This document shows, piece by piece, positions 1 to 64,000 of a DNA stretch of 64,000 bases; the first letter of the stretch is position 1; the number at the start of each line of letters is the position of its first letter. The notes beneath the pieces were generated by a model that saw nothing but the letters and a program-made list of their open reading frames with translations, was not told the DNA's origin and did no database searches. The stretch covers positions 9,810 through 73,809 of the forward strand of contig JAUYOV010000007.1 of the NCBI GenBank assembly GCA_030697795.1. The letters run 5' to 3'. The translations under genes and the position numbers were made by a program. This DNA is from a bacterium. Lineage in GTDB: Bacteria; Patescibacteriota; Minisyncoccia; JACQLN01.

Positions 1-14
1 AGAAACTATAATAT

Positions 15-275
15 TTGTCTATGGTTATTTTTACCAAACACGCTTTGGATAAATTCACTGTCCTCAAAAAACACGAGATTTTAGTATCAAAAAATATAGT
101 TATAAAAGCTGTGACTAAACCAGACACAATAGACCATTCCCGTTCACCTTTGCTAATTGGACAAGTGAGATTTGACAAGAGCCATGTTTTAAGGGTAGTT
201 TATAAAAAAGAAGGCGGGAATAAAAAAATAATAACTTTCTATCCTGGCAGAAAAACACAATATGAAAAAAAATAA
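15..275 (+). CDS. DUF4258-like small protein (putative toxin of a DUF4258/DUF2283 pair)
   Basis: 86-aa ORF. 'IFTKHAL...RVVY...ITFYP' pattern recalled for DUF4258. Overlaps the downstream DUF2283-like gene by 14 bp. Confidence 0.5.
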   Translation: MSMVIFTKHALDKFTVLKKHEILVSKNIVIKAVTKPDTIDHSRSPLLIGQVRFDKSHVLRVVYKKEGGNKKIITFYPGRKTQYEKK

Positions 276-504
276 ATTAAAATTGCGTTACGAACCTGAT
301 GCCGATGTCTTAAGTTGGGAGGTTTCGGCTAAACCTATTGATTTTGCCGAAGAAATCGGCAATATGGTGGTGCATTTTTCCAAAGATAATACACCTGTTT
401 TGTTCGAAATCCTGGATGCCAGCAGTTTTATTAAAAAAGCCGATAATTTGGTCCGCGAAGAATTTACTGCCAATAAAAGAATGACGGTTCCAGTTTCTAG
501 ATAA
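262..504 (+). CDS. DUF2283-like small protein (putative antitoxin partner)
   Basis: 80-aa ORF 'LRYEPDADVLSWEV...EILDAS' typical of DUF2283. Operonic with the DUF4258-like gene. Confidence 0.5.
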   Translation: MKKNKLKLRYEPDADVLSWEVSAKPIDFAEEIGNMVVHFSKDNTPVLFEILDASSFIKKADNLVREEFTANKRMTVPVSR

Positions 505-510
505 TACGAC

Positions 511-581
511 GGGCCTATAGTCTAGTGGTATGACACGTCCATGGCATGGATGAGGTCGGGGTTCGATTCCCCGTAGGTCCA
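511..581 (+). tRNA. tRNA-Ala (anticodon GGC)
   Basis: Cloverleaf read by hand: acceptor GGGCCTA/TAGGTCC with G3:U70, anticodon loop ATGGCAT, T-arm CGGGG-TTCGATT-CCCCG, discriminator A. No encoded CCA. Confidence 0.85.
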
Positions 582-689
582 CAGACACGTTTAACTCGCT
601 TAGTATTTGGCAAAATGATATAGTTTCAATTATCAACAGCCAAGTTGACTTCCAGATCAGATATCTGCTACACTGCGGGTACTAATCTC

Positions 690-725
690 ACTGCCTTCTT
701 GGCGCAAGCCAGGACGGCAGTTTTA
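690..725 (+). terminator. hairpin (ACTGCC...GGCAGT) plus TTTT downstream of tRNA-Ala
   Basis: Inverted repeat followed by a T-run, immediately upstream of the NYN gene start. Confidence 0.4.
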
Positions 726-729
726 ATTT

Positions 730-1332
730 ATGGACCAAACAATTAAAAACCGAGCTTTAGTTTTTATAGATGGAAATAACTTCTACTATAAATTAAAAGA
801 CTTTGTATCCGAGAAATCAGAGATTTTTAAGTTACTAGATTTTGATTATCGGAAATTCTGCACAAACCTAGTAAAAGAAAACCTGTTGGTTGAAATAAGA
901 TATTATGTTGGCGACATCAGAAGAAAAAATGGAATCAACAAAGATAAATCTGAAAAACTTTATGCTAATCAACAAAAACTACTGGCAAAACTACAGCAAC
1001 AAAATATACCCGTGGTATTAGGTAATTTAATACAGCACCCAGATAAAAGCTTCCACGAAAAAGGTGTAGATGTAAGAATAGCAGTATAGATGATAAGACT
1101 TGCCAGAGAAAACAAATACGATATTGCGTATTTGTTAAGTTCTGATACCGATTTAGTACCAGCAGTAGAAGAAGCCAGATCACTTAATAAGCATGTCTGC
1201 TATGTTGGAACACCGAAAGGACAATCGTTCGGTTTAACAAAGACATCCAATAATACAATTCTTTTGAGAAGCGAAGATATAATGCCCTACCTACCAGAAA
1301 CATTACTAGATAATACCAATAGTTCACTCTAG
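730..1332 (+). pseudogene. NYN/LabA-like PIN-domain nuclease gene interrupted by an in-frame TAG (1087-1089)
   Basis: ORFs 730-1089 and 1090-1332 are in the same frame and together give a contiguous NYN domain ('ALVFIDGNNFYY...GVDVRIAV*MIRLA...YDIAYLLSSDTDLVPAVEEA'). The stop sits where the conserved Asp of the 'AVDM' motif is expected. Confidence 0.55.
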
Positions 1333-1409
1333 GATTTAGAGAAATAAGATTATGGAATTGAAAAAATAACATTCCGATCTTTTAATACGTAACGGCATCA
1401 CTCTAAATT

Positions 1410-1440
1410 CCCCCCGAAGGGTTACCCTTCGGGGGATTTA
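1410..1440. repeat. palindromic element CCCCCGAAGGGTTACCCTTCGGGGG+ATTTA (copy 1)
   Basis: Perfect hairpin-forming palindrome. The 23-bp core and flanking ATTTA are identical to the copy at 9536-9563. Confidence 0.8.
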
Positions 1441-1521
1441 ATTGACTCAAATAAAAAATATTGCTTAGCTTTAGATAACATTTAAGCTAGTTCTTCTAAA
1501 CCCCAAACAAGGAGTGGCGTT

Positions 1522-1704
1522 ATGACCGAAAGATCGCGTCGCCCAGCGAAGCCAATTGATGAAGAAGATCCTCACGAACCAGAAGACGGTCCTCGTCGAC
1601 CCAAGATTAATCGACCCGACGTGGGCAGAGTCCTTCGAAGAATGAACCAAGTTCCGCGAGACAAAGCCAGAAGATACGCCAATCCGCAAAACATCGGTCA
1701 ATAA
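1522..1704 (+). CDS. small basic/acidic proline-rich hypothetical protein (60 aa), GC-rich
   Basis: AAGGAG RBS 8 nt upstream of ATG. Clean rho-independent terminator directly downstream. Composition is clearly more GC-rich than the flanks. No family recognised. Confidence 0.35.
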   Translation: MTERSRRPAKPIDEEDPHEPEDGPRRPKINRPDVGRVLRRMNQVPRDKARRYANPQNIGQ

Positions 1705-1711
1705 TCCCCAC

Positions 1712-1743
1712 GGGAACAGCTTTACGCTGTTCCCTCTTTTTAT
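1712..1743 (+). terminator. rho-independent terminator (GGGAACAGC-TTTAC-GCTGTTCCC + TCTTTTT)
   Basis: 9-bp perfect stem followed by a T-run. Confidence 0.6.
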
Positions 1744-1791
1744 ATTCAAAACATTGCCCATAAATACCAAAATTGATAAGATTGGCTCATA

Positions 1792-3573
1792 ATGCAATCT
1801 CAAATTAAACAGACTATAAGTGAAACTGTATCCAAGAAATTCGGCTTAAAAAATGTGCCGGATTTTTCAGTTGATATACCAGAAAAATCAGAACATGGCG
1901 ATTATGCTTCCAACATAGCCATGGTGTTAGCTCGAATATTAAAAAAGAATCCGTTGGAAATCGCCCATATAATTGATATGGAATTAGAGAAGTGGAATTT
2001 AAAAAATGGCTTAAAAACAGAAATTGCGTCGCCGGGTTTTATAAATTTCTTTATAGACACCAAGGGTTTGGGTTTGGTTTTAAAAGAAATAATTAAAAAG
2101 AAAGAAAAATTTGGCAGTGGTTTAAAAAAGAAAGAAACAATAATTATTGAATATTCTTCGCCTAATATTGCTAAACCCATGGGCGTGCATCATTTACGCA
2201 CAACCATAATCGGGCAATCTTTGGTTAATATGTATAACTTTTTGGGTTATAAAGTTTTAGCTATGAGCTTCCCTGGCGATTGGGGCACACAATTTGGTTC
2301 TTTAATAGCCGCTTATAAAAAGTGGGGTAATGCTAAAAAATTTAAAGTCTCGCCCGTTAAAGAAATGCTAAATCTCTATGTAAGATATAGCCATTTAGCT
2401 GAAAACGACGAAACATTGCAAGAAGAAGCTCGGCTGGAATTTAGAAAACTAGAACAAGGTAATAAAGAAAACCGAAGAATCTGGCATTTATTTAGAAAAG
2501 AATCTTTTAAAGATTTCGATAGAGTTTATAAAAAATTAGGCATTAAAATTCCTTTGGTTTTTGCCGAAAGTTTTTTCGAACCCTATTTAAAACAAGTTAT
2601 TGCAGACGCTTCTAATAAAAAAATTGCCGAACGTGGCGAAAACAACTCGCTGGTTGTTAAATTTAAAGACAATACTCCACCATTACTATTACAAAAATCC
2701 GACGGCGCCACACTTTATGCCACTCGAGACCTTGCCCAAATGAAATATCGGGTTCAAAAATGGCATCCTTCTAAAATAATTATTGTGGTGGCCAGCCAAC
2801 AAACGCTTTATTTTAACCAAGTTTTTAAAACCGCCGAAATGCTGGGTTATGCCAAAAAAGAAAATATGCAACATGTTAAATTTGGCATGGTTTTAGATTC
2901 CACTGGCAAAAAATTCGCCACGCGTGAAGGCAAGCTTATTCCCCTAGCCGATGTTTTAGACGAAGCAGTACGTCGAGCAAGAAAAGTTATAGATAAACTT
3001 AATCCTGAATCATTTCAAAAAGCAAAGCCCCGCACTGTCACACGACTTGTCCGCAGTAGCTTTAGCGGAGGCGGGAGCAAGTCTAGTGCTGGGGAAAAAG
3101 ATAAAATTGCCAAGATTGTTGGCCTAGGCGCAGTTAAATTCTTTGATCTTTCGCAAAATCGCTTAAGCGATATCGTTTTTGATTGGGACAAAATGCTAAA
3201 CCTCAAAGGCGCTTCGGCCCCATATATTCAATATTCTTATGCTCGGCTCAAAAGTATTTTAAGAAAAAATAAAAGTAAAATTATAAAATTTAATGTTGAG
3301 CTATTAAAAGAAAAAGAAGAAGTCTCTTTACTGCGCCACTTAATCCATTTTTCCGAAATCATAACCGACTCCGCCATTAAATACGAACCTAACCACCTAG
3401 CCGAGTATTTACTAAGACTAGCCGAGAAAGTAAACCATTTTTATGAAACTACGCCTATTCTTAAATCCGAAAAAGAAGTGCGTGCTTCAAGGTTGGCTTT
3501 AATAACAGCTGTGTGTAGTATTATAAAATCGGGTCTAGAACTTCTGGGCATAGAAGTGACGGAGAGGATGTGA
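1792..3573 (+). CDS. argS: arginine--tRNA ligase
   Basis: 593 aa. N-terminal Arg-tRNA synthetase domain, class I 'PMGVHHLRTTIIGQ' HIGH-like motif, and a C-terminal DALR anticodon-binding region. Confidence 0.9.
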   Translation: MQSQIKQTISETVSKKFGLKNVPDFSVDIPEKSEHGDYASNIAMVLARILKKNPLEIAHIIDMELEKWNLKNGLKTEIASPGFINFFIDTKGLGLVLKEIIKKKEKFGSGLKKKETIIIEYSSPNIAKPMGVHHLRTTIIGQSLVNMYNFLGYKVLAMSFPGDWGTQFGSLIAAYKKWGNAKKFKVSPVKEMLNLYVRYSHLAENDETLQEEARLEFRKLEQGNKENRRIWHLFRKESFKDFDRVYKKLGIKIPLVFAESFFEPYLKQVIADASNKKIAERGENNSLVVKFKDNTPPLLLQKSDGATLYATRDLAQMKYRVQKWHPSKIIIVVASQQTLYFNQVFKTAEMLGYAKKENMQHVKFGMVLDSTGKKFATREGKLIPLADVLDEAVRRARKVIDKLNPESFQKAKPRTVTRLVRSSFSGGGSKSSAGEKDKIAKIVGLGAVKFFDLSQNRLSDIVFDWDKMLNLKGASAPYIQYSYARLKSILRKNKSKIIKFNVELLKEKEEVSLLRHLIHFSEIITDSAIKYEPNHLAEYLLRLAEKVNHFYETTPILKSEKEVRASRLALITAVCSIIKSGLELLGIEVTERM

Positions 3574-3757
3574 GGGCTTTGTTCGTAAACGAAGTGAGCG
3601 GTAACAAAACCTTGCCCAGCACCTTTTTTTGTATAGACCCAATGATAAATTCTGTTTCGATAACAAAGTTTGATATAATATAAACATTATAAACATATAA
3701 AAAGGTGCTGGGTGCTCAACTTTATAGTTGCTCGCCTTGCTCGCAAATAAAATTGGC

Positions 3758-4813
3758 ATGAACCCAATCGTTGAAGCCATCAAAAAAGTTAAGCCCGCGG
3801 TTGTTAGCATTGTTATCACCAAAGAAATTACCGAAGAAATGCTAAGCCAGATGCCTTACTTTGGCGAAGGTGGCGTATTAACTCCGCCAGAAAAAAATTC
3901 TGGGGAAATTAAAAAAGAAATTCCTAAAGACCACGAAAAAATAAAAGTGGGCGGCGGTTCGGGTTTTATAGTTTCCCGCGATGGCTTAGTTTTAACCAAT
4001 AAACACGTAGTCCAAGACCCCGAAGCTACCTATACTGTGGTAACCGAAGACGACTATCACTTCCCGGCCAAGGTTTTAGCCCGTGACCCCATAAACGACA
4101 TTGCTATTTTAAAAATAGAAAACAATAAAGAATTTCCTTACGTTAAACTAGCCGACGCCAATAAACTGGACCTAGGCGAAACTGTGGTAGCTATTGGTAA
4201 CACCTTAGGCGAATTTAAAAATACTGTTTCGGCTGGCGTGGTTTCGGGTTTATCCAGATTCATTACCGCTCAAAATGAATTTAACGGCGAACCCTCTTTT
4301 TTGCGTGGCTTGGTTCAAACCGACGCCGCTATTAACCCCGGCAATTCGGGCGGGCCTTTAATTAATATGCGGGGTGAAGCCATTGGCATAAACGTAGCCG
4401 TAATACTGGGCGCCCAAAATGTTGGCTTTGCCATCCCTATAAATTCTGCGGCCAGAGACTTAGAAGACTTAAAAAAGTTCGGCCGACTACGAAAACCATT
4501 CTTAGGCGTAAGATATTTAATTATAAACAAAGACATGAAAGATAAGTTGAAGTTGCCGGTTGAAGCCGGTGCTTATGTTATGAAAGAAAATGCGCCCGGC
4601 GATGAAGCCGTGGTAAAAAATAGCCCAGCCGACAAAGCTGGCTTAAAAGAAAAAGATATTATATTAGAATTTAACGGCGCCAAATTAACCAGCGAAAAAA
4701 ACTTGCAAGATGTTTTAGAAAACTGCAAAATCGGCGAAAGCGTGCCACTTAAAGTTTTGCGAAACGGCGGAGAATTAGAACTAAAATTGATGCTGGAAGA
4801 AAGAAAGTTTTAA
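3758..4813 (+). CDS. HtrA/DegP-family serine protease with C-terminal PDZ domain
   Basis: Catalytic triad context 'TNKHVV', 'DIAILKI', 'GNSGGPLIN'. PDZ-like C-terminus. Start placed at the ATG rather than the upstream TTG. No obvious signal peptide. Confidence 0.8.
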   Translation: MNPIVEAIKKVKPAVVSIVITKEITEEMLSQMPYFGEGGVLTPPEKNSGEIKKEIPKDHEKIKVGGGSGFIVSRDGLVLTNKHVVQDPEATYTVVTEDDYHFPAKVLARDPINDIAILKIENNKEFPYVKLADANKLDLGETVVAIGNTLGEFKNTVSAGVVSGLSRFITAQNEFNGEPSFLRGLVQTDAAINPGNSGGPLINMRGEAIGINVAVILGAQNVGFAIPINSAARDLEDLKKFGRLRKPFLGVRYLIINKDMKDKLKLPVEAGAYVMKENAPGDEAVVKNSPADKAGLKEKDIILEFNGAKLTSEKNLQDVLENCKIGESVPLKVLRNGGELELKLMLEERKF

Positions 4814-4821
4814 AATAACCC

Positions 4822-4889
4822 CCGCACTTTTTTAACCAAAAAAGTGCGGAATAAAAAAGCCCCGATACTACGTCGGGACTTTTATTTTT
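4822..4889. terminator. two tandem hairpins between convergent genes (CCGCAC.../GTGCGG; CCCGA.../TCGGG + T-run)
   Basis: Inverted repeats with T-runs; a bidirectional terminator region. Confidence 0.55.
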
Positions 4890-4893
4890 GTTG

Positions 4894-5283
4894 TTAAGCA
4901 GAGAAATCAGTATTTCTACCTATACCCGCACCCTTTTGGGTCGCTTTTCTGACCTTGCCGATTTTTTCAGTCAACTTATCAGTCAAACTAGTCTTTTGTT
5001 TTTCAATAGTAAAATTGGGTATGCCTCCACCTTTTCGAGTAAGCTTTAGAGAGGTTGCTTGAAAATCAACATTATTTACTTTCATACTATTACCCTGCCT
5101 TTCTACTTTTATGGGTTTTGGAGTATTTACTCTAGAGCCAAATTCAGGCGTTATAGCCCCTTGAGGGTCATATCTAGTGCCAAGAAACCTTGCTTTTATC
5201 AAGGGTGCTGCTATGGGCCGAGCGTTAACCAAAGACACCGCTTCACGTCCTATAGCACCAGGAAATACCGCGTTTTTTATCAT
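4894..5283 (-). CDS. hypothetical protein (129 aa), moderately GC-rich with strong SD
   Basis: AAGGAGG is 5 nt upstream of the start. No recognised domain. Confidence 0.45.
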   Translation of the reverse strand: MIKNAVFPGAIGREAVSLVNARPIAAPLIKARFLGTRYDPQGAITPEFGSRVNTPKPIKVERQGNSMKVNNVDFQATSLKLTRKGGGIPNFTIEKQKTSLTDKLTEKIGKVRKATQKGAGIGRNTDFSA

Positions 5284-5363
5284 ATTTGCCTCCTTAACAA
5301 CAAGTAAAGAACTGCCTTATATTAAGAATATACGACGACAAAACTAAAAAGTAAAGTCATTAA

Positions 5364-6050
5364 TTACTCTCTTTCTTTGGCATTAGCCTGTGTCATAAAA
5401 ACTCTTGGATTAAGCCAGTTGGATAATTCCGCTAAAGTATCCACATAACCTTTAATATCTAGGTCTGAATTTTTACTAAGCCCAAAGTGCAAATGTTTTC
5501 TTTCGGCTGCGGTCTCGCTAGTGTAAGCCGCGCCCAAGTAGCCTATTAAATAACCAGAAGTTATTTTTTGCCCCTCGCTAACTTTAATATCCCTTAAACG
5601 CAGGTGTCCATAAACACTGGTTAAATCTTTATTACCTTCAAAATTATGTTTTATAGCTACCACCCCGCCATAACCGCTGGCCTCGCCTACCTTAGTTACC
5701 TCGCCCCCATAAATTGAATAAACTGGAATATTTTTATCTAAATCTTCTTCTTCAATTTCTATATCTACACCTGAATGATAACCTACAAATCGGCCCGCAC
5801 GATAAACTCCAAACGGGTTTACTGTTTGGTTATTATAAAAATTTTTTATGGGCAAATATATTTCTCCGTTAGTTGCTCTAAAAGCAGAACTAGCGCTAGC
5901 ATACGATGGATAGCCCAAACTTTCTAAAGTTTTTTCTATAAACTCTTCTTCGGAAAAATTAGCTGTTTTTTTAGAATCAGAATAATTTGTCCAGATACTT
6001 CCCGCAACCAAAGCAGTAAAAAGTATTAATATTAAAATTTTTAATATCAT
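5364..6050 (-). CDS. M23 family metallopeptidase (LytM-like) with N-terminal membrane anchor
   Basis: 'YHSGVD' and 'HLHFG' zinc-binding motifs; hydrophobic N-terminus. Confidence 0.8.
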   Translation of the reverse strand: MILKILILILFTALVAGSIWTNYSDSKKTANFSEEEFIEKTLESLGYPSYASASSAFRATNGEIYLPIKNFYNNQTVNPFGVYRAGRFVGYHSGVDIEIEEEDLDKNIPVYSIYGGEVTKVGEASGYGGVVAIKHNFEGNKDLTSVYGHLRLRDIKVSEGQKITSGYLIGYLGAAYTSETAAERKHLHFGLSKNSDLDIKGYVDTLAELSNWLNPRVFMTQANAKERE

Positions 6051-7700
6051 TTAATTTGTTTCGTTGGTATCAAAATGTTTTAAGGCGTAGGCCAAGCTAG
6101 AACCAATTTTTTTGCCAGGGTTAAAAATATTAGCCGGATCAAATATATTCTTTAAATCTTCGAATATTTTATAAACCTCGCTACCAAAAAATTGTTTTAA
6201 ATATGGCCCCCTTATTAAGCCATCGTTATGTTCGGCAGTAATAGAGCCATTAAACTTAAGTAATAAGTCGTAAACATGGCGGCTTATGCTAAGTATGGAA
6301 TCTTTGGTCTTGGGATCAGCTAAATCCATTAAAGGTATTATATGAAAATTGCCATCGCCCACATGCCCAGCTATGGTATAAATTATGGGGTAGCCATCTA
6401 AAATTTTATAAAGCTGAGGCAAAAATTCTGGCAAATGATCTGGGTTTACAATAATATCGTCTATAAAAGGTGCGGTACGTAGATTTTTTATCTTTTGGCG
6501 TAAAAAATTAAAACTCTCTCTTCTAATTACCCAATATTTTTCTGTATCATAGCCCGGCAAAGTTATTTTAGTATCTAACTTAAACCCCACCAAAGCCTTC
6601 TCAGCGGCTTTTGTTTTTTTATAGGCCATATCCGCGGTCTCGCTAGAAAACTCTGCCAATATAATCAACTTGGGCATACCCTTGGTAAAAATAAGCCAAA
6701 ATTCGTGCAAAAAATTAAAACCTAATCTAAATATATTGCCTTTTAACTTTTTAGCCAGATCCGGTAAAAGTTTAATAGCAATCTTAAAAGTATGATCGTC
6801 GTAAGATTCTAAACTTTCTGGTTTAAATTCTAAAAGCTTGTGCGTTATTTCAGCCAAACGCTTTAAATCCTTAAGAAATACCACCAATAACCGGCGGTTA
6901 TTTTTTGGCTTTATTAAGCCAAATTTAATTTCGGTTATAATTCCCAGCGTGCCTTGAGAACCCACCAAAACTTTAGTGAGATCAAAAACTTTTGTGCTTG
7001 GATTATAAACATCCCATAAATAATAGCCCGAAGAGTTTTTACTAACCTTAGGCTTAACCTGCTGTAGCGCCTCGTAATTATTCATTACCAGATCCGAAAC
7101 TTTTCTATATATTTCCCCTTCTAAATTTTCTAGATTTTTCTTGGCTTCTAACTGGTCTGCCGAAATAGGCCCGAAAGTATATTCCTGGCCATCTCGTAAA
7201 ATAATCTTTAATTCTTTTACATAATCTATGGTTTTCCCGTACGCTAACGTCTTCTCTCCACCAGCGTTATTTGAAACCATTCCGCCCACCGTGCAAATTT
7301 CACGCGAAGCTGGATAACTTGGTAAAAGCAAGCCCTTTTTTAAAGTCTCTTTTTCAAAATCTCTATAAAACAAGCCGGGTTCCACCACGGCATAATCGCT
7401 TCCGACTTCCTTTAATTTATTCATATGTTTAGAAACATCGGCTATTATGGATTCCGAAATTGCCCCGCCCGTCATATCGGTGCCGCCCGAACGCATAGTT
7501 ATAGATAAATTTGAGTCTTGCGACTTATTTTTGGACACAAACTTAACCAAATTTTTTAAATCATCAGTATCTTTAGGAAAAATAACAACTTTAGGTTTAA
7601 TTTTAAACAAACTAGCATCCCGACTATACTTTTCTAAGTCGGTTTCACTAGTTGTTATTTCTCCTTTAAAAAACTCCTTAATTTTTGAACCAATCTCCAT
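6051..7700 (-). CDS. FAD-binding oxidoreductase (PCMH-type, GlcD/D-lactate dehydrogenase-like)
   Basis: FAD_binding_4-like N-terminus ('MRSGGTDMTGG', 'TVGGMVSNNAGG') and FAD-oxidase C-terminal region. Confidence 0.7.
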   Translation of the reverse strand: MEIGSKIKEFFKGEITTSETDLEKYSRDASLFKIKPKVVIFPKDTDDLKNLVKFVSKNKSQDSNLSITMRSGGTDMTGGAISESIIADVSKHMNKLKEVGSDYAVVEPGLFYRDFEKETLKKGLLLPSYPASREICTVGGMVSNNAGGEKTLAYGKTIDYVKELKIILRDGQEYTFGPISADQLEAKKNLENLEGEIYRKVSDLVMNNYEALQQVKPKVSKNSSGYYLWDVYNPSTKVFDLTKVLVGSQGTLGIITEIKFGLIKPKNNRRLLVVFLKDLKRLAEITHKLLEFKPESLESYDDHTFKIAIKLLPDLAKKLKGNIFRLGFNFLHEFWLIFTKGMPKLIILAEFSSETADMAYKKTKAAEKALVGFKLDTKITLPGYDTEKYWVIRRESFNFLRQKIKNLRTAPFIDDIIVNPDHLPEFLPQLYKILDGYPIIYTIAGHVGDGNFHIIPLMDLADPKTKDSILSISRHVYDLLLKFNGSITAEHNDGLIRGPYLKQFFGSEVYKIFEDLKNIFDPANIFNPGKKIGSSLAYALKHFDTNETN

Positions 7701-7738
7701 TAGTTCAATTATAACATTTAGCTGGCTATGGAATGTAG

Positions 7739-8911
7739 CTAAGCTTTATAGATCCAATCGGTTTTCTCTATTAAGTTCTCAAAACTAAAATCTTTGACAA
7801 TTATCTTCTTTAAATTAACAGATATTTTTTGGCTAAATTCTTTGTCGTTATAAATTTTTAAAATAGATTTAGACAAAACCTCAACATTTTTAGGCTCAAT
7901 TAAGATACCTGTTTCACCATCTTTTATTATCTCGCCCACACCGCCAACATTGGTAGCTACAACAGGCACGCCCGCCATACCCGCCTCCAAAAGAGCGTAC
8001 GGAAAACCCTCTTTGGTAGAGCTCAAAACCATTGCATCAAACGCTTTTAGATATTGTGAAGCATTTGATTTATCACCAACTAAAAAAATATTGTTTCCTA
8101 ATTTATAACTATCAACCATTCCTTGGAGCGTTTGACGCTCTGGTCCATCGCCAAAAATAACTAGAATTACCTTCTGTTTTAATTCCTTAATAGATTCTAT
8201 TAAATAATTTAAACTCTTATTATTATATAACCTACCAAAATTAGTTATTACAAAATCATCTTCTGATAATTCTTTACCTATCATTTTACTGATCTCGGCC
8301 CTAGCAATTCCTTTGCTTAAAAAATTTTCTTTATTAACAGCGTTATAAACAATAAAAAGTTTTCTGGCTGGAGCTATTTTATGCTTAAGAGCTTTATTAA
8401 AATCATCTTCAGAAACACAAATAATTTTGTCTTGAAATTTAGCCGCTAACCAAGCAAGAAAAACTGTTACAAAACGTTTTTTGCTAGATATATCTTCCTT
8501 AAAAATCCAGCCATGGGCCGTAAACACAGTTTTTAGTTTATGGTTATTAGTTTTTAGTTTATAAAAGAACGCGGCCAGTGATCCAATTAAACCAACTTTG
8601 GAACTATGCAAATGCACAATATCCGGCTTTTCTTTTTTATATAATTTTAATATTTCAAAAAACACCAAAAAATCATCAAGGATATTTATATCCCTACCTA
8701 AAAATTTTAGATGATGAGTTTGTATTTTTTGAGCGCTTAATTTGCTAGCCAAATTCGAATCCTTCTCACCTCCCATAGCCACAAAAACTTCGTAAGAAGT
8801 TTTAAAACTATTAGCTAAATCAAATACATTTTTTTGCGCTCCGCCTACTACTCCTTGAGTTATGACAAACAATAGCTTTTTATGCATTTTGATGTGCTTA
8901 GATATTAACAC
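7739..8911 (-). CDS. GT4-family glycosyltransferase
   Basis: C-terminal 'EGFPYALLEAGMAGVPVVATNVGGVGEII' GT-B motif. Confidence 0.8.
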   Translation of the reverse strand: MLISKHIKMHKKLLFVITQGVVGGAQKNVFDLANSFKTSYEVFVAMGGEKDSNLASKLSAQKIQTHHLKFLGRDINILDDFLVFFEILKLYKKEKPDIVHLHSSKVGLIGSLAAFFYKLKTNNHKLKTVFTAHGWIFKEDISSKKRFVTVFLAWLAAKFQDKIICVSEDDFNKALKHKIAPARKLFIVYNAVNKENFLSKGIARAEISKMIGKELSEDDFVITNFGRLYNNKSLNYLIESIKELKQKVILVIFGDGPERQTLQGMVDSYKLGNNIFLVGDKSNASQYLKAFDAMVLSSTKEGFPYALLEAGMAGVPVVATNVGGVGEIIKDGETGILIEPKNVEVLSKSILKIYNDKEFSQKISVNLKKIIVKDFSFENLIEKTDWIYKA

Positions 8912-9026
8912 GCAAAAATACTCTTTTGTATCAAAAAATGGCCATTTATTAAGCTTATTGACCTACAGTAAGCTACCTGCTAACATGAGGCATACACATG
9001 AAGAAGCACTTCTTAGGGTTTTGTCC

Positions 9027-9527
9027 TTAAGCGGTGCTTTTTCTTTTACCTAACTTTTGGCTAAGGGTATCCATATAAAACATCTTTTCTTTGGCCGATT
9101 TCCTTAACAAACTTGAGCATGTTTTTATGTGCGGGCTTAAAACAGCGCTTAGCTTTTTATTATCATATAAATAACGCGCCAAAGAATAAAAATCACCGTC
9201 ACTTGTTACAAGGATCGCTTTATCATAATTTGGATAATCGATCATCGCTTGTAAAACCAAATCTGCATCTATATTGCCTTTCACACCGCCTTTGCCGTCT
9301 GGAAGCACTGGCTTAAACTTGAGCACAAAACCAGCTTTTTGAAGTTCATCATATAAATCATTATGCTCTGGTATAAAACCGATGAATAGATACGCAGTTT
9401 TAACCTTATACTTTTCGGCAAGATAAATACGAAAACGTAGCCAATCCAACGCCCAGCCCAAACTTTGAATCCCTTTATAGACATTCTGACTATCTATAAA
9501 CGCATAATTATTTTCCTTCTTTTTCAT
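9027..9527 (-). CDS. NYN-domain (PIN-like) protein
   Basis: 'YAFIDSQNV...GNIDADLVL...ILVTSDGDF' NYN pattern. This is the second NYN gene in the window. Confidence 0.7.
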   Translation of the reverse strand: MKKKENNYAFIDSQNVYKGIQSLGWALDWLRFRIYLAEKYKVKTAYLFIGFIPEHNDLYDELQKAGFVLKFKPVLPDGKGGVKGNIDADLVLQAMIDYPNYDKAILVTSDGDFYSLARYLYDNKKLSAVLSPHIKTCSSLLRKSAKEKMFYMDTLSQKLGKRKSTA

Positions 9528-9531
9528 TTTT

Positions 9532-10041
9532 CTATCCCCGAAGGGTTACCCTTCGGGGATTTAGTTCGGCCATTTTATTAGGAATATCATGCCAATGGCT
9601 AATAGCTAAAAGGGTGCCGTCAATTCTTTTTAGTTCTGGGTTATCTTGGCGATACTTACCTGCTACAGCATTTTGATTTGACTCGTTAAAAATTATTCGA
9701 TGAGCATCTCTAATATAGCTAATTTCTAAGGGTAACTTCTTTCGTATCAATCTTTTAATTCTCTTATGTAACGAAGAAGAGGCCTTCCAATAGCCTCTTT
9801 CCTCAAGAACATCGAGATCTTTTTTGCTTAGCGGAACTGTCATTTAGTTATTAGATGATATAACTTTCCGCGCTTCATCCTTTGAAAGTTTATTGCCTTC
9901 TAGTTTGTTTGAATAGTAAGTAGCCTCAAATCGTTGTTCCGATTCTACAGTCTGTTCCTCCACCGCAGATAATGGCGGCAACTTGTTGATTTTCTGGTCT
10001 AAACTGACTAGATTTTTTAGTTTCTTATTCAAATTTCTCAT
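9532..10041 (-). pseudogene. Fic/Doc-family gene remnant with an in-frame TAA; truncated before the HPFx(D/E)GNGR motif
   Basis: ORFs 9844-10041 and 9532-9843 are contiguous in one frame. 'YYSNKLEGNKLSKDEARKVI' matches the Fic N-terminal motif and 'AVAGKYRQDNPELKRIDG' the Fic core. The reading frame ends at the palindromic element. Confidence 0.5.
9536..9563. repeat. palindromic element CCCCGAAGGGTTACCCTTCGGGG+ATTTA (copy 2)
   Basis: Identical core to 1410-1440. Lies between the Fic remnant and the NYN gene start. Confidence 0.8.
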
Positions 10042-10166
10042 GACCGTACATTCTATAAAATAAACAAAAACATGTCAATACAAAGTTAGCTAGATCTTAT
10101 ATACCCAAATTATAGCAAAGTTTTACTATACCCTTGTCCACACGTACAAAACCTGCAGTTGGCCAA

Positions 10167-10211
10167 CATTCTGCAGAATGTAAGGATGTTATTTCATGTT
10201 AAACACCGAAG
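10167..10211. repeat. 45-bp direct repeat copy A (contains palindrome ACATTCTGCAGAATGT; overlaps the 3' end of the P-loop gene)
   Basis: 41 of 45 positions are identical to 13134-13178. Confidence 0.75.
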
Positions 10212-10770
10212 ATTGTACATCAAAAATCCATATCGCATCTGCCCTTAAAAAGGGTTTCTGCCTATGAGTATATTCATAAATTTCTTTTGTGCCTCCCCCC
10301 ATCCGATACTTTGGGTCAATGATTTTTACAATACTTTCTTGTTGCTTAATTATTTCTTCTAATGATCCGCAATTAAAATAATTCCCATATTCACCTGTCC
10401 AATCATCAAGCCACATACTACGACAGGCATAGATGAGATAGTCTTGATTTATATCAACTTTCTCTAAGATATCAAGAAGCATTATACCCTCAATAATTAA
10501 CGGCTCTGATTGCTTTGCAAAAGTCGATAAATCCTGACATAAAGATCTGTAGTTAATATAATCTATATATTCACCCTTATCTTTTTCTAGGTAATTATCA
10601 ACACTAACTATAATTCCACCAAATCGATCACGAATACACTGGGCTATTTTAGTGCTTTTTCCAACACCTGTTTCACCATCTACTCCAACAATATGCGGTG
10701 ACTTATTTTTTAATTCCCATAGTAATTCTTCTTGATTATTGTTTCGAACAATAATTTTTTTCTCAAACAT
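10189..10770 (-). CDS. P-loop NTPase / nucleoside-kinase-like protein
   Basis: Walker A 'GVDGETGVGKST'. Family is uncertain. Confidence 0.55.
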   Translation of the reverse strand: MFEKKIIVRNNNQEELLWELKNKSPHIVGVDGETGVGKSTKIAQCIRDRFGGIIVSVDNYLEKDKGEYIDYINYRSLCQDLSTFAKQSEPLIIEGIMLLDILEKVDINQDYLIYACRSMWLDDWTGEYGNYFNCGSLEEIIKQQESIVKIIDPKYRMGGGTKEIYEYTHRQKPFLRADAIWIFDVQSSVFNMK

Positions 10771-10784
10771 TAGTAATAAAACAC

Positions 10785-12200
10785 TTATTGAATAACTGTT
10801 ATCGCCACTGTATTAGTTCTCCCTTCTCCGCTACTTGCATTTATACAGGTAAGTGAGTAAGAGAATTCACCCGCAGTTTCAAGAAGTATATTTTGCGAAC
10901 CGCCAATATATTTACTTCCACTCCATGAATTTGATGCTGTACAATTATTAGCACCACCCGTATTTGAAGTTTCCCATCTCAATTTTACTGTTTCTCCAAC
11001 CTTCCCAGAAAAAGTTTCCGCAGGAATATCATTAAAATAGAAAATGATGTGTGGTTTTGGATCTCTAACAGAGATTAAAACATTTTTAGCAACACTTTCC
11101 CCCGCATTTCCAATGCAAGTAAGTACATAAGTGTAACGCCCTACTTGCGAAAAAGCGACTACTTCTTCTCCTACAATTGGTTTTTCACCAATCCATGCTC
11201 CAGACGCAGTGCAGGAAGTAGTATAAGCTGATTTCCAATAAAGCTTCCCAACAGTTCCTAACGATACTCCAGTTACAGACTCAGGATTAAAACTCTGTCT
11301 CGGAGCAAAATCGAGCGTTGGGGATTGTGGGGGTGGTATTTTCGTCTTGAAATCGTCTGTGTAGCTGACAAGGCCACTATTACCAATTGCCGTAATTTGG
11401 AAAGAATAATCTGTTATAGGCACAAGCTGACTTATATTTGAAAAGTGGTTAGTAGAATATCCTGTTTCCGAAATGAACAGCTTTGATGTTAGCCCACCGC
11501 CAGAAAGATATAATTTACTTTCGGTAGGTCGATTTGTTACCCACTCAATCTTTGCAGATGTCATATCTGGCACAACATTAACCGATGAAATTTTTAATGT
11601 TTCCATTAAAGTTGTTTGGGATGATATATTGCTTTGGGGTGTTGGTTGGAATATAGTAGTCGGCGTCTGGGTTGGTACAGTAACTGTTTGCGCTGGAGGG
11701 ATTGGAGTTTTCTTCAGTAATAAATCAAGCTGTTTTTGCAAAGCAGCTACTTGTTCCATTACCGAACTCAATACATTCAATTTGTTGTTTTCGGTTTTTG
11801 TTGGTGCAGTTGAGACAGAAACAGGTGCGACACTCTCAGTGTTCGCTTGTTGATCTGAATCTTTAAGTTCTAAAGCAAATAATTGGTTTAGTTTCTCTCT
11901 AGTTTTGGCACCTACATAGCCAGAAACTGGTCTTATATTTTCCTGTGTTTGCAATTTCTTTACCGCTTTAAGTGTAAGCGAGAAAAAGTTACCAGTGATT
12001 GGACCAGAATATAATCCTCTATCGGCTAAAAATTCTTGAAGTTTTATAACATCAGAATCGCCCTGTAAACCGAAACGAAGATCTCGCTCAAAAGTTTGAG
12101 CCAAAGCAAACAATGGCGCTAGTAAAATTAAAGCAAAAATAAGATACCTTTTCATGGTTTTAGGATATACCCGCAAGGTATCAAAGTAAAGCCAGATCAT
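10785..12200 (-). CDS. secreted protein with N-terminal peptidoglycan-binding (PG_binding_1-like) domain, coiled coil and Ig-like repeats
   Basis: Signal peptide. 'LRFGLQGDSDVIKLQEFLADRGLYSGPITGNF' PG-binding motif. Repeated Thr/Ser-rich beta-rich modules. Confidence 0.65.
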   Translation of the reverse strand: MIWLYFDTLRVYPKTMKRYLIFALILLAPLFALAQTFERDLRFGLQGDSDVIKLQEFLADRGLYSGPITGNFFSLTLKAVKKLQTQENIRPVSGYVGAKTREKLNQLFALELKDSDQQANTESVAPVSVSTAPTKTENNKLNVLSSVMEQVAALQKQLDLLLKKTPIPPAQTVTVPTQTPTTIFQPTPQSNISSQTTLMETLKISSVNVVPDMTSAKIEWVTNRPTESKLYLSGGGLTSKLFISETGYSTNHFSNISQLVPITDYSFQITAIGNSGLVSYTDDFKTKIPPPQSPTLDFAPRQSFNPESVTGVSLGTVGKLYWKSAYTTSCTASGAWIGEKPIVGEEVVAFSQVGRYTYVLTCIGNAGESVAKNVLISVRDPKPHIIFYFNDIPAETFSGKVGETVKLRWETSNTGGANNCTASNSWSGSKYIGGSQNILLETAGEFSYSLTCINASSGEGRTNTVAITVIQ

Positions 12201-12347
12201 AACACCCCCTTACCCGACCCACCAAGCTTAGGTATATGGTGACCATTAGACGGTTTGTTGACACAAAATCTGTTTCTTAATATACTGTAGTCATTAGGGC
12301 TTAGGCCTCCGAGAAACCCCGCCAATAGGCGGGGTTTTGAGTTTCTT

Positions 12348-12758
12348 TTATAATCTTGATTTTTGAAGATTTGAGTTTAGTATCAGAGAGTTAATTATTA
12401 TAGATTCTAGTTCAGGTGCGATTTTATTAACCTCACTCTTTTTTAATTCAAGTATTGATTTTCTTTTTTTGGGTTTAAAATTTTTGGTAATAGCTTTAAA
12501 ATCCCTGTGATGAGTAACAAAATTACTCATAAAATACTCTATAAAAATACCTTCAACTTCGTTCTTTTTATTCAAATAAAAAGCGAACTCATCGTTAAAG
12601 TATTTTTTATGAGAATTTTTAGACAAATCAGGAACTCTCATCGCGAAAGAGTCATTTTCTGCATCGTAATTTGAGATCCATTTTTGATCCCTTACAGTAT
12701 CAGAAAGATTATGGACAAAATTGAGTATATTCTTTTTTTCCTCTAAAGTTGTGGGCAT
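12348..12758 (-). CDS. DUF2283-like protein (putative antitoxin)
   Basis: 'YDAENDSFAMRV...EVEGIFIE' resembles DUF2283. Abuts the upstream small gene. Confidence 0.4.
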   Translation of the reverse strand: MPTTLEEKKNILNFVHNLSDTVRDQKWISNYDAENDSFAMRVPDLSKNSHKKYFNDEFAFYLNKKNEVEGIFIEYFMSNFVTHHRDFKAITKNFKPKKRKSILELKKSEVNKIAPELESIIINSLILNSNLQKSRL

Positions 12759-12759
12759 T

Positions 12760-13092
12760 TTATAATATTTTCTTTAAATCTGAATATCTACTCTCCTTAA
12801 TATCGCTAATCTCATAAGCGGTTACGACACTACATGGACTGTGTCTGATCCAAACAACAACTTTAGCATAGCTAGAACTTGAATATTTCCTATAATAGCA
12901 CCTTTTGTTTTTCTTGTCTTGGTAATCCTGCCAAACTTCCTCTGGATCTTCTATGGTCCTTTTTAAACAATTTATGAAAGCTTTTTTGTGTAATTCGGGA
13001 TGATCGGACTGTTTTTCCTGCCATTTTTTCTTAGTAAAAACAACCGTCTTACCTCTATAATCAACTACGCTAAATATATTCTTTTCTGGCAT
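12760..13092 (-). CDS. DUF4258-like protein (putative toxin)
   Basis: 'VVFTKKKW...HPEL' resembles the 'VIFTKHAL' scaffold of the two other DUF4258-like genes. Confidence 0.35.
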   Translation of the reverse strand: MPEKNIFSVVDYRGKTVVFTKKKWQEKQSDHPELHKKAFINCLKRTIEDPEEVWQDYQDKKNKRCYYRKYSSSSYAKVVVWIRHSPCSVVTAYEISDIKESRYSDLKKIL

Positions 13093-13123
13093 CAGAATAC
13101 TATTATATTTTGATAGATTCTAC

Positions 13124-13178
13124 AACATTCTCACATTCTGCAGAATGTGAGAATGTTATTTTATGTTAAACACCGAGG
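13124..13178. repeat. 34-bp perfect palindrome (13124-13157) plus 45-bp direct-repeat copy B (13134-13178) with an orphan copy of the P-loop gene 3' end (...SVFNIK*)
   Basis: AACATTCTCACATTCTG|CAGAATGTGAGAATGTT is a perfect palindrome. The repeat matches 10167-10211 at 41/45. Confidence 0.75.
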
Positions 13179-13288
13179 GTTTGACACTTAATTTTATAAC
13201 GGCTCAACGGCAAAACCCGTTGAGCCGTTACCCATTGCTAGTAAAAACTGCCCATACTAACACTTGCTAGCACACACCAACTTTGGAT

Positions 13289-13963
13289 CTAATGTAAAAT
13301 TCCAACTTGTTTCTTATTTCGAAGCAAAATAAAGGCAAAACCCAGCCCTACCACGATAAGCATTACCAACAAGCTCCCGTACAAAAATCTGTCCAACGCA
13401 TACCAAAGAGTTTTTTCGTAGAAGAAATATCTTATCGCAACTTTTAGTCCATGAATGATTAAACTATACAAGACCCCCAGAAAAAACATATTTTTATAAC
13501 CAAAATTTGAAATCTTACTTAGCTTATAGGCGGAAGCCAAAACCATCGCTTCCCATAGCCACTGGCTTATTCTAAGTTGTAGCGAGTTGCCTTCTAGGGT
13601 TACTCCAACTAAATATTGCCAAAGGACCGCGGCGATGGCTATCGCAATAAAATACCAAATTGATTTTATGTATTCCCCCAGGGTTTTGCCAAAAACTTTG
13701 ATCTTAAATATCGCCAAGATAAAAAAACTCAAAACTATCGCTAAAAAGATTGGAATAAATACAAAATCATTTCGTATGTCCCAGGATGGGTTGGAAGGTA
13801 AGATAACTAAATTGCTTGTGCCTGGTTCGTAAACACTGGATTGCATGAAAGGTCTTTCAAAAAGCGATTGGCCTGTTTTGGGACAATCTATTTTTTGTTC
13901 TCCAACATAACACCCACCCTTTTTTATCTCGATTTTTCCGGAATAATAAGCAATTGTTTTCAT
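13289..13963 (-). CDS. hypothetical multi-pass membrane protein
   Basis: Several hydrophobic helices; no family recognised. Confidence 0.45.
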   Translation of the reverse strand: MKTIAYYSGKIEIKKGGCYVGEQKIDCPKTGQSLFERPFMQSSVYEPGTSNLVILPSNPSWDIRNDFVFIPIFLAIVLSFFILAIFKIKVFGKTLGEYIKSIWYFIAIAIAAVLWQYLVGVTLEGNSLQLRISQWLWEAMVLASAYKLSKISNFGYKNMFFLGVLYSLIIHGLKVAIRYFFYEKTLWYALDRFLYGSLLVMLIVVGLGFAFILLRNKKQVGILH

Positions 13964-14083
13964 TTATAAAACCCGCTCAAACGGGGCAGGATTTGGGTTT
14001 TGACTAAAATAATTCCTAAAACAGTAAGAATGATTATAAAGATAATATCAATAACTAGCTTTTTATTTTTCATTATTTTGGAT

Positions 14084-14737
14084 TTATTGAGATACGATTA
14101 CCGATTGGATAACATCCCCTTGAGTTATTTTTCTGACAACCGCCATACTGGCGTTATCTACTATTTTACCAAAAACAGTGTGCTTACCGTTTAAGTGAGT
14201 TTGAGCTTTGTATGTAACGATAAAAAACTGGCTACCGTTGGTGTTGGGGCCAGAGTTGGCCATAGCGATAGAGCCTACGTCAACTGGTAAAGACTTGAGA
14301 TTATAATTGTATTTATATCCAGCCGACTCTAGTTGACGAATCGTAGCATCACTAACTCCAATTGATTTGGGGTTAATTTCATCTTCAAATTGATAACCCG
14401 GCCCACCAGAACCTACTCGGGGATCATTCGACTTGGAAAGTGGATCCCCGCCTTGAACCATAAAATCAGAAATAACGCGATGAAACTTTGTGCCATTATA
14501 AAATTCATCTTTAGATAGCTTAACAAAATTAGCTACAGTTTTTGGCGCAACAGTAGAATCTAATTCTAGTTTTATATTACCTTTTGATGTAACAAAAACA
14601 ACATTTATTTTTTCTGAATTTTGTTCCATTGGTTTTGTTTCTATGTTTTTAACTTCTTCGCTTTTTTTGGTAAATATTAATTTATATCCCCCAAAAAGCA
14701 CAGCCATGCCTATTAAAACTATTGTGAATATTTTCAT
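14084..14737 (-). CDS. cyclophilin-type peptidyl-prolyl cis-trans isomerase with N-terminal anchor
   Basis: 'FHRVISDFMVQGGDP', 'MANSGPNTNGSQFFI' and 'TVFGKIV' cyclophilin motifs. Confidence 0.85.
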   Translation of the reverse strand: MKIFTIVLIGMAVLFGGYKLIFTKKSEEVKNIETKPMEQNSEKINVVFVTSKGNIKLELDSTVAPKTVANFVKLSKDEFYNGTKFHRVISDFMVQGGDPLSKSNDPRVGSGGPGYQFEDEINPKSIGVSDATIRQLESAGYKYNYNLKSLPVDVGSIAMANSGPNTNGSQFFIVTYKAQTHLNGKHTVFGKIVDNASMAVVRKITQGDVIQSVIVSQ

Positions 14738-14763
14738 TTTTATTTAATAATAATTTCGCTAGA

Positions 14764-15144
14764 TCACACCAAATTTTTAAGTTCTTCTAAAATATCCTGC
14801 GGAATGGGAATTTGATCTCTAATTGGGCTAACTCCTGGATAACGCCAAGCTGTAATAATATGCTTTCTTTTACCCTGTAATTGATACATCGCCCATAGTT
14901 CTTCTCCTTTAGATGGCTTGCCCCGTGAGCTCGCAGAGCTTTTACGGGGAATCATACACGCCACTGTATTTTCGGCCACACCATTCTCTACCCTTTTGGG
15001 CATCCGAATAATCCGCTTGATAATACTTTCCGACAACCTATAATATTGCATCTTGCCCACTACATGGCGAGTCCAAGAATATTTTTTATCGTCTTGGGGA
15101 TTTTTCCAACCTCCAAAGCTAGTTTTAGGAAACTTGTTCAACAT
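14764..15144 (-). CDS. hypothetical protein
   Basis: ORF only; overlaps the downstream permease start by 20 bp. Confidence 0.35.
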   Translation of the reverse strand: MLNKFPKTSFGGWKNPQDDKKYSWTRHVVGKMQYYRLSESIIKRIIRMPKRVENGVAENTVACMIPRKSSASSRGKPSKGEELWAMYQLQGKRKHIITAWRYPGVSPIRDQIPIPQDILEELKNLV

Positions 15145-16165
15145 CGCTCTTAAATTCTTTTTTATATATATCTAAAAGCGAAAACATTAAAGAAAGCAAT
15201 AATGGGCCTAATAAAAAACCAATAGCGCCAAAAAATTCTAAGCCGCCTAAAACGGAAATCAAAATAAAAAATGGATGAATATTAATGCCTCGCTCAAAAA
15301 GCTTGGGCCGTAAAAGATTATCTATGCCACCCACAATAACTAAACCCCACAACAACAAACCGAAAGCCGCGCCAGCCGACCCCATACTAAATAAATAAAC
15401 TACGGCAGGAATTAAAACCAAAGCCGTACCCACCATAGGAATAAGGGCCGAGATTATGGCGATAGCTCCCCAAATGGCCGGGTTGGGTATTCCAAAAAAC
15501 AAAAAACCTAAACCAGAAAGAACGCCCTGCAACAAAGCCACCAAGAGCGAACCTTTGACCACCGAGCTTACAGTTTGAGCCAGTTTATTAAAAATTTCAT
15601 CATCGTATTCATCGTTAAGTGGGCTTAAGCTTGTAATAACTTTTTTAAATTTACCGCCATCTTTAAATAAATAATAAAGAGCCATTAAAGATAAAAACAA
15701 AGAAAAAACAGCGCCCGAAATACCAGAAAAAACTCCAGCTAAATTACGTACAAAAAAATCCATTATTTTCTCAAAAGCCAATTTTACGTTAAAAGAAACA
15801 TCGGGCGAAATAAGCTGGAGCTTAGAATTAATAATTCGATTTAAATTATTAACATAAGCTTCACCACTGCCATCTTTAAAAATTAAATAAACAACGCTAG
15901 ATTCTTTAACCACTAATGTGCCCAAAAAAGCTATGGGTATAATTATAATTAAAAGCACTAAAAAAACTGTAACCAGAGAAGCCAAAGATTCTCTGTTATT
16001 TAAAAGGTTATTTATTTTTCTATAAACAGGGCTAAATATCGTGGCCAATGTTAAAGCAATAACCACCGCACCGACATAAGGAAGGAGTATGGCCAAATTA
16101 AGGCCCAGCACCGCTAAAAAAATAGCGACAAAGAAGTAAATTTGAGTTTGTTTATCATTTGACAT
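15125..16165 (-). CDS. AI-2E (UPF0118/PerM-like) family transporter
   Basis: 346 aa with about 8 TM segments, typical size and topology. The assignment is tentative. Confidence 0.5.
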   Translation of the reverse strand: MSNDKQTQIYFFVAIFLAVLGLNLAILLPYVGAVVIALTLATIFSPVYRKINNLLNNRESLASLVTVFLVLLIIIIPIAFLGTLVVKESSVVYLIFKDGSGEAYVNNLNRIINSKLQLISPDVSFNVKLAFEKIMDFFVRNLAGVFSGISGAVFSLFLSLMALYYLFKDGGKFKKVITSLSPLNDEYDDEIFNKLAQTVSSVVKGSLLVALLQGVLSGLGFLFFGIPNPAIWGAIAIISALIPMVGTALVLIPAVVYLFSMGSAGAAFGLLLWGLVIVGGIDNLLRPKLFERGINIHPFFILISVLGGLEFFGAIGFLLGPLLLSLMFSLLDIYKKEFKSDVEQVS

Positions 16166-16260
16166 ATGTAATTTGTAATTATATGCCTATTATATAGCAG
16201 TAATTGCTAACTTAATAGCCTACTGATTGAACACCGAGTGTTTAATCACTTTATATCACA

Positions 16261-16518
16261 TTACCTATACACATCATGATCGCCTACATCCAAAAAGACC
16301 GCTTTATGAGCGGCAACCAGCTTAAAAACAATCCTGTATTTTGCGTCTATTGAAAACGAATAAAATTCTTTTAATCGGCCGTGTAACTTGTGAGTTTTTA
16401 ACAACGGAAAGAAAGGATTTTGACGAAATAAAACTTCCTTTTGTTCGGCCTTCTTTTGAACACGCCAGACCAACTTGCGATAGGCTCTTTTAAAATTAGA
16501 GGAGTATTCAATCTCCAT
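16261..16518 (-). CDS. RelE/YafQ-family toxin
   Basis: C-terminal 'HKLHGRLKEFYSFSIDAKYRIVFK...DVGDHDVY' motif. Confidence 0.65.
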   Translation of the reverse strand: MEIEYSSNFKRAYRKLVWRVQKKAEQKEVLFRQNPFFPLLKTHKLHGRLKEFYSFSIDAKYRIVFKLVAAHKAVFLDVGDHDVYR

Positions 16519-16708
16519 GTCTTAAACCACGCAGAGATTTTAATATTTTTGTTTGACCCTGTTTGTATTCGCGCATACCAGCCCGAAGAATCTTTAAAGC
16601 ATCGTTCTCGTTAAAAATAGAATATTTAAAATCAGACCTCTCAATAAGCCGACGAGGAATTTTTAGCACCACATAATCTTTTTTTGTTTCCAGAACCGAT
16701 ATATTCAT
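16508..16708 (-). CDS. putative antitoxin of the RelE pair
   Basis: 66-aa ORF overlapping the toxin start by 11 bp. Confidence 0.45.
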   Translation of the reverse strand: MNISVLETKKDYVVLKIPRRLIERSDFKYSIFNENDALKILRAGMREYKQGQTKILKSLRGLRHGD

Positions 16709-16819
16709 ATTTTTATGATAGCTTTATTGTTAGGTAGCGTCAATTCTTTGTTTATCAAAACACAAATGGACAAACAAATAAAAACGTGATAATATTGCTC
16801 TTCACATCTTAAAGTCAAA

Positions 16820-18643
16820 ATGCTAGATAACTCCAAAATAAGGAACATCGCCATAATCGCACACATCGACCACGGCAAAACCACCTTGGTTGATTTTTTG
16901 CTTAAACAAGCTCATACCTTTAGAGATAATGCCGAAGAAATGAGCCAAGATTTAATAATGGATTCGGGCGAACTGGAACGCGAAAGAGGTATTACCATTA
17001 TGGCTAAAAACGCCGCCATAATTTATAAAGACTACAAAATAAATATAATAGACACGCCAGGACACGCCGACTTTGGCGGCGAAGTAGAACGCACCTTAAA
17101 TATGGCCGATGGCTGTCTTTTGTTGGTGGATGCTCAAGAAGGCCCCATGCCTCAAACCCGCGTGGTTTTGCAAAAAGCTTTACAACTAGATTTAAAACCA
17201 ATAGTGGTTATAAACAAAATAGATAAAGCCAATCGCCGAATTGCCGAAGTATTAGAAGAAATAAATTCTTTATTTTTAGAACTGGCTCACCACGAAAACC
17301 AATTAGAATTTCCGGTTATATACGCCGTTGGTCGCAACGGCCAAGCTTTTGAGCATATGCCCGAAAACCCAGATACCGAAAACAACGCAACATTGGAACC
17401 TCTTTTCGAAAAAATAATTTCGTATATACCCGCGCCCAAAGGCAAAAAAGAAGAGCCTTTCCAAATGCTAGTAACATCTTTGGATTCCGACAGTTACAAA
17501 GGTGCTTACGCTATAGGCCGCGTCACACGCGGCACAATTAAAGCCAAAACATCGGTTGTTATTATTGATTCTAAAAAAGAAAATTCTAGAGGCCGTATAG
17601 AAAATATTTTTGCGTGGAAGGGTCTAAAGAAAGAAGAAATTGAAGAAGCAGTTGCTGGCGATATTGTGGCTATAACAGGGCTTGCTGGTATTGGAATCAA
17701 CTCCACAATTTGCGATCCGGCCAAACCAGAGGCATTGCCTCAAATAGCCATAGAAGAACCTACGCTTAAAATTTTAGTTGGTCCCAATACTTCCCCTTTT
17801 GTAGGCCAAGATGGAAACTTATTAACCGGCCGCCAAATCCAAGAAAGATTAGAAAAAGAGTTAGAAACAAACGTAAGTATGAAAATGGAAGTTAGCGGTG
17901 GAAAGTTTTTGCTGTCCGGCCGAGGCGAATTACATCTTTCTATTCTTTTAGAAACATTACGCCGAGAAGGTTTTGAAATGGAAGTTTCTAAGCCACAAGT
18001 TATTACTAAAACAGAAAATGGTTCTGTTATGGAACCGTGGGAAGAAGTTTTAATAGATACGCCCGAAAAAAACCGTGGTGTTATTTTAGCCGAACTCGCC
18101 AAAAGAAAAGCCGAATTAGCCGACACCTTCCCCCATGCCAGCGACGTTAGGTTTGTTTACAATATGCCGACACGAGCCTTGCTTGGTTTGCGTAGCTCGC
18201 TGATAACTTTAACTCGAGGATTATTTGTTTTAAATTCTCGTTTTATAGATTTTAAAAAGCAAGGCGAAGCTCCAGCCAAAATAAGGAAGGGAGTTTTAAT
18301 TGCGCACGAAGCCGGCAAAGCCGTAGCTTTTGGTTTAGAAGTTGCCCAAGGCCGAGGCCTAACTTTTATTGAACCTGGCACGCCTGTTTACGTTGGTATG
18401 ATTGTGGGTGAAAATAGTAAAGAGCACGATATAGACATTAATGTTTGCAAAGGCAAGCAATTAACCAATATGCGCTCTAAAGGTAGCGATGGCATGATTC
18501 AATTGGCTCCCGCCACAATTTTAAACTTAGAACAATCTTTAGACTTTTTAGAAGACGATGAACTTTTAGAAATCACACCCAAAAATCTGCGACTTCGCAA
18601 AAAATATTTAAGCAAAAATGAAAGGGAGAAAAATAAACAATAA
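16820..18643 (+). CDS. typA: translational GTPase TypA/BipA
   Basis: G-domain 'AIIAHIDHGKTTLVD', 'DTPGHADFGGEVER' and 'NKIDK'. Length is 607 aa. Confidence 0.9.
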   Translation: MLDNSKIRNIAIIAHIDHGKTTLVDFLLKQAHTFRDNAEEMSQDLIMDSGELERERGITIMAKNAAIIYKDYKINIIDTPGHADFGGEVERTLNMADGCLLLVDAQEGPMPQTRVVLQKALQLDLKPIVVINKIDKANRRIAEVLEEINSLFLELAHHENQLEFPVIYAVGRNGQAFEHMPENPDTENNATLEPLFEKIISYIPAPKGKKEEPFQMLVTSLDSDSYKGAYAIGRVTRGTIKAKTSVVIIDSKKENSRGRIENIFAWKGLKKEEIEEAVAGDIVAITGLAGIGINSTICDPAKPEALPQIAIEEPTLKILVGPNTSPFVGQDGNLLTGRQIQERLEKELETNVSMKMEVSGGKFLLSGRGELHLSILLETLRREGFEMEVSKPQVITKTENGSVMEPWEEVLIDTPEKNRGVILAELAKRKAELADTFPHASDVRFVYNMPTRALLGLRSSLITLTRGLFVLNSRFIDFKKQGEAPAKIRKGVLIAHEAGKAVAFGLEVAQGRGLTFIEPGTPVYVGMIVGENSKEHDIDINVCKGKQLTNMRSKGSDGMIQLAPATILNLEQSLDFLEDDELLEITPKNLRLRKKYLSKNEREKNKQ

Positions 18644-18688
18644 AAAAACATCCCGATTTATATCGGGATGTTTTTTTGCTAAAACGAA

Positions 18689-19036
18689 TTAGTATTCGTC
18701 TCTGCGACCGCCACCGAAACCGCCTCGGCCGCCGCCGCTATTACCGCCGCGGCTAAATCCGCCACCGGTTCTGCGAGGAGGCCTATCACCCATAGGGCGG
18801 GCTTCGTTTACAGTCAGTTTACGGCCTTCGAAATCTTTACCGTTCCACATTTCAATGGCTTTCTCGGCGTCTTCGTCGTTAACCATTTCCACGAAACCAA
18901 AGCCTCGTGAGCGGCCAGTCATCTTGTCGGTTATTATGGTAGCCGACTCAACTTCGCCAGCCTGTGAAAAAGCATCTTTCAAACCGTCTTGAGTGGTGCT
19001 GTAAGGCAAACCACCAATATATAATTTCTTTGACAT
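18689..19036 (-). CDS. glycine-rich RNA-binding protein (RRM domain)
   Basis: RNP-2 'LYIGGL' and RNP-1 'RGFGFVEM', with an RGG/GGF tail. GC-rich relative to flanks; structured 5' leader. Confidence 0.85.
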   Translation of the reverse strand: MSKKLYIGGLPYSTTQDGLKDAFSQAGEVESATIITDKMTGRSRGFGFVEMVNDEDAEKAIEMWNGKDFEGRKLTVNEARPMGDRPPRRTGGGFSRGGNSGGGRGGFGGGRRDEY

Positions 19037-19367
19037 TGTGCTCTTATGCTAAATATGTGTAAGGCGACCTCTCTTTGTTTCTATTGGGGCTTTTCGCCTT
19101 ACTATCTATGCTTTGAGCATAAGACTCCGAAACTACGAGATATCTTACAACATCTTATTTATAAACTATTACAAACTTAAAAGCAACCCCGCTCTTGAAA
19201 AGTATATTTTCTCTGATTGCCTTCGGCAATACTTTTCAGGGACGGAGTTTGACCCAGCAGAGCAAATTTGACAAACAAGTTTATAAAGTGTAGTATGTAT
19301 CCAACAGTAACAGACAGTCCTTTCCCACAAAAAGTCGCGTATGACGCGATTAACCAAGGAGGTTAGT

Positions 19368-20120
19368 ATGAAGAAGTGTTTTATGATTCTCTCCGCGATA
19401 CTGATCGGACTGATCAGCTCGCCACCCGCACAAGCCAAGCTGATCCTGCCAAGCGATCTGGTCATCACCACCACAGAGATGGCCGGCACCGGGTTCTCCA
19501 TCGACCAGAAGGTTGAGGGCGATATCCTCACACTCACCTTTGATATCGTGGACAAGGCCGACATCAGAAATTTCGGCTTCGGTCTGAAGTTCGACCCCAA
19601 CGAATACAAGCTGGAACAAGTTGAGTCGGGCTTCATCATCAGTTCAGATAATCCCGACAACGTGTCTATCGGTAGTCTGTTCACGTTAAAGGACGTACCC
19701 AAAACCACCGTGATCACCTTGAGAAAAAAGGGAGACAAATGGGGTACCATCACTCCTCAAGAACTCAATGTGTTCACTAGTGGGAAACGAATACTCGCCT
19801 TCGAACCGGCGCCGTCCTTCGTACCGAAAGCATCGGCAATGCCGAAAGCGTTGACTCTGGGCAACTACCCCAACCCCTTCAACCCCGAGACCGAGATACG
19901 GTATAGTTTGCCCGCCGACGGTCTTGTCGAGTTGAAGATCTACAACATGGTCGGCCAGGTGGTACGCACATTGGTGAGCGGACACATGCCCGCCGGCGAA
20001 CACGTCATCAAGTGGAACGCTACCGACAATAGTGGCCAACCGATCGCCGGAGGCATCTACTTCTACAAGCTTACCTCGGGCGCCCAAACGGCCGTCCGTA
20101 GAATGCTTCTGCTGAAATAG
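19368..20120 (+). CDS. secreted protein with T9SS-type (Por) C-terminal sorting domain
   Basis: AAGGAGG RBS and signal peptide 'MKKCFMILSAILIGLISSPPAQA'. C-terminal 'NYPNPFNPETEIRYSLPADGLVELKIYNMVGQVVRTL...GIYFYKLTSG' matches the T9SS CTD consensus. The region is markedly GC-rich. Confidence 0.7.
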   Translation: MKKCFMILSAILIGLISSPPAQAKLILPSDLVITTTEMAGTGFSIDQKVEGDILTLTFDIVDKADIRNFGFGLKFDPNEYKLEQVESGFIISSDNPDNVSIGSLFTLKDVPKTTVITLRKKGDKWGTITPQELNVFTSGKRILAFEPAPSFVPKASAMPKALTLGNYPNPFNPETEIRYSLPADGLVELKIYNMVGQVVRTLVSGHMPAGEHVIKWNATDNSGQPIAGGIYFYKLTSGAQTAVRRMLLLK

Positions 20121-20221
20121 CATTCGCCCCCGAACTCTGAAGAGGGGGCGGCTGGTCCGATCAGATTTCCCCGACACCGTTCTAGCGGCATCAGGTTCGG
20201 GGGCATTAACCTCCACAACAA

Positions 20222-20258
20222 AGCGCTCCGATGCGAAGCATCGCGAGCGCTTTTTTAA
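20222..20258 (+). terminator. rho-independent terminator (AGCGCTCCGATGCGAAGCATCGCGAGCGCT + TTTTTT)
   Basis: Long GC-rich hairpin plus T-run, directly after the T9SS-CTD gene. Confidence 0.6.
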
Positions 20259-20315
20259 TATTTATCTAGGTCATTCTTCTATGTCCTTTGTAAAAAAACT
20301 TACTAACAACTTATC

Positions 20316-20349
20316 GTGTATTGAGCATACGATCGTATGCTCAATACAC
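20316..20349. repeat. 34-bp perfect palindrome GTGTATTGAGCATACGA|TCGTATGCTCAATACAC
   Basis: Perfect dyad between the GC-rich island and the ABC permease 3' end. Confidence 0.8.
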
Positions 20350-20387
20350 GCAGATTTTAAATCTTAATTTTTAGTTACTATATTCTA

Positions 20388-21176
20388 CTAATCCAACTTC
20401 ATCAACATCCCCTTCTCTTTTACTCTCGCAAACATTCTAGAGAAAAACCAAAGCACTAAAGCCAAGTAAAAAATATTCGTGCCGAAAGCCCAAAGTAAAT
20501 TATTAACCGGCAAGGTTCCGGTAGCAATTACGGCGCGCATACCTTCAAAAACGTGTGCCGAAGGTAAAATTTGAGCCACGTATTGCAAACTTGGCGGTAA
20601 AACCGAAACTGGGTAAAACACCGCGCTAAAGGGTTGTAATAAAAATACCAAACCAAAAGCCAAAACTTGAGCGGCACTGCCAAAGCGCAAAATTATGCCT
20701 GTGGTAAAAAAGCCTAAGGTCCAGCCAAAAATTAAAAGATTTAATATAAATGGAATTAAGTAGAACCCAAAATATAGTAAATTAAACTGATACAACCCCC
20801 AAGCTAAGCCAGCCATAACTGCGCCCACAATAACTATTCTTACTACAGCAATTAAAACACTGGAAATTAGAAACTCGCTTAAGCGCAAGGGTGAGACAAA
20901 AATATTTAATAGATTTCTCTCCCAAACTTCTTCTAAAAACGTAGTAGAAATAGCACGCTGTGACTGGCTCATTAAATCCCAGAAAATTATAGCGCCTAAA
21001 AGTATAGTTACCACATTGAGCCCACCAAAGCTCATTTTTTCTAAATATAAGCTCAAAAAACCCCACAGTAAAAGTTCTATAATCGGCCAAAAGAAAATAT
21101 CCATCAGCCTTGGCACACTGCGCTGGTATAAATACAAGTGACGGATTAATAAAGCGTTGATTCGGTGAAGTTTCAT
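20388..21176 (-). CDS. ABC-2 type transporter permease
   Basis: 262 aa with 6 TM helices. Adjacent to the ABC ATPase gene. Confidence 0.7.
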   Translation of the reverse strand: MKLHRINALLIRHLYLYQRSVPRLMDIFFWPIIELLLWGFLSLYLEKMSFGGLNVVTILLGAIIFWDLMSQSQRAISTTFLEEVWERNLLNIFVSPLRLSEFLISSVLIAVVRIVIVGAVMAGLAWGLYQFNLLYFGFYLIPFILNLLIFGWTLGFFTTGIILRFGSAAQVLAFGLVFLLQPFSAVFYPVSVLPPSLQYVAQILPSAHVFEGMRAVIATGTLPVNNLLWAFGTNIFYLALVLWFFSRMFARVKEKGMLMKLD

Positions 21177-21235
21177 AATTTAGAAATTTAGTAGATAGAA
21201 TGTAGAATGTAGTTTTCTTAACAACTTTCCACTTT

Positions 21236-21970
21236 CTACTTACTATCATCTAGATTTTCCCTCGCTATCGCAATAAAAAGATCATTTAAATCCTTGTGTC
21301 CATATTTTTTAACCAATTCATCCGGCGTGCCATCGTCTTTTAATTTCCCTTTTTGAATAAATATTACACGGTCGCAAATTTCTTCTACCTCCATCATATT
21401 ATGCGAAGTGTATAAAATAGTAAGCCCTTTCTCTTTTTTAATTTTACACAGAAGCTGGCGAGTTCTATCGGCAATATCAGGATCAAGCGAAGCGGTAGGC
21501 TCATCTAAAAGCAAAAGTTTAGGATCGTTGAGCAAGGCTTTGGTTAAATTAAGCCGAGTTAGTTGACCAGTTGATAATTGCGAAGTCATTTTGCCTAAAA
21601 ACTCCCGAATACCAAAAAAATCAGCTAATTCGTCTATTTTAGCTTTGATATTTTTAACTCCATACAAGCGTGCAAATGTAGCCAAGTTCTCCCAAACTTT
21701 TAAATTGCCCGGTAAATTAACATAGGGCGAAGAAAAATTTATTTGGTTTAATATTTTCTCGCGGCTATGTTTCATATCTAAACCAAATATTTCTATAGCG
21801 CCGCTCGTCGGTGTAACTAAATCCAAAATCATTTGTATGGTGGTGGTTTTACCCGCACCATTTGGCCCCAGTAAACCAGTTATAGTTCCCTCTGCCACAC
21901 CAAAAGATAAATTATCAACGGCTGTTACCCCGTTGAATTTTTTAACTAAGTTTTTTATTTCTAATATCAT
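21236..21970 (-). CDS. ABC transporter ATP-binding protein
   Basis: Walker A 'GPNGAGKTT', signature 'LSTGQ', Walker B 'LLLLDEPT'. Confidence 0.85.
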   Translation of the reverse strand: MILEIKNLVKKFNGVTAVDNLSFGVAEGTITGLLGPNGAGKTTTIQMILDLVTPTSGAIEIFGLDMKHSREKILNQINFSSPYVNLPGNLKVWENLATFARLYGVKNIKAKIDELADFFGIREFLGKMTSQLSTGQLTRLNLTKALLNDPKLLLLDEPTASLDPDIADRTRQLLCKIKKEKGLTILYTSHNMMEVEEICDRVIFIQKGKLKDDGTPDELVKKYGHKDLNDLFIAIARENLDDSK

Positions 21971-22189
21971 TGGTGTTCTATTCTACTATTTATCAAACTA
22001 AAAAGACAAGTTTTTGTTTTCGCGAGCGAAAATTGTTTGAATTTTCAACCCACCACTATTAGAGAATATTCCTACCTAATCTTTAACCACTAGTCAATTT
22101 TATATACAAATTGTAATTTTTTATCTTTGTTCCACTACTTCAGGACTAGTAAAAGTGACCCTCCTCATTTTTAAAATAAGAATACATAT

Positions 22190-22242
22190 GCTAACTATAG
22201 TATGTAGAACTAAAACCAGCAAAAACATATACTATAGTTAGC
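22190..22242 (+). promoter_or_regulatory. C-box-like operator: 14-bp inverted arms GCTAACTATAGTAT / ATACTATAGTTAGC, each containing the palindrome ACTATAGT, about 25 bp apart
   Basis: Lies 18-70 bp upstream of the controller-protein start, the usual position for C-protein autoregulatory sites. Confidence 0.5.
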
Positions 22243-22259
22243 TAATATAGGGAAAAGCT

Positions 22260-22481
22260 ATGCACAATAAAATTGAACTACTAGAAAAATTTGGCAAAAA
22301 GATTAGGGAAGAAAGATTTAAAAGAGGTTTTTCACAGGAAGAACTTGCTATTAGAACAGGTGTTCACCGCACTTATATTGGTATGATAGAAAGAGGGGAG
22401 AAAAATATCACCCTAATCAATATAAAAAAAATTGCAAAAGCTTTTGATTTGACAATTGATAAACTTTTAACTAATTTATAA
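22260..22481 (+). CDS. XRE-family HTH controller (C) protein of an R-M system
   Basis: 73-aa Cro/C1-type HTH. Stop codon abuts the ATG of the next gene. Convergent MTase follows. Confidence 0.65.
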   Translation: MHNKIELLEKFGKKIREERFKRGFSQEELAIRTGVHRTYIGMIERGEKNITLINIKKIAKAFDLTIDKLLTNL

Positions 22482-23180
22482 ATGGATATAAAAAAGTTAG
22501 AAAATCTTATTAATGACGAGATGGACAAGGTGATCTTGAAAATAGTAAATGATTTTCAAGAACTTAATATATCAGCCAAATCAAGGGCTGGAGCAGAAAT
22601 AAGTGATTTTCTTGAAGATAGGTTTGTTGAATATACGAAAAGCAATAAATTCTTTACGAAATCTGAAAAATCACCAAAGGGTGCTACAAAAAATCCATGG
22701 GACGCTAAAACAGTTTTCTGCTTAAATAATCTTCAAGAAACAATCTGGATTGATTTTAAGGCATTAAAAACTTCTAGCAAAGACAGTAATCCTGATATTG
22801 GAACTCCAAATAAAATAGTTAGCTTTATCAAAGAAGGTAATTTTTATCTCCTTTATGTTTATGTTTTTTATGAAGAAACAAAAAAGGGATTAAAGTTCGT
22901 AAAGATAAATGGTGATTATATAAAATCTTATTTTTTGAAAGATATTAGCCATACCTTTCGAAGAAACCCCAAAAATCAATTGCAGGTAAATATATCAGAA
23001 TTACCAGAATATCGCACAAGAAAAGATTTTATCAAGCTATTAGTAAAGAAAATTAAAGAATCACATGAACGACAAATAAAAAATTCTGGCAAGGCTCTAA
23101 AAAATTTACCAGAGGAAGAAAAAATATTATTAAAAAAGAATAAAGAATCAGAAGCTAAGATTTTAAAAAATCTGAAATAG
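22482..23180 (+). CDS. putative type II restriction endonuclease
   Basis: Position is between the C protein and the MTase. Very low GC. No motif confidently recognised. Confidence 0.4.
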   Translation: MDIKKLENLINDEMDKVILKIVNDFQELNISAKSRAGAEISDFLEDRFVEYTKSNKFFTKSEKSPKGATKNPWDAKTVFCLNNLQETIWIDFKALKTSSKDSNPDIGTPNKIVSFIKEGNFYLLYVYVFYEETKKGLKFVKINGDYIKSYFLKDISHTFRRNPKNQLQVNISELPEYRTRKDFIKLLVKKIKESHERQIKNSGKALKNLPEEEKILLKKNKESEAKILKNLK

Positions 23181-24876
23181 AATTTTTTACAAAAACAACT
23201 TCTTCTGTGTTCAAATCATAAAACTCATAAATTAACAGGTTAAGTTTATTTTCTAGCTCCTCTTTATCTGTATAGTCTCTGTAGACTCTTTCAACAATGT
23301 TGCAAATTTTTTCTTGCAATTTGATATCGTCAGGAATTGGCATAGAATATAAATCAGAAATTTTTATCTGAGGCTGTTTACCCTTTCTATAGCGAATAAT
23401 TTCCATTTTTTGTGCATAAAAAGTAGCAATCATAGAATTCAAATAACCACACAAAAAATTAAGATAATCTTTTGTTTTTTTATCTCCTTTTTTCAAAGAA
23501 AACACATATAAGCTGTTATTGGCGGAACTCGGGTTTTTATCATAAGTGCAAATAATTTCCTTAGCTGATTGTCTTATAAATATCTTGGGATTATCATATA
23601 CCAAAAAATCACCCAATCCAATTCTTTTTTTATTTTTTATTCCTTTTTTAATAAGTTCTTCTTTCAAATCGTCATTAATTTTATCTTGTAATTTTTTATC
23701 GTAGTAAAAATATTTATCAGAAAAAAGAATACAATATTTATCATAAAGTGCTTTCGATCCTTGATAATATTTATAGTTTTTATAACCTCTTTCATTGTTT
23801 TGCTCTACGCTAACAAATTTATTTTCCATATCCAGCAACATTGTGCATGTTCTAAGTTCTTTCTTAGGAAATTGATCTTTGAGAGTTCTAGATGATTTTT
23901 TGTTAATTTTATCTAGAATATTTTGGGCAATATTCGAAAAATTAAGTCTAAATTTATATTCATCATTTTCATTCAGCCAAGCGGTTTGATTAATTTCTTG
24001 TAGTTCTTCGGTAAAAAAGTTTCTTACCTTCACAACATTTTTTTTATCAAATTTATTTTCTATTTTAATTATTAGCTGCCCACTTGCAACACCATCAAAA
24101 CTTGAAATATTGTTTTCTATTGTATTGATTTTGGTATTTTCTAATAGATATTTCCGTGTGTATTTGTAGGCTGTTTCAAAAAAAGATATATCAATAATAA
24201 AAGCAAGTTTCCCATTTCTTTTAAGATAATCTAAGCTATGTTCGAGAAAAAGCATTACATAATTAATTTTTCCGTTTTTTAAACTTTTTGGAAATTGTCT
24301 ATACTGACTTAAATAATTTACTCTTTGCATCTCATCCCTCTTTTGATCTCTTCTTCCGTATAACGTTACGTAAGGAGGATTGCCAATAACATAATCCATA
24401 CTTTCTAAAATAAGCTCAAGATCTTTATTTTTTGTTTTGTTAAATTCAAATAAAGTAAGATCATTTTTTACTTTTTCAGTAAAATCATATATAAAGGCAT
24501 TGAACTTACCTTTGTATTTCTCACCAAAAAAACTATCATATAAATCTGATATATTTTCTTTTGTCCTTTTTATCATTTCTGGGTCGATATCAATGAAATA
24601 TAAACCATTCTCAATAAAATACCGAATTTTTTCTTTATCTGGGCAACATTGATATATTCTTTCAAGCATTCTTAATAAAAAAATTCCACTACCAACTGCT
24701 GGCTCTAATATTTTTTTGTTTATAATTCCATCTTTAAATTCAATAATATCAAGAATAGAATCAATAATATTTATTTCATTAGTAAAAAAGACCCCATTAT
24801 TCTTTTTAAATTTGTAAGATAACTGATCTTGATAATTTATTTGTTTTTTTATTGTTTTTAAAATTATTTGATTCAT
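23155..24876 (-). CDS. N6-adenine DNA methyltransferase (gamma-class)
   Basis: Motif I 'EPAVGSGIFL' and motif IV 'GNPPYV'. Start moved to the internal 'MNQIIL' so that it no longer overlaps the divergent OLD gene. Confidence 0.8.
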   Translation of the reverse strand: MNQIILKTIKKQINYQDQLSYKFKKNNGVFFTNEINIIDSILDIIEFKDGIINKKILEPAVGSGIFLLRMLERIYQCCPDKEKIRYFIENGLYFIDIDPEMIKRTKENISDLYDSFFGEKYKGKFNAFIYDFTEKVKNDLTLFEFNKTKNKDLELILESMDYVIGNPPYVTLYGRRDQKRDEMQRVNYLSQYRQFPKSLKNGKINYVMLFLEHSLDYLKRNGKLAFIIDISFFETAYKYTRKYLLENTKINTIENNISSFDGVASGQLIIKIENKFDKKNVVKVRNFFTEELQEINQTAWLNENDEYKFRLNFSNIAQNILDKINKKSSRTLKDQFPKKELRTCTMLLDMENKFVSVEQNNERGYKNYKYYQGSKALYDKYCILFSDKYFYYDKKLQDKINDDLKEELIKKGIKNKKRIGLGDFLVYDNPKIFIRQSAKEIICTYDKNPSSANNSLYVFSLKKGDKKTKDYLNFLCGYLNSMIATFYAQKMEIIRYRKGKQPQIKISDLYSMPIPDDIKLQEKICNIVERVYRDYTDKEELENKLNLLIYEFYDLNTEEVVFVKNSISDFLKS

Positions 24877-24947
24877 GTGTTTAGGAATATTTAAATATTT
24901 GCTAATCTTAGTATACAGGGCTATAATAAAAAATACAAACACTATAA

Positions 24948-26708
24948 TTGGCAAAAAATATGAGGATTACTAAGCTTATCATAAAAAATTATCGGAGTTT
25001 TGACTCCGTGGGGCAGAAAATTTTGTTCCCTGCTTTCCACTCTGCCCTTGTAGGCAAGAATAACTCAGGAAAAACAAACATCTTTAATGCGCTAAATTTA
25101 GTTTTGGGTAACAAAAATCCAGCTTATTTAAGATTTGAAAAAGATGATTATTTTGATTCTAATAAGCCAATAGAAATACAAGCCATGATTTCAGATATTA
25201 CTGCAACAGACAAGAGTCATATCTTTTCCATTCCAAACCTTACCAAACAACAGCAAGGTGCTTTAAATAGCAAAGTCAGTGACGGTACAGCGGATATTAC
25301 TTTTCTACTCAGAAAGAACTATGAATATCTTCCTCTGGATGATTCGGATGAAGAATCAGAAAGTAGTCAGGATACTTTTGAAATAAAACTTTGGGGATTT
25401 AATGTTTTTAGAAAGAAAGAAGATGTTAGAAAATCAGTAATAAAAATGTTAATGGTTCCCGCAATAAGAGATTATCAAGATGAGCTTTCAGCTTCCAAGT
25501 GGACGGCATATGGTCAATTAATGAAGGAGGTTTTGGAAAACTCACCCCATTACTCCAATATAAAAACTGATCTTTCAAATCTAAATATAAAAATTCAGCA
25601 GGTTTTTGAAACAGAAAAAACAAAATTACTCGAAGGAGCACAAATAGTATCATACGTTGACGATATAAATTTTCAATTAACAAAAGATGATAGTCCGTCG
25701 GAACTATTGAGAAATCTGGAAATATTTATAACAGAAGGGTCAAAAAAGTTTAATATCGAATATGTTGGAACAGGCACGCAGAATGCAATAATTATTGGAA
25801 TTTTAGAGTTAGCATTAAAAAATAAGAGTTCAAAGATTAAACTTTTCTGCATTGAAGAACCAGAAGCTTTCATACATCCTCACGGAATCAGATATTTGGG
25901 TTCGCTGATAAAAAATATATCAAAAGACCAAAATACTCAGATTTTAGTATCCACACATTCCTTGTCCCTGACGGCTAATTTTGCTCCAAATGAAATTATT
26001 AGGGTAGATAAAACATATGGAAAAACTGTCATCAAGCAAGATGTATCAATAGGCAACACTCATTTTAGAAGATTTATTCATCAGGATAATGCTGAAATAT
26101 TTTTTAGCGACAGAGTTCTCTTTATTGAAGGACCAACAGAAAAACACTTGTTTGGAAATCTTGATAAGCTGACAAAGTTAAATCCAGCCGACCCAAATGG
26201 TATAAATTGCAATTTTGATCGAATTAATCTTGGTGTAATCAGGCTTGATTCTATCAATTCCATTGTGAATTACATAAAAATTGCGGAGGCTTTTAGCATT
26301 CCTTATTCAGCCATAGTAGATAGAGATTTTATTGATGATCCGAGCAAACAAAATAAATGTAAGGAATTATGCTCAGAGGTGGGGGCAAGCTATCAGACGT
26401 CAGATAAAGTAAAATTAATCAGTGATTTGAAAGCAAAAAATATTGTCGTAAATAGCAAAGGAGAAATTGAGGATATATTTTCTGATCAAGAAATTACAAG
26501 TATCACAGGCAAACAAATTGCAGATATTCAAGCAATAAAATCTAGACACACCAAAACTAGTAAAGCTTTCAAGGAAATTTTTGGGGTTGGAAAAGCTGAA
26601 TATGCAATTGTTATAGCTGATTTTTATTCTCAAAATACTCAAACACACCCGCTTGATGATATTATTAGAAAAATTTACAATAATAATATACTAAATATAA
26701 ATATTTAA
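24948..26708 (+). CDS. OLD-family ATP-dependent endonuclease (ABC-ATPase + TOPRIM)
   Basis: Walker A 'GKNNSGKTN', 'IEEPEAFIHPH' and 'STHS' motifs. C-terminal TOPRIM 'LFIEGPTEKHLF'. No UvrD-like partner gene adjacent. Confidence 0.7.
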   Translation: MAKNMRITKLIIKNYRSFDSVGQKILFPAFHSALVGKNNSGKTNIFNALNLVLGNKNPAYLRFEKDDYFDSNKPIEIQAMISDITATDKSHIFSIPNLTKQQQGALNSKVSDGTADITFLLRKNYEYLPLDDSDEESESSQDTFEIKLWGFNVFRKKEDVRKSVIKMLMVPAIRDYQDELSASKWTAYGQLMKEVLENSPHYSNIKTDLSNLNIKIQQVFETEKTKLLEGAQIVSYVDDINFQLTKDDSPSELLRNLEIFITEGSKKFNIEYVGTGTQNAIIIGILELALKNKSSKIKLFCIEEPEAFIHPHGIRYLGSLIKNISKDQNTQILVSTHSLSLTANFAPNEIIRVDKTYGKTVIKQDVSIGNTHFRRFIHQDNAEIFFSDRVLFIEGPTEKHLFGNLDKLTKLNPADPNGINCNFDRINLGVIRLDSINSIVNYIKIAEAFSIPYSAIVDRDFIDDPSKQNKCKELCSEVGASYQTSDKVKLISDLKAKNIVVNSKGEIEDIFSDQEITSITGKQIADIQAIKSRHTKTSKAFKEIFGVGKAEYAIVIADFYSQNTQTHPLDDIIRKIYNNNILNINI

Positions 26709-26726
26709 AAAAACTTGTCGCAATAT

Positions 26727-28097
26727 TTAATGTCCATTCCCCCAGCCGAATAATTTACCCACCATTTCGGGAGTTTCGCGTTTGCGAGCAATTTTTATTA
26801 TACCGTCTTGAGCAATAAGTTTAGCCGGCGAAGACAGCAAACAATGATGCGAAGCCAAAGCATCTTGATATGCGCCCGAATCAAAAAACGCCACATACTG
26901 GTTTTCATCTTCTTTTAATTTTGGCAGAAGCACATAAGCTCCGCCTTCAGTATATTTATCGTCCGAATCACACGAACTCCCGGCGAGCCACACTCTTTTA
27001 AAATCGCCCCTGTTAGCATTGTTAACCGGCGTCACGTGCCATTTTTGTTTTATAGCCCAAGTGTCTAAAAGATCATTCATAAAACTGCCGTCTATTATAT
27101 ACCACGCATTGGCATTACCTTTGGGGATTGGTTTTTCGGCAATAATTTTATAAATAGTAACTTGGGCCGGTGCCACAATATATCTGCCCCATTCCACAAT
27201 TATGTTGGGATGTTTGATGCCAGCTTTATCCGCCATCTTTTTTATTAAACTTACAACATTTTTAGTAACAGCTTTGGCCGTATAGAATTTTTTCTTTTCG
27301 TAATTAATGCCAAAGCCCCCGCCCATATCTATGGTATCCAGCGCTGGATTTTTTCGGGCCAGTTCAATGTAAACCTCCATCGCCCGCTTGAGAGTTGAAA
27401 GAATACTTTTTTGCGAATTCATCTGCGAACCAATGTGGTAATGTAAAATTTTAAAATTCTTTACCGGCGGCAAACTTAAAATTTGATCCTCGCTTAAACC
27501 AAACCTATCTATTTTTTTATTCCAGTGCGTATCGGCTTTAACATTAAGATTCACTCGTATGCCAATATCCCCCTTAAATTTATGGAGTGTCTTTAGTTCG
27601 ACCTCATCTTCCACTATGGGAAAAATGGCCAGTCCCTTAGAGTGAAGATCGTTGATAAGTTTTAGATAATCATCGGCTTTGGGGCCGTTGCACAACACCC
27701 GCAATTTAGCGTGAAATTTCTCGCCTTCCCATAGTTTTTTTATTAACCAAAGCTCATTGACCGAACCTACTTCCATATGCGCCCCCTCCGAAATCAAAGG
27801 CAAAACAAATTCCTTGTTCTGGTTCACCTTCATCGGGTAATGATAAAAAAACTTGCCTTTATAATTTTGAATTTTTATAAAGGCATTAAAATAGTCGCGC
27901 AAATCGGACAATCTTTTTTCTAAAACAAATGGAAAAACCACTTCTAAGGGTGAGCCGTATTTTTTTACCAAAGAATGCAAATTAAAAACATAATTGCCCT
28001 CGTTAACCAAAAGCTCCCCGTTTTTTGTAACATCAAAAAATTCGGTATTAAATTCTTCCACGCCCAACTTCCAATACTTTCTCCAGTTTTTACTCAT
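26727..28097 (-). CDS. fold-III PLP-dependent decarboxylase (Orn/Arg/DAP/carboxynorspermidine decarboxylase family)
   Basis: 'HYHIGSQ', 'GGGFGI', 'EWGRYIVAP' and 'SSCDSDD' motifs. Confidence 0.6.
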   Translation of the reverse strand: MSKNWRKYWKLGVEEFNTEFFDVTKNGELLVNEGNYVFNLHSLVKKYGSPLEVVFPFVLEKRLSDLRDYFNAFIKIQNYKGKFFYHYPMKVNQNKEFVLPLISEGAHMEVGSVNELWLIKKLWEGEKFHAKLRVLCNGPKADDYLKLINDLHSKGLAIFPIVEDEVELKTLHKFKGDIGIRVNLNVKADTHWNKKIDRFGLSEDQILSLPPVKNFKILHYHIGSQMNSQKSILSTLKRAMEVYIELARKNPALDTIDMGGGFGINYEKKKFYTAKAVTKNVVSLIKKMADKAGIKHPNIIVEWGRYIVAPAQVTIYKIIAEKPIPKGNANAWYIIDGSFMNDLLDTWAIKQKWHVTPVNNANRGDFKRVWLAGSSCDSDDKYTEGGAYVLLPKLKEDENQYVAFFDSGAYQDALASHHCLLSSPAKLIAQDGIIKIARKRETPEMVGKLFGWGNGH

Positions 28098-28338
28098 TTA
28101 CATATTTAAACCTCGGCATTATCTTTCCGTTTATTTTAACCTTTTCTAAAAACATATTAAACGGCCGAACCCAAATACCACGCTCGCCATATAACGCTTG
28201 ATATACTACCAACTCTTCTAAGGTTTCACTATGTCTAGCAATGTTTATAACCCTATACCTATTCCCTTTGTAATGTTCGTACTCCCCCAACTTTAAAGTC
28301 TTGGCTTTTTTAGAAAAGGGTTTTAATTTTTTATTCAT
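28090..28338 (-). CDS. DUF1653 family protein
   Basis: 'YEHYKGNRYRV...HSETLEELVVYQALYG...WVRP' pattern. Confidence 0.5.
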   Translation of the reverse strand: MNKKLKPFSKKAKTLKLGEYEHYKGNRYRVINIARHSETLEELVVYQALYGERGIWVRPFNMFLEKVKINGKIMPRFKYVNE

Positions 28339-28349
28339 ACTTTAAATTA

Positions 28350-28565
28350 TTATTCCATTATCCACTGAACCCTGCCAACGAAACCATCCATTAAGCGAAC
28401 TTTTATGCCCCGCGGATGGTTTTCGCGCGGGCTTAAGATATCTTTGACAATGCCCTGTTTATATTTATTGGTGCCATAATTTTCTTTTTCAATAATCCAA
28501 ACGGCTGTACCCTCTTTTATTTTAGACCGCTCTGGCGGATTAGAATTATCGTGATTATTGTCCAT
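28350..28565 (-). CDS. YwbE-family small protein
   Basis: 'KQGIVKDILS...HPRGIKVRLMDGFVGRVQ' resembles B. subtilis YwbE. Start set at the internal Met; the full ORF extends to 28703. Confidence 0.5.
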   Translation of the reverse strand: MDNNHDNSNPPERSKIKEGTAVWIIEKENYGTNKYKQGIVKDILSPRENHPRGIKVRLMDGFVGRVQWIME

Positions 28566-28668
28566 GACAATTTTTATCCTTCGACTTCGCTCAAGACTGC
28601 GAAATATCACTGACCGTGACATTTCTTGTGTTTCTTTCCACTGCCACGCCAGCCAAGGTCGCTTAGAA

Positions 28669-28908
28669 TTAAACTTTGTAAGTATTTTCATTGCGGCGCT
28701 CAATAGTAAGAATGGAAATATCTTTTCCTTCTTTAATAAAAAGAATCCTTATTTTGCCCTTGCGAATTCTAAAAATATTTTGATGCCCGCTTAATTTTTT
28801 AATATCTAAATTGCGCCAATCTAAAGAGATAACTCTTTTAATCAGAATTTCTATAATCCTTCTTTCTTCTTTGTTAAATTTAGAAAGAAGTTTTTTAAGT
28901 CTGGGCAT
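28669..28908 (-). CDS. RelE/ParE-family toxin
   Basis: 'SGHQNIFRIRKGKIRILF' motif. Overlaps the upstream antitoxin by 14 bp. Confidence 0.6.
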   Translation of the reverse strand: MPRLKKLLSKFNKEERRIIEILIKRVISLDWRNLDIKKLSGHQNIFRIRKGKIRILFIKEGKDISILTIERRNENTYKV

Positions 28909-29134
28909 TCAATTTGCGAAGTTCTGCTAGAATTTCTCTGGCAGCTAAGCCATTTTTGTTTATTTTTGTAAAGTCAACAATGGTTTCCCATTGTTCTTCT
29001 GCTTCAGGAGGTACAATCTTAAAAACCGGTTTTGATTTCCTAACAACAGTAAAAGATTTACCCTTATCAATTTGAGAAATATAAATATCTAAGTTTTCCC
29101 TTAATTCTTTTAAGCCAACGATGGTGTTTTTCAT
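28895..29134 (-). CDS. Phd/YefM-family antitoxin
   Basis: 'IVGLKELRENLDIYISQIDKGKSFTVVRKSKPVFKIVP' pattern. Confidence 0.6.
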   Translation of the reverse strand: MKNTIVGLKELRENLDIYISQIDKGKSFTVVRKSKPVFKIVPPEAEEQWETIVDFTKINKNGLAAREILAELRKLNAQT

Positions 29135-29191
29135 ATATCTAAAGTTTATCTAAAGATAAACTTATCGTCAATAGCCTTACAGTGGGGCGCC

Positions 29192-31906
29192 TCATTTGCC
29201 ATGACAATTTTTATACTTAATTGATCTTCCGTCTGACTTGGTCGCTCCGCATGAGCAAGGATCGTTTCTGCCAATTTTTTCGGCAGAGACAGCTTGCCTG
29301 AAACTAGGCAAGCTGTTTTCAGACTTATTATATTGAATCTGCCTAGTTTCTTGCCTTTGCATAACTCCAACTTTAAATATAAGCCCAGCTACTTGGCTTT
29401 CCATATTAGAAATAAGCCCTTTAAACATTCGGTGGCCTTCGGTTTTGTATTCCACCAAAGGATCGCGCTGGCCATAGGCGCGTAAACCCACTGAATCGCG
29501 CAAATGTTCCATTTCGTCTAAGTGATCCATCCAAAGTTCGTCTAGCGTTCGTAAAAAAATCAACTTTTCTATGCTACGCATTTGCTCTTCACCAATTTCT
29601 TTTTCTTTTTCGCTATAAAACTTTTTAACAAAATCTTTTAATGTTTTCGATATTTTTTGGGCATCACCCGCCAAACTTTCTACTTCTGTTTTTACAGAAT
29701 CAGTCGGCATGATTCTGGCCATACTTTCTAGAACACCAGCCACATCTATATTATTTGTTTCAATGGAAGTGTTGGCAGAAATTGCTAATTCTATTTCGGC
29801 CTCTAAAACTTCTAAAACTTTTTCTTTGCTTTCATTTTTAAATTCTGGGCTTATAAATTCTTTTCTTGTTTTATAAACAACATCACGGTGCTTGGTCATT
29901 ACTTCGTCGTATTCTAAAACGTGTTTACGCATATCAAAGTGATATCCTTCTATTTTTGTTTGGGCCGATTCTATGGCGCGAGACACGAGCGAGCTTTGTA
30001 TGGCTTCATCTTCGGGAATATTAAAACGAGTCATCATGTTTTTGATTCGCTCGCCCCCAAAAACACGCATCAAATCGTCCTCCAAAGAAACAAAAAATTG
30101 AGATTCTCCCGAGTCACCCTGCCGGCCGGCACGACCGCGTAATTGATTATCTATTCTACGAGCCTCGTGTCTTTCTGTGCCTAATACAAATAAACCACCC
30201 GCCTCGCGAACTTTTTTAGCGTCCTCCGTATCTACTGGGTTTCCACCAAGAATAATATCTACACCTCGGCCGGCAATATTTGTAGCCAAAGTTACAGAAC
30301 CAGTTTTTCCGGCTTGCGCAATTATTTGAGCTTCGGCTTCGTGATTCTTAGCGTTTAAAACTTTATGCGGTATGCCTATTTGGTTTAACAGCGCGCTTAA
30401 ATGTTCGTTTTTTTCTATGGAACCCGTGCCCAAAAGAACGGGCTGGCCTTTTTCGTGTAATTCTTTTACTTTACGTAATACTGCTTGAAATTTTCCTTTT
30501 TCCGAACGATATATTAAATCGGCTTCGTCCTTACGCACCATGGGCTTATGGGTTGGAATAGTAGCTACATCCAAACCATAAACTTTATGAAATTCTTCTT
30601 GAGAGGTTGTGGCCGTACCCGACATACCCGCTATTTTTTTATACAGCCGAAAATAGTTTTGGAAGGTTATAGTAGCCACGGTACGCGATTCCCTTTTTAC
30701 CGCCACGCCTTCTTTAGCTTCTATGGCTTGGTGCAAACCTTCCGAATACCTGCGACCCGGCATTAAACGGCCAGTAAATTCATCTACAATAATCACTTCG
30801 CCCTCTTTTACTATGTAATCTTTGTCGCGTTTAAAAAGAACTTGGGCGCGCAAAGCTTGTTCTAAATGATGCACTAATCTGATACCACCCCCCGGAACGT
30901 TTGACGTTTCTTCTTCGTATAAGTTTTTAACACCTAAAAATTCCTCTACTTTGGTAATGCCTTCTTGAGTTAAAGTGGCTGACCTACGTTTTTCGTCTAA
31001 AATATAATCTTCAACATTGTTTAATTTTGGCACAATGCGCGCAAATTTTTGATAGAGCGCGCCTGATTCTTCGTCGGGTTGAGAAATTATTAATGGAGTT
31101 CTAGCTTCATCTATTAAAATACTATCAACTTCGTCCACGATAGCAAACCTCCACGAGCCCTCCTCGTTACTTCTTTGAGATAAATCTTTTGTTTCATAAA
31201 CTAAATTATCACGCAAATAATCAAAACCATATTCATTGTTGGTGCCATAAGTAATATCGGTTCTGTAAGCTTCTTTTTTCTGGCACGGCCTTAAAAATTC
31301 ATATACAACTTTAAAACTGCCTAGAATATCCCGCTTTTTATCTTCTTCATCAGTTTTTAAATTTGAATTGTCATTTTGATTTTTTATTTTTGATTTTTGA
31401 TTTTCGTGATCTTGATCATAAATATAGCTATTATCATGATTCACACACCCAACCGTAAGCCCAAGCGCATCATATATCTGCCCCATCCACACCGCATCGC
31501 GCCGTGCTAAATAATCATTAACTGTAACCAAATGAACACCTTTGCCTTCTAAAGCATTAAGATATACAGCTAAAGTGGCGGTTAAAGTTTTGCCTTCACC
31601 TGTTCGCATCTCGGCAATTTTACCTTCGTGTAAAGCTATGCCGCCAATCAACTGCACATCAAAATGACGTTGTCCAAGTGTTCGAACAGAGGCTTCGCGA
31701 CAAGTCGCAAAAGCATCTGGTAAAATCTGATTTAAAGTTTCTCCTTTTTCTAAGCGCTGTTTGAATTCTTGAGTTTTGTTTTTTAATTCTTCGTTAGATA
31801 GTTTTTTGTATTCCGGCTCTAAAGCGTTTATTTTATGAACAGCAACAGAAGCTCGTTTTAAAAAACGAGAATTATCATCACCAAAAATTTTACTAAATAT
31901 TGCCAT
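29192..31906 (-). CDS. secA: preprotein translocase ATPase SecA
   Basis: 904 aa. DEAD-like motor, preprotein-binding domain, and a C-terminal zinc finger 'CSCGATKSDGRSIKYKNCHG'. Confidence 0.95.
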   Translation of the reverse strand: MAIFSKIFGDDNSRFLKRASVAVHKINALEPEYKKLSNEELKNKTQEFKQRLEKGETLNQILPDAFATCREASVRTLGQRHFDVQLIGGIALHEGKIAEMRTGEGKTLTATLAVYLNALEGKGVHLVTVNDYLARRDAVWMGQIYDALGLTVGCVNHDNSYIYDQDHENQKSKIKNQNDNSNLKTDEEDKKRDILGSFKVVYEFLRPCQKKEAYRTDITYGTNNEYGFDYLRDNLVYETKDLSQRSNEEGSWRFAIVDEVDSILIDEARTPLIISQPDEESGALYQKFARIVPKLNNVEDYILDEKRRSATLTQEGITKVEEFLGVKNLYEEETSNVPGGGIRLVHHLEQALRAQVLFKRDKDYIVKEGEVIIVDEFTGRLMPGRRYSEGLHQAIEAKEGVAVKRESRTVATITFQNYFRLYKKIAGMSGTATTSQEEFHKVYGLDVATIPTHKPMVRKDEADLIYRSEKGKFQAVLRKVKELHEKGQPVLLGTGSIEKNEHLSALLNQIGIPHKVLNAKNHEAEAQIIAQAGKTGSVTLATNIAGRGVDIILGGNPVDTEDAKKVREAGGLFVLGTERHEARRIDNQLRGRAGRQGDSGESQFFVSLEDDLMRVFGGERIKNMMTRFNIPEDEAIQSSLVSRAIESAQTKIEGYHFDMRKHVLEYDEVMTKHRDVVYKTRKEFISPEFKNESKEKVLEVLEAEIELAISANTSIETNNIDVAGVLESMARIMPTDSVKTEVESLAGDAQKISKTLKDFVKKFYSEKEKEIGEEQMRSIEKLIFLRTLDELWMDHLDEMEHLRDSVGLRAYGQRDPLVEYKTEGHRMFKGLISNMESQVAGLIFKVGVMQRQETRQIQYNKSENSLPSFRQAVSAEKIGRNDPCSCGATKSDGRSIKYKNCHGK

Positions 31907-32362
31907 AAGCTATCTTTTAAATCTTTTAAGCCCACGTTTGACGTGGTCATTTTCACTGCCAAAAATGTTAGAAAATACTGACATATGAATCAATTCCAGA
32001 CTATATAATTACCACAATTTACGCAAATTTGACATACCTAAACCACACCTGCTACACTGTAACCATCATCATGAAGAAGACCCTTGTAGGGTTTCGTCCC
32101 TACTGGGGGCTTTTTCTTTTTATGGTCTTTTCTCTAATTTTTTACGTTGAGTATCTAAATATAAAATATGTAGGCAAAATTATTATGTTCATTAATCATA
32201 ATCAACCCTATTAAGATAGCGGATTTCAGACAAAATTAAAACCCCGACGTGTATTTGAAGTGTGGGGTTTGAGTACTTTGCACAAATTATTCCAAGGACT
32301 TTATACTATTCTTTCTGCTCTGTTTTTTCTTTATTTTCTAATTCAACATCGTTGTTATCAAA

Positions 32363-32512
32363 TTATTTTTTTATTGCTTTCCACGATAAATCAAAAACAA
32401 TCTCAAATCTTTTTATGGCCGAATCTCTGACTATATCGTCCTTGGGTTTTTCCATAACTTCTTCCAACCGAGCCAAAGCAGATTCAAATTGGTTTAATAT
32501 GGCAATATATTT
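32363..32512 (-). pseudogene. HEPN (HI0074-type) toxin remnant, truncated after about 50 codons
   Basis: Translation 'KYIAILNQFESALARLEEVMEKPKDDIVRDSAIKRFEIVFDLSWKAIKK*' matches the HI0074/HEPN N-terminus and then stops. Overlaps the 3' end of the MNT gene in another frame. Confidence 0.35.
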
Positions 32513-32514
32513 TG

Positions 32515-32847
32515 TCACTTTATTTTTAGTTCTTCTATTTTTTCTAAAGCCACCTGCCGAAACTGATCGGATATATCTTTAAAATCCACCACATCTATTT
32601 TATAAAGCACGGGCAGATTATCTAGTTCGTCCTTAATATCCAACAGCGCGCCCAACGGCACAGGATTTAGGCCATCAATACCCACATCTATGTCCGACCT
32701 GTCATCGCCGCCACCCGAAACCCGCGAACCAAAAAAGAAAACTTTATATTGGGATAAATCCAGATGTTTACCTACGATTTTTATTATCTGATCCTTTAAT
32801 TTCTCTGAAGGATAGTTCTCTAATCTCATATTACGACCATACCACAA
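32515..32847 (-). CDS. MNT-type nucleotidyltransferase (antitoxin of a HEPN/MNT pair)
   Basis: 'FFFGSRVSGGGDDRSDIDVGI' minimal NTase motif. Confidence 0.65.
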   Translation of the reverse strand: MWYGRNMRLENYPSEKLKDQIIKIVGKHLDLSQYKVFFFGSRVSGGGDDRSDIDVGIDGLNPVPLGALLDIKDELDNLPVLYKIDVVDFKDISDQFRQVALEKIEELKIK

Positions 32848-32945
32848 AACATAAATCTAGGCAAAATTAAAACCCTGCTCCGACATAAAAATTGAAACGG
32901 GGAAATAAAAGAGCGCTCCGATTTATTCGGAGCGCCATATATTAC

Positions 32946-33620
32946 TTAACACCTTGCTTCTTCGATGAGACCATCGTCGAATTCGTGATCAACCAGTTTT
33001 TCTGACAACATCACCAGATTGCGTGCAGCTAAGCGAATCGTATTCTCTATCCACTCAAACTTCCGTTCGCCTATCAAACGCAGGCCCACACGAGCTATTG
33101 GACGTTTGAGTATAGATGGTTCAAATATCATTCCCCATGGGACACAAAATAGTCCCATGTGATTCAACGCCCAGTTTACTTGCGATAGAGCCATAGCCGC
33201 CCCATCGCCATCTTGCGAGGCAATGAGTGCAAACGGCTTGCCAGCCAATGGTTCTTTACCGTACTTCTTCCAGATTTCATCTTGGTTATTTTCTATAGCT
33301 GTCATTTTACCAAGAAGAGTAGAAAGAAGAGAGGATGATCCACCCCAGTGAACCGGTGTAGCAATCGCCAATGCGTCAACCTGAATGATTTTTTCCAAAA
33401 CCAACTGGGTATCATCTATATCTTTGTGGATACATGGAAAAGTGCAAAGCCATGGCTTCTTGGAATAACAACCTTCACAAGGAAGGATTTTTTTCTCCTG
33501 AAGCCTCAAAAGTTCTACTTCTGCTCCGAATCCCTTAGCGTGATTCAACAACTGAACTAAAAGCTGTTCACTGCGGCTACCCGACTCGCGTGGACTTGCG
33601 CTGATACCTAGAAGTTTCAT
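32946..33620 (-). CDS. flavodoxin-fold NADPH-dependent FMN reductase / iron-sulfur flavoprotein-like protein
   Basis: 'MKLLGISASPR' start with a 'CEGC...C...C' cysteine cluster. GC-richer than flanks. Confidence 0.5.
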   Translation of the reverse strand: MKLLGISASPRESGSRSEQLLVQLLNHAKGFGAEVELLRLQEKKILPCEGCYSKKPWLCTFPCIHKDIDDTQLVLEKIIQVDALAIATPVHWGGSSSLLSTLLGKMTAIENNQDEIWKKYGKEPLAGKPFALIASQDGDGAAMALSQVNWALNHMGLFCVPWGMIFEPSILKRPIARVGLRLIGERKFEWIENTIRLAARNLVMLSEKLVDHEFDDGLIEEARC

Positions 33621-33723
33621 TCTTTATAAACCTCCTAATATATGGGAAAGAACATTATTTTCTGATGTTCTTATTATATCAAGAAACTCTAGATATTGTC
33701 AATAGACGTTAAACTAGGCTTAT

Positions 33724-34953
33724 TTACTCAATTTTATCCTTACCATTTTTGTCATCACTGCTATGACCATTCCCGTTTCCATTACTAGCTACTTCCCCAT
33801 TTGGCCCGTTTATCTTTTTACCATCTTCGTAAATCCAGATTTTATTTTTACCCAGTTCGGCAAAAAATGGTTCGGGTGGCACTACAAATTCTGGCGAGTA
33901 TACACCTTTTTCCGTTATTTCGTTGTTTAAAATCATTCTAGCCAATATCGCCGCAGGAAAACCAGTGTCTATATTGCAAGTCGCCTTTTCCCAACCCGGC
34001 AAAGTTCCCGCAGTAGCGTCCATTTCCACTGTTTTTGGTTTACCGTCTTTTGTGCCAATAACTTTAAGAAATAAATTTTCTTTTTCGGTGTAGCCTTCCG
34101 GCACGGGAATTCGGCGTAAAACTTCTATAGTAAAATCTAACGGCCTAATATTAACGCTATCTATGGTTATCGCCTCTTTGCTCATAAACCCTAAACCAAT
34201 TAAAGCCTTTAGGGCGGTATAGGAATGCGTAGGAAAACTAGAAAGCACAATTATATTTTTTATGCCCACATCTTTTAAATATTCATAAAAACTATGATGT
34301 TCAATGTGTTTGGTATATTGAGTCTTTTGCTTGCCGATAGTTTTATAGTAATAACTTATGTCGCATTCGTTGGGTTGCTTTAAAACATATTCGCCGTTTT
34401 CAAAAATTTTGGCTTGTTCGCTAAATTCATAAGCAATAGCATCTATAGAAAAAGGCGTCACAAAAACCGGCTGGTTGGAATCCCAGGCAAAACCCACATG
34501 CACAGTTTCTATGCTATCGAACTGCGGTTTTAAATAGCGAAGCATTATATTGGTAATGCCGGGAGTTGAACCTATGCCAGTTATGGCTATGGTGTTTTTT
34601 TCTTTAAATTCTTTATCTAGTTTTAGCTGTTCATAAAACATGGGCTCTTCGGAGCCTAAATCTAAATAGTTCATACCTAAATCCAGAGCCATCTTGGTAA
34701 CAGCCATATTAAAATCATCAACGGCACAGTTTATTAAAACAGTGGATCCGCTTTTTTTAACCACTCTTTTAACCCGATCCATTTTGCGCAAATCAACCAA
34801 AGCAAAATCAGCTTTAGGGTGCTCTATTATTTCTTCTATGCCATAATCGTCGTTCGCGCACAACAAAACACTATGATCATTCTCTAATAAAAACTTAGAA
34901 ACAATTCTCCCCTGCATGCCGTTGGCGCCGATGACCACAAAATCATACTTCAT
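33724..34953 (-). CDS. saccharopine dehydrogenase-family NAD(P)-binding protein (possible carboxy(nor)spermidine dehydrogenase)
   Basis: N-terminal Rossmann 'VVIGANGMQGRIV'. Length and architecture fit the Sacchrp_dh family. Confidence 0.55.
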   Translation of the reverse strand: MKYDFVVIGANGMQGRIVSKFLLENDHSVLLCANDDYGIEEIIEHPKADFALVDLRKMDRVKRVVKKSGSTVLINCAVDDFNMAVTKMALDLGMNYLDLGSEEPMFYEQLKLDKEFKEKNTIAITGIGSTPGITNIMLRYLKPQFDSIETVHVGFAWDSNQPVFVTPFSIDAIAYEFSEQAKIFENGEYVLKQPNECDISYYYKTIGKQKTQYTKHIEHHSFYEYLKDVGIKNIIVLSSFPTHSYTALKALIGLGFMSKEAITIDSVNIRPLDFTIEVLRRIPVPEGYTEKENLFLKVIGTKDGKPKTVEMDATAGTLPGWEKATCNIDTGFPAAILARMILNNEITEKGVYSPEFVVPPEPFFAELGKNKIWIYEDGKKINGPNGEVASNGNGNGHSSDDKNGKDKIE

Positions 34954-35164
34954 TTTTTATTTTTGTTTAACAAAAAATTAATTTACTTTAATAATATATA
35001 AATAAATTTATAATTACAATAGAAAAAACCCAAAAAATATTTTGAGGGTTATAGGTTACAAAACAAAACATTGTTCCGAGCAGCATTATGGAGAAGACTA
35101 TTTGATATAAATAAAGAGGCTCCATATCGTCTGTGAGGAATAATGTTTTGTTTTTACATAAACC

Positions 35165-35560
35165 TTATTTTTTTCTGAATTTAAATTCCCTAAACCTTGC
35201 AAGCGGCGAAAGTCTTAAAAATTTAGAAATTGACCTTGCGCCTCGGCGAAAAACAGTTTCTTTTTTACCTTTAAATTTTAACACTCCACTTCTTAATTCA
35301 TCTCTAACTTCATCTAGCGCCGCCTGAACGCTAAAAGATTCGGCTCGCGCCCGCAATAAATTTTTTCCAATATTTACGTTGGCCTCTGCAAAAAAAACTT
35401 CGCCTTTATTATGATGGAAAGTGCTTCGGCCAACTTCTACTCTCATTTCTACTTCGCCTAAACCCTGAAACAACCTATCTAGAGGCGTTAAAGCAGAATT
35501 TACATATTCATTTATAGATGGTGTTAAAGAAAAATTTGTAGATTTTAATATAATTTTCAT
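35165..35560 (-). CDS. hpf: ribosome hibernation promoting factor (RaiA/HPF, S30AE family)
   Basis: 'MKIILKSTNFSLTPSINEYV...' matches the S30AE fold pattern. Confidence 0.8.
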   Translation of the reverse strand: MKIILKSTNFSLTPSINEYVNSALTPLDRLFQGLGEVEMRVEVGRSTFHHNKGEVFFAEANVNIGKNLLRARAESFSVQAALDEVRDELRSGVLKFKGKKETVFRRGARSISKFLRLSPLARFREFKFRKK

Positions 35561-35561
35561 T

Positions 35562-37109
35562 TTATTGAGTTTTTCTAGCTAATTTTATATAAGCCAACCC
35601 CATAACCAAGCCTAAACTCAATACTCCAATCATCCAGAATAATAACCCGCCAGTCAATTTACTCCAAAACGTGATCCTCTCTTCCTGTTTTTTGTCCAGT
35701 TCAACAAATCCCAAGTCCGAGGCTTCAACTTGGCTATAGAAACTAGCCAAATAATTTTTAGCCGGTAAATTTTCGGGCTTTTGTCTTACTAAATTTGGAA
35801 CTGCCTTTGTATTTTCTAACAAAGCTGCGCCCGAAGAAGTAACAATGTTAGCCCCACCCGGGGTTAGTTCTTTTGTCCAAAAAAATCCGCTTGATGTCCG
35901 GCTGGCTGACGCGCCATAAGTAATTTTTTCAAAAACAACTTCATCTATAACTAAGCTATTGGGATATTTTAGTTTGACTGACCCGAGCGAAGTATCCAAA
36001 TCAGAAATCATTTGAGAAATAACTAAATAGCCTCCTGCAGTAATGATAGAAAACGATGGCAAAATAAAACTCCTTTTTCCACTTTCCAAAATCCACCCAC
36101 TAATATCTAGAGTTGATTTAGTTGGATTAAATATTTCTATCCAAGAAGGAGTTGAAGAAGCCCCGCTCACAAAAACTTCGTTAATGATTGCCTTGCCGCC
36201 AAAAACAAAAGCTCTAATTTGATCTAAGGCTATTTCAGTTCCATTAGAAATTTCTAAAGTAACCAGATAAGTCCCAGAAAATTGATAGCTATATTCTATT
36301 TCTATGCCCTCTTTTACAGAGCCGTCACCTAAATACCATTTATAAGAACTAGCGCCTTCCGATTTTGAAGCATCAAATTTTATTTTTTGATTAGTTTCAG
36401 CTATCACATCTTGCCCTGCCACAGCTTTTAGCAAAATTGCTGGAGTTGACGTGCCGGTAGAAACGCCTGAACCGCCACCGCCCGATAAAATCGGAATTGT
36501 AGTTGATTCTGTGGTTGAGGCTGGCACACTAGGACTCGAAGCAACTCCGCTATTTTGTGCTTTGGGTGTACCAATTATATTTCCGCCATTCGCATCTTTG
36601 CCGTTTTTAGTTACGCTATCATTGGTTTGCCAAGTGCCGTCGGATTTTCTTTCCAGACTGGCTTTAGAAACATTGTCCCCCGCCGGCCAGCCGGCCGAAG
36701 CGTCCAGCGAATCAACTACTGCGCTTGTGGAGTCTTTCAAAACTAAATTTTCACCACTATTATTTAAACCGCTACCCGCGAACGGCCCAAAAATATCGGC
36801 CACAATATCGCTGATACTGTTATCATCAGTGCGTTCAATTAGGTAGTAGCCGAGAGGCGCGATCGTTCCAGAAAGATTAAGAATCAAAGTGGAACCGCCA
36901 GCTTCGTACAAACCCCAGCCGGTAAGATCAATCGCGCTAGACGATGAATTATAAAGTTCAATCCACTCATCGGCGCTATTAGCTGTAGAGCCCATCCAAG
37001 CCACCTCGTTTATTAAAACAGAACCGGCCGCGTTTAACGAGGCCGGTAAAGAAAACAAAAATATGGCGATTAACATCCCAAACATAGACATCAAACGTGG
37101 AAATTTCAT
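35562..37109 (-). CDS. surface protein with two lamin-tail domains, a PKD-like domain and a C-terminal TM anchor
   Basis: 'VLINEVAWMGS...EWIELYN...DLTGWGL' LTD motif, repeated ('AIINEVFVSG...WIEIFNP...DISGWIL'). 'KWYLGDGS...YSYQFSGTYLVTLEI' resembles PKD. Confidence 0.65.
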   Translation of the reverse strand: MKFPRLMSMFGMLIAIFLFSLPASLNAAGSVLINEVAWMGSTANSADEWIELYNSSSSAIDLTGWGLYEAGGSTLILNLSGTIAPLGYYLIERTDDNSISDIVADIFGPFAGSGLNNSGENLVLKDSTSAVVDSLDASAGWPAGDNVSKASLERKSDGTWQTNDSVTKNGKDANGGNIIGTPKAQNSGVASSPSVPASTTESTTIPILSGGGGSGVSTGTSTPAILLKAVAGQDVIAETNQKIKFDASKSEGASSYKWYLGDGSVKEGIEIEYSYQFSGTYLVTLEISNGTEIALDQIRAFVFGGKAIINEVFVSGASSTPSWIEIFNPTKSTLDISGWILESGKRSFILPSFSIITAGGYLVISQMISDLDTSLGSVKLKYPNSLVIDEVVFEKITYGASASRTSSGFFWTKELTPGGANIVTSSGAALLENTKAVPNLVRQKPENLPAKNYLASFYSQVEASDLGFVELDKKQEERITFWSKLTGGLLFWMIGVLSLGLVMGLAYIKLARKTQ

Positions 37110-37375
37110 CTAAAAATATTTCTGATGTTTAATTGATTTCTATTTAGTCCGTCTAATTTTTCTGCGCGAATATCTAAATCTTTTACCACAGTCTCCAAAA
37201 GAGCTTGCCTAAGGCCGGTTGCGGCAGATGTCGCATCAGAAGCTATGGTCATGGTTTGCCAAGCATAAAAATAAAAAACTAATCCCACTAAAAGAGCTAT
37301 TAAACTAGTTAAAATAAAAACTATTTTTAATCCATTTTTTTCTATAAATCTAGCTAAAATTATATTTTTATTCAT
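37106..37375 (-). CDS. small single-TM protein (pilus-cluster associated)
   Basis: 89-aa ORF, translationally coupled to its neighbours. Confidence 0.4.
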   Translation of the reverse strand: MNKNIILARFIEKNGLKIVFILTSLIALLVGLVFYFYAWQTMTIASDATSAATGLRQALLETVVKDLDIRAEKLDGLNRNQLNIRNIFR

Positions 37376-37881
37376 GGTAACTGAATTTGAATATCTAAAT
37401 TTGTTTTAACCTGACCCCCCACACCAGCATCACTCATACTGATACTGATTAATCGCACTAAATAAGGAGAGTTCTCTAACCGAGCAATAAAATTAACCGC
37501 CGCAGAATATGATCCGCCCAAAACTATTTTAAAATTCTGGATATTATCCCCTTCTGAAATATTAGATAAATTTATGGAATTTTCGGTATTTCTGGCCATA
37601 GCTTCTATAAACTCAATAAACTCAACAAATTTATCTTTGTCCACAAAAGAATTATCCAGTCTTTGGCCCAACACTTCTAAAACCTCCCGATCTCTACTTA
37701 TTTGAAACGTGCCCGCTCTTTTAGCGGCCAAAACATTGTATTCATCATTTTTTTGTAAAAAATCTGTTTTAGCTCTTACAATCATGAACCAAAATATAAA
37801 TATTAAGCCCAGCGCCACAAAAATTAGAGTGGTAACAGCCCAAAAAGATTTAGCAAAATATAATAAAGTATTTTTATCCAT
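37372..37881 (-). CDS. PilO-like type IV pilus assembly protein
   Basis: N-terminal TM, about 170 aa, positioned after PilN-like and PilM. Confidence 0.45.
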   Translation of the reverse strand: MDKNTLLYFAKSFWAVTTLIFVALGLIFIFWFMIVRAKTDFLQKNDEYNVLAAKRAGTFQISRDREVLEVLGQRLDNSFVDKDKFVEFIEFIEAMARNTENSINLSNISEGDNIQNFKIVLGGSYSAAVNFIARLENSPYLVRLISISMSDAGVGGQVKTNLDIQIQLP

Positions 37882-38411
37882 TATTTAAAATAAAAAGAGA
37901 AATTAAAAGACGGATTATTTTTTTGCAAATAATTAGTTAAGGGCGAATCAAGCTTTTCAAAATATTCCGACTTTTTTATCTTATCTTCCATATAAACAAT
38001 ATCTTCTCTCTGGCCAGCCTGACCCGCCAGTATTATTTTTTTTGAACCCGTCTCAATATTTAACGATGTTAAAGCTATAGTATGCGGCATAAGGTCTGAA
38101 ACCCTAGACAAAACTGCACCTAGGTTCGTACCACTCTCTCTAAAAGATTGATACTTAGCTAATTGTAAATTTAATTTCTTTACATCGCCTTCTAAACTCC
38201 TAGCTCGATCAGCCTCGACTGTGGTAGTTTCCAAATTAATACTTTGATTTAATTCTCCTGACTGAATCTTAAGAAAAACCAAAGTGTTTAACATAAAAAT
38301 CGCGCCACCAAAAAAAACAATGGCAATTATAAATACAAAAGCATGCAACTGTCTTCTTAAAAGCAGGTTATGTATATTTTCTTTTTCTTGGGGTGGTAAT
38401 AAGTTTATCAA
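37881..38411 (-). CDS. PilN-like type IV pilus assembly protein
   Basis: N-terminal TM plus coiled coil, immediately downstream of pilM. Confidence 0.5.
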   Translation of the reverse strand: MINLLPPQEKENIHNLLLRRQLHAFVFIIAIVFFGGAIFMLNTLVFLKIQSGELNQSINLETTTVEADRARSLEGDVKKLNLQLAKYQSFRESGTNLGAVLSRVSDLMPHTIALTSLNIETGSKKIILAGQAGQREDIVYMEDKIKKSEYFEKLDSPLTNYLQKNNPSFNFSFYFK

Positions 38412-38461
38412 TTTAGCTTTTAGCTTTTAGCTTTCTAGTAATTTCCTAGGAAGCTAAGAAG

Positions 38462-39550
38462 CTAGTTTTCTATCTCATTAAAATTTCTTAAAGCGAGCCC
38501 AATGGCCGACGTATAAGGCAAAGATTCTTCTAAGGATAACTTTACTTTAGAATGCGGCTTAATATTTATTCTAGAAATTGGATTAGCCAAAACAACATTA
38601 AGCCCAACCTCTTGGTTCAACCAATCGGTTATGCCCCACAAGCAAGCGCCGCCTCCGGTTAAAATTATTTTAGAAATTTTTTTGGCGCCTTCGGACAGGT
38701 AATGACTGGCGGGGTGTGTTTCAAAAAAAGTAAGGTAATTTTGTATTTGGTCTTTTAAAGATTCTAAACTGGGCCGTAAAGCTTCCAAAAGTTCCCTACC
38801 CTTCTCTTGATTCTTATCTAAACCAACCATTCTTTTCATAAATTCTGCCTCTTTTAAGTTTAGAGGAAAATGTTCGGACAAGGTTTTGCTAAACTGATTT
38901 CCGGCCACGGTATTGGAAGAAGTAAATCTTAGAATACCTTCAGAAACTATCATAAACCTGGTTTGGGTTGAACCTATATCTAACACTAAGACAGAGTCCT
39001 TGCTTTCCTCCTTAGGAAACAAAGATCTTAAAGCGGCCGCTGATTCGAGTTCTAGGGCTAAGGCCACATAGCCATTTTTCTTAAAAAATTCGGTGTATGA
39101 ATCGGCAATTTTTTTGGGCACAGCTTGGACCATTATATCGTAATGCCCCGCTTCTACATTTGTATTTAAAATTTCATAACCATAATATATTTCGTCTAAA
39201 GCCACCGGCAAGTTAGATTCAACTTCAAACTTAAGAGCGTTCTCGAGCTCTTTATCTTTTAGAACTAGGGGCAATTCCACTACCCTTAAAAAAGCTTTTT
39301 CTTCGGGCAAAGACACAACTAAATATTTTGTTTTGGGAAAATTACTTTTCTCGCTGGCCACTAATGTATTTAAAACTTCCAAAAAAGACGTTTCATTTTT
39401 AATTTCGCCCTCGGCAAAAACACCTGCTGGTAAATAACCCTTCCCAAAAGCAGTTAAATCAAAAAATTCTCCGTTGCCCTTTTTTAAGCTAACAGCTTTT
39501 ATAGAATTTTCAGAAATATCTAAACCGATAGATGTTGGGAAAAAATTCAT
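38462..39550 (-). CDS. pilM: type IV pilus assembly ATPase-fold protein PilM
   Basis: Actin/FtsA-like fold, 362 aa, 'ILTGGGA' motif, in pilus-gene context. Confidence 0.75.
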   Translation of the reverse strand: MNFFPTSIGLDISENSIKAVSLKKGNGEFFDLTAFGKGYLPAGVFAEGEIKNETSFLEVLNTLVASEKSNFPKTKYLVVSLPEEKAFLRVVELPLVLKDKELENALKFEVESNLPVALDEIYYGYEILNTNVEAGHYDIMVQAVPKKIADSYTEFFKKNGYVALALELESAAALRSLFPKEESKDSVLVLDIGSTQTRFMIVSEGILRFTSSNTVAGNQFSKTLSEHFPLNLKEAEFMKRMVGLDKNQEKGRELLEALRPSLESLKDQIQNYLTFFETHPASHYLSEGAKKISKIILTGGGACLWGITDWLNQEVGLNVVLANPISRINIKPHSKVKLSLEESLPYTSAIGLALRNFNEIEN

Positions 39551-39598
39551 AATTCGTCTACTAATTATAAGTAAATTATATCATAAATGTTGATTTTA

Positions 39599-40048
39599 TT
39601 ACTGTGTATCCTGCCATCTTTTTATTTTGGCCGAGGGGCCAGCGCCATCTATGCGCAAGGCTCCGTGGCTAAAGTATTTGTTATTGATCTGGGCGGAAAA
39701 AAGATAGTCTTTAACAGAACTTTCGGTTGTTAAAGACACCGTTACAACCGCATCATCTATATTTAAACTTTCTCCATTACCTGTATCAGCCCAAGCCGCA
39801 TCACGAACCCGTTTTAAAGTATCCTCAATAGCGCCTTCCGTGGCATAAATATTCTTAAACTCTATTACGCTGGTTCTCGCTAAAAAAACACCTTTTAAAA
39901 CCAAAATAGAAAAAACTGAAACCAAAGTGCCTAAAACAACCATCATAACCAAAAAAGAAAACATAGCGGCGTAACCGGAACTAGCTTTTAGTTTATAGCT
40001 TTTAGCTTTTAGAAATTCAGAATTTTTTTGTAATTTGAAAATTGTCAT
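39599..40048 (-). CDS. pilin-like/minor pilin candidate
   Basis: Hydrophobic N-terminal helix in the pilin cluster; no canonical G^FTLxE motif. Confidence 0.35.
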   Translation of the reverse strand: MTIFKLQKNSEFLKAKSYKLKASSGYAAMFSFLVMMVVLGTLVSVFSILVLKGVFLARTSVIEFKNIYATEGAIEDTLKRVRDAAWADTGNGESLNIDDAVVTVSLTTESSVKDYLFSAQINNKYFSHGALRIDGAGPSAKIKRWQDTQ

Positions 40049-40081
40049 TTATTTAGAAATTAGATATTAGATATTAGAAAT

Positions 40082-40609
40082 TTACTGCGTGTATCCTCCT
40101 CTAAGCATCGTAAAAGTAGTTAAAGAAAACGTTTCTGCTGGTTTGATTTTACTTTTAAAATCAAGGTAAAAGCGTACACCCTCTAGGCCAGCTCGGGGAG
40201 TTACGCGCACAAACTTAAATTTGGTTATTTCAATATTGTCCGAAGTTAACACTAGAGGCGTCTCTCCTTCGCGCTTAAACATAATTCGCCCGCCCGAAAG
40301 ATACAATTCGGCTTTGCCCACCGAACCACTGCCCAGCTGAAAAGGTGAAGCTAGACTTAAAACGCCTAGATCATTAGACAAAAGAGAATCTGAAATATTA
40401 ATGCTGTTAGCATTCTTAATTTCTCTAAAAAAGAATCCAAAAACTTGATAGCCAGAAGAAGCTAATTCATCTTTAATGCTAGAAGTTTTATAGTTAGCCA
40501 TTGTGCCCAGCATTAAATTAGAAATAGCCACAAGCAAAACACCTAGTACGCCCACATACAAAACAACTTCTACCAAGGTGAAACCTTTTTTTTCATATTT
40601 AATATTCAT
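40082..40609 (-). CDS. prepilin-type N-terminal cleavage/methylation domain protein
   Basis: 'KKGFTLVEVVLYVGVLGVLL'. Confidence 0.65.
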   Translation of the reverse strand: MNIKYEKKGFTLVEVVLYVGVLGVLLVAISNLMLGTMANYKTSSIKDELASSGYQVFGFFFREIKNANSINISDSLLSNDLGVLSLASPFQLGSGSVGKAELYLSGGRIMFKREGETPLVLTSDNIEITKFKFVRVTPRAGLEGVRFYLDFKSKIKPAETFSLTTFTMLRGGYTQ

Positions 40610-40750
40610 AAATTTCTCCTTCGACCCCGAGTTCAGGATCGAGGGGTAAATCCTAATACCTAAATTCTAAACAATATTTAATTTTACAAACTTGGAATTT
40701 TAAAAATTGGAATTTGTTTCGGATTTCGGATTTAGTGTTTCGTGCTTGAA

Positions 40751-41224
40751 TTAATAATTTGCCAAGTACGTTGTTAATTTTATATTTTTATCTCGGCCCC
40801 GATCATTCCAATTAACCACAGCTTCAATTTTTAAAGTATTACTATCTACCGAACCTCCAGAACTTATAATTTTGCCCGTAGTTATGTCGCGAGAAACAGA
40901 ATATACGTAAAAACTTCTGGAAAATACTCCTTGAATTTTGCCGGTATCCGAGCTTTCAATAGTCCAATCTTTTTGCGATTCGGAAAAAGATAAATAATAT
41001 GGCGTATTGGGAGTTAAATTGCTTAAATTATTCCAATTTTTATCTCTTAATATCCGCACCGCTTCTAAAGTTTCAACTGCAATAGCATTGGCCCGAACAC
41101 TTAAACCTTCGGAGGAAACACTATTAGAAAAAGCTAAATTAAGTTGAACCAACGATGTAACGACTATGCCAATTAAACCCAGCACCACAATCGCTTCAAT
41201 TAAAGTTACGCCTTTATTATTCAT
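40751..41224 (-). CDS. prepilin-type N-terminal cleavage/methylation domain protein
   Basis: 'NKGVTLIEAIVVLGLIGIVV'. Confidence 0.65.
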   Translation of the reverse strand: MNNKGVTLIEAIVVLGLIGIVVTSLVQLNLAFSNSVSSEGLSVRANAIAVETLEAVRILRDKNWNNLSNLTPNTPYYLSFSESQKDWTIESSDTGKIQGVFSRSFYVYSVSRDITTGKIISSGGSVDSNTLKIEAVVNWNDRGRDKNIKLTTYLANY

Positions 41225-41244
41225 ATTTAATTTATACCTATATT

Positions 41245-42168
41245 CTACTGCACTATCATTGTGCCACCGCTAGAACCCGCCGAAACCGTGCCATCAGAAA
41301 AATAAGTGACGAGAAGCCTATCATCTATATAAATTTCTAACGTTGGCCCAGAACTAGCGGGACTACGCACTATAGACATAATGGTATTAGTTGGATCTAG
41401 GTGATTAGAATACATAGTTATTCTCTGCTCTAGCCCGCCCGCATCAAAATCTCCCACGTAATGAAAAACAGTTCTACTGCCATTAAAGTGCGGTCCCATA
41501 ATAAAAACTTCGGTTTGCGACGGCTCGGTTAAAAACTTAAATTTAAGCTCTGAAGTGTTTTGAATACTCCAACCTAAATTAAATTCTTGATGACCTGTAT
41601 CAGCCACTTGCCCTTGGCCACCAGAGCCACCCCCGCCCGCGCTCCCGCCCGAAGTATAGGCATGATAAACTCTGCCAGAACCACTTACATAAATTGTTCT
41701 AGTGTAAGCAGGATCTTTAACGGACGATAATACAATAGTGCCCGGCGTAGTTGTACCGTTAAGATGGCTAAAAGAAATAACATCACCGCCATTATTAAGA
41801 TTTATACTCGTTATTTTTGTACCCGAGGGTAAATTAATAATCTTATTGCTTGAATTATTCGCATTGTAAATTAAACCCTTAAACAAAACTAAATTTGTAT
41901 CATTTAGTTTAACGCTATAGCCAGTTTCATCTTCTTTAACCAAAGAAGACAGGCGAGATTTTTCTAAAGTTAATTTTATTGTATCTGCTCCAGCAGACAA
42001 TCCGCCCGAAACTCTTAGCCCGCCCAAAGAAACAGCACCGCCAGCTAGTAGGATGCTGGTAATAGCTATAACCACAAGAAGTTCTACAAGAGTAAACCCC
42101 GCACAGAAAGACAGTGAAAGTTTCTTATCCTGTTGCGTTGAAATATTGTAGAGTTTTGACCATTTCAT
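41245..42168 (-). CDS. type IV pilin-like protein (307 aa)
   Basis: 'AGFTLVELLVVIAITSILLAGG' class III signal sequence. Confidence 0.7.
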   Translation of the reverse strand: MKWSKLYNISTQQDKKLSLSFCAGFTLVELLVVIAITSILLAGGAVSLGGLRVSGGLSAGADTIKLTLEKSRLSSLVKEDETGYSVKLNDTNLVLFKGLIYNANNSSNKIINLPSGTKITSINLNNGGDVISFSHLNGTTTPGTIVLSSVKDPAYTRTIYVSGSGRVYHAYTSGGSAGGGGSGGQGQVADTGHQEFNLGWSIQNTSELKFKFLTEPSQTEVFIMGPHFNGSRTVFHYVGDFDAGGLEQRITMYSNHLDPTNTIMSIVRSPASSGPTLEIYIDDRLLVTYFSDGTVSAGSSGGTMIVQ

Positions 42169-42249
42169 AAATAGCTTCTAGCTTCCTAGGAAATTAGCTT
42201 TCTAGGATTTCCCCTCTAAGAGCTAATAAGCTAAAAGCTAACATTCTAA

Positions 42250-43497
42250 TTATAGTCCTGTGCCTATCGAATAAATTGGCTGAATTATAGATAAAGCAAA
42301 AATACCCACAGCTACGCCCATAAAAATCATAATTACGGGCTCAATAACCGAAGACATACTTTTAGTGGCTATAGCCACTTCGGATTCAAAAAAACGAGCT
42401 AGTTCCTTTAAAATATCGGCGAGCGAACCTGTTTCCTCGCCTACGGCAATCATTTCAGTTACTACCGGAGGAAAAAGATCGGGATATTTACCCAATAAAA
42501 AAGATAAGTTTTTACCTTTTTCTATTTCGGCTATTGTTTCGGCTACAGCTTTTTTATAAAAATAATTTGTTAAAGAATCGCTGGTAATACGAATAGCTTC
42601 CACCAAAGGAATTCCGCCTAAAAGCAGAGAGCTTAGCGTTCTGGAAAATCTAGCGGAATTTATTTTTTTAGTTATATCGGAAAAGATGGGCGTTTTTAGT
42701 AAAAATAAATTTACCGTCTTTTTGCCAAATTTAGTTTTCCTAAAAATAAAGTAAGATGCATAACTAACAAAAGCCAAAGAAAAAATAAATAAATACCAGT
42801 AGTTACTCATAAAATTAGATAGGCTAAATATTATTTGAGTGCTTAGAGGCAACGGCACGTTAAGTTCGGTAAAAGTATTAGCTAGTTGGGGCAAAACAAA
42901 TGTCATCATTACCACTCCCACGCCCAGCATGGCCAGCACTATTATAATTGGATAAACCAAAGCCCCCTGTATCTTCTTTTTTATCATATGTTCGCGGCGC
43001 AAATGTCTCATAACCAGTTTTAAGGTGCTTTCCAGCTTGCCCGAAGCCTCGCCCACTTTGGCCATACTCACAAAAAGATCGGGAAAAACGTTGGGATGAC
43101 GAGAAATAGCTTGGCTAAAAGATTCACCCGAAGCTACGCGGGCGCTTATATTTTTAAGCACCTCTGAAAAATATTTATTCTTTGTTTGCCGAGACAAAGT
43201 ATCTAAGGCCTTATTAAGAGAAAAGCCAGCTCGTATCATTAAGCCCAAATGGCGAGCAAAAATAACTTTTTCTTGCAAACTAACATATTTAAACAGAGAT
43301 TCTAGGGAATTAAAAACGTCTTTTTTTAAAATTGAAACAGGCTCGGGCGCCGAACCCATAGCACCTTTTTCTTTGGCAAAAACTAAAAACAAACCCTCGT
43401 CTCTTAAAGCGCGAGCTAAAGCTATTTGGCTATCGGCCATTTTAACGCCTTCAATTTTTTTGCCGTCTTTAGAAATGGCTTTATACTCATACTCCAT
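42250..43497 (-). CDS. pilC: type IV pilus/T2SS platform protein PilC (GspF family)
   Basis: 415 aa with two T2SSF repeats and three TM regions. Confidence 0.85.
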   Translation of the reverse strand: MEYEYKAISKDGKKIEGVKMADSQIALARALRDEGLFLVFAKEKGAMGSAPEPVSILKKDVFNSLESLFKYVSLQEKVIFARHLGLMIRAGFSLNKALDTLSRQTKNKYFSEVLKNISARVASGESFSQAISRHPNVFPDLFVSMAKVGEASGKLESTLKLVMRHLRREHMIKKKIQGALVYPIIIVLAMLGVGVVMMTFVLPQLANTFTELNVPLPLSTQIIFSLSNFMSNYWYLFIFSLAFVSYASYFIFRKTKFGKKTVNLFLLKTPIFSDITKKINSARFSRTLSSLLLGGIPLVEAIRITSDSLTNYFYKKAVAETIAEIEKGKNLSFLLGKYPDLFPPVVTEMIAVGEETGSLADILKELARFFESEVAIATKSMSSVIEPVIMIFMGVAVGIFALSIIQPIYSIGTGL

Positions 43498-43499
43498 TT

Positions 43500-44378
43500 T
43501 TATATTATATCACGAGCGTTATTTATTGATATTACCAATTTCTTAACTTTTTCCTCAAGCAAAGAACCTGAACAATGTTTGAGCATACCAAGATAAGAAG
43601 CTAGGTTTTTTGCATCAACTTTTCTAAACATTCTCCTTTTTGTTTTAGTCCTTAAAACTCTATGATTCGGCAAAACTACATAACCCAGAAAATCTATGCC
43701 TTGAGCATACTTTCTGATAATAACCTTATTCGGATGCAAACATAAGACTAATTTGCTAACCAGAAAGTTATTTATCTTTTTGGACAATTCAATTAAATAA
43801 TCCGCTTGTTCACTTAAAATGACAAAATCATCACAATAACGAATATAATACTTTTCTTTTAATTTGTGCTTAATAAACTGGTCTAATTCGTTAAGGTAAA
43901 TATTGGCAAATAACTGGCTGGTTACATTGCCTAAGGGCAAGGCTTTATCTTTATCTTTTTCAAAGCTTTTGATGATTCTCTCGACTAACCACATAGCATT
44001 TTCGTCTTTGATTTTTATTTGAATCAATTTAGTTAAGATATTTTGGTCTATGGAATCAAAGAATTTTTTAATGTCGCATTTTAAAGCGAATACATTTCGG
44101 CTATTGTTTTTACTTAATTGTTTATAGAAAGTTTCTAACCTTGTTACAGCTATATGAGTTCCTTTACCAACTCTACACGAATAAGAATCATATATAAAAT
44201 GTTTATCAAATATTGGATACAAAATTCTAAAGATAGCTTGATGTAAAACCCTGTCCAGAACACAGGCTTTGTGTATATGTCTTAGTTTGGGATCGGTAAC
44301 ATAAAAAGGAATATACTCGCTATGTTTGTATGTTTTGTTTTTTAATTCAAAATTAAGTTGAAACAAGTTGTCTTCCAA
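43500..44378 (-). CDS. diversity-generating retroelement reverse transcriptase
   Basis: RT motifs, including 'LGNVTSQ' (the [I/L]GxxxSQ motif recalled as distinguishing DGR RTs from retron/group II QGxxxSP) and 'RYCDDFVI'. A TR/VR pair lies immediately upstream. Stop codon is 2 bp from the pilC start. Confidence 0.8.
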   Translation of the reverse strand: MEDNLFQLNFELKNKTYKHSEYIPFYVTDPKLRHIHKACVLDRVLHQAIFRILYPIFDKHFIYDSYSCRVGKGTHIAVTRLETFYKQLSKNNSRNVFALKCDIKKFFDSIDQNILTKLIQIKIKDENAMWLVERIIKSFEKDKDKALPLGNVTSQLFANIYLNELDQFIKHKLKEKYYIRYCDDFVILSEQADYLIELSKKINNFLVSKLVLCLHPNKVIIRKYAQGIDFLGYVVLPNHRVLRTKTKRRMFRKVDAKNLASYLGMLKHCSGSLLEEKVKKLVISINNARDII

Positions 44379-44530
44379 GTTAAACTCAAATTCCTGAACA
44401 TCCAGCCGTTTTCTTTTGCCTTTTTTAAATTCGCGCCAAGCTAAAAATAGATTTTCTAAGGAAATAACTTTATCAAAAACATTATGGAAAACTTTCCCAC
44501 TAAAGCCCCCCCGACAGCGTCAATGCGAAT

Positions 44531-44866
44531 TTGGTTCATAGGATTACTGAATTTTATAAGCAAATCTATCTTTTATCCAGCAAGATAAGCAAAAGAGACA
44601 AATTCGGTATTTGGTTAAAGATAGAAAATTCCTGTTTAGAAACATTGTATCTAATAATCAAAGCCTCTTTTGCCCACAAATCAACCAAACTGCCTCCGCT
44701 AAATTCAGCCAGAATAGAAATAGAAGTTTTAAAAAGACTTTTAAGAATTACCCATGAACTTTTAATAATTCAAGATAAAACATACTTAAAACTAGAATCC
44801 GATTTACAGGAAATATCCAAAATGACTAATGGCTGGATCAAATATGAAACACAAAAGGAGCAGTGA
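44531..44866 (+). CDS. possible Avd-like four-helix-bundle accessory protein (TTG start)
   Basis: 111-aa helical ORF between RT and TR. C-terminal 'QEISKMTNGWIK' resembles the conserved end of the Avd/TIGR02436 family. Its orientation is opposite to RT and TR sense, which is atypical. Confidence 0.35.
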   Translation: MVHRITEFYKQIYLLSSKISKRDKFGIWLKIENSCLETLYLIIKASFAHKSTKLPPLNSARIEIEVLKRLLRITHELLIIQDKTYLKLESDLQEISKMTNGWIKYETQKEQ

Positions 44867-44889
44867 TGCTCCCTTTTTAGTGCGGAAAC

Positions 44890-45016
44890 TTCTCACGAGA
44901 ACGGAGACTGCTATTGGAGTTGTCGGGATTGTAGTTACTAACGTTGACCTTGCTATTGTGCCTGTTCCAGTTGACGTTCGGCACATTACCATCGGCATTA
45001 CGCGAACCCGTTTTTT
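44890..45016 (-). repeat. DGR template repeat (TR)
   Basis: 120-bp ungapped core 44892-45011 aligns to 45297-45416 with 20 mismatches. At 18 of them the minus-strand base here is A. Flanking positions continue the pattern. Confidence 0.75.
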
Positions 45017-45207
45017 GCCTAATCTCATCCATTATCACCAATAACCTTTTACAAAGTTATCTGCGTCAGCCGCGAACACACGCGGATTTTTTTATGAAGC
45101 ATCCGCCAAAAATAGCGAAACCTTCTCTAAAACTAGGCAAGCAGTTTCCTTTTTGTTGGCAAACCGCTATCTCACCATGGGCGAGACCGATTGTATTAGC
45201 CAAAATA

Positions 45208-45239
45208 ATTTTATCACAAAAAGAAAACCCGCCAGCTTT
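45208..45239 (-). terminator. hairpin CCCGCCAGC-TTT-GCTGGCGGG + T-run downstream of the DGR target gene/VR
   Basis: Perfect 9-bp GC-rich stem about 55 nt beyond the VR end. Consistent with the hairpin commonly found after a DGR VR. Confidence 0.55.
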
Positions 45240-45284
45240 GCTGGCGGGGGAAAAGGGTACAAGATAAAAATTACAAGGGAAAAA

Positions 45285-46016
45285 TCAGGAAACTACCTCA
45301 CGAGAACGGAGACTGCTATAGGAGTAGCCGGGATAATAGTAACTAACGCAGACCTTGCTATAGTGCCTGCTCCAGAAGACGAACGGCACACCCCCACCGG
45401 CAACACGCGAACCCGTACAGGACGTGGTGTTGTTCCTATCCATATGCTCTTTGGTTTCGCTCCAGTATTTGAAGCCATGTAGCTTGCGCTCCCGAAGGGT
45501 TTCGGTTTTGAGACCCTTCTCCTTGATCTGGTTAGCCGAAAGGTTTTTGAGTTCCTCATCGGCTTCCACCCGGTCGCGCACCCAGATGGCGTAATGGCCA
45601 TTGTTGGAATTCCGTTCTTCCTTGTCCCAATCAATAGCCACATCCAGATTGTCGTAGTAGCGCCAGCACTTGAAGTGCTTATCGCAGACTTCGTAGATTT
45701 GGTTGAGGGTGAGGCCTTGGGCTACCACGATGAGGCGGTCAAAACCGACCTGCTTTTCGGGAATGCGAACCTGCGAGAAGTCCAGTTCCAAACTGAAAAA
45801 CTTACGGTAGAAGTTCTGCCAGTCGGTGAACGGGACGATATTCGGCATCGCCGGGAAAAGACCAACGATCCCTTCGGCCTTGCCAGATTTGGCATTGGCC
45901 ACTTCGGCGGCCATTTCGGGCGAGAATCCTTTCTTGCCCAAAGTTATCAGCATTTCACCGACTAGTCCATGAGAAAAATCCGAGGGCTTGTAGATACGGC
46001 TCGCGACTTCCGACAT
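45285..46016 (-). CDS. DGR target protein (variable C-terminus)
   Basis: 243 aa with GGAGG RBS. VR occupies roughly the last 45 codons ('...TGSRVAGGGVPFVFWSRHYSKVCVSYYYPGYSYSSLRSRE'). GC-rich. Confidence 0.7.
   Translation of the reverse strand: MSEVASRIYKPSDFSHGLVGEMLITLGKKGFSPEMAAEVANAKSGKAEGIVGLFPAMPNIVPFTDWQNFYRKFFSLELDFSQVRIPEKQVGFDRLIVVAQGLTLNQIYEVCDKHFKCWRYYDNLDVAIDWDKEERNSNNGHYAIWVRDRVEADEELKNLSANQIKEKGLKTETLRERKLHGFKYWSETKEHMDRNNTTSCTGSRVAGGGVPFVFWSRHYSKVCVSYYYPGYSYSSLRSREVVS
45295..45421 (-). repeat. DGR variable repeat (VR)
   Basis: Counterpart of the TR; mismatches fall at TR adenines. Confidence 0.75.
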
Positions 46017-46337
46017 CGCACACCTCCATCTAATTAAGTTAAGAAGTACTATTCCTCCTTCGCTACGACGTTATGTCATAGCTACGGAAGGACAAGTTAG
46101 GCTCTATTTGAGCTTAATAGCATATTAACATCTTATACGGTTTTTAGTCAAGTTTGACTACACTTACACTGTTTGCTAGACTTACTTCACAAGTGCCTTC
46201 GGGCTCGCCCTGCAAAGGGCAAACAGAGAAAAACCATCAAAACATATCTTTGATGGTTTTTCTTATACTCTCAAATACTTTTTTAGTATCTACCAAGCTA
46301 AAACTCGGATAAGTAGGTTACCCCAAATATGTCTAAA

Positions 46338-46577
46338 TTATACAGAAACAAAAGTTTTAGCTGTAGTTTTATTTAAAACCAAATCTTTCATCGTAATTTT
46401 CTCAACTCCTTTCTTACCTAATTTTTCTTTTACCCCCAAGATTTCTAAATATAATGGTTTTGATTTTGAATCCACATCTAAAAGTATCTCCGGAGCGATC
46501 TCGAGAGTCTTTTTTACTTTACCCTCTTTAAAGGTGATGCTTAAAGCATCGGCATAAGAATCATAAACTATTTTCAT
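46338..46577 (-). CDS. DUF2283-like protein (putative antitoxin)
   Basis: 'MKIVYDSYADALSITF...' pattern. Confidence 0.5.
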   Translation of the reverse strand: MKIVYDSYADALSITFKEGKVKKTLEIAPEILLDVDSKSKPLYLEILGVKEKLGKKGVEKITMKDLVLNKTTAKTFVSV

Positions 46578-46578
46578 T

Positions 46579-46803
46579 TTATATCTTACTAACCCAATGT
46601 TGAGTAATTACAACGATAATTTTATTATTATTATTTACAAATATAACCTTTAAATAAAGATTGCGAAATTTTTTAAATGCAATCATTTTCCCTCCGTTAG
46701 TTGGCAAAATCTTATCAGGATTCTTAAGAGTCTTTACAACCAAACCCCTAGCTATACTTCTTTGTTTCAACTTTAAGATTGCGTGCTTGGTGAAGCTTAT
46801 CAT
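46579..46803 (-). CDS. DUF4258-like protein (putative toxin)
   Basis: 'MISFTKHAILKLKQRSI...' pattern; abuts its partner. Confidence 0.5.
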   Translation of the reverse strand: MISFTKHAILKLKQRSIARGLVVKTLKNPDKILPTNGGKMIAFKKFRNLYLKVIFVNNNNKIIVVITQHWVSKI

Positions 46804-46824
46804 ACCAACAATTTGTTGACAATT

Positions 46825-48588
46825 TTATTCCCTCGAAGCCCTCAAAACTTCTTCTATACTCGTAATGCCTTGAACGGCTTTTATAAAACCATCTTCTAGC
46901 ATAGTTATCATACCTTCTTCTTCGGCTACTTTTTGAATATCATCTGATGTGGCCGAAGCCACAATAAGTTCTTTAATTTTTGGCGTAATATCTAAAACTT
47001 CAAAAATTCCCACCCGACCCTTATACCCATTGGGCGAATTTTCTGTTTCTTTCGGCCTATAAAAACTTATTGATTCCCATGTGTCTTTTGGCCCGATAAT
47101 TTTTTCGTCTTTAAGTGTTTTTAAAACTTTATCCAAATTTATTTCTTTACCCAGCGCTTCTATTTCTTTTTTTGTAAGATTATATTTGGTCCTGCTATCC
47201 CCCGATAAACATCTAACCAACCTCTGCCCCACAATAGCTGTTAGCGTAGACGAAATAAGAAACGGCTCTACTTTCATATCTATTAAGCGCGGGATAGCGC
47301 CGGCGGCAGAATTTGTGTGCAAAGTAGAAACAACTAAATGACCAGTTAAGGAAGCGTTAATAGCGAGCGCCGCCGTTTCACTGTCGCGGATTTCCCCCAC
47401 CATAATTATATCTGGATCCTGCCTAACCAAAGTGCGTAAACCCTGCGCAAAAGAAAAACCAATATCCGGTTTAACCTGTGTTTGATTAACGCGCGGTATA
47501 CGATATTCTATCGGATCCTCTACTGTAGAAATATTAACTTCGGGCGTATTTAAAATATCTAAAACTGTATAAAGCGACGTGGTTTTGCCCGAACCGGTGG
47601 GACCGGTTGATAAAATTAAACCAGTTGGACGCTTAATGGCGCGATGCAAGATTTCTAGGGCCTTACCCCGATAGCCCAAACTTTCCAAAGTAAAACCTTG
47701 AGAATCTTCTTTTAAAAGACGCATCACAATTTTTTCGCCGTCATAAACCGGTAAAATAGAAACACGAAAAGAAACTTTAAAACCCTTCCCTTCTATTTTA
47801 AAACGGCCGTCTTGAGGCAACCTATGTTCGTCTAATTTTAAATTAGAGAGGACTTTGATGCGCGCCACAATACCATCGTGCACCGCTTGAGGCAGTGTCA
47901 TTACATCTTTTAAAATTCCATCAATGCGATACCTCACCACTACATCTTTTTCTTCGGGTTCTATATGTATATCGGAAGCGCTTTCCAAAATAGCGTGCCG
48001 AATTAAAGTATCAACGATTTTAACCACGGGCAATTCTTCGGCCACGCGTTGTAATTCGGCGTCCGATTTTATTTTGCCATCTTTAGAAGCCAAGCCCACA
48101 ACCTTAAGTACAGCGGAAGATTCACTTTTTATAATATTGTTAAATTCGTCTTCTAAACTACGCTGATACTGCCTTAAAACAGCTTCTAGCGACTGGCGTG
48201 AAGTTAACCTAGGTAAAATATTAAGACTGGCTTTTTTCTTTATAAAATCTATAGTTTGTAAATCGTTAGGATCCAGCATAGCTACCTCAAGATCAGTGCC
48301 TGTCTGGCGAAATGCCACAATATTACTGTTGCGGGCGATTGGTTCTGGAATTATTTTTAAAATTTCCGAATCAACTTTTTGTTGGGTTAGATCCACAAAA
48401 GGAATGCCTAAAACATAAGCTTTGGCTTTGGCTATCATCTCTTCGGAAACAAAATTACGACGAATTAAAACCTCATCTAACCTGCGGCCAGTTTCTTTTT
48501 GATCGGTTTCGGCTAGTTCTAAATTTTTGGCCGAAACTAAATTTGAATCAACTAAAAATCTTTTAAATTTTTCCAAGTCCAACGTCAT
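46825..48588 (-). CDS. pilB: type IV pilus assembly ATPase PilB (GspE family)
   Basis: Walker A 'GPTGSGKTTSLY', Asp/His boxes, N-terminal GSPII domains. Confidence 0.9.
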   Translation of the reverse strand: MTLDLEKFKRFLVDSNLVSAKNLELAETDQKETGRRLDEVLIRRNFVSEEMIAKAKAYVLGIPFVDLTQQKVDSEILKIIPEPIARNSNIVAFRQTGTDLEVAMLDPNDLQTIDFIKKKASLNILPRLTSRQSLEAVLRQYQRSLEDEFNNIIKSESSAVLKVVGLASKDGKIKSDAELQRVAEELPVVKIVDTLIRHAILESASDIHIEPEEKDVVVRYRIDGILKDVMTLPQAVHDGIVARIKVLSNLKLDEHRLPQDGRFKIEGKGFKVSFRVSILPVYDGEKIVMRLLKEDSQGFTLESLGYRGKALEILHRAIKRPTGLILSTGPTGSGKTTSLYTVLDILNTPEVNISTVEDPIEYRIPRVNQTQVKPDIGFSFAQGLRTLVRQDPDIIMVGEIRDSETAALAINASLTGHLVVSTLHTNSAAGAIPRLIDMKVEPFLISSTLTAIVGQRLVRCLSGDSRTKYNLTKKEIEALGKEINLDKVLKTLKDEKIIGPKDTWESISFYRPKETENSPNGYKGRVGIFEVLDITPKIKELIVASATSDDIQKVAEEEGMITMLEDGFIKAVQGITSIEEVLRASRE

Positions 48589-48756
48589 TGTACTCTAATT
48601 ATACAACATCTTTCTTAAATTGTGGCGATTTGATAGAGTAAATGCTGACGGAGAGTAGTATAGTGGGTTAAAAGCAAAAGTCTTTGCTTTTAACGGGCGG
48701 TTATATTTATATTAAGTGATGGATAAAAAACCGCCCCGGAAGTAGCCTGCTTCTTG

Positions 48757-48862
48757 CCCGCCTAAATTTTATCGGGGTGTCGTATACTGGCAGTACGTCT
48801 GCTTTGGGAGCAGATAGACTGGGTTCGATTCCCAGCACCCCGACTGATCAAATTTAGGCGGG
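48757..48862. repeat. perfect 13-bp inverted repeat (CCCGCCTAAATTT / AAATTTAGGCGGG) bracketing tRNA-Pro
   Basis: Arms at 48757-48769 and 48850-48862, each 3-6 nt from the tRNA ends. Confidence 0.8.
48773..48843 (+). tRNA. tRNA-Pro (anticodon UGG)
   Basis: Acceptor CGGGGTG/CACCCCG, anticodon loop TTTGGGA, T-arm CTGGG-TTCGATT-CCCAG, discriminator A. Short D-arm. No encoded CCA. Confidence 0.7.
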
Positions 48863-48865
48863 TGA

Positions 48866-48906
48866 AGGAGCAGGTAGTCCGAGTTCGATTCTCGGCTCTC
48901 CGACCA
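48866..48906 (+). other. orphan tRNA 3' fragment (T-arm CCGAG-TTCGATT-CTCGG, acceptor 3' strand CTCTCCG, A, CCA)
   Basis: T-stem/loop and a 3' acceptor strand ending ACCA, with no matching 5' half or D/anticodon arms nearby. Confidence 0.5.
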
Positions 48907-48912
48907 AGTCAA

Positions 48913-48948
48913 ACTTGGCGCAGCCTAGTATGACTTGGCGCAGCCTAG
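48913..48948. repeat. two tandem 16-bp direct repeats ACTTGGCGCAGCCTAG (period 20)
   Basis: Exact copies at 48913-48928 and 48933-48948, followed by a GCCTCG/CGAGGC hairpin. Confidence 0.8.
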
Positions 48949-48982
48949 GTTGACGCAGGCCTCGTTTGACGAGGCAATAATC

Positions 48983-49234
48983 ATGTATTACGTGTACGCG
49001 TTAAAAAGCCAGAAAGATCTAAACCTCTATATTGGATTCACAACCGATTTAAAAGAAAGAATGGAAAGACATAAAAACGGAGAGGTTTTGTCTACTAAAC
49101 ACAGAAGACTATTAAAATTGATTTTTTATGAAGCTTTCATAAATAAACATGATGCACTAGCGAGAGAAAAATATTTAAAAAGCGGTTATGGGAAAGAGCA
49201 GTTACAAAGCATTTTAAAAAACATACTAACATAG
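48983..49234 (+). CDS. GIY-YIG nuclease-family protein (YhbQ/UPF0213-like)
   Basis: 'YYVYALKS...LYIGFTTDLKERMERHKNG...EKYLKSGYGKEQ' GIY-YIG core. Start set at the ATG at 48983. Confidence 0.65.
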   Translation: MYYVYALKSQKDLNLYIGFTTDLKERMERHKNGEVLSTKHRRLLKLIFYEAFINKHDALAREKYLKSGYGKEQLQSILKNILT

Positions 49235-49305
49235 GCGGGTATCGTATAGTGGTAATACCACAGCTTTCCAAGCTGTTGCTAGGGGTTCGATTCCCCTTAC
49301 CCGCT
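49235..49305 (+). tRNA. tRNA-Gly (anticodon UCC)
   Basis: Acceptor GCGGGTA/TACCCGC, D-stem GTAT/ATAC, anticodon stem ACAGC/GCTGT with loop TTTCCAA, T-arm AGGGG-TTCGATT-CCCCT. Confidence 0.8.
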
Positions 49306-49474
49306 CTAAATGAAAATAATCCCAATTCTCATTGGGGTTATTTTTGTTTATTGAATGGATTTGGGGAATCGAAGGGTATTTTAAAAAGTGAACTGCTTCA
49401 CTTTTTAAAAACCCGGGCTCCGAGGGAACTTGCGAGCCTGAAACGCAGTTTCGTGCGAGCAAGTGGAAGAGGAG

Positions 49475-49492
49475 GATTCCCCTTACCCGCTC
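49475..49492 (+). repeat. 18-bp direct duplicate of the tRNA-Gly 3' end (GATTCCCCTTACCCGCTC)
   Basis: Identical to 49289-49306. Embedded in a run of hairpins between tRNA-Gly and hup. Confidence 0.75.
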
Positions 49493-49601
49493 AAAATTGC
49501 AACAATTTTGAGCGAGGCTCGCTCGCATTCTGCGAGGCGGCCAGCTCCAACAAAAAACCCCACTTTATAAGATGGGAGTTTTTGTTAACTTTTTACAAAG
49601 T

Positions 49602-49874
49602 CTACTTTACAGCTTCTTTCAAAGTCTTGCCGGCTCTAAATTTAGGGGCTTTTTTAGCCGCAATATGAATCTTTTCGCCTGTTCTTGGGTTTATACCTTC
49701 GCGAGCTTTTCTATCGGAAACTCTAAAAACTCCAAAACCAGAAATATTCACGCTATCGCCCTTAATCATGGTTTGAGTAATAACATCAAAAATGGTATCT
49801 ACCATTTCTGCTGTTTCCGATTTGGCTTTGCCAGTTTTGGCAGCTACTGCTGCCACGAATTGATTTTTTGTCAT
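49602..49874 (-). CDS. hup: HU-family DNA-binding protein
   Basis: 90 aa with 'GFGVFRVSDRKAREGINPRTGEKI' arm motif. Confidence 0.9.
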   Translation of the reverse strand: MTKNQFVAAVAAKTGKAKSETAEMVDTIFDVITQTMIKGDSVNISGFGVFRVSDRKAREGINPRTGEKIHIAAKKAPKFRAGKTLKEAVK

Positions 49875-50097
49875 TATTTTTTATTAAGTAATTACTGCGC
49901 TTTCATTCGACCTTTCCAAAAAGTCGCATCTTTACTACCTCCATGATACCCGACCTTCAGTTTTTCCGCAATAAACCTAGCTTTTTGTTGTGGATAATTT
50001 CAGTTATTAGTTTTAAGTTATTAGTTTTGGTTAATCAGTTTTTGTTTCTTAGTCTAATCAAAAACCGTGACTGCAAAACCAGAACCAAAAACTGGCT

Positions 50098-51627
50098 TTA
50101 CTTAGCATACTCCACCGCTCTGTTTTCTCTAATAACGGTTACTTTTATTTCTCCTGGGTATTGAAGCTCGTCCTGAATCTTGCCCGCCATGTCTTTGGCC
50201 AGCTTATGCATGCCAAAATCATCAATTTTATCTGGCATAACAAACACCCTAACCTCTCGGCCCGATTGTATGGCGTAAGACTTTTCTATGCCTTCAAAAC
50301 TATTGGTAATCCTTTCAATATCTTCCAAACGTTTAAGATAAATTTCTACCGAGTCTTTTCTGGCGCCGGGGCGAGCCGCCGAAATAGACTCGGCCACCTG
50401 CACAATTATACTTTCCGGAGTTTCATAGGGATATTCGCCGTGATGCGCCTGCATAGCTTTAATAACATTCTCACCCACGCTAAATTTTTGCAAAATTCTT
50501 CGGCCAATATCTACGTGCGAACCTTGAACCTCGTGGTCTATGGCTTTGCCCACATCATGGAAAAGCGTGCCCATTTTAGCCACGCGAATATTAGCACCCA
50601 GTTCTGCGGCCAACATGCCAGCTATGTGAGCTGATTCAACCGAGTGATCTAAAACATTTTGCCCAAAAGAAGTTCTAAATTTTAATCTGCCCAAGAGCTG
50701 AACCAACCTAGGATCAAGTCCGGTTAAGCCTAAGTCAAAAATTGCCGCTTCGCCCGCTTCTTTAGCTTTTTCATTTACCTTTTCGCGCGCCTGCGCTACG
50801 GCTTCTTCTATTTTGGCGGGCTGAATTCTGCCGTCTTTTATTAAACTTTCCAAAGCGGTTTTGGCAATTTGCCTGCGGACTGGATCAAAACCCGAAATCA
50901 TAACGGAATCGGGAGTTTCATCTACTACAATTTCTACACCGGTTAATTTTTCTAGAGCTTTAATATTTCTGCCTTCTTTGCCAATTATTTTTCCCTTAAG
51001 TTCTTCGGAGGGTAAATTTACATATGTGGTTGTTACTTCGGAAACCACCGAACCCGCGTACCTCTGTAACGAAGAAATCAAAAGCTCTTGAGTTTTTTTC
51101 TCAAGCTCATTTTTATTTTCGTTTCCTAAGCGATGAATTTGTTTTAAAAGATCTTCGCTGTATGTTTTTTCTAACTGCTTAAAAATTTCTTCTTTCGCTT
51201 TTTCCTGATTAAAACCAGAAATTCTCTCTAGCTCCACCAATTCTTTTTTTCTTATTTCCTCTACTGTTTCTTTAGCTTTGGAAACTTGGACGCGCTCCCC
51301 CTCCAGAACTTCTATTTTTCGTTCTGTTTCTTGTATCTTTTTTTCTAAGCCTTCTTCTCTTTTTAGTAAGAGATCTTCTATCTTAGCTAATTGACTCTGA
51401 CGGCGAGTTGTCTCTTCTTTAGCTTCATTTACAATCTCCCGCGCTTTGCTTTTGGCTTCATCTTCTTTTTCCTTAACTTCAGCCCTGGCTTTTTCAACCA
51501 TTTTAGCCAAGCGGGCCTCCAAACTACCAGCTCTTCTTTGAGCTATCTGCTGTCGAATAAAGTAACCTATCCCCAAGCCCATGGCCGCAACCAAAACTAG
51601 CTGGGGTAATATTCCAACTTGAAACAT
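50098..51627 (-). CDS. rny: ribonuclease Y
   Basis: N-terminal TM, long coiled coil, KH domain, and HD domain ('HSVESAHIAG...HDVGKA'). Confidence 0.9.
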   Translation of the reverse strand: MFQVGILPQLVLVAAMGLGIGYFIRQQIAQRRAGSLEARLAKMVEKARAEVKEKEDEAKSKAREIVNEAKEETTRRQSQLAKIEDLLLKREEGLEKKIQETERKIEVLEGERVQVSKAKETVEEIRKKELVELERISGFNQEKAKEEIFKQLEKTYSEDLLKQIHRLGNENKNELEKKTQELLISSLQRYAGSVVSEVTTTYVNLPSEELKGKIIGKEGRNIKALEKLTGVEIVVDETPDSVMISGFDPVRRQIAKTALESLIKDGRIQPAKIEEAVAQAREKVNEKAKEAGEAAIFDLGLTGLDPRLVQLLGRLKFRTSFGQNVLDHSVESAHIAGMLAAELGANIRVAKMGTLFHDVGKAIDHEVQGSHVDIGRRILQKFSVGENVIKAMQAHHGEYPYETPESIIVQVAESISAARPGARKDSVEIYLKRLEDIERITNSFEGIEKSYAIQSGREVRVFVMPDKIDDFGMHKLAKDMAGKIQDELQYPGEIKVTVIRENRAVEYAK

Positions 51628-52017
51628 TTTGTGTGTAAGTTATCGGATGGTTTAAAACCTGTAAAAACATTTTATAAACGTAAAATATTAATGCTTTGTG
51701 CCGCCTTTTCATGCTTTTTGGCCCAAAGTATACCTCCAACAAACTCTAAATCTTTAAATTAATACCTAGTTAAATTTAACACTTATAAGGCAAAAAAGTA
51801 AAGCCCCGTAGTAGTTGAGCTGTAATCAAACCAAGGTTTTTAATATCAAACCTGTTAGAACAAAATTAACGCTGTTTTTTTATGATAAGCGCAATTAGAG
51901 CAACAAGAATAAGTATAAGTGCGCTAAGAATATATAAATTAGTCATTATAGATGTAAAGTTAATCATAATTATTCCACAAGAGCGATACTCAAAGACCAT
52001 GCGGACATAGATAATAT

Positions 52018-52152
52018 TTAACCAAAAATAACTAAACCGATATCAAGAGCGCCATTAACCAATGGCCCTACCAAGACTATGGCAAATAGCACTTGGCCAA
52101 TGTCACGAACTATCTCGGAAAGGGTTTTGAGTTTAACCAAACCAAAAGCCAT
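52018..52152 (-). CDS. possible small hydrophobic protein (44 aa)
   Basis: 'MAFGLVKLKTLSEIVRDIGQVLFAIVLVGPLVNGALDIGLVIFG'; speculative. Confidence 0.25.
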   Translation of the reverse strand: MAFGLVKLKTLSEIVRDIGQVLFAIVLVGPLVNGALDIGLVIFG

Positions 52153-52185
52153 AACACCTTAATTATACTAACAACCCTATCAGCG

Positions 52186-52249
52186 TCAAATAAAATCCCG
52201 CACCTTTTGAAAAGTGCGGGATGAGTCGCCCCGAGTTTTTTCGGAGCGG
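52186..52249. repeat. about 60-bp direct repeat copy 1 with hairpin CCCGCAC-CTTTTGAAAA-GTGCGGG
   Basis: Roughly 85-90% identical to 52787-52848. Ends about 65 nt before the antitoxin start. Confidence 0.75.
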
Positions 52250-52314
52250 ACCAGTGTCCAACATCTGGTGTTGGACAGTTTACAGATGTGTGATTTTTAG
52301 CTAGAGTATACATT

Positions 52315-52548
52315 ATGAATGGCAAAGTAACTATAACCAAAGAAAAATACCAAGAACTCGTCGAAAAAGCCGAGAAATTTGAAGTTATTCAAAAATTGGC
52401 TTTTGATAACCAAGATTTTTTCCAAGAACCAGCTACTAAAAACATTTCCACGATCATAAAGGATATGGAAAAAACGGCTAAATACTCAAAAGCTTTCTTA
52501 AAAAGTCTTGCTTCCGGATTAAAAAAATCAGCTTATTTTTCTAAATGA
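52315..52548 (+). CDS. putative antitoxin
   Basis: 77-aa ORF overlapping the downstream toxin by 4 bp. Confidence 0.4.
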   Translation: MNGKVTITKEKYQELVEKAEKFEVIQKLAFDNQDFFQEPATKNISTIIKDMEKTAKYSKAFLKSLASGLKKSAYFSK

Positions 52549-52793
52549 AAATCTGTTCGCTTCGGAAAGATTTGATTGATTACCTTGTTAAGCGAAAACT
52601 ATTAAAACGTTTTAATAAACAGAAGAAACTTTTTGAAGCCAATCCTTTTCACACAAGTTTAAACACGGAAATTTTAGAGCCAAAAAAATTAAGAATCAGT
52701 AGTTTTAGAATAACTCGCAACTGGCGGGCTATTTTTGTTTATATCGGCCAAGATACAATTGAGATAGTTGATATAAATAATCATTACAAATAA
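52545..52793 (+). CDS. RelE/ParE-family toxin
   Basis: 'SSFRITRNWRAIFVYIGQDTIEIVDINNH' motif. Confidence 0.6.
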   Translation: MKICSLRKDLIDYLVKRKLLKRFNKQKKLFEANPFHTSLNTEILEPKKLRISSFRITRNWRAIFVYIGQDTIEIVDINNHYK

Positions 52794-52848
52794 ATCCCGC
52801 ACCTTTTGAAAGGTGCGGGACGAGCCGCCCCGAGTTTCTCAGAGCGGA
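52787..52848. repeat. about 60-bp direct repeat copy 2 (hairpin CCCGCACC-TTTTGAAA-GGTGCGGG)
   Basis: Matches copy 1, with a compensatory change in the stem. Ends about 62 nt before the gpmI start. Confidence 0.75.
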
Positions 52849-52910
52849 TTGTTGAACCTTGGAGGTTTAATAGGGAGATTTAAAAACTGGCTTCGGGTAT
52901 AATTATAGAT

Positions 52911-54473
52911 ATGAAACCAGTAGTACTAGTAATTTTAGACGGCTATGGCGTGGGCGAAAAAAGTAAGGGAAACGCTATAAGCCAAGCCAATAAGCCTAAT
53001 TTAGATTTTATAGAAAAAAACTACCCATCTGTTTTGCTCCAAGCTTCGGGCGTGCCCGTAGGCCTGCCGTGGGGCGAAGCGGGCAATTCCGAAGTTGGCC
53101 ATACCGCTATGGGTACGGGCCAAGTTTGGCAACAACCCCTAACCCGAATAACTTTAGCTATTCAAAATGGCAGTTTCTTCCAAAACCCTGTTTTAAAAAA
53201 AGCTGCCGATCACGCTAAAAATAATAATTCGGTTTGGCATTTAATTGGACTGGTTGGCTCGGGCTCGGTGCATTCTTATATAGATCATCTTTACGCTCTG
53301 GTGGAAATGGCCAAAAACGAGAATGTAAAAGAAATCTGGCTACACCTTTCCACCGATGGCCAAGACAGCCCACCTAAAGAATCTGCCACCTTGATTCAAA
53401 ATTTAATTGAAAGGTTAAACTGGCTTGGTAAAGGAAAAATCGCAAGTTGTATCGGCAGGTTTTATAGTATGGACCGCGATAACCATTGGGATAGAATCGA
53501 AAAAGCTTATCGTTTAATAGTAGAAGATCAAGGTGAAAAAACTAAAGATTTTATCGCGTCTATAAAAAATCAATATGCTAAAAATATAAACGATAACTAT
53601 ATGGAGCCAATGGTTTTGGTTAACGAAAAAGACGAACCCCAAGGCACTGTCCGAGATGGCGATGTTGTTATATTTTTTAATTTTAGAGAAGACAGAGCCC
53701 GCCAACTGGCAAAAGCTATGGCGGTTTCTAGTTTTAAAGAATTCCCCCGCCCAGAACTAAAAAATATTTTTTACGCCACGCTGACTCAATATGAAAAAGA
53801 CTTACCGGCTGAAGTCATATTTCCTCCGCTTGAATTAAAATATACCCTCTCGCAAATACTTTCAGAAAATGGCAAAAAGCAGTTCAAAATTGCCGAAACA
53901 GAAAAATACGCTCACGTTACTTATTTTTTTAACGGCGGGCGCGAAACAGCTTTTCCCGGCGAAGAAAGGCAACTTATAAAATCCGCGGCGGCGGTACACT
54001 TTAACGATGTGCCGGAAATGAAAGCTTTTGAAATAGCCGAGGGCTTAGCCTCTGCTATAAAATTAGGAAAATATGATTTTATACTGGGGAATTTTGCTAA
54101 CGCCGATATGGTGGGCCACACTGGCGATTTACCCGCCACCATAAAAGCCGTTGGAGCGCTTGATTTGGCGGTAAAAAAAGTAATGGACGTGGTTTTAGAA
54201 GTAGATGGAACTTTAATAATAACCGCAGACCACGGCAACGCCGAACTTAAAATAAATACCTTAAGTGGCGAAATAAATACCGAGCATACCATAAACCCCG
54301 TGCCTTTTTATTTAGTTACGAATAATCTTAAAAAACCGCAGGGTGATAAGAATAAAAATCAGGTTGGTGGAATTTTGCAGGACGTCGCCGCCACAGTGCT
54401 AGACTTAATGCAGATAGCTCCACCTAACGATATGGATGGGAGAAGTCTTCTACCAACTCTCTATGAAGAATAG
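52911..54473 (+). CDS. gpmI: 2,3-bisphosphoglycerate-independent phosphoglycerate mutase
   Basis: 520 aa. 'VLVILDGYGVG' N-terminus and the metalloenzyme/iPGM domain pattern. Confidence 0.9.
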   Translation: MKPVVLVILDGYGVGEKSKGNAISQANKPNLDFIEKNYPSVLLQASGVPVGLPWGEAGNSEVGHTAMGTGQVWQQPLTRITLAIQNGSFFQNPVLKKAADHAKNNNSVWHLIGLVGSGSVHSYIDHLYALVEMAKNENVKEIWLHLSTDGQDSPPKESATLIQNLIERLNWLGKGKIASCIGRFYSMDRDNHWDRIEKAYRLIVEDQGEKTKDFIASIKNQYAKNINDNYMEPMVLVNEKDEPQGTVRDGDVVIFFNFREDRARQLAKAMAVSSFKEFPRPELKNIFYATLTQYEKDLPAEVIFPPLELKYTLSQILSENGKKQFKIAETEKYAHVTYFFNGGRETAFPGEERQLIKSAAAVHFNDVPEMKAFEIAEGLASAIKLGKYDFILGNFANADMVGHTGDLPATIKAVGALDLAVKKVMDVVLEVDGTLIITADHGNAELKINTLSGEINTEHTINPVPFYLVTNNLKKPQGDKNKNQVGGILQDVAATVLDLMQIAPPNDMDGRSLLPTLYEE

Positions 54474-56070
54474 CAATTTTAAAAACAAACTATCTACCAA
54501 GTGGTTTGTTTTTATTTTACTGTCTTTTATTGGCCTATCTTTATATATAAATTCTCTGGCTAATCCTTTTTTTTGGGATGATAACGAATTTTTTGCCAAT
54601 AATTCTTTTGTACAAAACTTTGAAATTAAGAAATTCTTTACAGAAAACGCAACCGCCGGTGGCGGCATAATTGATAATTATTGGAGACCGCTACTATTAA
54701 TCTCTTTTGCGCTAGATTATAAAATATGGGGACTCCTGCCTTTTGGCTTCCACTTAACAAACATATTCCTGCACATTGCCAGTGCATTTTTTTTATTTTT
54801 AATACTTCAAAAACTTTTTAAAAATTATTATATATCGCTGGGTTCCAGTCTTATTTTTTTAATTCATCCCCTGCAAACCGAAGCTGTGACTTACACTAAT
54901 AGCCGAGGGGATTCCTTGTATACGTTTTGGTTTTTGCTTTCGATTATTTTGTATTTAAAATTTAGATCTAATAGCAAATTTAAATTTTATTTATTAGCTA
55001 TTTTTTCTTTCTTATTATCTTTACTATCCAAAGAACTGGCTGTTGTTTTACCCGCAATAATTTTGCTTATCGAAACAACTTTTTTAGGCGCCGAAGAATC
55101 TTTTTTAAGAAAAACTTTAAATAGCTTCAAAAAAACATATTTATTTTGGCTACTTGGAGCAATTTATGTTGCCTCAAGACTAACTTTCCTAAACTTTAAA
55201 GAATCTGTAAATTTACTTTCCGGCGAAAATACATTATTTGCTACAAACATTTTAGTTAGATTAATGACATTCTTTAAAATAGTTCTAAACTATTTTGGAT
55301 TGATTTTTGCGCCATTTAATCTTCATATGGAACGGCTCATTGACCCTGTAACCACCGTGCTTGATGTACGATTTATATCAGGTTTTTTACTTGTTTTATT
55401 TTGGCTTGCTATAAGTTACCAGCTAAAAGCTAAAAGCTTGGTCTTCGGTTTTTTTTGGTTTTTTATAAATCTAGCACCAACTTCTAATATAGTCCCTATA
55501 AACGGTATGCTCTACGAACACTGGCTTTATTTAGCCCAAATAGGCATATGGATTCCACTATTAAGCCTGCTAAGCCAACTCCATAATAAAATAATTATAA
55601 GAAATATTTTAATTATTACGGGTTCTATATATTTAATATTTTTAAGCTATTTAACTATACTAAGAAACAAAGACTGGTCGGACCCAATATCTTTCTACAA
55701 AAAAACCTTAAGCTATGGCCCTTCTTTAAAAATTTATAATAACTTAGGCATGGAACTAGCCAATAAAGGCAAGCTTGAAGAAGCTGTAGAGAACTATAAA
55801 AAAGCGCTGGAAATAGACAGTTCTATCTTTATACTTAACTACAACCTCGGAAATACTCTTAGAGACTTAGGAAAAAATGAAGAAGCCAAAGAACAATATA
55901 AATTGTCTATAGAAAAAAACCCTAAATTTGTTTCTGCTTACAGCAACTTATTAAATATATTAAACCAAGAAAAAAAATATAACGAAATGCGAGAAATTTT
56001 AACAAAACTATCTAGCATTTACCCAGAAGATAAAGCAGTAAAAGAAATTATTAATTCTTTACCAAAATAA
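54436..56070 (+). CDS. polytopic membrane protein with C-terminal TPR repeats (PMT/ArnT-like glycosyltransferase-C fold candidate)
   Basis: About 11 TM helices, then 'YNNLGMELANKGKLEEAVENYKKALEID' TPR units. Confidence 0.55.
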   Translation: MGEVFYQLSMKNSNFKNKLSTKWFVFILLSFIGLSLYINSLANPFFWDDNEFFANNSFVQNFEIKKFFTENATAGGGIIDNYWRPLLLISFALDYKIWGLLPFGFHLTNIFLHIASAFFLFLILQKLFKNYYISLGSSLIFLIHPLQTEAVTYTNSRGDSLYTFWFLLSIILYLKFRSNSKFKFYLLAIFSFLLSLLSKELAVVLPAIILLIETTFLGAEESFLRKTLNSFKKTYLFWLLGAIYVASRLTFLNFKESVNLLSGENTLFATNILVRLMTFFKIVLNYFGLIFAPFNLHMERLIDPVTTVLDVRFISGFLLVLFWLAISYQLKAKSLVFGFFWFFINLAPTSNIVPINGMLYEHWLYLAQIGIWIPLLSLLSQLHNKIIIRNILIITGSIYLIFLSYLTILRNKDWSDPISFYKKTLSYGPSLKIYNNLGMELANKGKLEEAVENYKKALEIDSSIFILNYNLGNTLRDLGKNEEAKEQYKLSIEKNPKFVSAYSNLLNILNQEKKYNEMREILTKLSSIYPEDKAVKEIINSLPK

Positions 56071-56340
56071 AAAGAACGGCTGTTTGCCGTTCTTTTGTCT
56101 TGTCTTACACTCTCTTGATTGGTTCGATAGTAGCATCCGAAAAATCCGACCTCTTCAAGAAATCTGCTTGGCCATAGGTCATTTTTCTAGCTAGCACCCT
56201 AAAAACAGTCCACGTATTCATATCGGTAAAGTAGAGACCATTTCTACAAAGACAATACTCAATCTCCATTCCTCCGTCCATATCATTATCTTCGTCGCCG
56301 TCCATTTTCTTATCTCCCCTTTTAAGGTTGAAAGAACTTT

Positions 56341-56925
56341 TTATTTTTTCCCACTGATTATCTCATCCACAATGCCGTAAGCTTTGGCCTCTTCCGCCGA
56401 CATAAAGTAATCTCTGTCGGTATCTTTTTCTATATCCTTTAAGCTTTTGCCAGTGTGACGCGCTAAAATTTTATTTAATCTTTCTTTAACTTTAATTATG
56501 TGCCGAGCCGAAATTTCAATTTCTATAGCTTGACCTTCCACCCCACCCATAACTTGGTGGATCATAACTTCGCTGTTGGGCAAAGAAAGCCGTCTGCCTT
56601 TTTTGCCGGCTGCCAATAAAACTGCGCCCATAGAAGCCGCAATACCAACACAAATAGTAGAGACATCGCTTTTAATAAGTTGCATCGTGTCGTAAATGGC
56701 GAGGCCTGCCGTAACAGAACCACCTGGGCTATTTATATATAGTTTAATTTCTTTTTTAGGGTCTTGGCTTTCTAAAAACAAAAGCTGGGCAATTACGGTA
56801 TTAGCCACGGCATCATTTATAGACCCGCCCAAAAACACGATCCTTTCTTTAAGCAAGCGTGAATATATATCGTAGGCCCTTTCGCCGTATGAAGTTTTTT
56901 CTATAACTGTGGGTATAAGATTCAT
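56341..56925 (-). CDS. clpP: ATP-dependent Clp protease proteolytic subunit
   Basis: 'GAASMGA', 'MIHQ' and Ser-His-Asp context; 194 aa. Confidence 0.9.
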
Positions 56926-56988
56926 AATTTAAATAGATTATTAGAAAATAGAGGGTAGAAATTTAGAAAAATCCATAAAATCTACCTT

Positions 56989-58257
56989 CTACATTCCACC
57001 TTCTAGTAGTCTAAACACTTTCTCATTGCGTATTATGTTTTTAACATACCCCCTTAGGGCTGTCAAATCAAGGTTTTGGCCGTGTGACAAAGGCGGGGCT
57101 TGGCGCATCATACTTGTTAGCTTCTCCTCTATTTCAGCATCGGCAACTTCCACATTTTCCCTTTTAGAAATTTCCTTTAAAACGAGGGCGGCTTTAACTC
57201 TTTTTTCAGCTTGAGGCTCCCAATCTTTTTTAAGCTCTTCTGGTGTTTTACTTATATGATTTAAATAGTTTTCTAAAGTTAGATTCATTTGACGCAACGA
57301 ATCCGCTAGCTCTGCGGTCATTTTTTCAAATTCCATTTCTACAAGTTCTTGTGGTAATTCCGCATTAATATTTTTAACCAATTCCTCTACTATCTTGGCT
57401 CTGCGCTTTTCTTCGGCTTTAGCTGTTTTTTCCATTTTAATGCCTTCCGCAATATTTGTCTTCAAATTATCTAGAGAAGCAAATTTGCCCAAAGATTTTA
57501 CAAATTCATCGGTAAGTTCGGGTAATTTTCTCTCTTGAACCAAATTAACTTTAACTTCAAAATCTATTTTTTGGCCCGCTAAATCTTTATTGTGATAATT
57601 TGTCGGCGCCGTTAAAGAAAAGTTTTTAGTTTCTCCTTCCTTTAAACCTACTATATTATCTTCAAAGCCCTCTATAAAATGTCCTTCGCCCAAAACCAAG
57701 GGATGTTGTTTTGATTCCCCGCCATCAACCATCTGTCCTTCTTTTTTAACCAAAAAATCAATTTCTACTCTATCGCCTTTTGCGGCGGCGCGGTCAACAT
57801 TTAAATTTTGGGCTCTAGTTTTTTTTATATCTTCCAAAACTTCTGCAATTTCTTTCTCTTCAACCTTAACTTCTTCTAAAGCCACTATTATTTTTTTGTA
57901 TTCACCCGGGTCAATAACTGGCACCACCGAAAAAACAGCGGTAAATTCAATACCGCCATCTTTAGGCAAAACTTTCGAGACTTTGGGCTCGCCCACAAAA
58001 TTTATTTTCTTTTCGTTAATAACTTCTGCCAGTTTTTCGCGAACCGCCAGATCGTAAGCCATATGTTCTATTTTTTCTTGGCCTAATTCGCGAATAACCA
58101 CATCACGCGGCGCAAAACCCGGCCTAAAACCTTTTATGGGGTTATGGCGAGAAAGCTCTTTAGCCGCGGCATCAAAATAATTTTCTAACTCGCTCTCGGC
58201 AAGAGTAACTGCCAATTCTAATTGAGATTTTGGGAGACTTTTAGTTTCAACTCTCAT
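56989..58257 (-). CDS. tig: trigger factor
   Basis: N-terminal ribosome-binding 'GFRPGFAPR' motif, PPIase-like middle and C-terminal domains. Confidence 0.85.
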   Translation of the reverse strand: MRVETKSLPKSQLELAVTLAESELENYFDAAAKELSRHNPIKGFRPGFAPRDVVIRELGQEKIEHMAYDLAVREKLAEVINEKKINFVGEPKVSKVLPKDGGIEFTAVFSVVPVIDPGEYKKIIVALEEVKVEEKEIAEVLEDIKKTRAQNLNVDRAAAKGDRVEIDFLVKKEGQMVDGGESKQHPLVLGEGHFIEGFEDNIVGLKEGETKNFSLTAPTNYHNKDLAGQKIDFEVKVNLVQERKLPELTDEFVKSLGKFASLDNLKTNIAEGIKMEKTAKAEEKRRAKIVEELVKNINAELPQELVEMEFEKMTAELADSLRQMNLTLENYLNHISKTPEELKKDWEPQAEKRVKAALVLKEISKRENVEVADAEIEEKLTSMMRQAPPLSHGQNLDLTALRGYVKNIIRNEKVFRLLEGGM

Positions 58258-58379
58258 AAGAAAAATGCCTAATTACTAATATCTAATCAATTTCTAATGC
58301 TTAAATGCCTAATGTCAAAAAGATTTTTAGTTATTTGTCATTAGACATTAAGGTTTGATTAGAAATTAGAAATTGGAAA

Positions 58380-60356
58380 TTATTTTACAAGTAATCCAAC
58401 AATAAGCAGTGCTACAATATTAACTATCTTAATCATTGGGTTAATAGCAGGACCCGCCGTATCTTTGTAAGGATCGCCGACTGTGTCACCAGTAACTGCG
58501 GCTTGGTGAGCCAAAGATTTTTTACCGCCAAAATGCCCGTCTTCAATATATTTTTTAGCGTTATCCCAAGCCGCGCCGCCCGAAGTCATGGAAATTGCCA
58601 TAAACAAACCAGAAATCAACGAACCGACAATTACACCGCCCAAAGCTTCCAAACCCAAAAACCAGCCCACTAAAATCGGAACAACTATCGGAATTAATGC
58701 CGGAATTATCATTCCTTTTTGAGCCGCAATAGTTACAATATCTACCGCTTTAGCATAGTCTGGTTTTACGGTTCGCTCCATAATACCGGGCATTTCTTTA
58801 AATTGACGTCGAACTTCTAAAACAACTTTAGAAGCAGCTTCGCCTACTGCGCGGATAGAAAACGAAGCAAATATGTAAGGCAACATTGCACCTAACAATA
58901 AACCAATAAGCACTGTTGGGTTAACCAACTGGAAACCAAATCTTAAACCAAATTTTTCTATTTCTGCCACATAAACCACAAACAAAGTTAAGGCCGCCAG
59001 ACCCGCCGAAGCAATGGCATAACCCTTAGTTACAGCTTTGGTTGTATTGCCTACAGCATCTAAAGCGTCGGTATGTTTTCTAACTTTTTCATCTAAACCC
59101 GCCATTTCGGCAATACCGCCGGCATTGTCTGTAATAGGACCAAAAGAATCTATAGCTACAATTATTGCAGCCATTGAAAGCATGCTAGAAGCCGCAATAG
59201 CTACCCCATAAATTCCAAATAAATAGAAAGAAGCTAACACTCCAGCTGAAATAATAATAACGGGTAAGGCCGTGCTTTCCAAAGAAACAGCGAGCCCCGT
59301 AATTATATTTGTACCATGCCCAGATTGAGAAGAATGGGCAATTGATTTTACCGGCCTATATTTTTTAGAAGTATAGTAATCGGTAACTAACACCATTAAG
59401 AACGTAACCACCACACCAACCACAGCCGACCAAAATAAATTAATATTATTTTCTGTATTTATAACTTTTGGAATAGCAAACCAAAGAGCCGCCAAAGTTA
59501 TAATGGCCGAAGCTAACAAGCCTTTATACAAAGCGCGCATAATAGCTTCGCCGGATAATTTTACAAACCAAGAACCTACAATACTGCCTAAAATTGCCGT
59601 AGCACCAATAACCAAAGGTAAAATTATAAAAGAGGGCGCCACAAAAGCGCCCAGCAACATTGTGCCTATCATAGTGGCTACATAAGTTTCAAAAAGATCG
59701 GCGGCCATACCAGCGCAATCCCCCACGTTATCTCCAACATTGTCGGCAATAACTGCTGGGTTTCTAGGATCATCTTCCGGAATACCAGCTTCAATTTTTC
59801 CTACTAAATCCGCGCCCACATCAGCGCCTTTAGTAAAAATACCACCACCCAAACGGGCAAAGATGGAAATTAAACTTCCGCCAAAACCTAAGCCGATAAG
59901 AGCGCTTAAATTATTAGTAATAAAATAAAATCCGGCCACAGCCAGCAAAGCCAAAGCGCACACAAAAAATCCTGTAACAGCGCCACCATTAAAGGCTAAA
60001 GAAAAAGCCTGTTTTAAACCAGTTTTGGCGGCTTCAGCCACGCGAACATTAGACCTCACCGCTACACTCATACCAATATAGCCTGCTAAAGCCGAAAGAA
60101 AACCTCCAATCAAGAAACCGATTGCTGTTGTTAAACTTAAGGCAAAATATATTCCAATCGCCAACAACACAGCGATTATAGATATTGTTTTATACTGGCG
60201 CTTTAAATAAGCGTTGGCGCCTTCGCGTATGGCTTGAGAAATATCTTTTTGTTCTGCCGGACCTTCTGGCTTTTTTAAAACCGAAACAATAAGTAAAACG
60301 CCGTAGATAATTCCTACTAAACCCGACACGATAATAAATATTTGGGATGTGGACAT
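58380..60356 (-). CDS. hppA: membrane-bound proton/sodium-translocating pyrophosphatase
   Basis: 658 aa with many TM helices; '[19 protein letters not shown]' and 'DNVGDNVGD' motifs. Confidence 0.9.
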
Positions 60357-60445
60357 ATTTTATTAAAATTAAATATCAAATATTAAAAACACATATAAAA
60401 ATCTAAAATTTTTAATTTTTATTTGTAATTTTGCATTTTGATTTT

Positions 60446-61747
60446 TTATGTTTTATTTTCATCTGTAGAACTTGTCTCCTCCGAATTAACCGAGGCTTCT
60501 TCGCTTTCCAGTTCCGCCTTCGGTTTTTCTGTAACAATCGGTGCGGTGCCCTTAACATCTATTTTCCAACCCGTAAGTTCGGCCGCTAATCTAACATTTT
60601 GACCTCTTTTGCCAATAGCCAAAGAAAGTTGATCCTCACTCACATCTACCGTAGCTATATGATGCACCTCATTTAAATCAACATTTAAAACTTTGGCTGG
60701 CGAAAGCGCGTTAGCTATTAATTTAGATTCGTCGTCAGACCAAGCTACAATGTCTATATTTTCGCCACCCAACTCATTTATTACAGCGCTAACCCTAATA
60801 CCTCTTTGACCAACACAGGAACCCACCGGGTCAATTCCGGGATCGCTAGAATAAACAGCCACCTTACTGCGCGAACCAGCTTCACGGGCAATAGCTTTTA
60901 TTTCTACCACGCCCGAAGCGATTTCAGGAACTTCTAGTTCAAAAAGTTTAGCAATTATTTTGGGATGTTTGCGCGAAAGTATAATAGCTGGCCCGCGGTG
61001 ATCCTTGTCTACCCTAACCACATAAACTCTTAAGCGTTGGCCTATACGGTATCTTTCTTGTGGAATTTGTTCTTCTGGAAACAAAGCACCTGTGGTTTTG
61101 CCAATATCCAAATATACAGCGCCTCGCTCCATTCTTTGAACAGTAGCCGAAAGAATATCGCCTTCTTTTTCTTTGAAAGTTTCGTAAATAACTTCTCTTT
61201 CAGCTTCGCGAATACGCTGAATAATAACTTGCTTGGCTGTTTGAGCCGCAATACGGCCATAATCTTCTTTGGTATCTAAGGGAATTAAAAGCTCTCCGCC
61301 CAGTTCTATAGCAGATTTAATTTTTTTGGCTTCAGCAATTAAGATATGGCGTTTGGGATTAAAGCGAAATTTTTTATCCTTTGTTTCTTCTTCCTCGTCC
61401 TCCGTAGCCTTGGCGAAGGAGGATTCACCTTCTGAAGGCCGATCTGATTTCTCGACTGACTCTCCTTTTAATTTGGCTTCTCTTTCAGCCCTTTCCGCTT
61501 CCATTTTGGCAATTTCTTCTTCCGAAAAAATCATACTTTCGTCCACAGCCAAAAGAACTTGGAAAAATTTAGCAGTTCCAGTTTTTGGATCCAACTTTAC
61601 CCTTATATTCTGACCTTTCTCGCCATAATCTTTTTTATAGGCGGCCGCCATAGCCATTTCTATGGTTTCCATAACCTTGTCCTTAGAAATGCCTTTTTCT
61701 TCGGCTATTTGATCTATGGCCGAGATAAATTGTTTTAAGTCTATCAT
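60446..61747 (-). CDS. nusA: transcription termination/antitermination factor NusA
   Basis: NusA N-terminal domain, S1 and two KH domains, with acidic insertions. Confidence 0.85.
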   Translation of the reverse strand: MIDLKQFISAIDQIAEEKGISKDKVMETIEMAMAAAYKKDYGEKGQNIRVKLDPKTGTAKFFQVLLAVDESMIFSEEEIAKMEAERAEREAKLKGESVEKSDRPSEGESSFAKATEDEEEETKDKKFRFNPKRHILIAEAKKIKSAIELGGELLIPLDTKEDYGRIAAQTAKQVIIQRIREAEREVIYETFKEKEGDILSATVQRMERGAVYLDIGKTTGALFPEEQIPQERYRIGQRLRVYVVRVDKDHRGPAIILSRKHPKIIAKLFELEVPEIASGVVEIKAIAREAGSRSKVAVYSSDPGIDPVGSCVGQRGIRVSAVINELGGENIDIVAWSDDESKLIANALSPAKVLNVDLNEVHHIATVDVSEDQLSLAIGKRGQNVRLAAELTGWKIDVKGTAPIVTEKPKAELESEEASVNSEETSSTDENKT

Positions 61748-61881
61748 GCAAATTTTATTTAATAAATAAGGACCGCCTCAGCGGTCCTTAACAGTACTCT
61801 AACAATGTATTCTATTATACACGAATAAAAAAACGGGTCAAGCGTTAATCCGCCTGACCCTCATTTGGACTTCTTTTTAAG

Positions 61882-62217
61882 TCAGCCTTTTTTGAGTCTC
61901 CCGTTTTGGGAAGGAACTATAGAAAATAAACTTTTGTCTACGTTTTCCGGGTCAATTATCTCTAACACCTCCAGTTCTTCGATTAAAAGCCATTGAACCA
62001 CAGTGCTTTGACCATTATCAACCACCACTTGAACCCGACTCCGCGAAACACATCTCCAACCGCACAATTCCGGTATGACCAATCCCTCCTTTCCAGTCGG
62101 CTTGTGCCGTACTCGCGCAAAATCAAGTTCCGTAACATATCCCATGTATGCCTCCTTTATGGTTAAATTATTAAAAAGTACTACCAAAATTCTAACACTG
62201 CAAAAAGTGTCGCACAA
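61882..62217 (-). CDS. hypothetical protein upstream of nusA (RimP position)
   Basis: Sits where rimP usually is, but the sequence is not recognisably RimP. Confidence 0.3.
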   Translation of the reverse strand: MCDTFCSVRILVVLFNNLTIKEAYMGYVTELDFARVRHKPTGKEGLVIPELCGWRCVSRSRVQVVVDNGQSTVVQWLLIEELEVLEIIDPENVDKSLFSIVPSQNGRLKKG

Positions 62218-62221
62218 TGTT

Positions 62222-62230
62222 TGGTATAAT
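62222..62230 (+). promoter_or_regulatory. extended -10 promoter element TGgTATAAT upstream of the recombinase gene
   Basis: Consensus TATAAT with upstream TG. Short repeated ATGCGAAT/CATTCG motifs follow in the leader. Confidence 0.4.
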
Positions 62231-62329
62231 GAAAATATACTAATATACGAATTTATGCGAATGCTACAAATAAGCTTAACGAATAATGCGAATAGAAAAC
62301 CAATTTGTTAAATCATTAGTATAATTCGT

Positions 62330-63316
62330 GTGCATTCGTTGATTTGCATATTTATGCATAAACTATTCGCCGACTATTTAAATTATCTAGAAATAGAAAA
62401 AAACCGTTCAATAAAAACGGTAGAAAATTATAATCGCTATTTAAGAAGATTTTTTGATTACACTAAAATAGATTCACCTGCGGGAATTTCTAATGATGTA
62501 GTTAGAAATTACAGATTACATTTAAACCGCATTACTCCGCCCTTAAAAAAGATAACCCAAGCTTATCATTTAATTGCTTTGCGCAATTTTTTAAAATACC
62601 TAGCTAAACGCGATGTAAAAACCTTAACCGCCGATAAAATAGAGCTGGGGAAAATCGGCGATAGGCATATAGACTTTTTAGAAAACGAAGAAGTAGAACG
62701 CTTATTAGATTCGGCCAATGGTAATTCTGTTAAAAATTTACGCGATAAAGCTTTACTAGAACTTTTGTTTTCTACGGGCTTACGTGTTTCCGAACTTTGT
62801 TCGCTAAATAAAGAATCGGTTAATTTAAAGCGCGGGGAATTTGCCGTTCGGGGCAAAGGCGACAAAATACGTGTAGTTTTTCTTTCTGAACCCGCGAGGC
62901 GCGCTTTAGAAAACTATATTTCTAAAAGAGATGACCTAGATGAAGCTTTATTTGCGCGAAACCAAAATTCAAAAACCCCTACTTCGCTCCTCCTTCGCAC
63001 AAGGCTTCGGAAGGACACAGTAAAGCTTCGAAGGGCAAGCAAAAATAAAAACTCGGAACTGCGGCTAACACCTAGAAGTATCCAAAGAATTGTAAAACAT
63101 TATGCTACCAAAGCCGGTATTGTAAAAAATATTCACCCCCACACCTTACGTCATAGTTTTGCTACCGATTTATTGCGCAACGGCGCAGATATACGTTCGG
63201 TTCAAGCTATGCTGGGCCATGCCAACATAACCACCACCCAAATCTACACCCATGTTACGGATACGGGCTTAAAAGAGATTCATAAAACATTTCACGCCAG
63301 AAGACGGCGGGAGTAA
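62330..63316 (+). CDS. tyrosine recombinase (XerC/XerD family)
   Basis: N-terminal core-binding domain. C-terminal 'HPHTLRHSFAT...GHANITTTQIYTHV' catalytic motifs with an internal insertion. Confidence 0.8.
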   Translation: MHSLICIFMHKLFADYLNYLEIEKNRSIKTVENYNRYLRRFFDYTKIDSPAGISNDVVRNYRLHLNRITPPLKKITQAYHLIALRNFLKYLAKRDVKTLTADKIELGKIGDRHIDFLENEEVERLLDSANGNSVKNLRDKALLELLFSTGLRVSELCSLNKESVNLKRGEFAVRGKGDKIRVVFLSEPARRALENYISKRDDLDEALFARNQNSKTPTSLLLRTRLRKDTVKLRRASKNKNSELRLTPRSIQRIVKHYATKAGIVKNIHPHTLRHSFATDLLRNGADIRSVQAMLGHANITTTQIYTHVTDTGLKEIHKTFHARRRRE

Positions 63317-63372
63317 AAAAACAGAAAATGATTAACTAAAAAATATAATTTCAAACGTTGTCATAATATTTT

Positions 63373-63903
63373 TTATTTATCTAGATCTTCTACTTTAAAT
63401 TTAAGCTCTTCAAGGGCTATATCTCTAAAATATATAGCGCCAGCGTAAAAAACATCTTTCAAAGTCAGACCCTTTTTAAAAGCATAGTCTTTCAATTTAT
63501 TTTCATCTTCTTGGGAAAGATTTAAACCTTCGGTATTAAAAATATTTTTAGTGATTTCTTGAACATCATAGGCAGTCGATGGATTTTGTGATTTAATTTT
63601 ACTCATTAATACTTCCTTTTTTGGAGAAATGAGACTAAGAATTCCACTATCATTCAAAGCTTCCATACCAAGTGGAGTTAATTTTATTGGAGACCCAGGA
63701 CGAGCTATACCAAAAAAACTACCTTCAATTTTAGAAACCCTATTAATTAAATCTTTAATTTCTTTTCGAAGCTCGCTAAACCCTTCTTTTAGATCATCTA
63801 TAATCTGAAGTTTTCGGCCAACAGTAAGAGACCATCCATAAAAAAGGATGATACCGGAAACAATGCTACCGATTACCGCCCAAAGAAAACTTACTATATC
63901 CAT
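63373..63903 (-). CDS. hypothetical membrane-anchored protein
   Basis: N-terminal TM; no recognised domain. Confidence 0.4.
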   Translation of the reverse strand: MDIVSFLWAVIGSIVSGIILFYGWSLTVGRKLQIIDDLKEGFSELRKEIKDLINRVSKIEGSFFGIARPGSPIKLTPLGMEALNDSGILSLISPKKEVLMSKIKSQNPSTAYDVQEITKNIFNTEGLNLSQEDENKLKDYAFKKGLTLKDVFYAGAIYFRDIALEELKFKVEDLDK

Positions 63904-64000
63904 AAACTAATTATTACATTATCTAGTTAGTTTTGTAATCCCATCGCTTCTTTGACTAACTTGAGTGTTTCTTGGGCTTCGGTGCGGGTTTTGGCCGTGC

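Follow-up and report, generated by a model that had tools for sequence, protein, structure and literature searches.

A very probable Patescibacteria diversity-generating retroelement in a type IV pilus operon, with a poly-G tract near the start of its reverse transcriptase gene

In the reverse transcriptases (RTs) of the clade that serves diversity-generating retroelements (DGRs), the motif [I/L/V]GxxxSQ replaces QGxxxSP. The DGRs of CPR bacteria (Patescibacteria) were reportedly first surveyed by Paul and colleagues in 2017. One architecture, B3 or 'TR-(avd)-RT', makes up 90% of CPR DGRs (Wu et al, 2018; PMC5758913), and a DGR clade restricted to Patescibacteria (clade 2) has targets without recognisable domains (Roux et al, 2021; PMC8144416). 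Here, we describe a locus in a 64-kb stretch of DNA (the window) that shares with these B3/clade 2 elements the gene order, a reversed avd, a small target without recognisable domain, a Patescibacteria host and adenine-specific mismatches between its repeats. No essential difference was found, and we regard the window element as a member of this group. The locus is very probably a chromosomal Patescibacteria (CPR) DGR with the order target(VR)-TR-(avd reversed)-RT, most likely functional, with an 'off' or a mis-assembled poly-G tract, and not a dead copy. It is judged functional because the G tract is conserved and length-variable in related elements.

The repeat pair carries most of this identification. 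TR (44892-45011) and VR (45297-45416), spaced 405 nt apart, gave a gap-free pairwise alignment of 120 nt with 83% identity. A reading of the sequence alone (hereafter the sequence-only reading) had counted 20 mismatches, with adenine in the first copy at 18 of them, and realignment reproduced both figures: in minus-strand sense TR has A at 18/20 core mismatches, 11 of them A>T and seven A>G. With 35 adenines per 120 nt, at least 18 of 20 mismatches falling on A had a binomial P of 2.3e-8 and a Fisher P of 5.6e-10. The two remaining mismatches, T>G and C>T, are each third-position and synonymous. The pattern had also been said to continue into the flanking 5 nt, and five further A>N mismatches were indeed found in the 5' flank (45016-45012), giving a total of 23/25 at TR adenines with this extension. 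Tabulated by TR base, the changes are adenine-specific and the A changes are confined to codon positions 1 and 2, where all 35 TR adenines lie; 11 TR codons are AAY. The 11 adenines outside AAY and GAY codons are all unchanged in VR, a point against the DGR reading that would nonetheless fit selection or homing boundaries. VR codes for target residues 201-240, 13 of which are unlike the TR translation.

At the 3' side, a 21-nt block, AGCAGTCTCCGTTCTCGTGAG, occurs only twice in the window, in TR and in VR. Beyond it, homology resumes past a 1-nt indel (TR AAGTTTCC, VR GTAGTTTCC). Compared as IMH and IMH*, the two ends are identical over 21 nt and then differ by the 1-nt indel and an A/T difference (TR GAG-AAGTTTCC, VR GAGGTAGTTTCC); the TR-A versus VR-T difference at the 3' end was also found in most related loci. 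On the minus strand, we accordingly place TR at 44884-45016, with GAG-AAGTTTCC as its IMH*-like 3' end, and VR at 45288-45421, its A-to-N pattern reaching 45421 and its IMH-like 3' end, AGCAGTCTCCGTTCTCGTGAG followed by GTAGTTTCC, running to the stop codon.

The body of the RT gene (43500-44539, minus strand) reads through from 44519 as far as its stop codon at 43500, which lies 2 nt ahead of the pilC start (43497). The encoded protein matched PF00078 (RVT_1) with 75.6 bits and carries YCDD. Its best relative among solved structures was 8ub7_A, with 151 bits over residues 8-301; the other solved RTs scored about 70 bits (group II intron) and about 30 bits (retron). From its sequence and length, we take 8ub7_A to be the Bordetella bRT, and in the alignment the RT motif LGNVTSQLFANIY pairs with IGSLTSQLFANVY of bRT. 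The LGNVTSQ motif of DGR type that had been claimed for this protein is present, and the closest solved structure is presumably that of a DGR enzyme, Bordetella bRT.

Between TR and RT, on the plus strand, lies a 111-aa ORF (44531-44866, TTG start) that overlaps the RT start head to head by 9 nt (44531-44539). It had been proposed as a possible Avd-like accessory protein, and PF22296 (bAvd) supports this with 54.4 bits, above its cut-off of 40. Two other models came out below theirs, NF033474 (DivGenRetAVD) with 52 bits against 80 and TIGR02436 slightly so, with 21.6 bits against 24; a sequence search of the PDB with this ORF found nothing. Its orientation, which had been called unusual, is normal, because the B3 architecture covers 90% of CPR DGRs; the same layout is present in about 35 related loci.

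The sequence-only reading had described the element as complete and had placed the RT start at 44378. All parts are present, but alignment with homologs showed that the conserved N-terminal sequence of the RT begins further upstream, at ATG 44539-44537 (MNQIRIDAVGG...), and that in the assembly a run of seven G in RT sense (44506-44512, minus strand) interrupts the reading frame. This tract occupies RT codons 10-12, codes for the conserved GGG of RT homologs and is the longest G/C run in the window. With G7, neither ATG 44539 nor TTG 44523 shares the frame of the RT body; a tract of G8 would bring the ATG back into it. As assembled, the RT ORF has no in-frame start ahead of TTG 44378, and a product from there would miss the conserved N-terminal extension. 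The broken frame bears on present activity and not on the identity of the element as a DGR.

Homologs of the target were found in 79 loci, and about 29-35 Patescibacteria loci share the order target-TR-(avd reversed)-RT; adenine-specific TR/VR mismatches are present in about 40 related loci. A tract of G7-G14 is located at the same place of the RT in 30/34 relatives, and G7 is the shortest of the 30. Judged from DNA tract lengths and not from gene calls, the ATG is in frame in 4/4 loci without a tract versus about 8/29 loci with one, and between roughly a third and a half of the relatives that are otherwise intact have out-of-frame lengths. Tract length varies within three sets of near-identical contigs (G9/10/11, G9/10 and G11/12), in which out-of-frame and in-frame lengths alternate; this polymorphism was seen in three sister elements only, the window's own element being one contig. 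In one sister element (L080-L086), polymorphism over 1.5 kb is almost confined to VR and the G tract. At the protein level, GGG/GGGG variants and frame-switched N-termini of the RT were found within 90% clusters. The window's own DGR proteins were carried by one contig only, and metagenome scans for its own TR and for the VR pattern (N at TR adenines) gave no matches. Truncated RT gene calls had been considered as a sign of an 'off' tract, and this proved partly wrong: L080 has an in-frame G9 and yet was called short, probably due to an overlapping avd call. An origin of the tract as a sequencer poly-G artefact was ruled out, as it is contig-internal, with unique flanks, in assemblies of different projects. 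Given its variable length in near-identical contigs, the tract may act as a phase-variable switch of the RT, with transcriptional slippage as an alternative to length switching. No mention of a poly-G tract at the RT start was found in the DGR literature searched.

Three other explanations of the locus were weighed. It is hardly credible that no retroelement was involved, and that an ordinary duplication or gene-conversion tract lies beside an unrelated RT (of a retron, group II intron or defence system). The best NCBIfam match of the RT is a group II intron RT/maturase, but its 140 bits fall far under the cut-off of 300, with scores for the retron and DRT models likewise far under their thresholds; moreover, the mismatch spectrum is adenine-specific and codon-phased, an Avd is present, about 40 loci show this pattern too, and we found no intron RNA domains and no Rfam matches (only tRNAs reached gathering scores, and matches within 44800-45300 were at chance level). 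Rather doubtful is the proposition that G7 is a sequencing or assembly error, the real tract being in frame and the DGR intact and constitutively expressed. Homopolymers are error-prone in short-read assembly and the window is a single MAG contig; against this, tract lengths differ at the same position across independent assemblies from different projects and years, which elsewhere differ only at VR sites and by a handful of substitutions, namely four in one contig and one in another set. Such an error in the window's contig would leave the identification as a DGR unchanged.

Decay of a formerly active DGR, in which a frameshift at the G tract has made the RT a pseudogene and VR no longer changes, would account for the position of both upstream start codons out of frame with G7 and for a tract at the short end of the range seen in relatives. 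Cassette loss does occur in the lineage: L001, the closest homolog of the target, lies between pilB and pilC without TR, avd or RT. Furthermore, over half of candidate DGRs were discarded as inactivated in a published survey (Wu et al, 2018; PMC5758913). We nevertheless consider decay quite unlikely, since the RT frame is otherwise open over 339 codons, with about 70% identity to homologs and all catalytic motifs in place, since avd, TR, the RNA domain described below and the hairpins are all intact, and since out-of-frame tracts are common in intact relatives and alternate with in-frame tracts in near-identical contigs. The VR of L001 was also considered as a product of the window's TR; this was ruled out by 59 mismatches over 136 nt that are not adenine-specific.

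Directly 5' of TR, an alignment of 29 loci revealed a structured non-coding RNA domain of about 190 nt (45015-45201, minus strand). It comprises the helix P1 (45192-45183 with 45173-45162), the long-range helix P2 (45140-45129 with 45026-45015) and P3 (approximately 45061-45039), together with the invariant motifs TTTGCCA and GGAAACTGC, the latter at 45149-45141. RNAalifold on the 29-locus alignment found compensatory changes in 23/30 pairs. For 29 named pairs, 93.9% of cells were paired, compared with 77.6% in shuffles and 32-51% when the pairs were slid, and double-change cells numbered 171 versus 53 in shuffles. P2 and P3 were recovered by the fold of the single sequence (z = -3.85). An extended -10-like box, TGaTAAAAT (45208-45216, minus strand), is a consensus match only, at a position conserved in related loci; in their alignment a TATAAT-like block is conserved immediately upstream of the conserved GGCTAATAC. 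We infer that this box is the promoter of the TR RNA, with a start near 45201. Between TR and the 3' end of avd is a 10-bp stem-loop (GGGAGCA-TCAC-TGCTCC, 44853-44876) with A- and T-run flanks, which scored as terminator-like on both strands and looks like a bidirectional terminator; a strong hairpin was found at the same place after TR in 29/29 related loci examined. Seemingly, the structured RNA before TR is served by a promoter and a terminator of its own. By analogy, the same stem-loop matches a published class of Avd-binding stem-loops just downstream of TR (Handa et al, bioRxiv 10.1101/2023.10.23.563531). The 190-nt domain 5' of TR found no mention in the DGR literature searched.

The target gene (45285-46016, minus strand) encodes 243 aa, with a low-confidence helical N-terminal part (residues 1-60), a C-type-lectin-fold domain and VR at the C-terminus. 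The strong Shine-Dalgarno sequence that had been noted for it is there, a GGAGG at 46027-46023, 7 nt ahead of the ATG. In the structure model, the C-terminal domain is predicted to adopt a C-type-lectin/FGE fold, of the kind that the sequence-only reading had expected, and DGR variable proteins were among the structural matches. The protein is small and without recognisable domain or membrane segment; no FGE-sulfatase or DUF1566 match was obtained in Pfam, and no signal peptide was detected. Its GC3 is 0.66, compared with about 0.33 in neighbouring genes. A GC-rich 9-bp hairpin with a U-run (45228-45248, minus strand), followed by TTTTCTTTTT, was present past VR as previously noted, at a spacing of 49 nt instead of about 55; it resembles a plain terminator. 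A strong hairpin and T-run also follow VR in related loci. From its sequence this hairpin looks like an intrinsic terminator for the target gene, and it may in addition be the DGR 'hairpin/cruciform' element. The target sits within a pilB-pilC operon, a context of which no mention was found in the DGR literature searched. The DUF4258 and DUF2283 genes were examined as DGR parts and rejected, as they are missing from all related loci.

The observations cover the parts themselves, the adenine-specific differences between TR and VR, the folds, and a layout and an RNA structure that are conserved. The mechanism that we propose is modelled on the Bordetella phage DGR, and by this analogy we infer where transcription begins and ends, priming, homing and activity at the present day. 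The transcript, about 350 nt long, would be made from its own promoter and would consist of the 190-nt structured 5' domain, 125 nt of TR and the 3' stem-loop/terminator. The RT-Avd complex would bind this RNA, and the RT would reverse-transcribe TR, misincorporating opposite adenines. Finally, the cDNA would take the place of VR in the 3' part of the target gene and could recode as many as 23 codons, enough for about 1e20 possible proteins, in the ligand-binding face of a small protein with a C-type-lectin fold. More tentatively, it is possible that Patescibacteria DGRs as a class, and hence probably the window element too, have an RT gated by a hypermutable poly-G tract in its first dozen codons, at the head-to-head avd overlap, and that the previously undescribed 190-nt RNA 5' of TR stands in place of the Bordetella 3' 'Sp' RNA. 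The long-range helix of this RNA borders the point at which mutagenesis would end on the 5' side, and its invariant GGAAACU is complementary to the 3' end of TR. With slipped-strand changes in tract length, or slippage of RNA polymerase, the RT would be translated at some times and not at others; a minority of cells would diversify the target and the majority would keep their own variant.

As a DGR, the element is one more among thousands catalogued in CPR bacteria and matters little alone. If the proposal for the tract is true, targeted hypermutation would be turned on and off by simple genetic means, through a conserved homopolymer of variable length where the RT begins, and surveys that drop 'frameshifted' RTs would undercount functional CPR DGRs. 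The RNA domain, supported by covariation, leads to a concrete model of cDNA priming and stop in DGRs without a downstream spacer RNA. The position of the target in the pilB-pilC operon, kept in one relative without a DGR, provides a testable clue to what the targets of CPR DGRs do.

Compared with the DGR of Bordetella phage BPP-1, which has the order mtd-avd-TR-brt, avd is here reversed and located between TR and RT. BPP-1 has a 140-nt 'Sp' RNA downstream of TR, whereas here only a stem-loop of about 45 nt lies downstream and the large structured RNA is upstream. The BPP-1 target is a phage tail fibre, in contrast to the 243-aa protein described here, in which no signal peptide was detected, and unlike BPP-1 the element is chromosomal and lies within a type IV pilus operon. 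To the formylglycine-generating-enzyme-type C-lectin folds, including TvpA of Treponema denticola and TaqVP of Thermus aquaticus, the target has 8-15% identity, and its domain is much smaller. The tract itself has its closest likeness in the poly-G/C contingency genes of Neisseria, Campylobacter and Helicobacter, where a G/C homopolymer of about 8-14 also lies just inside the 5' end of the ORF, determines the reading frame and varies in length from one near-identical strain to another. The contingency genes of those bacteria are mostly surface or restriction-modification genes, whereas any switching here would act on a DGR's mutator enzyme.

The interpretation of this locus as a diversity-generating retroelement (DGR), proposed in the sequence-only reading, was supported: it is a real DGR of a well-described class. 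With the class itself already known, the parts most worth attention are a poly-G tract in the reverse transcriptase (RT) gene and an RNA domain 5' of the template repeat (TR), both of which are family-wide features that we did not find described in the literature searched. The TR (44892–45011) and the variable repeat (VR, 45297–45416) at the 3' end of the target gene aligned without gaps at 83% identity, and 18 of the 20 mismatches were at TR adenines (A>T 11, A>G 7). The remaining two, T>G and C>T, were both synonymous at third codon positions. With 35 adenines in the 120 nt of the TR, this bias had binomial and Fisher P values of 2.3e-8 and 5.6e-10, respectively. Five further A>N mismatches lay directly 5' of the repeat (45016–45012), and homology resumed on its 3' side past a 1-nt indel. 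Thus, both the adenine-specific mismatches and their continuation into the flanking 5 nt were borne out.

All 35 TR adenines occupied position 1 or 2 of VR-frame codons, 11 of which were AAY codons. In theory, 23 codons are open to variation, corresponding to ~3.5e20 proteins. Of the 24 TR adenines in AAY/GAY codons, 18 were changed in the present VR, compared with 0 of 11 in other codons, a distribution that fits homing boundaries combined with selection on scaffold residues. A 21-nt block from the 3' end of the repeat occurred at just two places in the window, which thus has neither a third copy nor a second target. The target's final Val codon was GTA in the VR and GAA at the matching position of the TR, both in the window (44890 and 45295) and in most of the related loci L002–L074. 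This A-to-T difference is fixed rather than random and may distinguish the 3' end of the VR (IMH) from that of the TR (IMH*).

The RT matched RVT_1 and reached no curated cut-off in NCBIfam, where its score with the group II model was 140 bits (cut-off 300) and its scores with the retron and DRT models were far lower. Against all PDB sequences, the top match was 8ub7_A, a 328-aa 'reverse transcriptase' (151 bits, residues 8–301), with IGSLTSQLFANVY of the RT aligned to LGNVTSQLFANIY. We take the 8ub7_A sequence to be that of the Bordetella phage RT (bRT). Among the other PDB RTs, group II proteins scored at most 70 bits and a retron 30 bits, so that the comparison of the three classes favored a bRT-like enzyme, as expected of a DGR. 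Some close RT homologs (P0130, P0134, P0171, P0263) carried a PF03167 uracil-DNA glycosylase domain fused to or directly after the RT, and one Giovannonibacteria contig had the RT homolog and a PF03167 gene as separate, adjacent genes.

Read along the minus strand, a 243-aa ORF was followed in turn by a GC hairpin carrying a T-run, ~210 nt of non-coding sequence, the TR as a repeat of the final 120–130 nt of the ORF, a stem-loop, an opposite-strand 111-aa ORF and the RT. The 111-aa ORF (avd, 44531–44866, plus strand) passed the cut-off of Pfam bAvd (54.4 bits, cut-off 40) and fell below the stricter Avd cut-off of NCBIfam. Its suspected Avd-like nature was therefore upheld, while the view that its orientation is unusual was not. 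When one genome per species was scanned, target homologs were found at 79 loci, nearly all titled Patescibacteria MAGs; ~35 of these had the order target(+), TR, avd(-), RT(+), and in ~40 loci the TR/VR mismatches were nearly all at TR adenines (e.g., 16/16, 20/20, 24/24). This layout was defined as architecture B3, 'TR-(avd)-RT' (Wu et al, 2018; PMC5758913), and DGR clade 2 is restricted to Patescibacteria (Roux et al, 2021; PMC8144416). Taken together, avd is normally reversed in this class, of which the element is an ordinary member.

The target gene (46016–45285, minus strand) had the strong Shine-Dalgarno sequence ascribed to it, GGAGG, and its product matched no Pfam or NCBIfam model. 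The family includes at least 582 proteins of ~240 aa, from Patescibacteria wherever the source was named, and the identical protein in NCBI is a MAG 'hypothetical protein'. The core was conserved in the family alignment, and a C-terminal stretch had hypervariable columns alternating with invariant ones. The target gene is compositionally foreign, with a GC3 of 0.66 compared with 0.28–0.33 for RT, avd, pilB and pilC; across 31 loci, mean GC of the target was 54%, and the RT, avd and flanks averaged 36%, 34% and 43%, respectively. A second ORF of foreign composition (19311–20117, plus strand, 269 aa, GC3 0.69) had a signal-peptide-like N-terminus (MKKCFMILSAILIGLISSPPAQA).

The DGR cassette lay between pilB (46825–48588) and pilC (42250–43497), with pilin-like genes downstream and one strand used throughout. 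Since only 2 nt separate the RT stop from the pilC start (43497–43502), pilC may share a transcript with the RT or need a promoter within it. A DUF4258/DUF2283 gene pair between pilB and the target (46338–46803) resembles a small toxin-antitoxin-type module and was absent from related DGR loci. Of the target homologs in the species set, the closest (L001, 59% identity) was found in the order pilB-target-pilC-pilins with the same post-gene hairpin (L001:278–6927); TR, avd and RT were absent there, and derivation of the L001 VR from the window TR was rejected by TR/VR comparison. At three further loci, a PilB-like gene lay no more than 5 kb from the target homolog.

The element had been described as complete, with the RT at 43500–44378. 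All parts were indeed present; the RT frame was, however, broken by one base, and the start was misplaced. In RT homologs, ~35 conserved residues (...GGG..H.IF..IISLENLFLAW...) precede the residue at TTG 44378 and align with the N-terminal extension of bRT. In the window, this extension was in frame with the RT body (stop at 43500, minus strand) back to TGA 44522–44520, without a start codon. ATG 44539–44537 (MNQIRIDAVGG..., compare MNQGDIGTAGGG... and MRQTGIDSIGGG... in homologs) is the conserved start and was out of the RT frame. Between the two lay a G7 tract (44506–44512, minus strand; RT codons 10–12), the longest G/C run of the 64-kb window, and a tract of G8 would join the frames. TTG 44523 joins the RT frame only with G6 or G9. 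The RT ATG and the avd TTG 44531 overlap head-to-head by 9 nt (44531–44539), and therefore the promoter and ribosome-binding region of each gene must sit inside the other. Read in the avd sense, the tract is a poly-C that precedes the avd start by 18 nt.

A tract of G7–G14 (mode G10) was found at the RT 5' end in 30 of the 34 related loci that included this end. The related loci (643 kb in total) contained 34 G/C runs of at least 8, at least 28 of them at the RT 5' end, and because the RTs average 36% GC, three consecutive GGG codons are not expected from codon usage. The conserved ATG was in frame in 4/4 loci without the tract, compared with ~8/29 with it, and 13 of 30 loci with the tract had no in-frame start at all. 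Tract length also varied within three independent sets of near-identical contigs, each drawn from different samples. A Wildermuthbacteria element had G9, G10, G10, G9, G11, G9 and G10, with other polymorphisms over 1.5 kb confined to the VR, save four substitutions in one contig. In a second sister element, six contigs had G9 and two had G10, and its protein cluster implies G8 and G11 alleles as well. In an Azambacteria element, three contigs had G11 and two had G12, and a single further SNP was found over 3.1 kb. The RuvX-like gene after the Azambacteria RT was called as 100 or 123 aa depending on the contig, probably a gene-calling difference, as the aligned DNA was nearly identical. We read the tract as a possible hypermutable switch or slippage site for RT expression; the window copy would then be switched off or else wrong by one G in the assembly. 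The literature searched did not link DGRs with homopolymers or RT phase variation, although an earlier description may exist; DGRs with premature stops were left out by Wu et al (2018; PMC5758913).

The ~210 nt from the target terminator to the TR were conserved in an alignment of 29 loci, in the order of a TATAAT-like (-10-like) box, GGCTAATACAATCGGTC, TTTGCCA, GAAACTGCTTG and several helices. A ~190-nt non-coding RNA domain (45015–45201, minus strand) adjoined the TR on its 5' side, with TTTGCCA and GAAACTGC as invariant motifs; it matched no Rfam family. RNAalifold gave three helices, with compensatory changes in 23 of 30 pairs. For 29 named pairs, 93.9% of cells paired, compared with 77.6% in shuffled and 32–51% in slid alignments, and 171 cells were double changes, compared with 53 and 20–43, respectively. 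The window sequence alone folded the same helices P2 (45140–45129 with 45026–45015) and P3 (z = -3.85). The conserved TR 3' end AGUUUCC (44890–44884) is the complement of an invariant GGAAACU in this domain (45149–45143), and where the motif contained ACTAC (five loci), the facing TR position was T or C, not A (GTAGT, compared with GAAGT elsewhere). As a lead, this complementarity could form a priming duplex.

After the TR, a strong 8–13-bp stem-loop with a U-run was present in every locus examined; in the window (44876–44853) it was called a terminator on both strands. We infer a separate TR RNA of ~350 nt, from ~45201 to ~44845. Handa et al (bioRxiv 10.1101/2023.10.23.563531) reported 'Avd-binding stem-loops just downstream of TR' in many DGRs, CPR elements among them, and looked no further than 40 nt upstream of the TR. 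On the upstream side, the end of P2 coincides exactly with the start of TR/VR homology, and P2 may be an analogue of the Bordetella 'cPRT stop' duplex.

Follow-up and report, generated by a model that had tools for sequence, protein, structure and literature searches.

A bacterial tRNA gene has been split in its anticodon by a second copy of itself. The window (by which we mean the whole 64,000-nt stretch of DNA that was analyzed) holds at positions 48649 to 48906, on the plus strand, two tRNA-Pro(UGG) genes, one lying within the other, and the outer of the two is the older resident gene. Probably, a palindrome-bounded cassette that encodes no protein invades the anticodon loop of a tRNA gene and brings a replacement tRNA with it, after which the halves of the outer gene decay. 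Comparison with related genomes and with metagenome contigs places this nest in a family of loci of the same design.

An intact tRNA-Pro inside an interrupted one

The inner gene (48773 to 48843, plus strand) is an intact tRNA-Pro(UGG) without an encoded CCA, recognized by ARAGORN and by the Rfam tRNA model (58.6 bits), and is presumably the working gene. It is carried by a cassette of 114 bp (48753 to 48866) whose ends were delimited by sequence reading and repeat search. The left end (48753 to 48769, plus strand) consists of the junction CTTG (48753-56) and the arm CCCGCCTAAATTT (48757-69), and a spacer of 3 nt (TAT) separates it from the tRNA. On the other side a spacer of 6 nt (CTGATC) leads to the right end (48850 to 48866, plus strand), made up of the complementary arm AAATTTAGGCGGG (48850-62) and the junction TGAA (48863-66). 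With 71 of the 114 nt belonging to the tRNA, just 43 nt are non-tRNA sequence, and the insert contains no open reading frame (ORF). The inverted repeat is perfect over 13 bp and lengthens to 17 nt at 94% in a repeat search of the window. A preliminary description of this DNA had recognized a tRNA-Pro bounded by a perfect 13-bp inverted repeat within 3 to 6 nt of its ends, and ARAGORN, Rfam, and the repeat search bear this out.

Terminal inverted repeats of this kind are found in miniature inverted-repeat (MITE) elements and DNA transposons; with the junctions included, the ends read CTT-G-CCC... and ...GGG-TG-AAG. No clean target-site duplication is seen at the cassette, whose exact boundaries are ambiguous, and a 2-nt TG is possible at the arms. 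Neither the cassette nor its arms, the D-loop insert described below, or the downstream repeats have a second copy in the 64-kb window or in 99 related loci. A search for a free or circular cassette (GGGTGAA...CTTGCCC) yielded only short leader hairpins, GGCGGGCTTGCCCGCC; the junction of right and left inverted repeats in a circle formed from the window's cassette would read ...GGCGGGTGAA followed directly by CTTGCCCGCC.... The phage and plasmid collections searched gave no match, and a search of viral contigs with the right junction of the family brought up nothing other than chance matches and tRNA-Ser variable arms.

The outer tRNA-Pro is preserved in three pieces on the plus strand. Its first 5' piece (48649 to 48666) comprises the acceptor strand CGGAGAG (48649-55), U8 and A9, the D-stem strand GTAT, and the start of the D loop, AGTGG. 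This piece aligns to the intact tRNA-Pro of a relative, L001, and the 19-nt stretch that begins at 48648 recurs unchanged (100% identity) at the 5' end of the middle tRNA ("B") of a nest in another relative, L002. A D-loop insertion of 75 nt follows (48667 to 48741, plus strand), identified by repeat search, by folding, and by its absence from L001; it forms two hairpins, one with a perfect 12-bp stem (48667-48694) and one reading CGGGCGG...CCGCCCCG (48694-48738). The second 5' piece (48742 to 48752), delimited by the alignment to L001, resumes with GTA, a remnant of the 3' strand of the D stem that has lost C25, and continues with G26, the anticodon-stem strand CCTGC (48746-50), U32, and U33. 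Beyond the cassette, the 3' half (48867 to 48906) opens with G36, G37, and A38, so that the outer anticodon is interrupted between U33 and G36, and runs through the opposite anticodon-stem strand GCAGG (48870-74), the variable loop TAGT, the T arm (48879-95), the acceptor strand CTCTCCG (48896-48902), and A73 (48903) to an encoded CCA (48904-06).

These pieces belong together. CGGAGAG is the exact complement of the 3' acceptor strand at 48896-48902, and CCTGC pairs with GCAGG in the predicted fold. The 3' half is 97.6% identical over 41 nt to that of the L001 tRNA-Pro, with 37 of 37 nt identical at 48867-48903, and is by repeat search a 79% copy of the inner tRNA's own 3' half. In all, the retained outer pieces match the intact L001 tRNA-Pro(UGG) at 65 of 66 positions, and only 5 positions are missing.

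The T arm, 3' acceptor strand, and ACCA that had been noted after the inner tRNA are thus present, in a region that extends over 48867-48906 when counted from the 3' strand of the anticodon stem. They had been taken for an orphan fragment with no 5' half, but the matching 5' half lies ~200 nt upstream (48649-48666 and 48742-48752), and the label was wrong because this half and the D-loop insertion had been missed. What had been called a 3' half ending in CCA is the right-hand half of the older gene. A second complete tRNA explaining the fragment had been named as something that would refute the preliminary description, and a second, interrupted tRNA does account for it. The observation that the inner tRNA lacks CCA whereas the fragment encodes one holds on reading the sequence, but it carries little weight because an encoded CCA varies in inner and outer copies alike across related loci.

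Neither ARAGORN nor Rfam called the outer copy, finding only the inner one, and the intron mode of ARAGORN (0-300 nt) with lowered thresholds did not recover it. Rfam at E values up to 10 returned nothing for 48866-48906, and likewise nothing for the whole unit in the window and in L088, including at the gathering threshold. We discarded an in silico splicing experiment in which ARAGORN scored 52,268 deletion variants, as it proved too permissive (34,224 "tRNAs" of many identities). A tmRNA reading was also rejected: the acceptor pair is G3-C70 and not G3-U70, ARAGORN -m gave nothing, and the Rfam tmRNA matches were below threshold (15.5 and 7.5 bits).

Nests are patchy among close relatives

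At the same locus, L001 has a single intact tRNA-Pro(UGG), without the 75-nt D-loop insertion and 57 nt upstream of pilB (the spacing in the window is 61 nt). The closest relative, L002 (PilB 86% identical), has three tRNA-Pro genes nested as A[B[C]], with a CTTG junction identical to that of the window, and a near-identical copy of this nest is present in L331, an independent JGI contig. The outer gene A of L002 shares its acceptor with the single tRNA-Pro of L096 and is a mosaic, its anticodon stem and junction being those of the window's outer gene and its acceptor and T arm those of the L096 type. This mosaic looks like a co-conversion of flanks. The acceptor stem of A also contains a C-A mismatch.

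L001, L096, and L088 have no nest. In L081 and L088, the right junction GTGAAGGAG is kept after a single tRNA-Pro, and the arms and the outer 5' half are missing. We found no near-identical pair of genomes with an empty and a filled site. Absence of the inverted repeat from relatives with a conserved tRNA had been put forward as evidence against the preliminary description. The repeat is indeed absent in some relatives with a simple tRNA (L001 and L096), but this fails as a refutation because it is present, with co-varying sequence, in at least ~30 other loci.

A family of nests in metagenomes

Applied to viral contigs, a pattern of two stacked T loops gave no clear nest among the matches listed, most of which were unusual tRNA arrays of phages, and the pattern used for metagenomes was for this reason narrowed to proline. 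The proline-specific scan returned at least 120 loci. In at least 53 stacks, an outer 5' half resembling that of a tRNA came with an acceptor strand of full complementarity. Of these, ~48 are genuine nests, so that both outer halves are found in at least ~48 distinct metagenome loci besides the window and L002. Outer acceptor, T, and anticodon stems are nearly all perfectly paired, though differing between loci, an apparent intactness that is biased because the scan pattern and the parser required intact T loops and paired acceptors. The contigs come from ENA, JGI, and NCBI assemblies, and some are hundreds of kilobases long. Close relatives are represented in the Hainich groundwater metagenomes (ERZ12926xx).

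At least ~30 nests share the junctions of the window, YTTG-CCC...[tRNA]...GGG-TGAAGG. On the 5' side, the signature consists of the anticodon-stem strand, 0 to 2 loop nucleotides, C-YYG-CCC..., and an arm of 12 to 18 nt before the tRNA; on the 3' side, the complementary arm ends in ...GGG-TGAA-GG-N38 and leads into the 3' strand of the anticodon stem. GGG-TGAAGG is invariant in 26 aligned nests. Insertion is at or beside anticodon positions 35 and 36 in all nest types, and the identity of the cargo is always that of the target. This is proline in proline, apart from one locus (L246-Arg) where a tRNA-Arg(UCG) with the same kind of arms lies inside a tRNA-Arg, exactly between nucleotides 35 and 36. 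Three-level nests are also present in L226 and L320.

Outer tRNAs of L232, L241, L323, and L246 have D-loop hairpin insertions comparable to that of the window, and hairpin insertions in D loops, variable regions, and T loops are confined to outer layers. "Empty" GC-rich palindromes occur in the same genomes (the T loop of L320, CCTGCCCGCC-GGGCCC-GGCAGGCGGG; L226; and leader hairpins GGCGGGCTTGCCCGCC), and a leader hairpin with a CUUG loop stands upstream of many tRNAs in this group. The same scan also picked up plain tandem duplications of tRNA-Pro 3' ends in GC-rich bacteria (L221, L222, L228, L240, L260, and L262).

Within 3 kb of ~55 nests, no recombinase, transposase, or integrase recurs. 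The ORF clusters found there include a CCA-adding enzyme (8 loci), UPF0102/YraN (5 loci), and GIY-YIG proteins (~11 of the ~55), none of them consistently, and the largest clusters are spurious frames across tRNAs. Our search of open-access papers and preprints found no description of nested tRNA genes.

Covariation of the arms and predicted fold of the precursor

Arm sequences differ between nests yet co-vary. In the 26 nests compared, pairing holds in 94.5% of cells, and changes on both sides occur in 10 of 12 pairs. The covariation score is 0.72, whereas shuffles score 0.17 and slid registers no higher than 0.17. Single G-T pairs outnumber A-C pairs in the arms (7 to 2), a weak hint that the pairing strand is the sense strand, i.e., RNA. 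Cassettes of the arm family CCCCGTTAGAAAT occupy outer tRNAs with different acceptor stems, anticodon stems, and N38. They are 74 to 94% identical (mean, 0.82), compared with 47 to 89% (mean, 0.68) for the outer tRNAs that host them, an excess that speaks for mobility but could also be explained if a single old insertion had been followed by quicker decay of outer halves free of constraint. Outer stems that are still paired across loci could reflect selection on the outer structure and not a recent origin.

For the whole nested unit of ~258 nt (48649 to 48906), folding of 48645-48910 gave -122.1 kcal/mol with a z score of -9.9, and none of 200 shuffles was as good. The model closes the outer acceptor stem and places beneath the inner tRNA a stalk of 23-24 bp, predicted as one continuous helix (anticodon stem plus 5 bp plus 13 bp) with a single 1x2 internal loop. 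The complementarity of the outer halves and the predicted fold are far beyond chance. No terminator-like site was found on the plus strand of 48500-49650. We infer that the nested unit is a single precursor transcript in which the outer halves serve as leader and trailer of the inner tRNA. The predicted length of the stalk, together with its covariation, is in keeping with RNase III processing stalks, which are co-varying helices of ~20 bp or more. Two structural motifs were considered and rejected: a bulge-helix-bulge (a 4-bp helix between bulges of 3 nt) at the junctions, where the window and the aligned family alike have instead a continuous helix with a single 1x2 internal loop, and a K-turn or loop-E motif at the conserved CTTG/TGAAGG junction, where the G-A pairs needed for it are lacking.

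Neighborhood of the nest in the window

Between the nest and the next ORF lies a 20-nt tandem repeat (48904 to 48949, plus strand; repeat search) that contains two exact 16-mers, ACTTGGCGCAGCCTAG, at 48914-29 and 48934-49. Its first 15 nt (CCAAGTCAAAC...) also occur in L081, on the 3' side of the tRNA-end repeat there. The ORF itself (48983 to 49234, plus strand) encodes a small stand-alone GIY-YIG nuclease of 83 aa (Pfam PF01541; E, 1.8e-15), and its stop codon abuts a tRNA-Gly gene (49235). The repeat search and Pfam thereby confirm both the two 16-bp repeats and the nuclease gene that had been reported downstream. The nuclease is a candidate for DNA cleavage at tRNA genes. Its homologues adjoin nests or tRNA-Gly in L247, L236/L253/L284/L303/L312, L249, L328, and L096, but not most nests.

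Two other observations concern the surroundings. The 3' end of the tRNA-Gly is repeated downstream at 49476-93, and a reverse transcriptase encoded 4 kb from the nest belongs to a diversity-generating retroelement.

A proposed history and its alternatives

Invasion by a cassette would have consequences for both DNA and RNA. At the DNA level, a small protein-less cassette would spread between tRNA genes of the same identity by means of an enzyme supplied in trans. It would land in the anticodon loop and destroy its target, and it would survive because a working replacement tRNA comes with it. After each hit the newcomer would hold the only intact anticodon loop, so the next hit would fall inside the newcomer, and repeated hits would build Russian dolls with the oldest layer outermost. 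The outer layers would be relics, a reading favored by the hairpin insertions confined to them, by the C-A mismatch in L002-A, and by the noncanonical loops that simple excision would leave in most junction classes; they would later gather GC-rich hairpin insertions, mismatches, and deletions. Candidate routes of insertion are a recombinase that would recombine a folded hairpin site with the anticodon stem-loop and a double-strand-break "homing" process begun by a nuclease specific for tRNA genes. At the RNA level, the promoter of the old gene would drive one precursor of ~258 nt, in which the old halves and the inverted repeats would pair to a tRNA-shaped scaffold with a stalk of 23-24 bp. 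RNase P and a 3' nuclease would then release the inner tRNA, possibly after RNase III opens the stalk, and CCA would be added posttranscriptionally. Two other routes to a nest were rejected: tandem duplication followed by deletion would give direct, not inverted, linkers, and in double integrase events the linkers would be unrelated.

However the nest arose, selection may have maintained the outer halves and arms to help make the inner tRNA, whether by defining its ends for RNase P/Z on the outer acceptor-T minihelix, by offering an entry site for RNase III, or by protecting the precursor. This is compatible with the origin proposed above and differs over whether the outer parts are relics. 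The strong covariation of the arms, the excess of G-T over A-C pairs (7 to 2), acceptor stems that vary between loci yet remain paired, and the z score of -9.9 for the precursor are what it would predict. It would also suit the location of the nest directly behind the conserved pilB-tRNA intergenic region, which leaves the inner tRNA dependent on the promoter of the outer gene. We nevertheless think it unlikely, as L001, L096, and L088 make tRNA-Pro without any scaffold, large insertions are tolerated in the outer D, T, and variable regions, and the apparent intactness of outer stems is inflated by how nests were selected. Another reading is a true intron, in which a putative endonuclease and an RtcB-type ligase would remove the cassette, and perhaps the D-loop hairpin, leaving outer and inner tRNAs both functional, so that a single gene would yield two or three tRNAs. 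In its favor, every type of insertion lies on or beside the boundary of anticodon positions 35 and 36, the stems of the outer tRNA (acceptor, T, and anticodon) are almost without exception intact, conserved junction nucleotides adjoin a co-varying helix, and the occurrence of hairpins in more than one loop of the same tRNA is reminiscent of the multi-intron tRNAs of Thermoproteales (PMC4033280). Exact excision would restore TTCGGGT in L277, L320 (middle layer), and L231 and CTTCGAA in L246-Arg, and in L235 and L255 CTTG would join GGN to give CUUGGGN. Because a 7-nt loop is restored, splicing can still be entertained for L277, the middle layer of L320, L246-Arg, and L235/L255, but these restorable loops are a minority. 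In the window and in the commonest junction class (TTCTTG...TGAAGGA, at least 11 loci), removal of the insert gives a 9-nt loop or loses the anticodon, and most junction classes yield noncanonical loops, some with C33 or G33. In the window, TTCTTG joined to GGA forms the 9-nt loop TTCTTGGGA and not a 7-nt loop with U33 and NGG, and joining U33 to G36 leaves 5 nt without T34 and G35. The continuous helix with its 1x2 internal loop lacks bulge-helix-bulge geometry, the window's outer D stem lacks C25, the outermost layers are visibly damaged, and sister lineages have dropped the outer 5' half and retain the inner tRNA. No tRNA-splicing endonuclease is known from bacteria, and we regard the intron as improbable overall.

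The insertion point inside the anticodon, where anticodon nucleases cut, and the shared identity of cargo and target also bring to mind an origin through RNA. A piece of pre-tRNA flanked by hairpins would have been joined by an RNA-repair ligase to the two halves of a tRNA-Pro cleaved by such a nuclease, and the product would have been reverse transcribed and recombined into the gene as cDNA. A leader hairpin with a CUUG loop, opened in that loop, would supply CTTG-CCCGCC...GGCGGG, and the reverse transcriptase gene 4 kb from the nest also speaks for this origin, even if it is part of a diversity-generating retroelement. This support is entirely indirect, and no reverse transcriptase lies beside other nests; the inner copy does not consistently end with CCA, as a cDNA of a mature tRNA would, and the conserved TGAA and the extra junction nucleotides are left unexplained, all of which makes this origin very doubtful. 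tRNA genes, and the anticodon loop especially, are standard targets of integrases, and the preliminary description had suggested an att scar of tRNA-targeted integration. The halves would then be remnants of one or two islands, borne by an integrase into tRNA-Pro and deleted afterward. The tandem 3'-end duplications of tRNA-Pro in GC-rich bacteria and the repeated 3' end of tRNA-Gly at 49476-93 would fit such a history. What integrase events leave behind, however, is one segment of the tRNA in direct repeat, along with a restored gene that is chimeric, whereas here both halves of the old gene surround a complete, different tRNA, no chimeric restored tRNA is seen, the linkers are inverted and co-vary, the pattern is recursive, and no integrase gene lies beside the nests. 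The anatomy already contradicts a scar, to which we give hardly any credence. Mis-joining of similar tRNA-Pro copies by a short-read assembler can be set aside almost entirely. Many short metagenome contigs do break inside this tRNA-Pro region, which indicates that the repeats trouble assemblers, but the precise architecture, with differing sequences, recurs in ~50 contigs from different projects and assemblers, some of them hundreds of kilobases long; L002 and L331 are near-identical independent assemblies; and mis-joins would not create inverted-repeat junctions. A tRNA-like structure at the end of an RNA, another early suggestion, found no support, and it is the remaining suggestion, a tRNA gene disrupted by an inverted-repeat-bounded tRNA-Pro minicassette, that comparison with L001, L002, and the metagenome nests upholds.

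Relation to known systems

Islands and prophages with tyrosine integrases, which use anticodon-loop and T-loop sublocations, likewise target tRNA genes, often at the symmetric anticodon stem-loop. Like the cassette, they spare the host by supplying replacement tRNA sequence, and repeated use of one tRNA stacks fragments. They replace one segment only, however, and what remains is a chimeric tRNA with direct repeats; they also extend over kilobases and encode an integrase, whereas the cassette delivers a complete tRNA, leaves both halves in place, has inverted linkers, measures 114 bp without a gene, and nests concentrically. The disrupted tRNAs of archaea (bulge-helix-bulge introns, multi-intron genes, and the split tRNAs of Nanoarchaeum) are also interrupted in or beside the anticodon, as well as in D and T loops, and a long complementary helix holds the halves together, as in split-tRNA leaders (PMC4033280, PMC3218864). 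Unlike these, the nests are bacterial, have no bulge-helix-bulge and mostly no restorable anticodon loop, and contain as their insert a tRNA of the same identity. According to reviews, self-splicing introns are the only structural exception in otherwise uniform bacterial tRNA genes (PMC4033280). Group I introns in the anticodon loops of bacterial tRNA-Leu, fMet, Ile, and Arg share the location of the cassette and spread horizontally, but the cassette has no catalytic core and no Rfam intron match (gathering threshold and E up to 10); the group I core P3-P9 typically exceeds 200 nt, compared with an insert of 114 nt in the window, where the exon junction is not restorable.

Other parallels concern the helix and the nuclease. 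Leader-trailer stalks of rRNA operons, cut by RNase III, are likewise helices of at least 20 bp formed from the flanks of a stable RNA and co-varying between species; the stalk of the nests differs in lying inside another tRNA gene and in having conserved asymmetric junction nucleotides at its base, and its cleavage is putative. REPIN/REP elements, integron attC sites, and the folded single-strand att site of CTX-phi (XerCD) resemble the cassette as nonautonomous palindromes conserved in structure and variable in sequence, with a conserved asymmetry (an unpaired base) near the foot of the hairpin, but none of these hairpins is known to carry a tRNA in its loop or to insert in anticodon loops. 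The R-box consensus of attC (RYYYAAC, GTTRRRY) is matched only sporadically: it fits L318 and L002-A (GCCCAAC/GTTGGGC) but neither the window (GCCTAAA/TTTAGGC) nor most families, its orientation varies, and no intI was seen. SegB, a free-standing GIY-YIG homing endonuclease in the tRNA cluster of phage T4, is likewise encoded among tRNA genes, and mosaics such as L002-A would be accounted for by SegB-like homing in which adjoining tRNA sequence is converted along with the site. The window's ORF differs from SegB in being an 83-aa catalytic domain without a DNA-binding domain, and it is absent from most nests.

Implications

It is quite possible, although we put this forward tentatively, that the cassette represents a new class of mobile element: protein-less and hairpin-ended, site specific for the anticodon loop (around positions 35 and 36), and bearing a replacement tRNA of the same identity. 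Such a class would imply serial replacement of essential tRNA genes and horizontal spread through Patescibacteria, brought about by an unrecognized hairpin-specific recombinase or nuclease or by host enzymes. In a bolder version, part of the family would consist of tRNA introns that are removed by enzymes and do not splice themselves, the first of their kind in Bacteria, and the intron itself would give rise to a mature tRNA. Splicing of some members, if it occurs, would be the first protein-dependent tRNA splicing in the domain.

There are practical consequences as well. tRNA finders overlook the outer copies, leaving "orphan" fragments, and nests disrupt short-read assemblies next to pilB in this lineage. 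Taken together, our preferred reading is that an essential tRNA gene of an ultra-small bacterium of the CPR/Patescibacteria has been overwritten repeatedly from inside by a 100-bp cassette that brings the replacement with it, and the succession of tRNA replacements could then be read from the layered relics. A mobile cassette would be a minimal selfish element whose sole cargo is the gene that it destroys, a natural case of hairpin-directed insertion into a defined 7-nt loop, and a route by which organisms with tiny genomes could have their tRNA genes replaced horizontally.

A tRNA-Pro gene nested within an older tRNA-Pro gene

ARAGORN and Rfam place three tRNA genes in the window: tRNA-Ala (at 511), an intact tRNA-Pro(UGG) at 48773-48843, and tRNA-Gly(UCC) at 49235-49305. 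As the preliminary description stated, the tRNA-Pro lies between perfect 13-bp inverted repeats (48757-69 and 48850-62; extendable to 17 nt at 94% in a repeat search), which leave gaps of 3 nt and 6 nt to its ends, and is followed by a T arm, a 3' acceptor strand, and CCA. This fragment (48867-48906), GGA-GCAGG-TAGT-CCGAG-TTCGATT-CTCGG-CTCTCCG-A-CCA, covers tRNA positions 36 to 76 and repeats the inner tRNA's 3' half at 79% identity. Also confirmed are the features reported downstream: two exact 16-mers (at 48914-29 and at 48934-49, within a 20-nt tandem repeat) and the GIY-YIG gene (48983-49234; Pfam E value, 1.8e-15). The fragment had been called an orphan with no 5' half, a reading that has to be given up. 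Its acceptor strand has an exact complement in CGGAGAG at 48649-55, which runs directly into a tRNA start, TA-GTAT-AGTGG, and CCTGC at 48746-50 complements its anticodon-stem strand GCAGG; a 75-nt insertion with two hairpins (48667-48741) occupies the outer D-loop. The fragment belongs to an older tRNA-Pro that was overwritten from inside and of which it forms the right-hand half. Neither ARAGORN nor Rfam called a second tRNA at the locus, with or without an intron, nor a tmRNA or any other Rfam family.

In the predicted RNA fold of 48645-48910 (-122.1 kcal/mol, z = -9.9; 0 of 200 shuffles as good), the outer acceptor stem is closed, and the anticodon stem, TTCTT/AAGGA, and the 13-bp repeat form, in that order, a single helix of ~23-24 bp, here called the stalk. 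It is interrupted by just one 1x2 internal loop and carries the intact tRNA-Pro at its tip.

Judged by its flanking pilB-type ATPase, the organism belongs to the Patescibacteria/Paceibacteria. In a related locus, L001 (PilB 79% identical to that of the window), a single ordinary tRNA-Pro(UGG) lies 57 nt upstream of pilB. The outer pieces in the window match it at 65/66 retained positions and lack only T20, A21, C25, T34, and G35; they are therefore the resident tRNA-Pro(UGG) of the locus. On this comparison, a 114-bp insert, the cassette (48753-48866), interrupted the resident gene between U33 and G36, and the D-loop of that gene was struck again, which bears out the earlier suggestion of a tRNA gene disrupted by a tRNA-Pro cassette. 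That a tRNA-Pro is nested inside an older, interrupted tRNA-Pro is almost certain.

Other relatives carry further states of the locus. L002 (PilB 86%) contains three nested copies, A[B[C]]: the acceptor of L002-A is that of the lone tRNA-Pro in L096 (PilB 84%), L002-B is of the CGGAGAG type, and L002-C is intact. The L002-A junction, CCTGC-TTCTTG-CCCGCCCAACTTT ... AAAAGTTTTGGCGGG-TGAAGGA-GCAGG, is identical to that of the window, and the triple nest recurs in L331, an independent JGI contig. L081 and L088 (PilB 92%) each have a single tRNA-Pro, followed on its 3' side by CTGAACGAA-GTGAAGGAG, the right junction without its arm, with little or nothing remaining of the outer 5' half. Many short-read metagenome contigs of this lineage stop 110-200 nt upstream of pilB, in or at the tRNA-Pro region (L082, L086, L087, L090, L091, L093-L095, L097, and L098), which suggests that nested or duplicated tRNA repeats break assemblies.

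Surroundings of the locus

The spacer between tRNA-Pro and tRNA-Gly, which holds the GIY-YIG gene in the window, is variable among relatives. In L001 (2105-2437), L002 (2975-3310 and 3313-3654), and L096, it encodes a conserved protein of 110 aa that matches no Pfam family, and in L002 also a DUF5674 protein. Beyond the tRNA-Gly of the window (region 49307-49493) there is a terminator-like hairpin, then a structured stretch of ~130 nt opening with GGGGAATCG, and then the 3' end of tRNA-Gly, from the T-loop onward, once more in direct orientation (GATTCCCCTTACCCGCT, 49476-93); GGGGAATCG is the complement of this repeat. Unlike the tRNA-Pro nest, this arrangement is the classical att-like duplication. 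A conserved 150-190-nt element with no Rfam match lies 3' of tRNA-Pro and tRNA-Gly in relatives (L088 ~1850-2320 and L081 ~1780-2300, both on the minus strand; L280, minus strand, between its two nests). An inverted copy of the T-loop/acceptor segment of the tRNA opens the element, the tRNA 3' end in direct orientation closes it, and the conserved motifs GGAATCGAAARCCGGARC ... GAGGYGGGGTCGCGA ... TGTGAC within it are separated by variable hairpins; possible identities are a structured RNA and a miniature integrative element.

The window also contains a diversity-generating retroelement (43500-46016), comprising a reverse transcriptase (43500-44378; RVT_1, E value 3e-21), a bAvd-like accessory protein (44531-44866), a template repeat (44892-45011), a variable repeat 83% identical to it (45297-45416), and a 243-aa target gene (45285-46016) bearing the variable repeat at its 3' end. 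Just downstream of pilB, adjacent small ORFs for DUF2283 (79 aa) and DUF4258 (74 aa) proteins (46338-46803) look like a toxin-antitoxin-like pair.

A family of nested tRNA genes

We scanned metagenomes for pairs of stacked tRNA-Pro 3' ends too close together to leave room for a whole tRNA (GTTCGAWTC-N8-CCGA, 15-45 nt, and the same motif again). This proline-specific pattern, which requires intact T loops, returned at least 120 loci, on contigs with no taxonomy attached. Some matches, in GC-rich contigs only, were simple tandem repeats of the 3' end of a tRNA, with a classical att look; the low-GC contigs among the matches listed hold nests. At least 53 stacks had a tRNA-like upstream 5' half whose acceptor strand can pair at every position with the outer 3' strand, and ~48 of these, among the matches listed, are convincing nests; L226 and L320 have three levels.

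About 30 nests among the matches listed, including that of the window, share one junction design. On the left, the outer anticodon-stem 5' strand is followed by 0-2 loop nucleotides, C-YYG-CCC, and an arm of 12-18 nt with a GC-rich foot and an AT-rich distal part; the center consists of 0-7 nt, an intact tRNA-Pro (UGG, CGG, or GGG), and 5-12 nt; on the right, the complementary arm ends in GGG and is followed by TGAA, GG-N38, and the outer anticodon-stem 3' strand. The cassette of the window runs from junction CTTG to junction TGAA. Smaller junction types also exist, several of them exact insertions between nucleotides 35 and 36 (L277, the middle layer of L320, and L231). In 1.16 Mb of low-GC loci, we found one non-proline nest, a tRNA-Arg(UCG) within a tRNA-Arg-like gene (L246, minus strand, ~4215-4430 of the reverse complement), and nesting is therefore not confined to proline tRNAs. 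Its junction, CTTC|CCTGCCCGCC...GGCGGG|GAA, is exactly 35|36 with arms of the same kind as in the proline nests, and its outer D arm has a GC-rich hairpin. Two phage tRNA arrays on IMG/VR viral contigs (L217, plus strand, 2200-2860; L214, minus strand, 1400-1720) hold stacked T-arm/acceptor fragments, possible 5' acceptor partners 200-330 nt upstream, and one tRNA called only with a 249-nt "intron." These may be disrupted or nested phage tRNAs and are unrelated to the tRNA-Pro cassette family.

An alignment of 26 nests, anchored at the conserved arm feet, indicates that the stalk is conserved as a structure. Standard pairs fill 94.5% of all cells, both sides have changed in 10/12 stalk pairs, double changes occur in 92 cells, and the covariation score is 0.72, compared with 0.17 when shuffled and no more than 0.17 when the register is shifted by 1-3 columns. 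The left arms were picked as the best complement of the right arms, which biases the alignment toward structure; the register is nonetheless set by the invariant CCC/GGG. Single G-T pairs outnumber A-C pairs in the arms (7 versus 2), which hints weakly at pairing by the sense strand, in the simplest case as RNA.

Probable fate of the outer copies and proposed mobility of the cassette

The outer copies appear to be relics. In the window and the commonest class, removal of the insert yields TTCTTG+GGA (9 nt) or no anticodon, and in other classes C33 or G33. Additional GC-rich palindromes are confined to outer layers, in the D-loop (window, L232, L241, L323, and L246-Arg), the anticodon-stem/variable region (L226), or the T-loop (L320). 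Damage is greatest in the outermost layers (a C-A mismatch in L002-A, a hairpin insertion in L226 outer-1, and a split T-loop in L320 outer-1), and in sister lineages the outer 5' half is gone. In some members of the family, the outer copy may instead be spliced or serve as a scaffold: most nests retain undamaged outer acceptor, T, and anticodon stems, and exact excision would restore a perfect loop in a minority (L235, L255, L277, L320, and L246-Arg).

In these AT-rich genomes, GC-rich palindromes occur both as "empty" ones within relic tRNA loops (L320, plus strand, 2250-2900; L226, plus strand, 1950-2520) and upstream of tRNAs (L081, L088, L267, L324, and L254). By its sequence, the one in the L320 T-loop, GGGTTC|CCTGCCCGCC-GGGCCC-GGCAGGCGGG|GATTC, looks like an empty form of the cassette arms. 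Many tRNA genes have a recurrent leader motif immediately on their 5' side: a CUUG-tetraloop hairpin, GGCGGG-CTTG-CCCGCC, and then GAAGC-N4-GCGAAGG. If the hairpin were opened within its loop, the cassette ends CTTG-CCCGCC...GGCGGG would result.

Several comparisons suggest that the cassette moves relative to its hosts. Nine cassettes of the CCCCGTTAGAAAT arm family are 74-94% identical to one another (mean, 0.82), and the outer tRNAs holding them are 47-89% alike (mean, 0.68). These outer tRNAs differ in the anticodon stem, in having A38 or T38, and in their acceptor stems, each internally complementary (CGGGGCG, CGGGCTG, CGGTCTG, CGGGGAG, CGGGATA, and CGGGGTG). Gene neighborhoods differ between nests, and nests are patchily present among close relatives. 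L002-A is a mosaic, with a window-type anticodon stem and junction on an L096-type acceptor and T arm, as flank co-conversion during recombination-based insertion would give. Alternatively, the insertion could have happened once, long ago, with the outer halves decaying faster since then. Such a history is hard to reconcile with the compensated changes by which outer stems differ, but the search procedure favored intact nests.

Comparison with known systems and a proposed mechanism

The nests differ in at least one defining property from each known family considered (group I intron, BHB intron, integrase island, tmRNA, and integron cassette). The closest in working is the tRNA-targeting island, which likewise strikes an essential tRNA gene and supplies the spare part, and the nest RNA looks similar to an rRNA-type processing stalk. 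In contrast to both, a complete tRNA sits inside its own kind, in a cassette of 114 bp bounded by inverted repeats, and the arrangement is recursive. A 2014 review described bacterial tRNA genes as lacking structural diversity except for self-splicing introns (PMC4033280). We found no description of nested tRNA genes in the open-access literature; an earlier report elsewhere is possible.

Two insertion routes are compatible with the data. In one, the cassette palindrome, folded or as a small circle (arm-TGAA|CTTG-arm, resembling a lox/dif-type site), would recombine with the anticodon stem-loop, another small palindrome, whose spacer is 7 nt. At the foot of the hairpin, the conserved unpaired base (G opposite TG) would label one strand, as an unpaired base does in integron attC sites and the folded CTX-phi site. 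In the other, homing, a nuclease would cleave intact tRNA genes, and repair would copy the insert from a filled allele, co-converting the flanks. Homologues of the small GIY-YIG ORF of the window lie beside nests or tRNA-Gly at about a dozen loci, making it a candidate enzyme only; a GIY-YIG gene is absent near most nests examined, and no other nuclease or recombinase recurs among nest neighbors. Stand-alone GIY-YIG ORFs of ~80-120 aa are scattered among tRNA-Pro and tRNA-Gly genes without a fixed position. They precede tRNA-Gly in the window (48983-49234), follow it in L096 (2-280) and L002 (2481-2777), and also occur in L236/L253/L284/L303/L312, L247, L249, and L328, with pairs in L236-type loci. 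By their distribution, they behave like mobile insertions in tRNA clusters.

At the RNA level, a single precursor would be transcribed from the promoter of the old gene; no terminator-like site was found on the plus strand within 48500-49650, and the conserved pilB-tRNA spacer lies upstream of the nest. RNase P and a 3' nuclease would release the inner tRNA, perhaps following an RNase III cut of the stalk, and CCA would then be added.

The anatomy and recursion of the nests, the existence of a family, its covariation, and the agreement in identity of cargo and target are directly observed. Among the explanations, a mobile replacement cassette is the best supported and probably the correct one. 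A hairpin-ended cassette without a protein gene would insert into the anticodon loop of a tRNA gene, and only those insertions whose cargo replaces the destroyed tRNA would survive, hence Pro-in-Pro and Arg-in-Arg. The newcomer would then hold the sole intact anticodon loop, which is why later insertions would nest.
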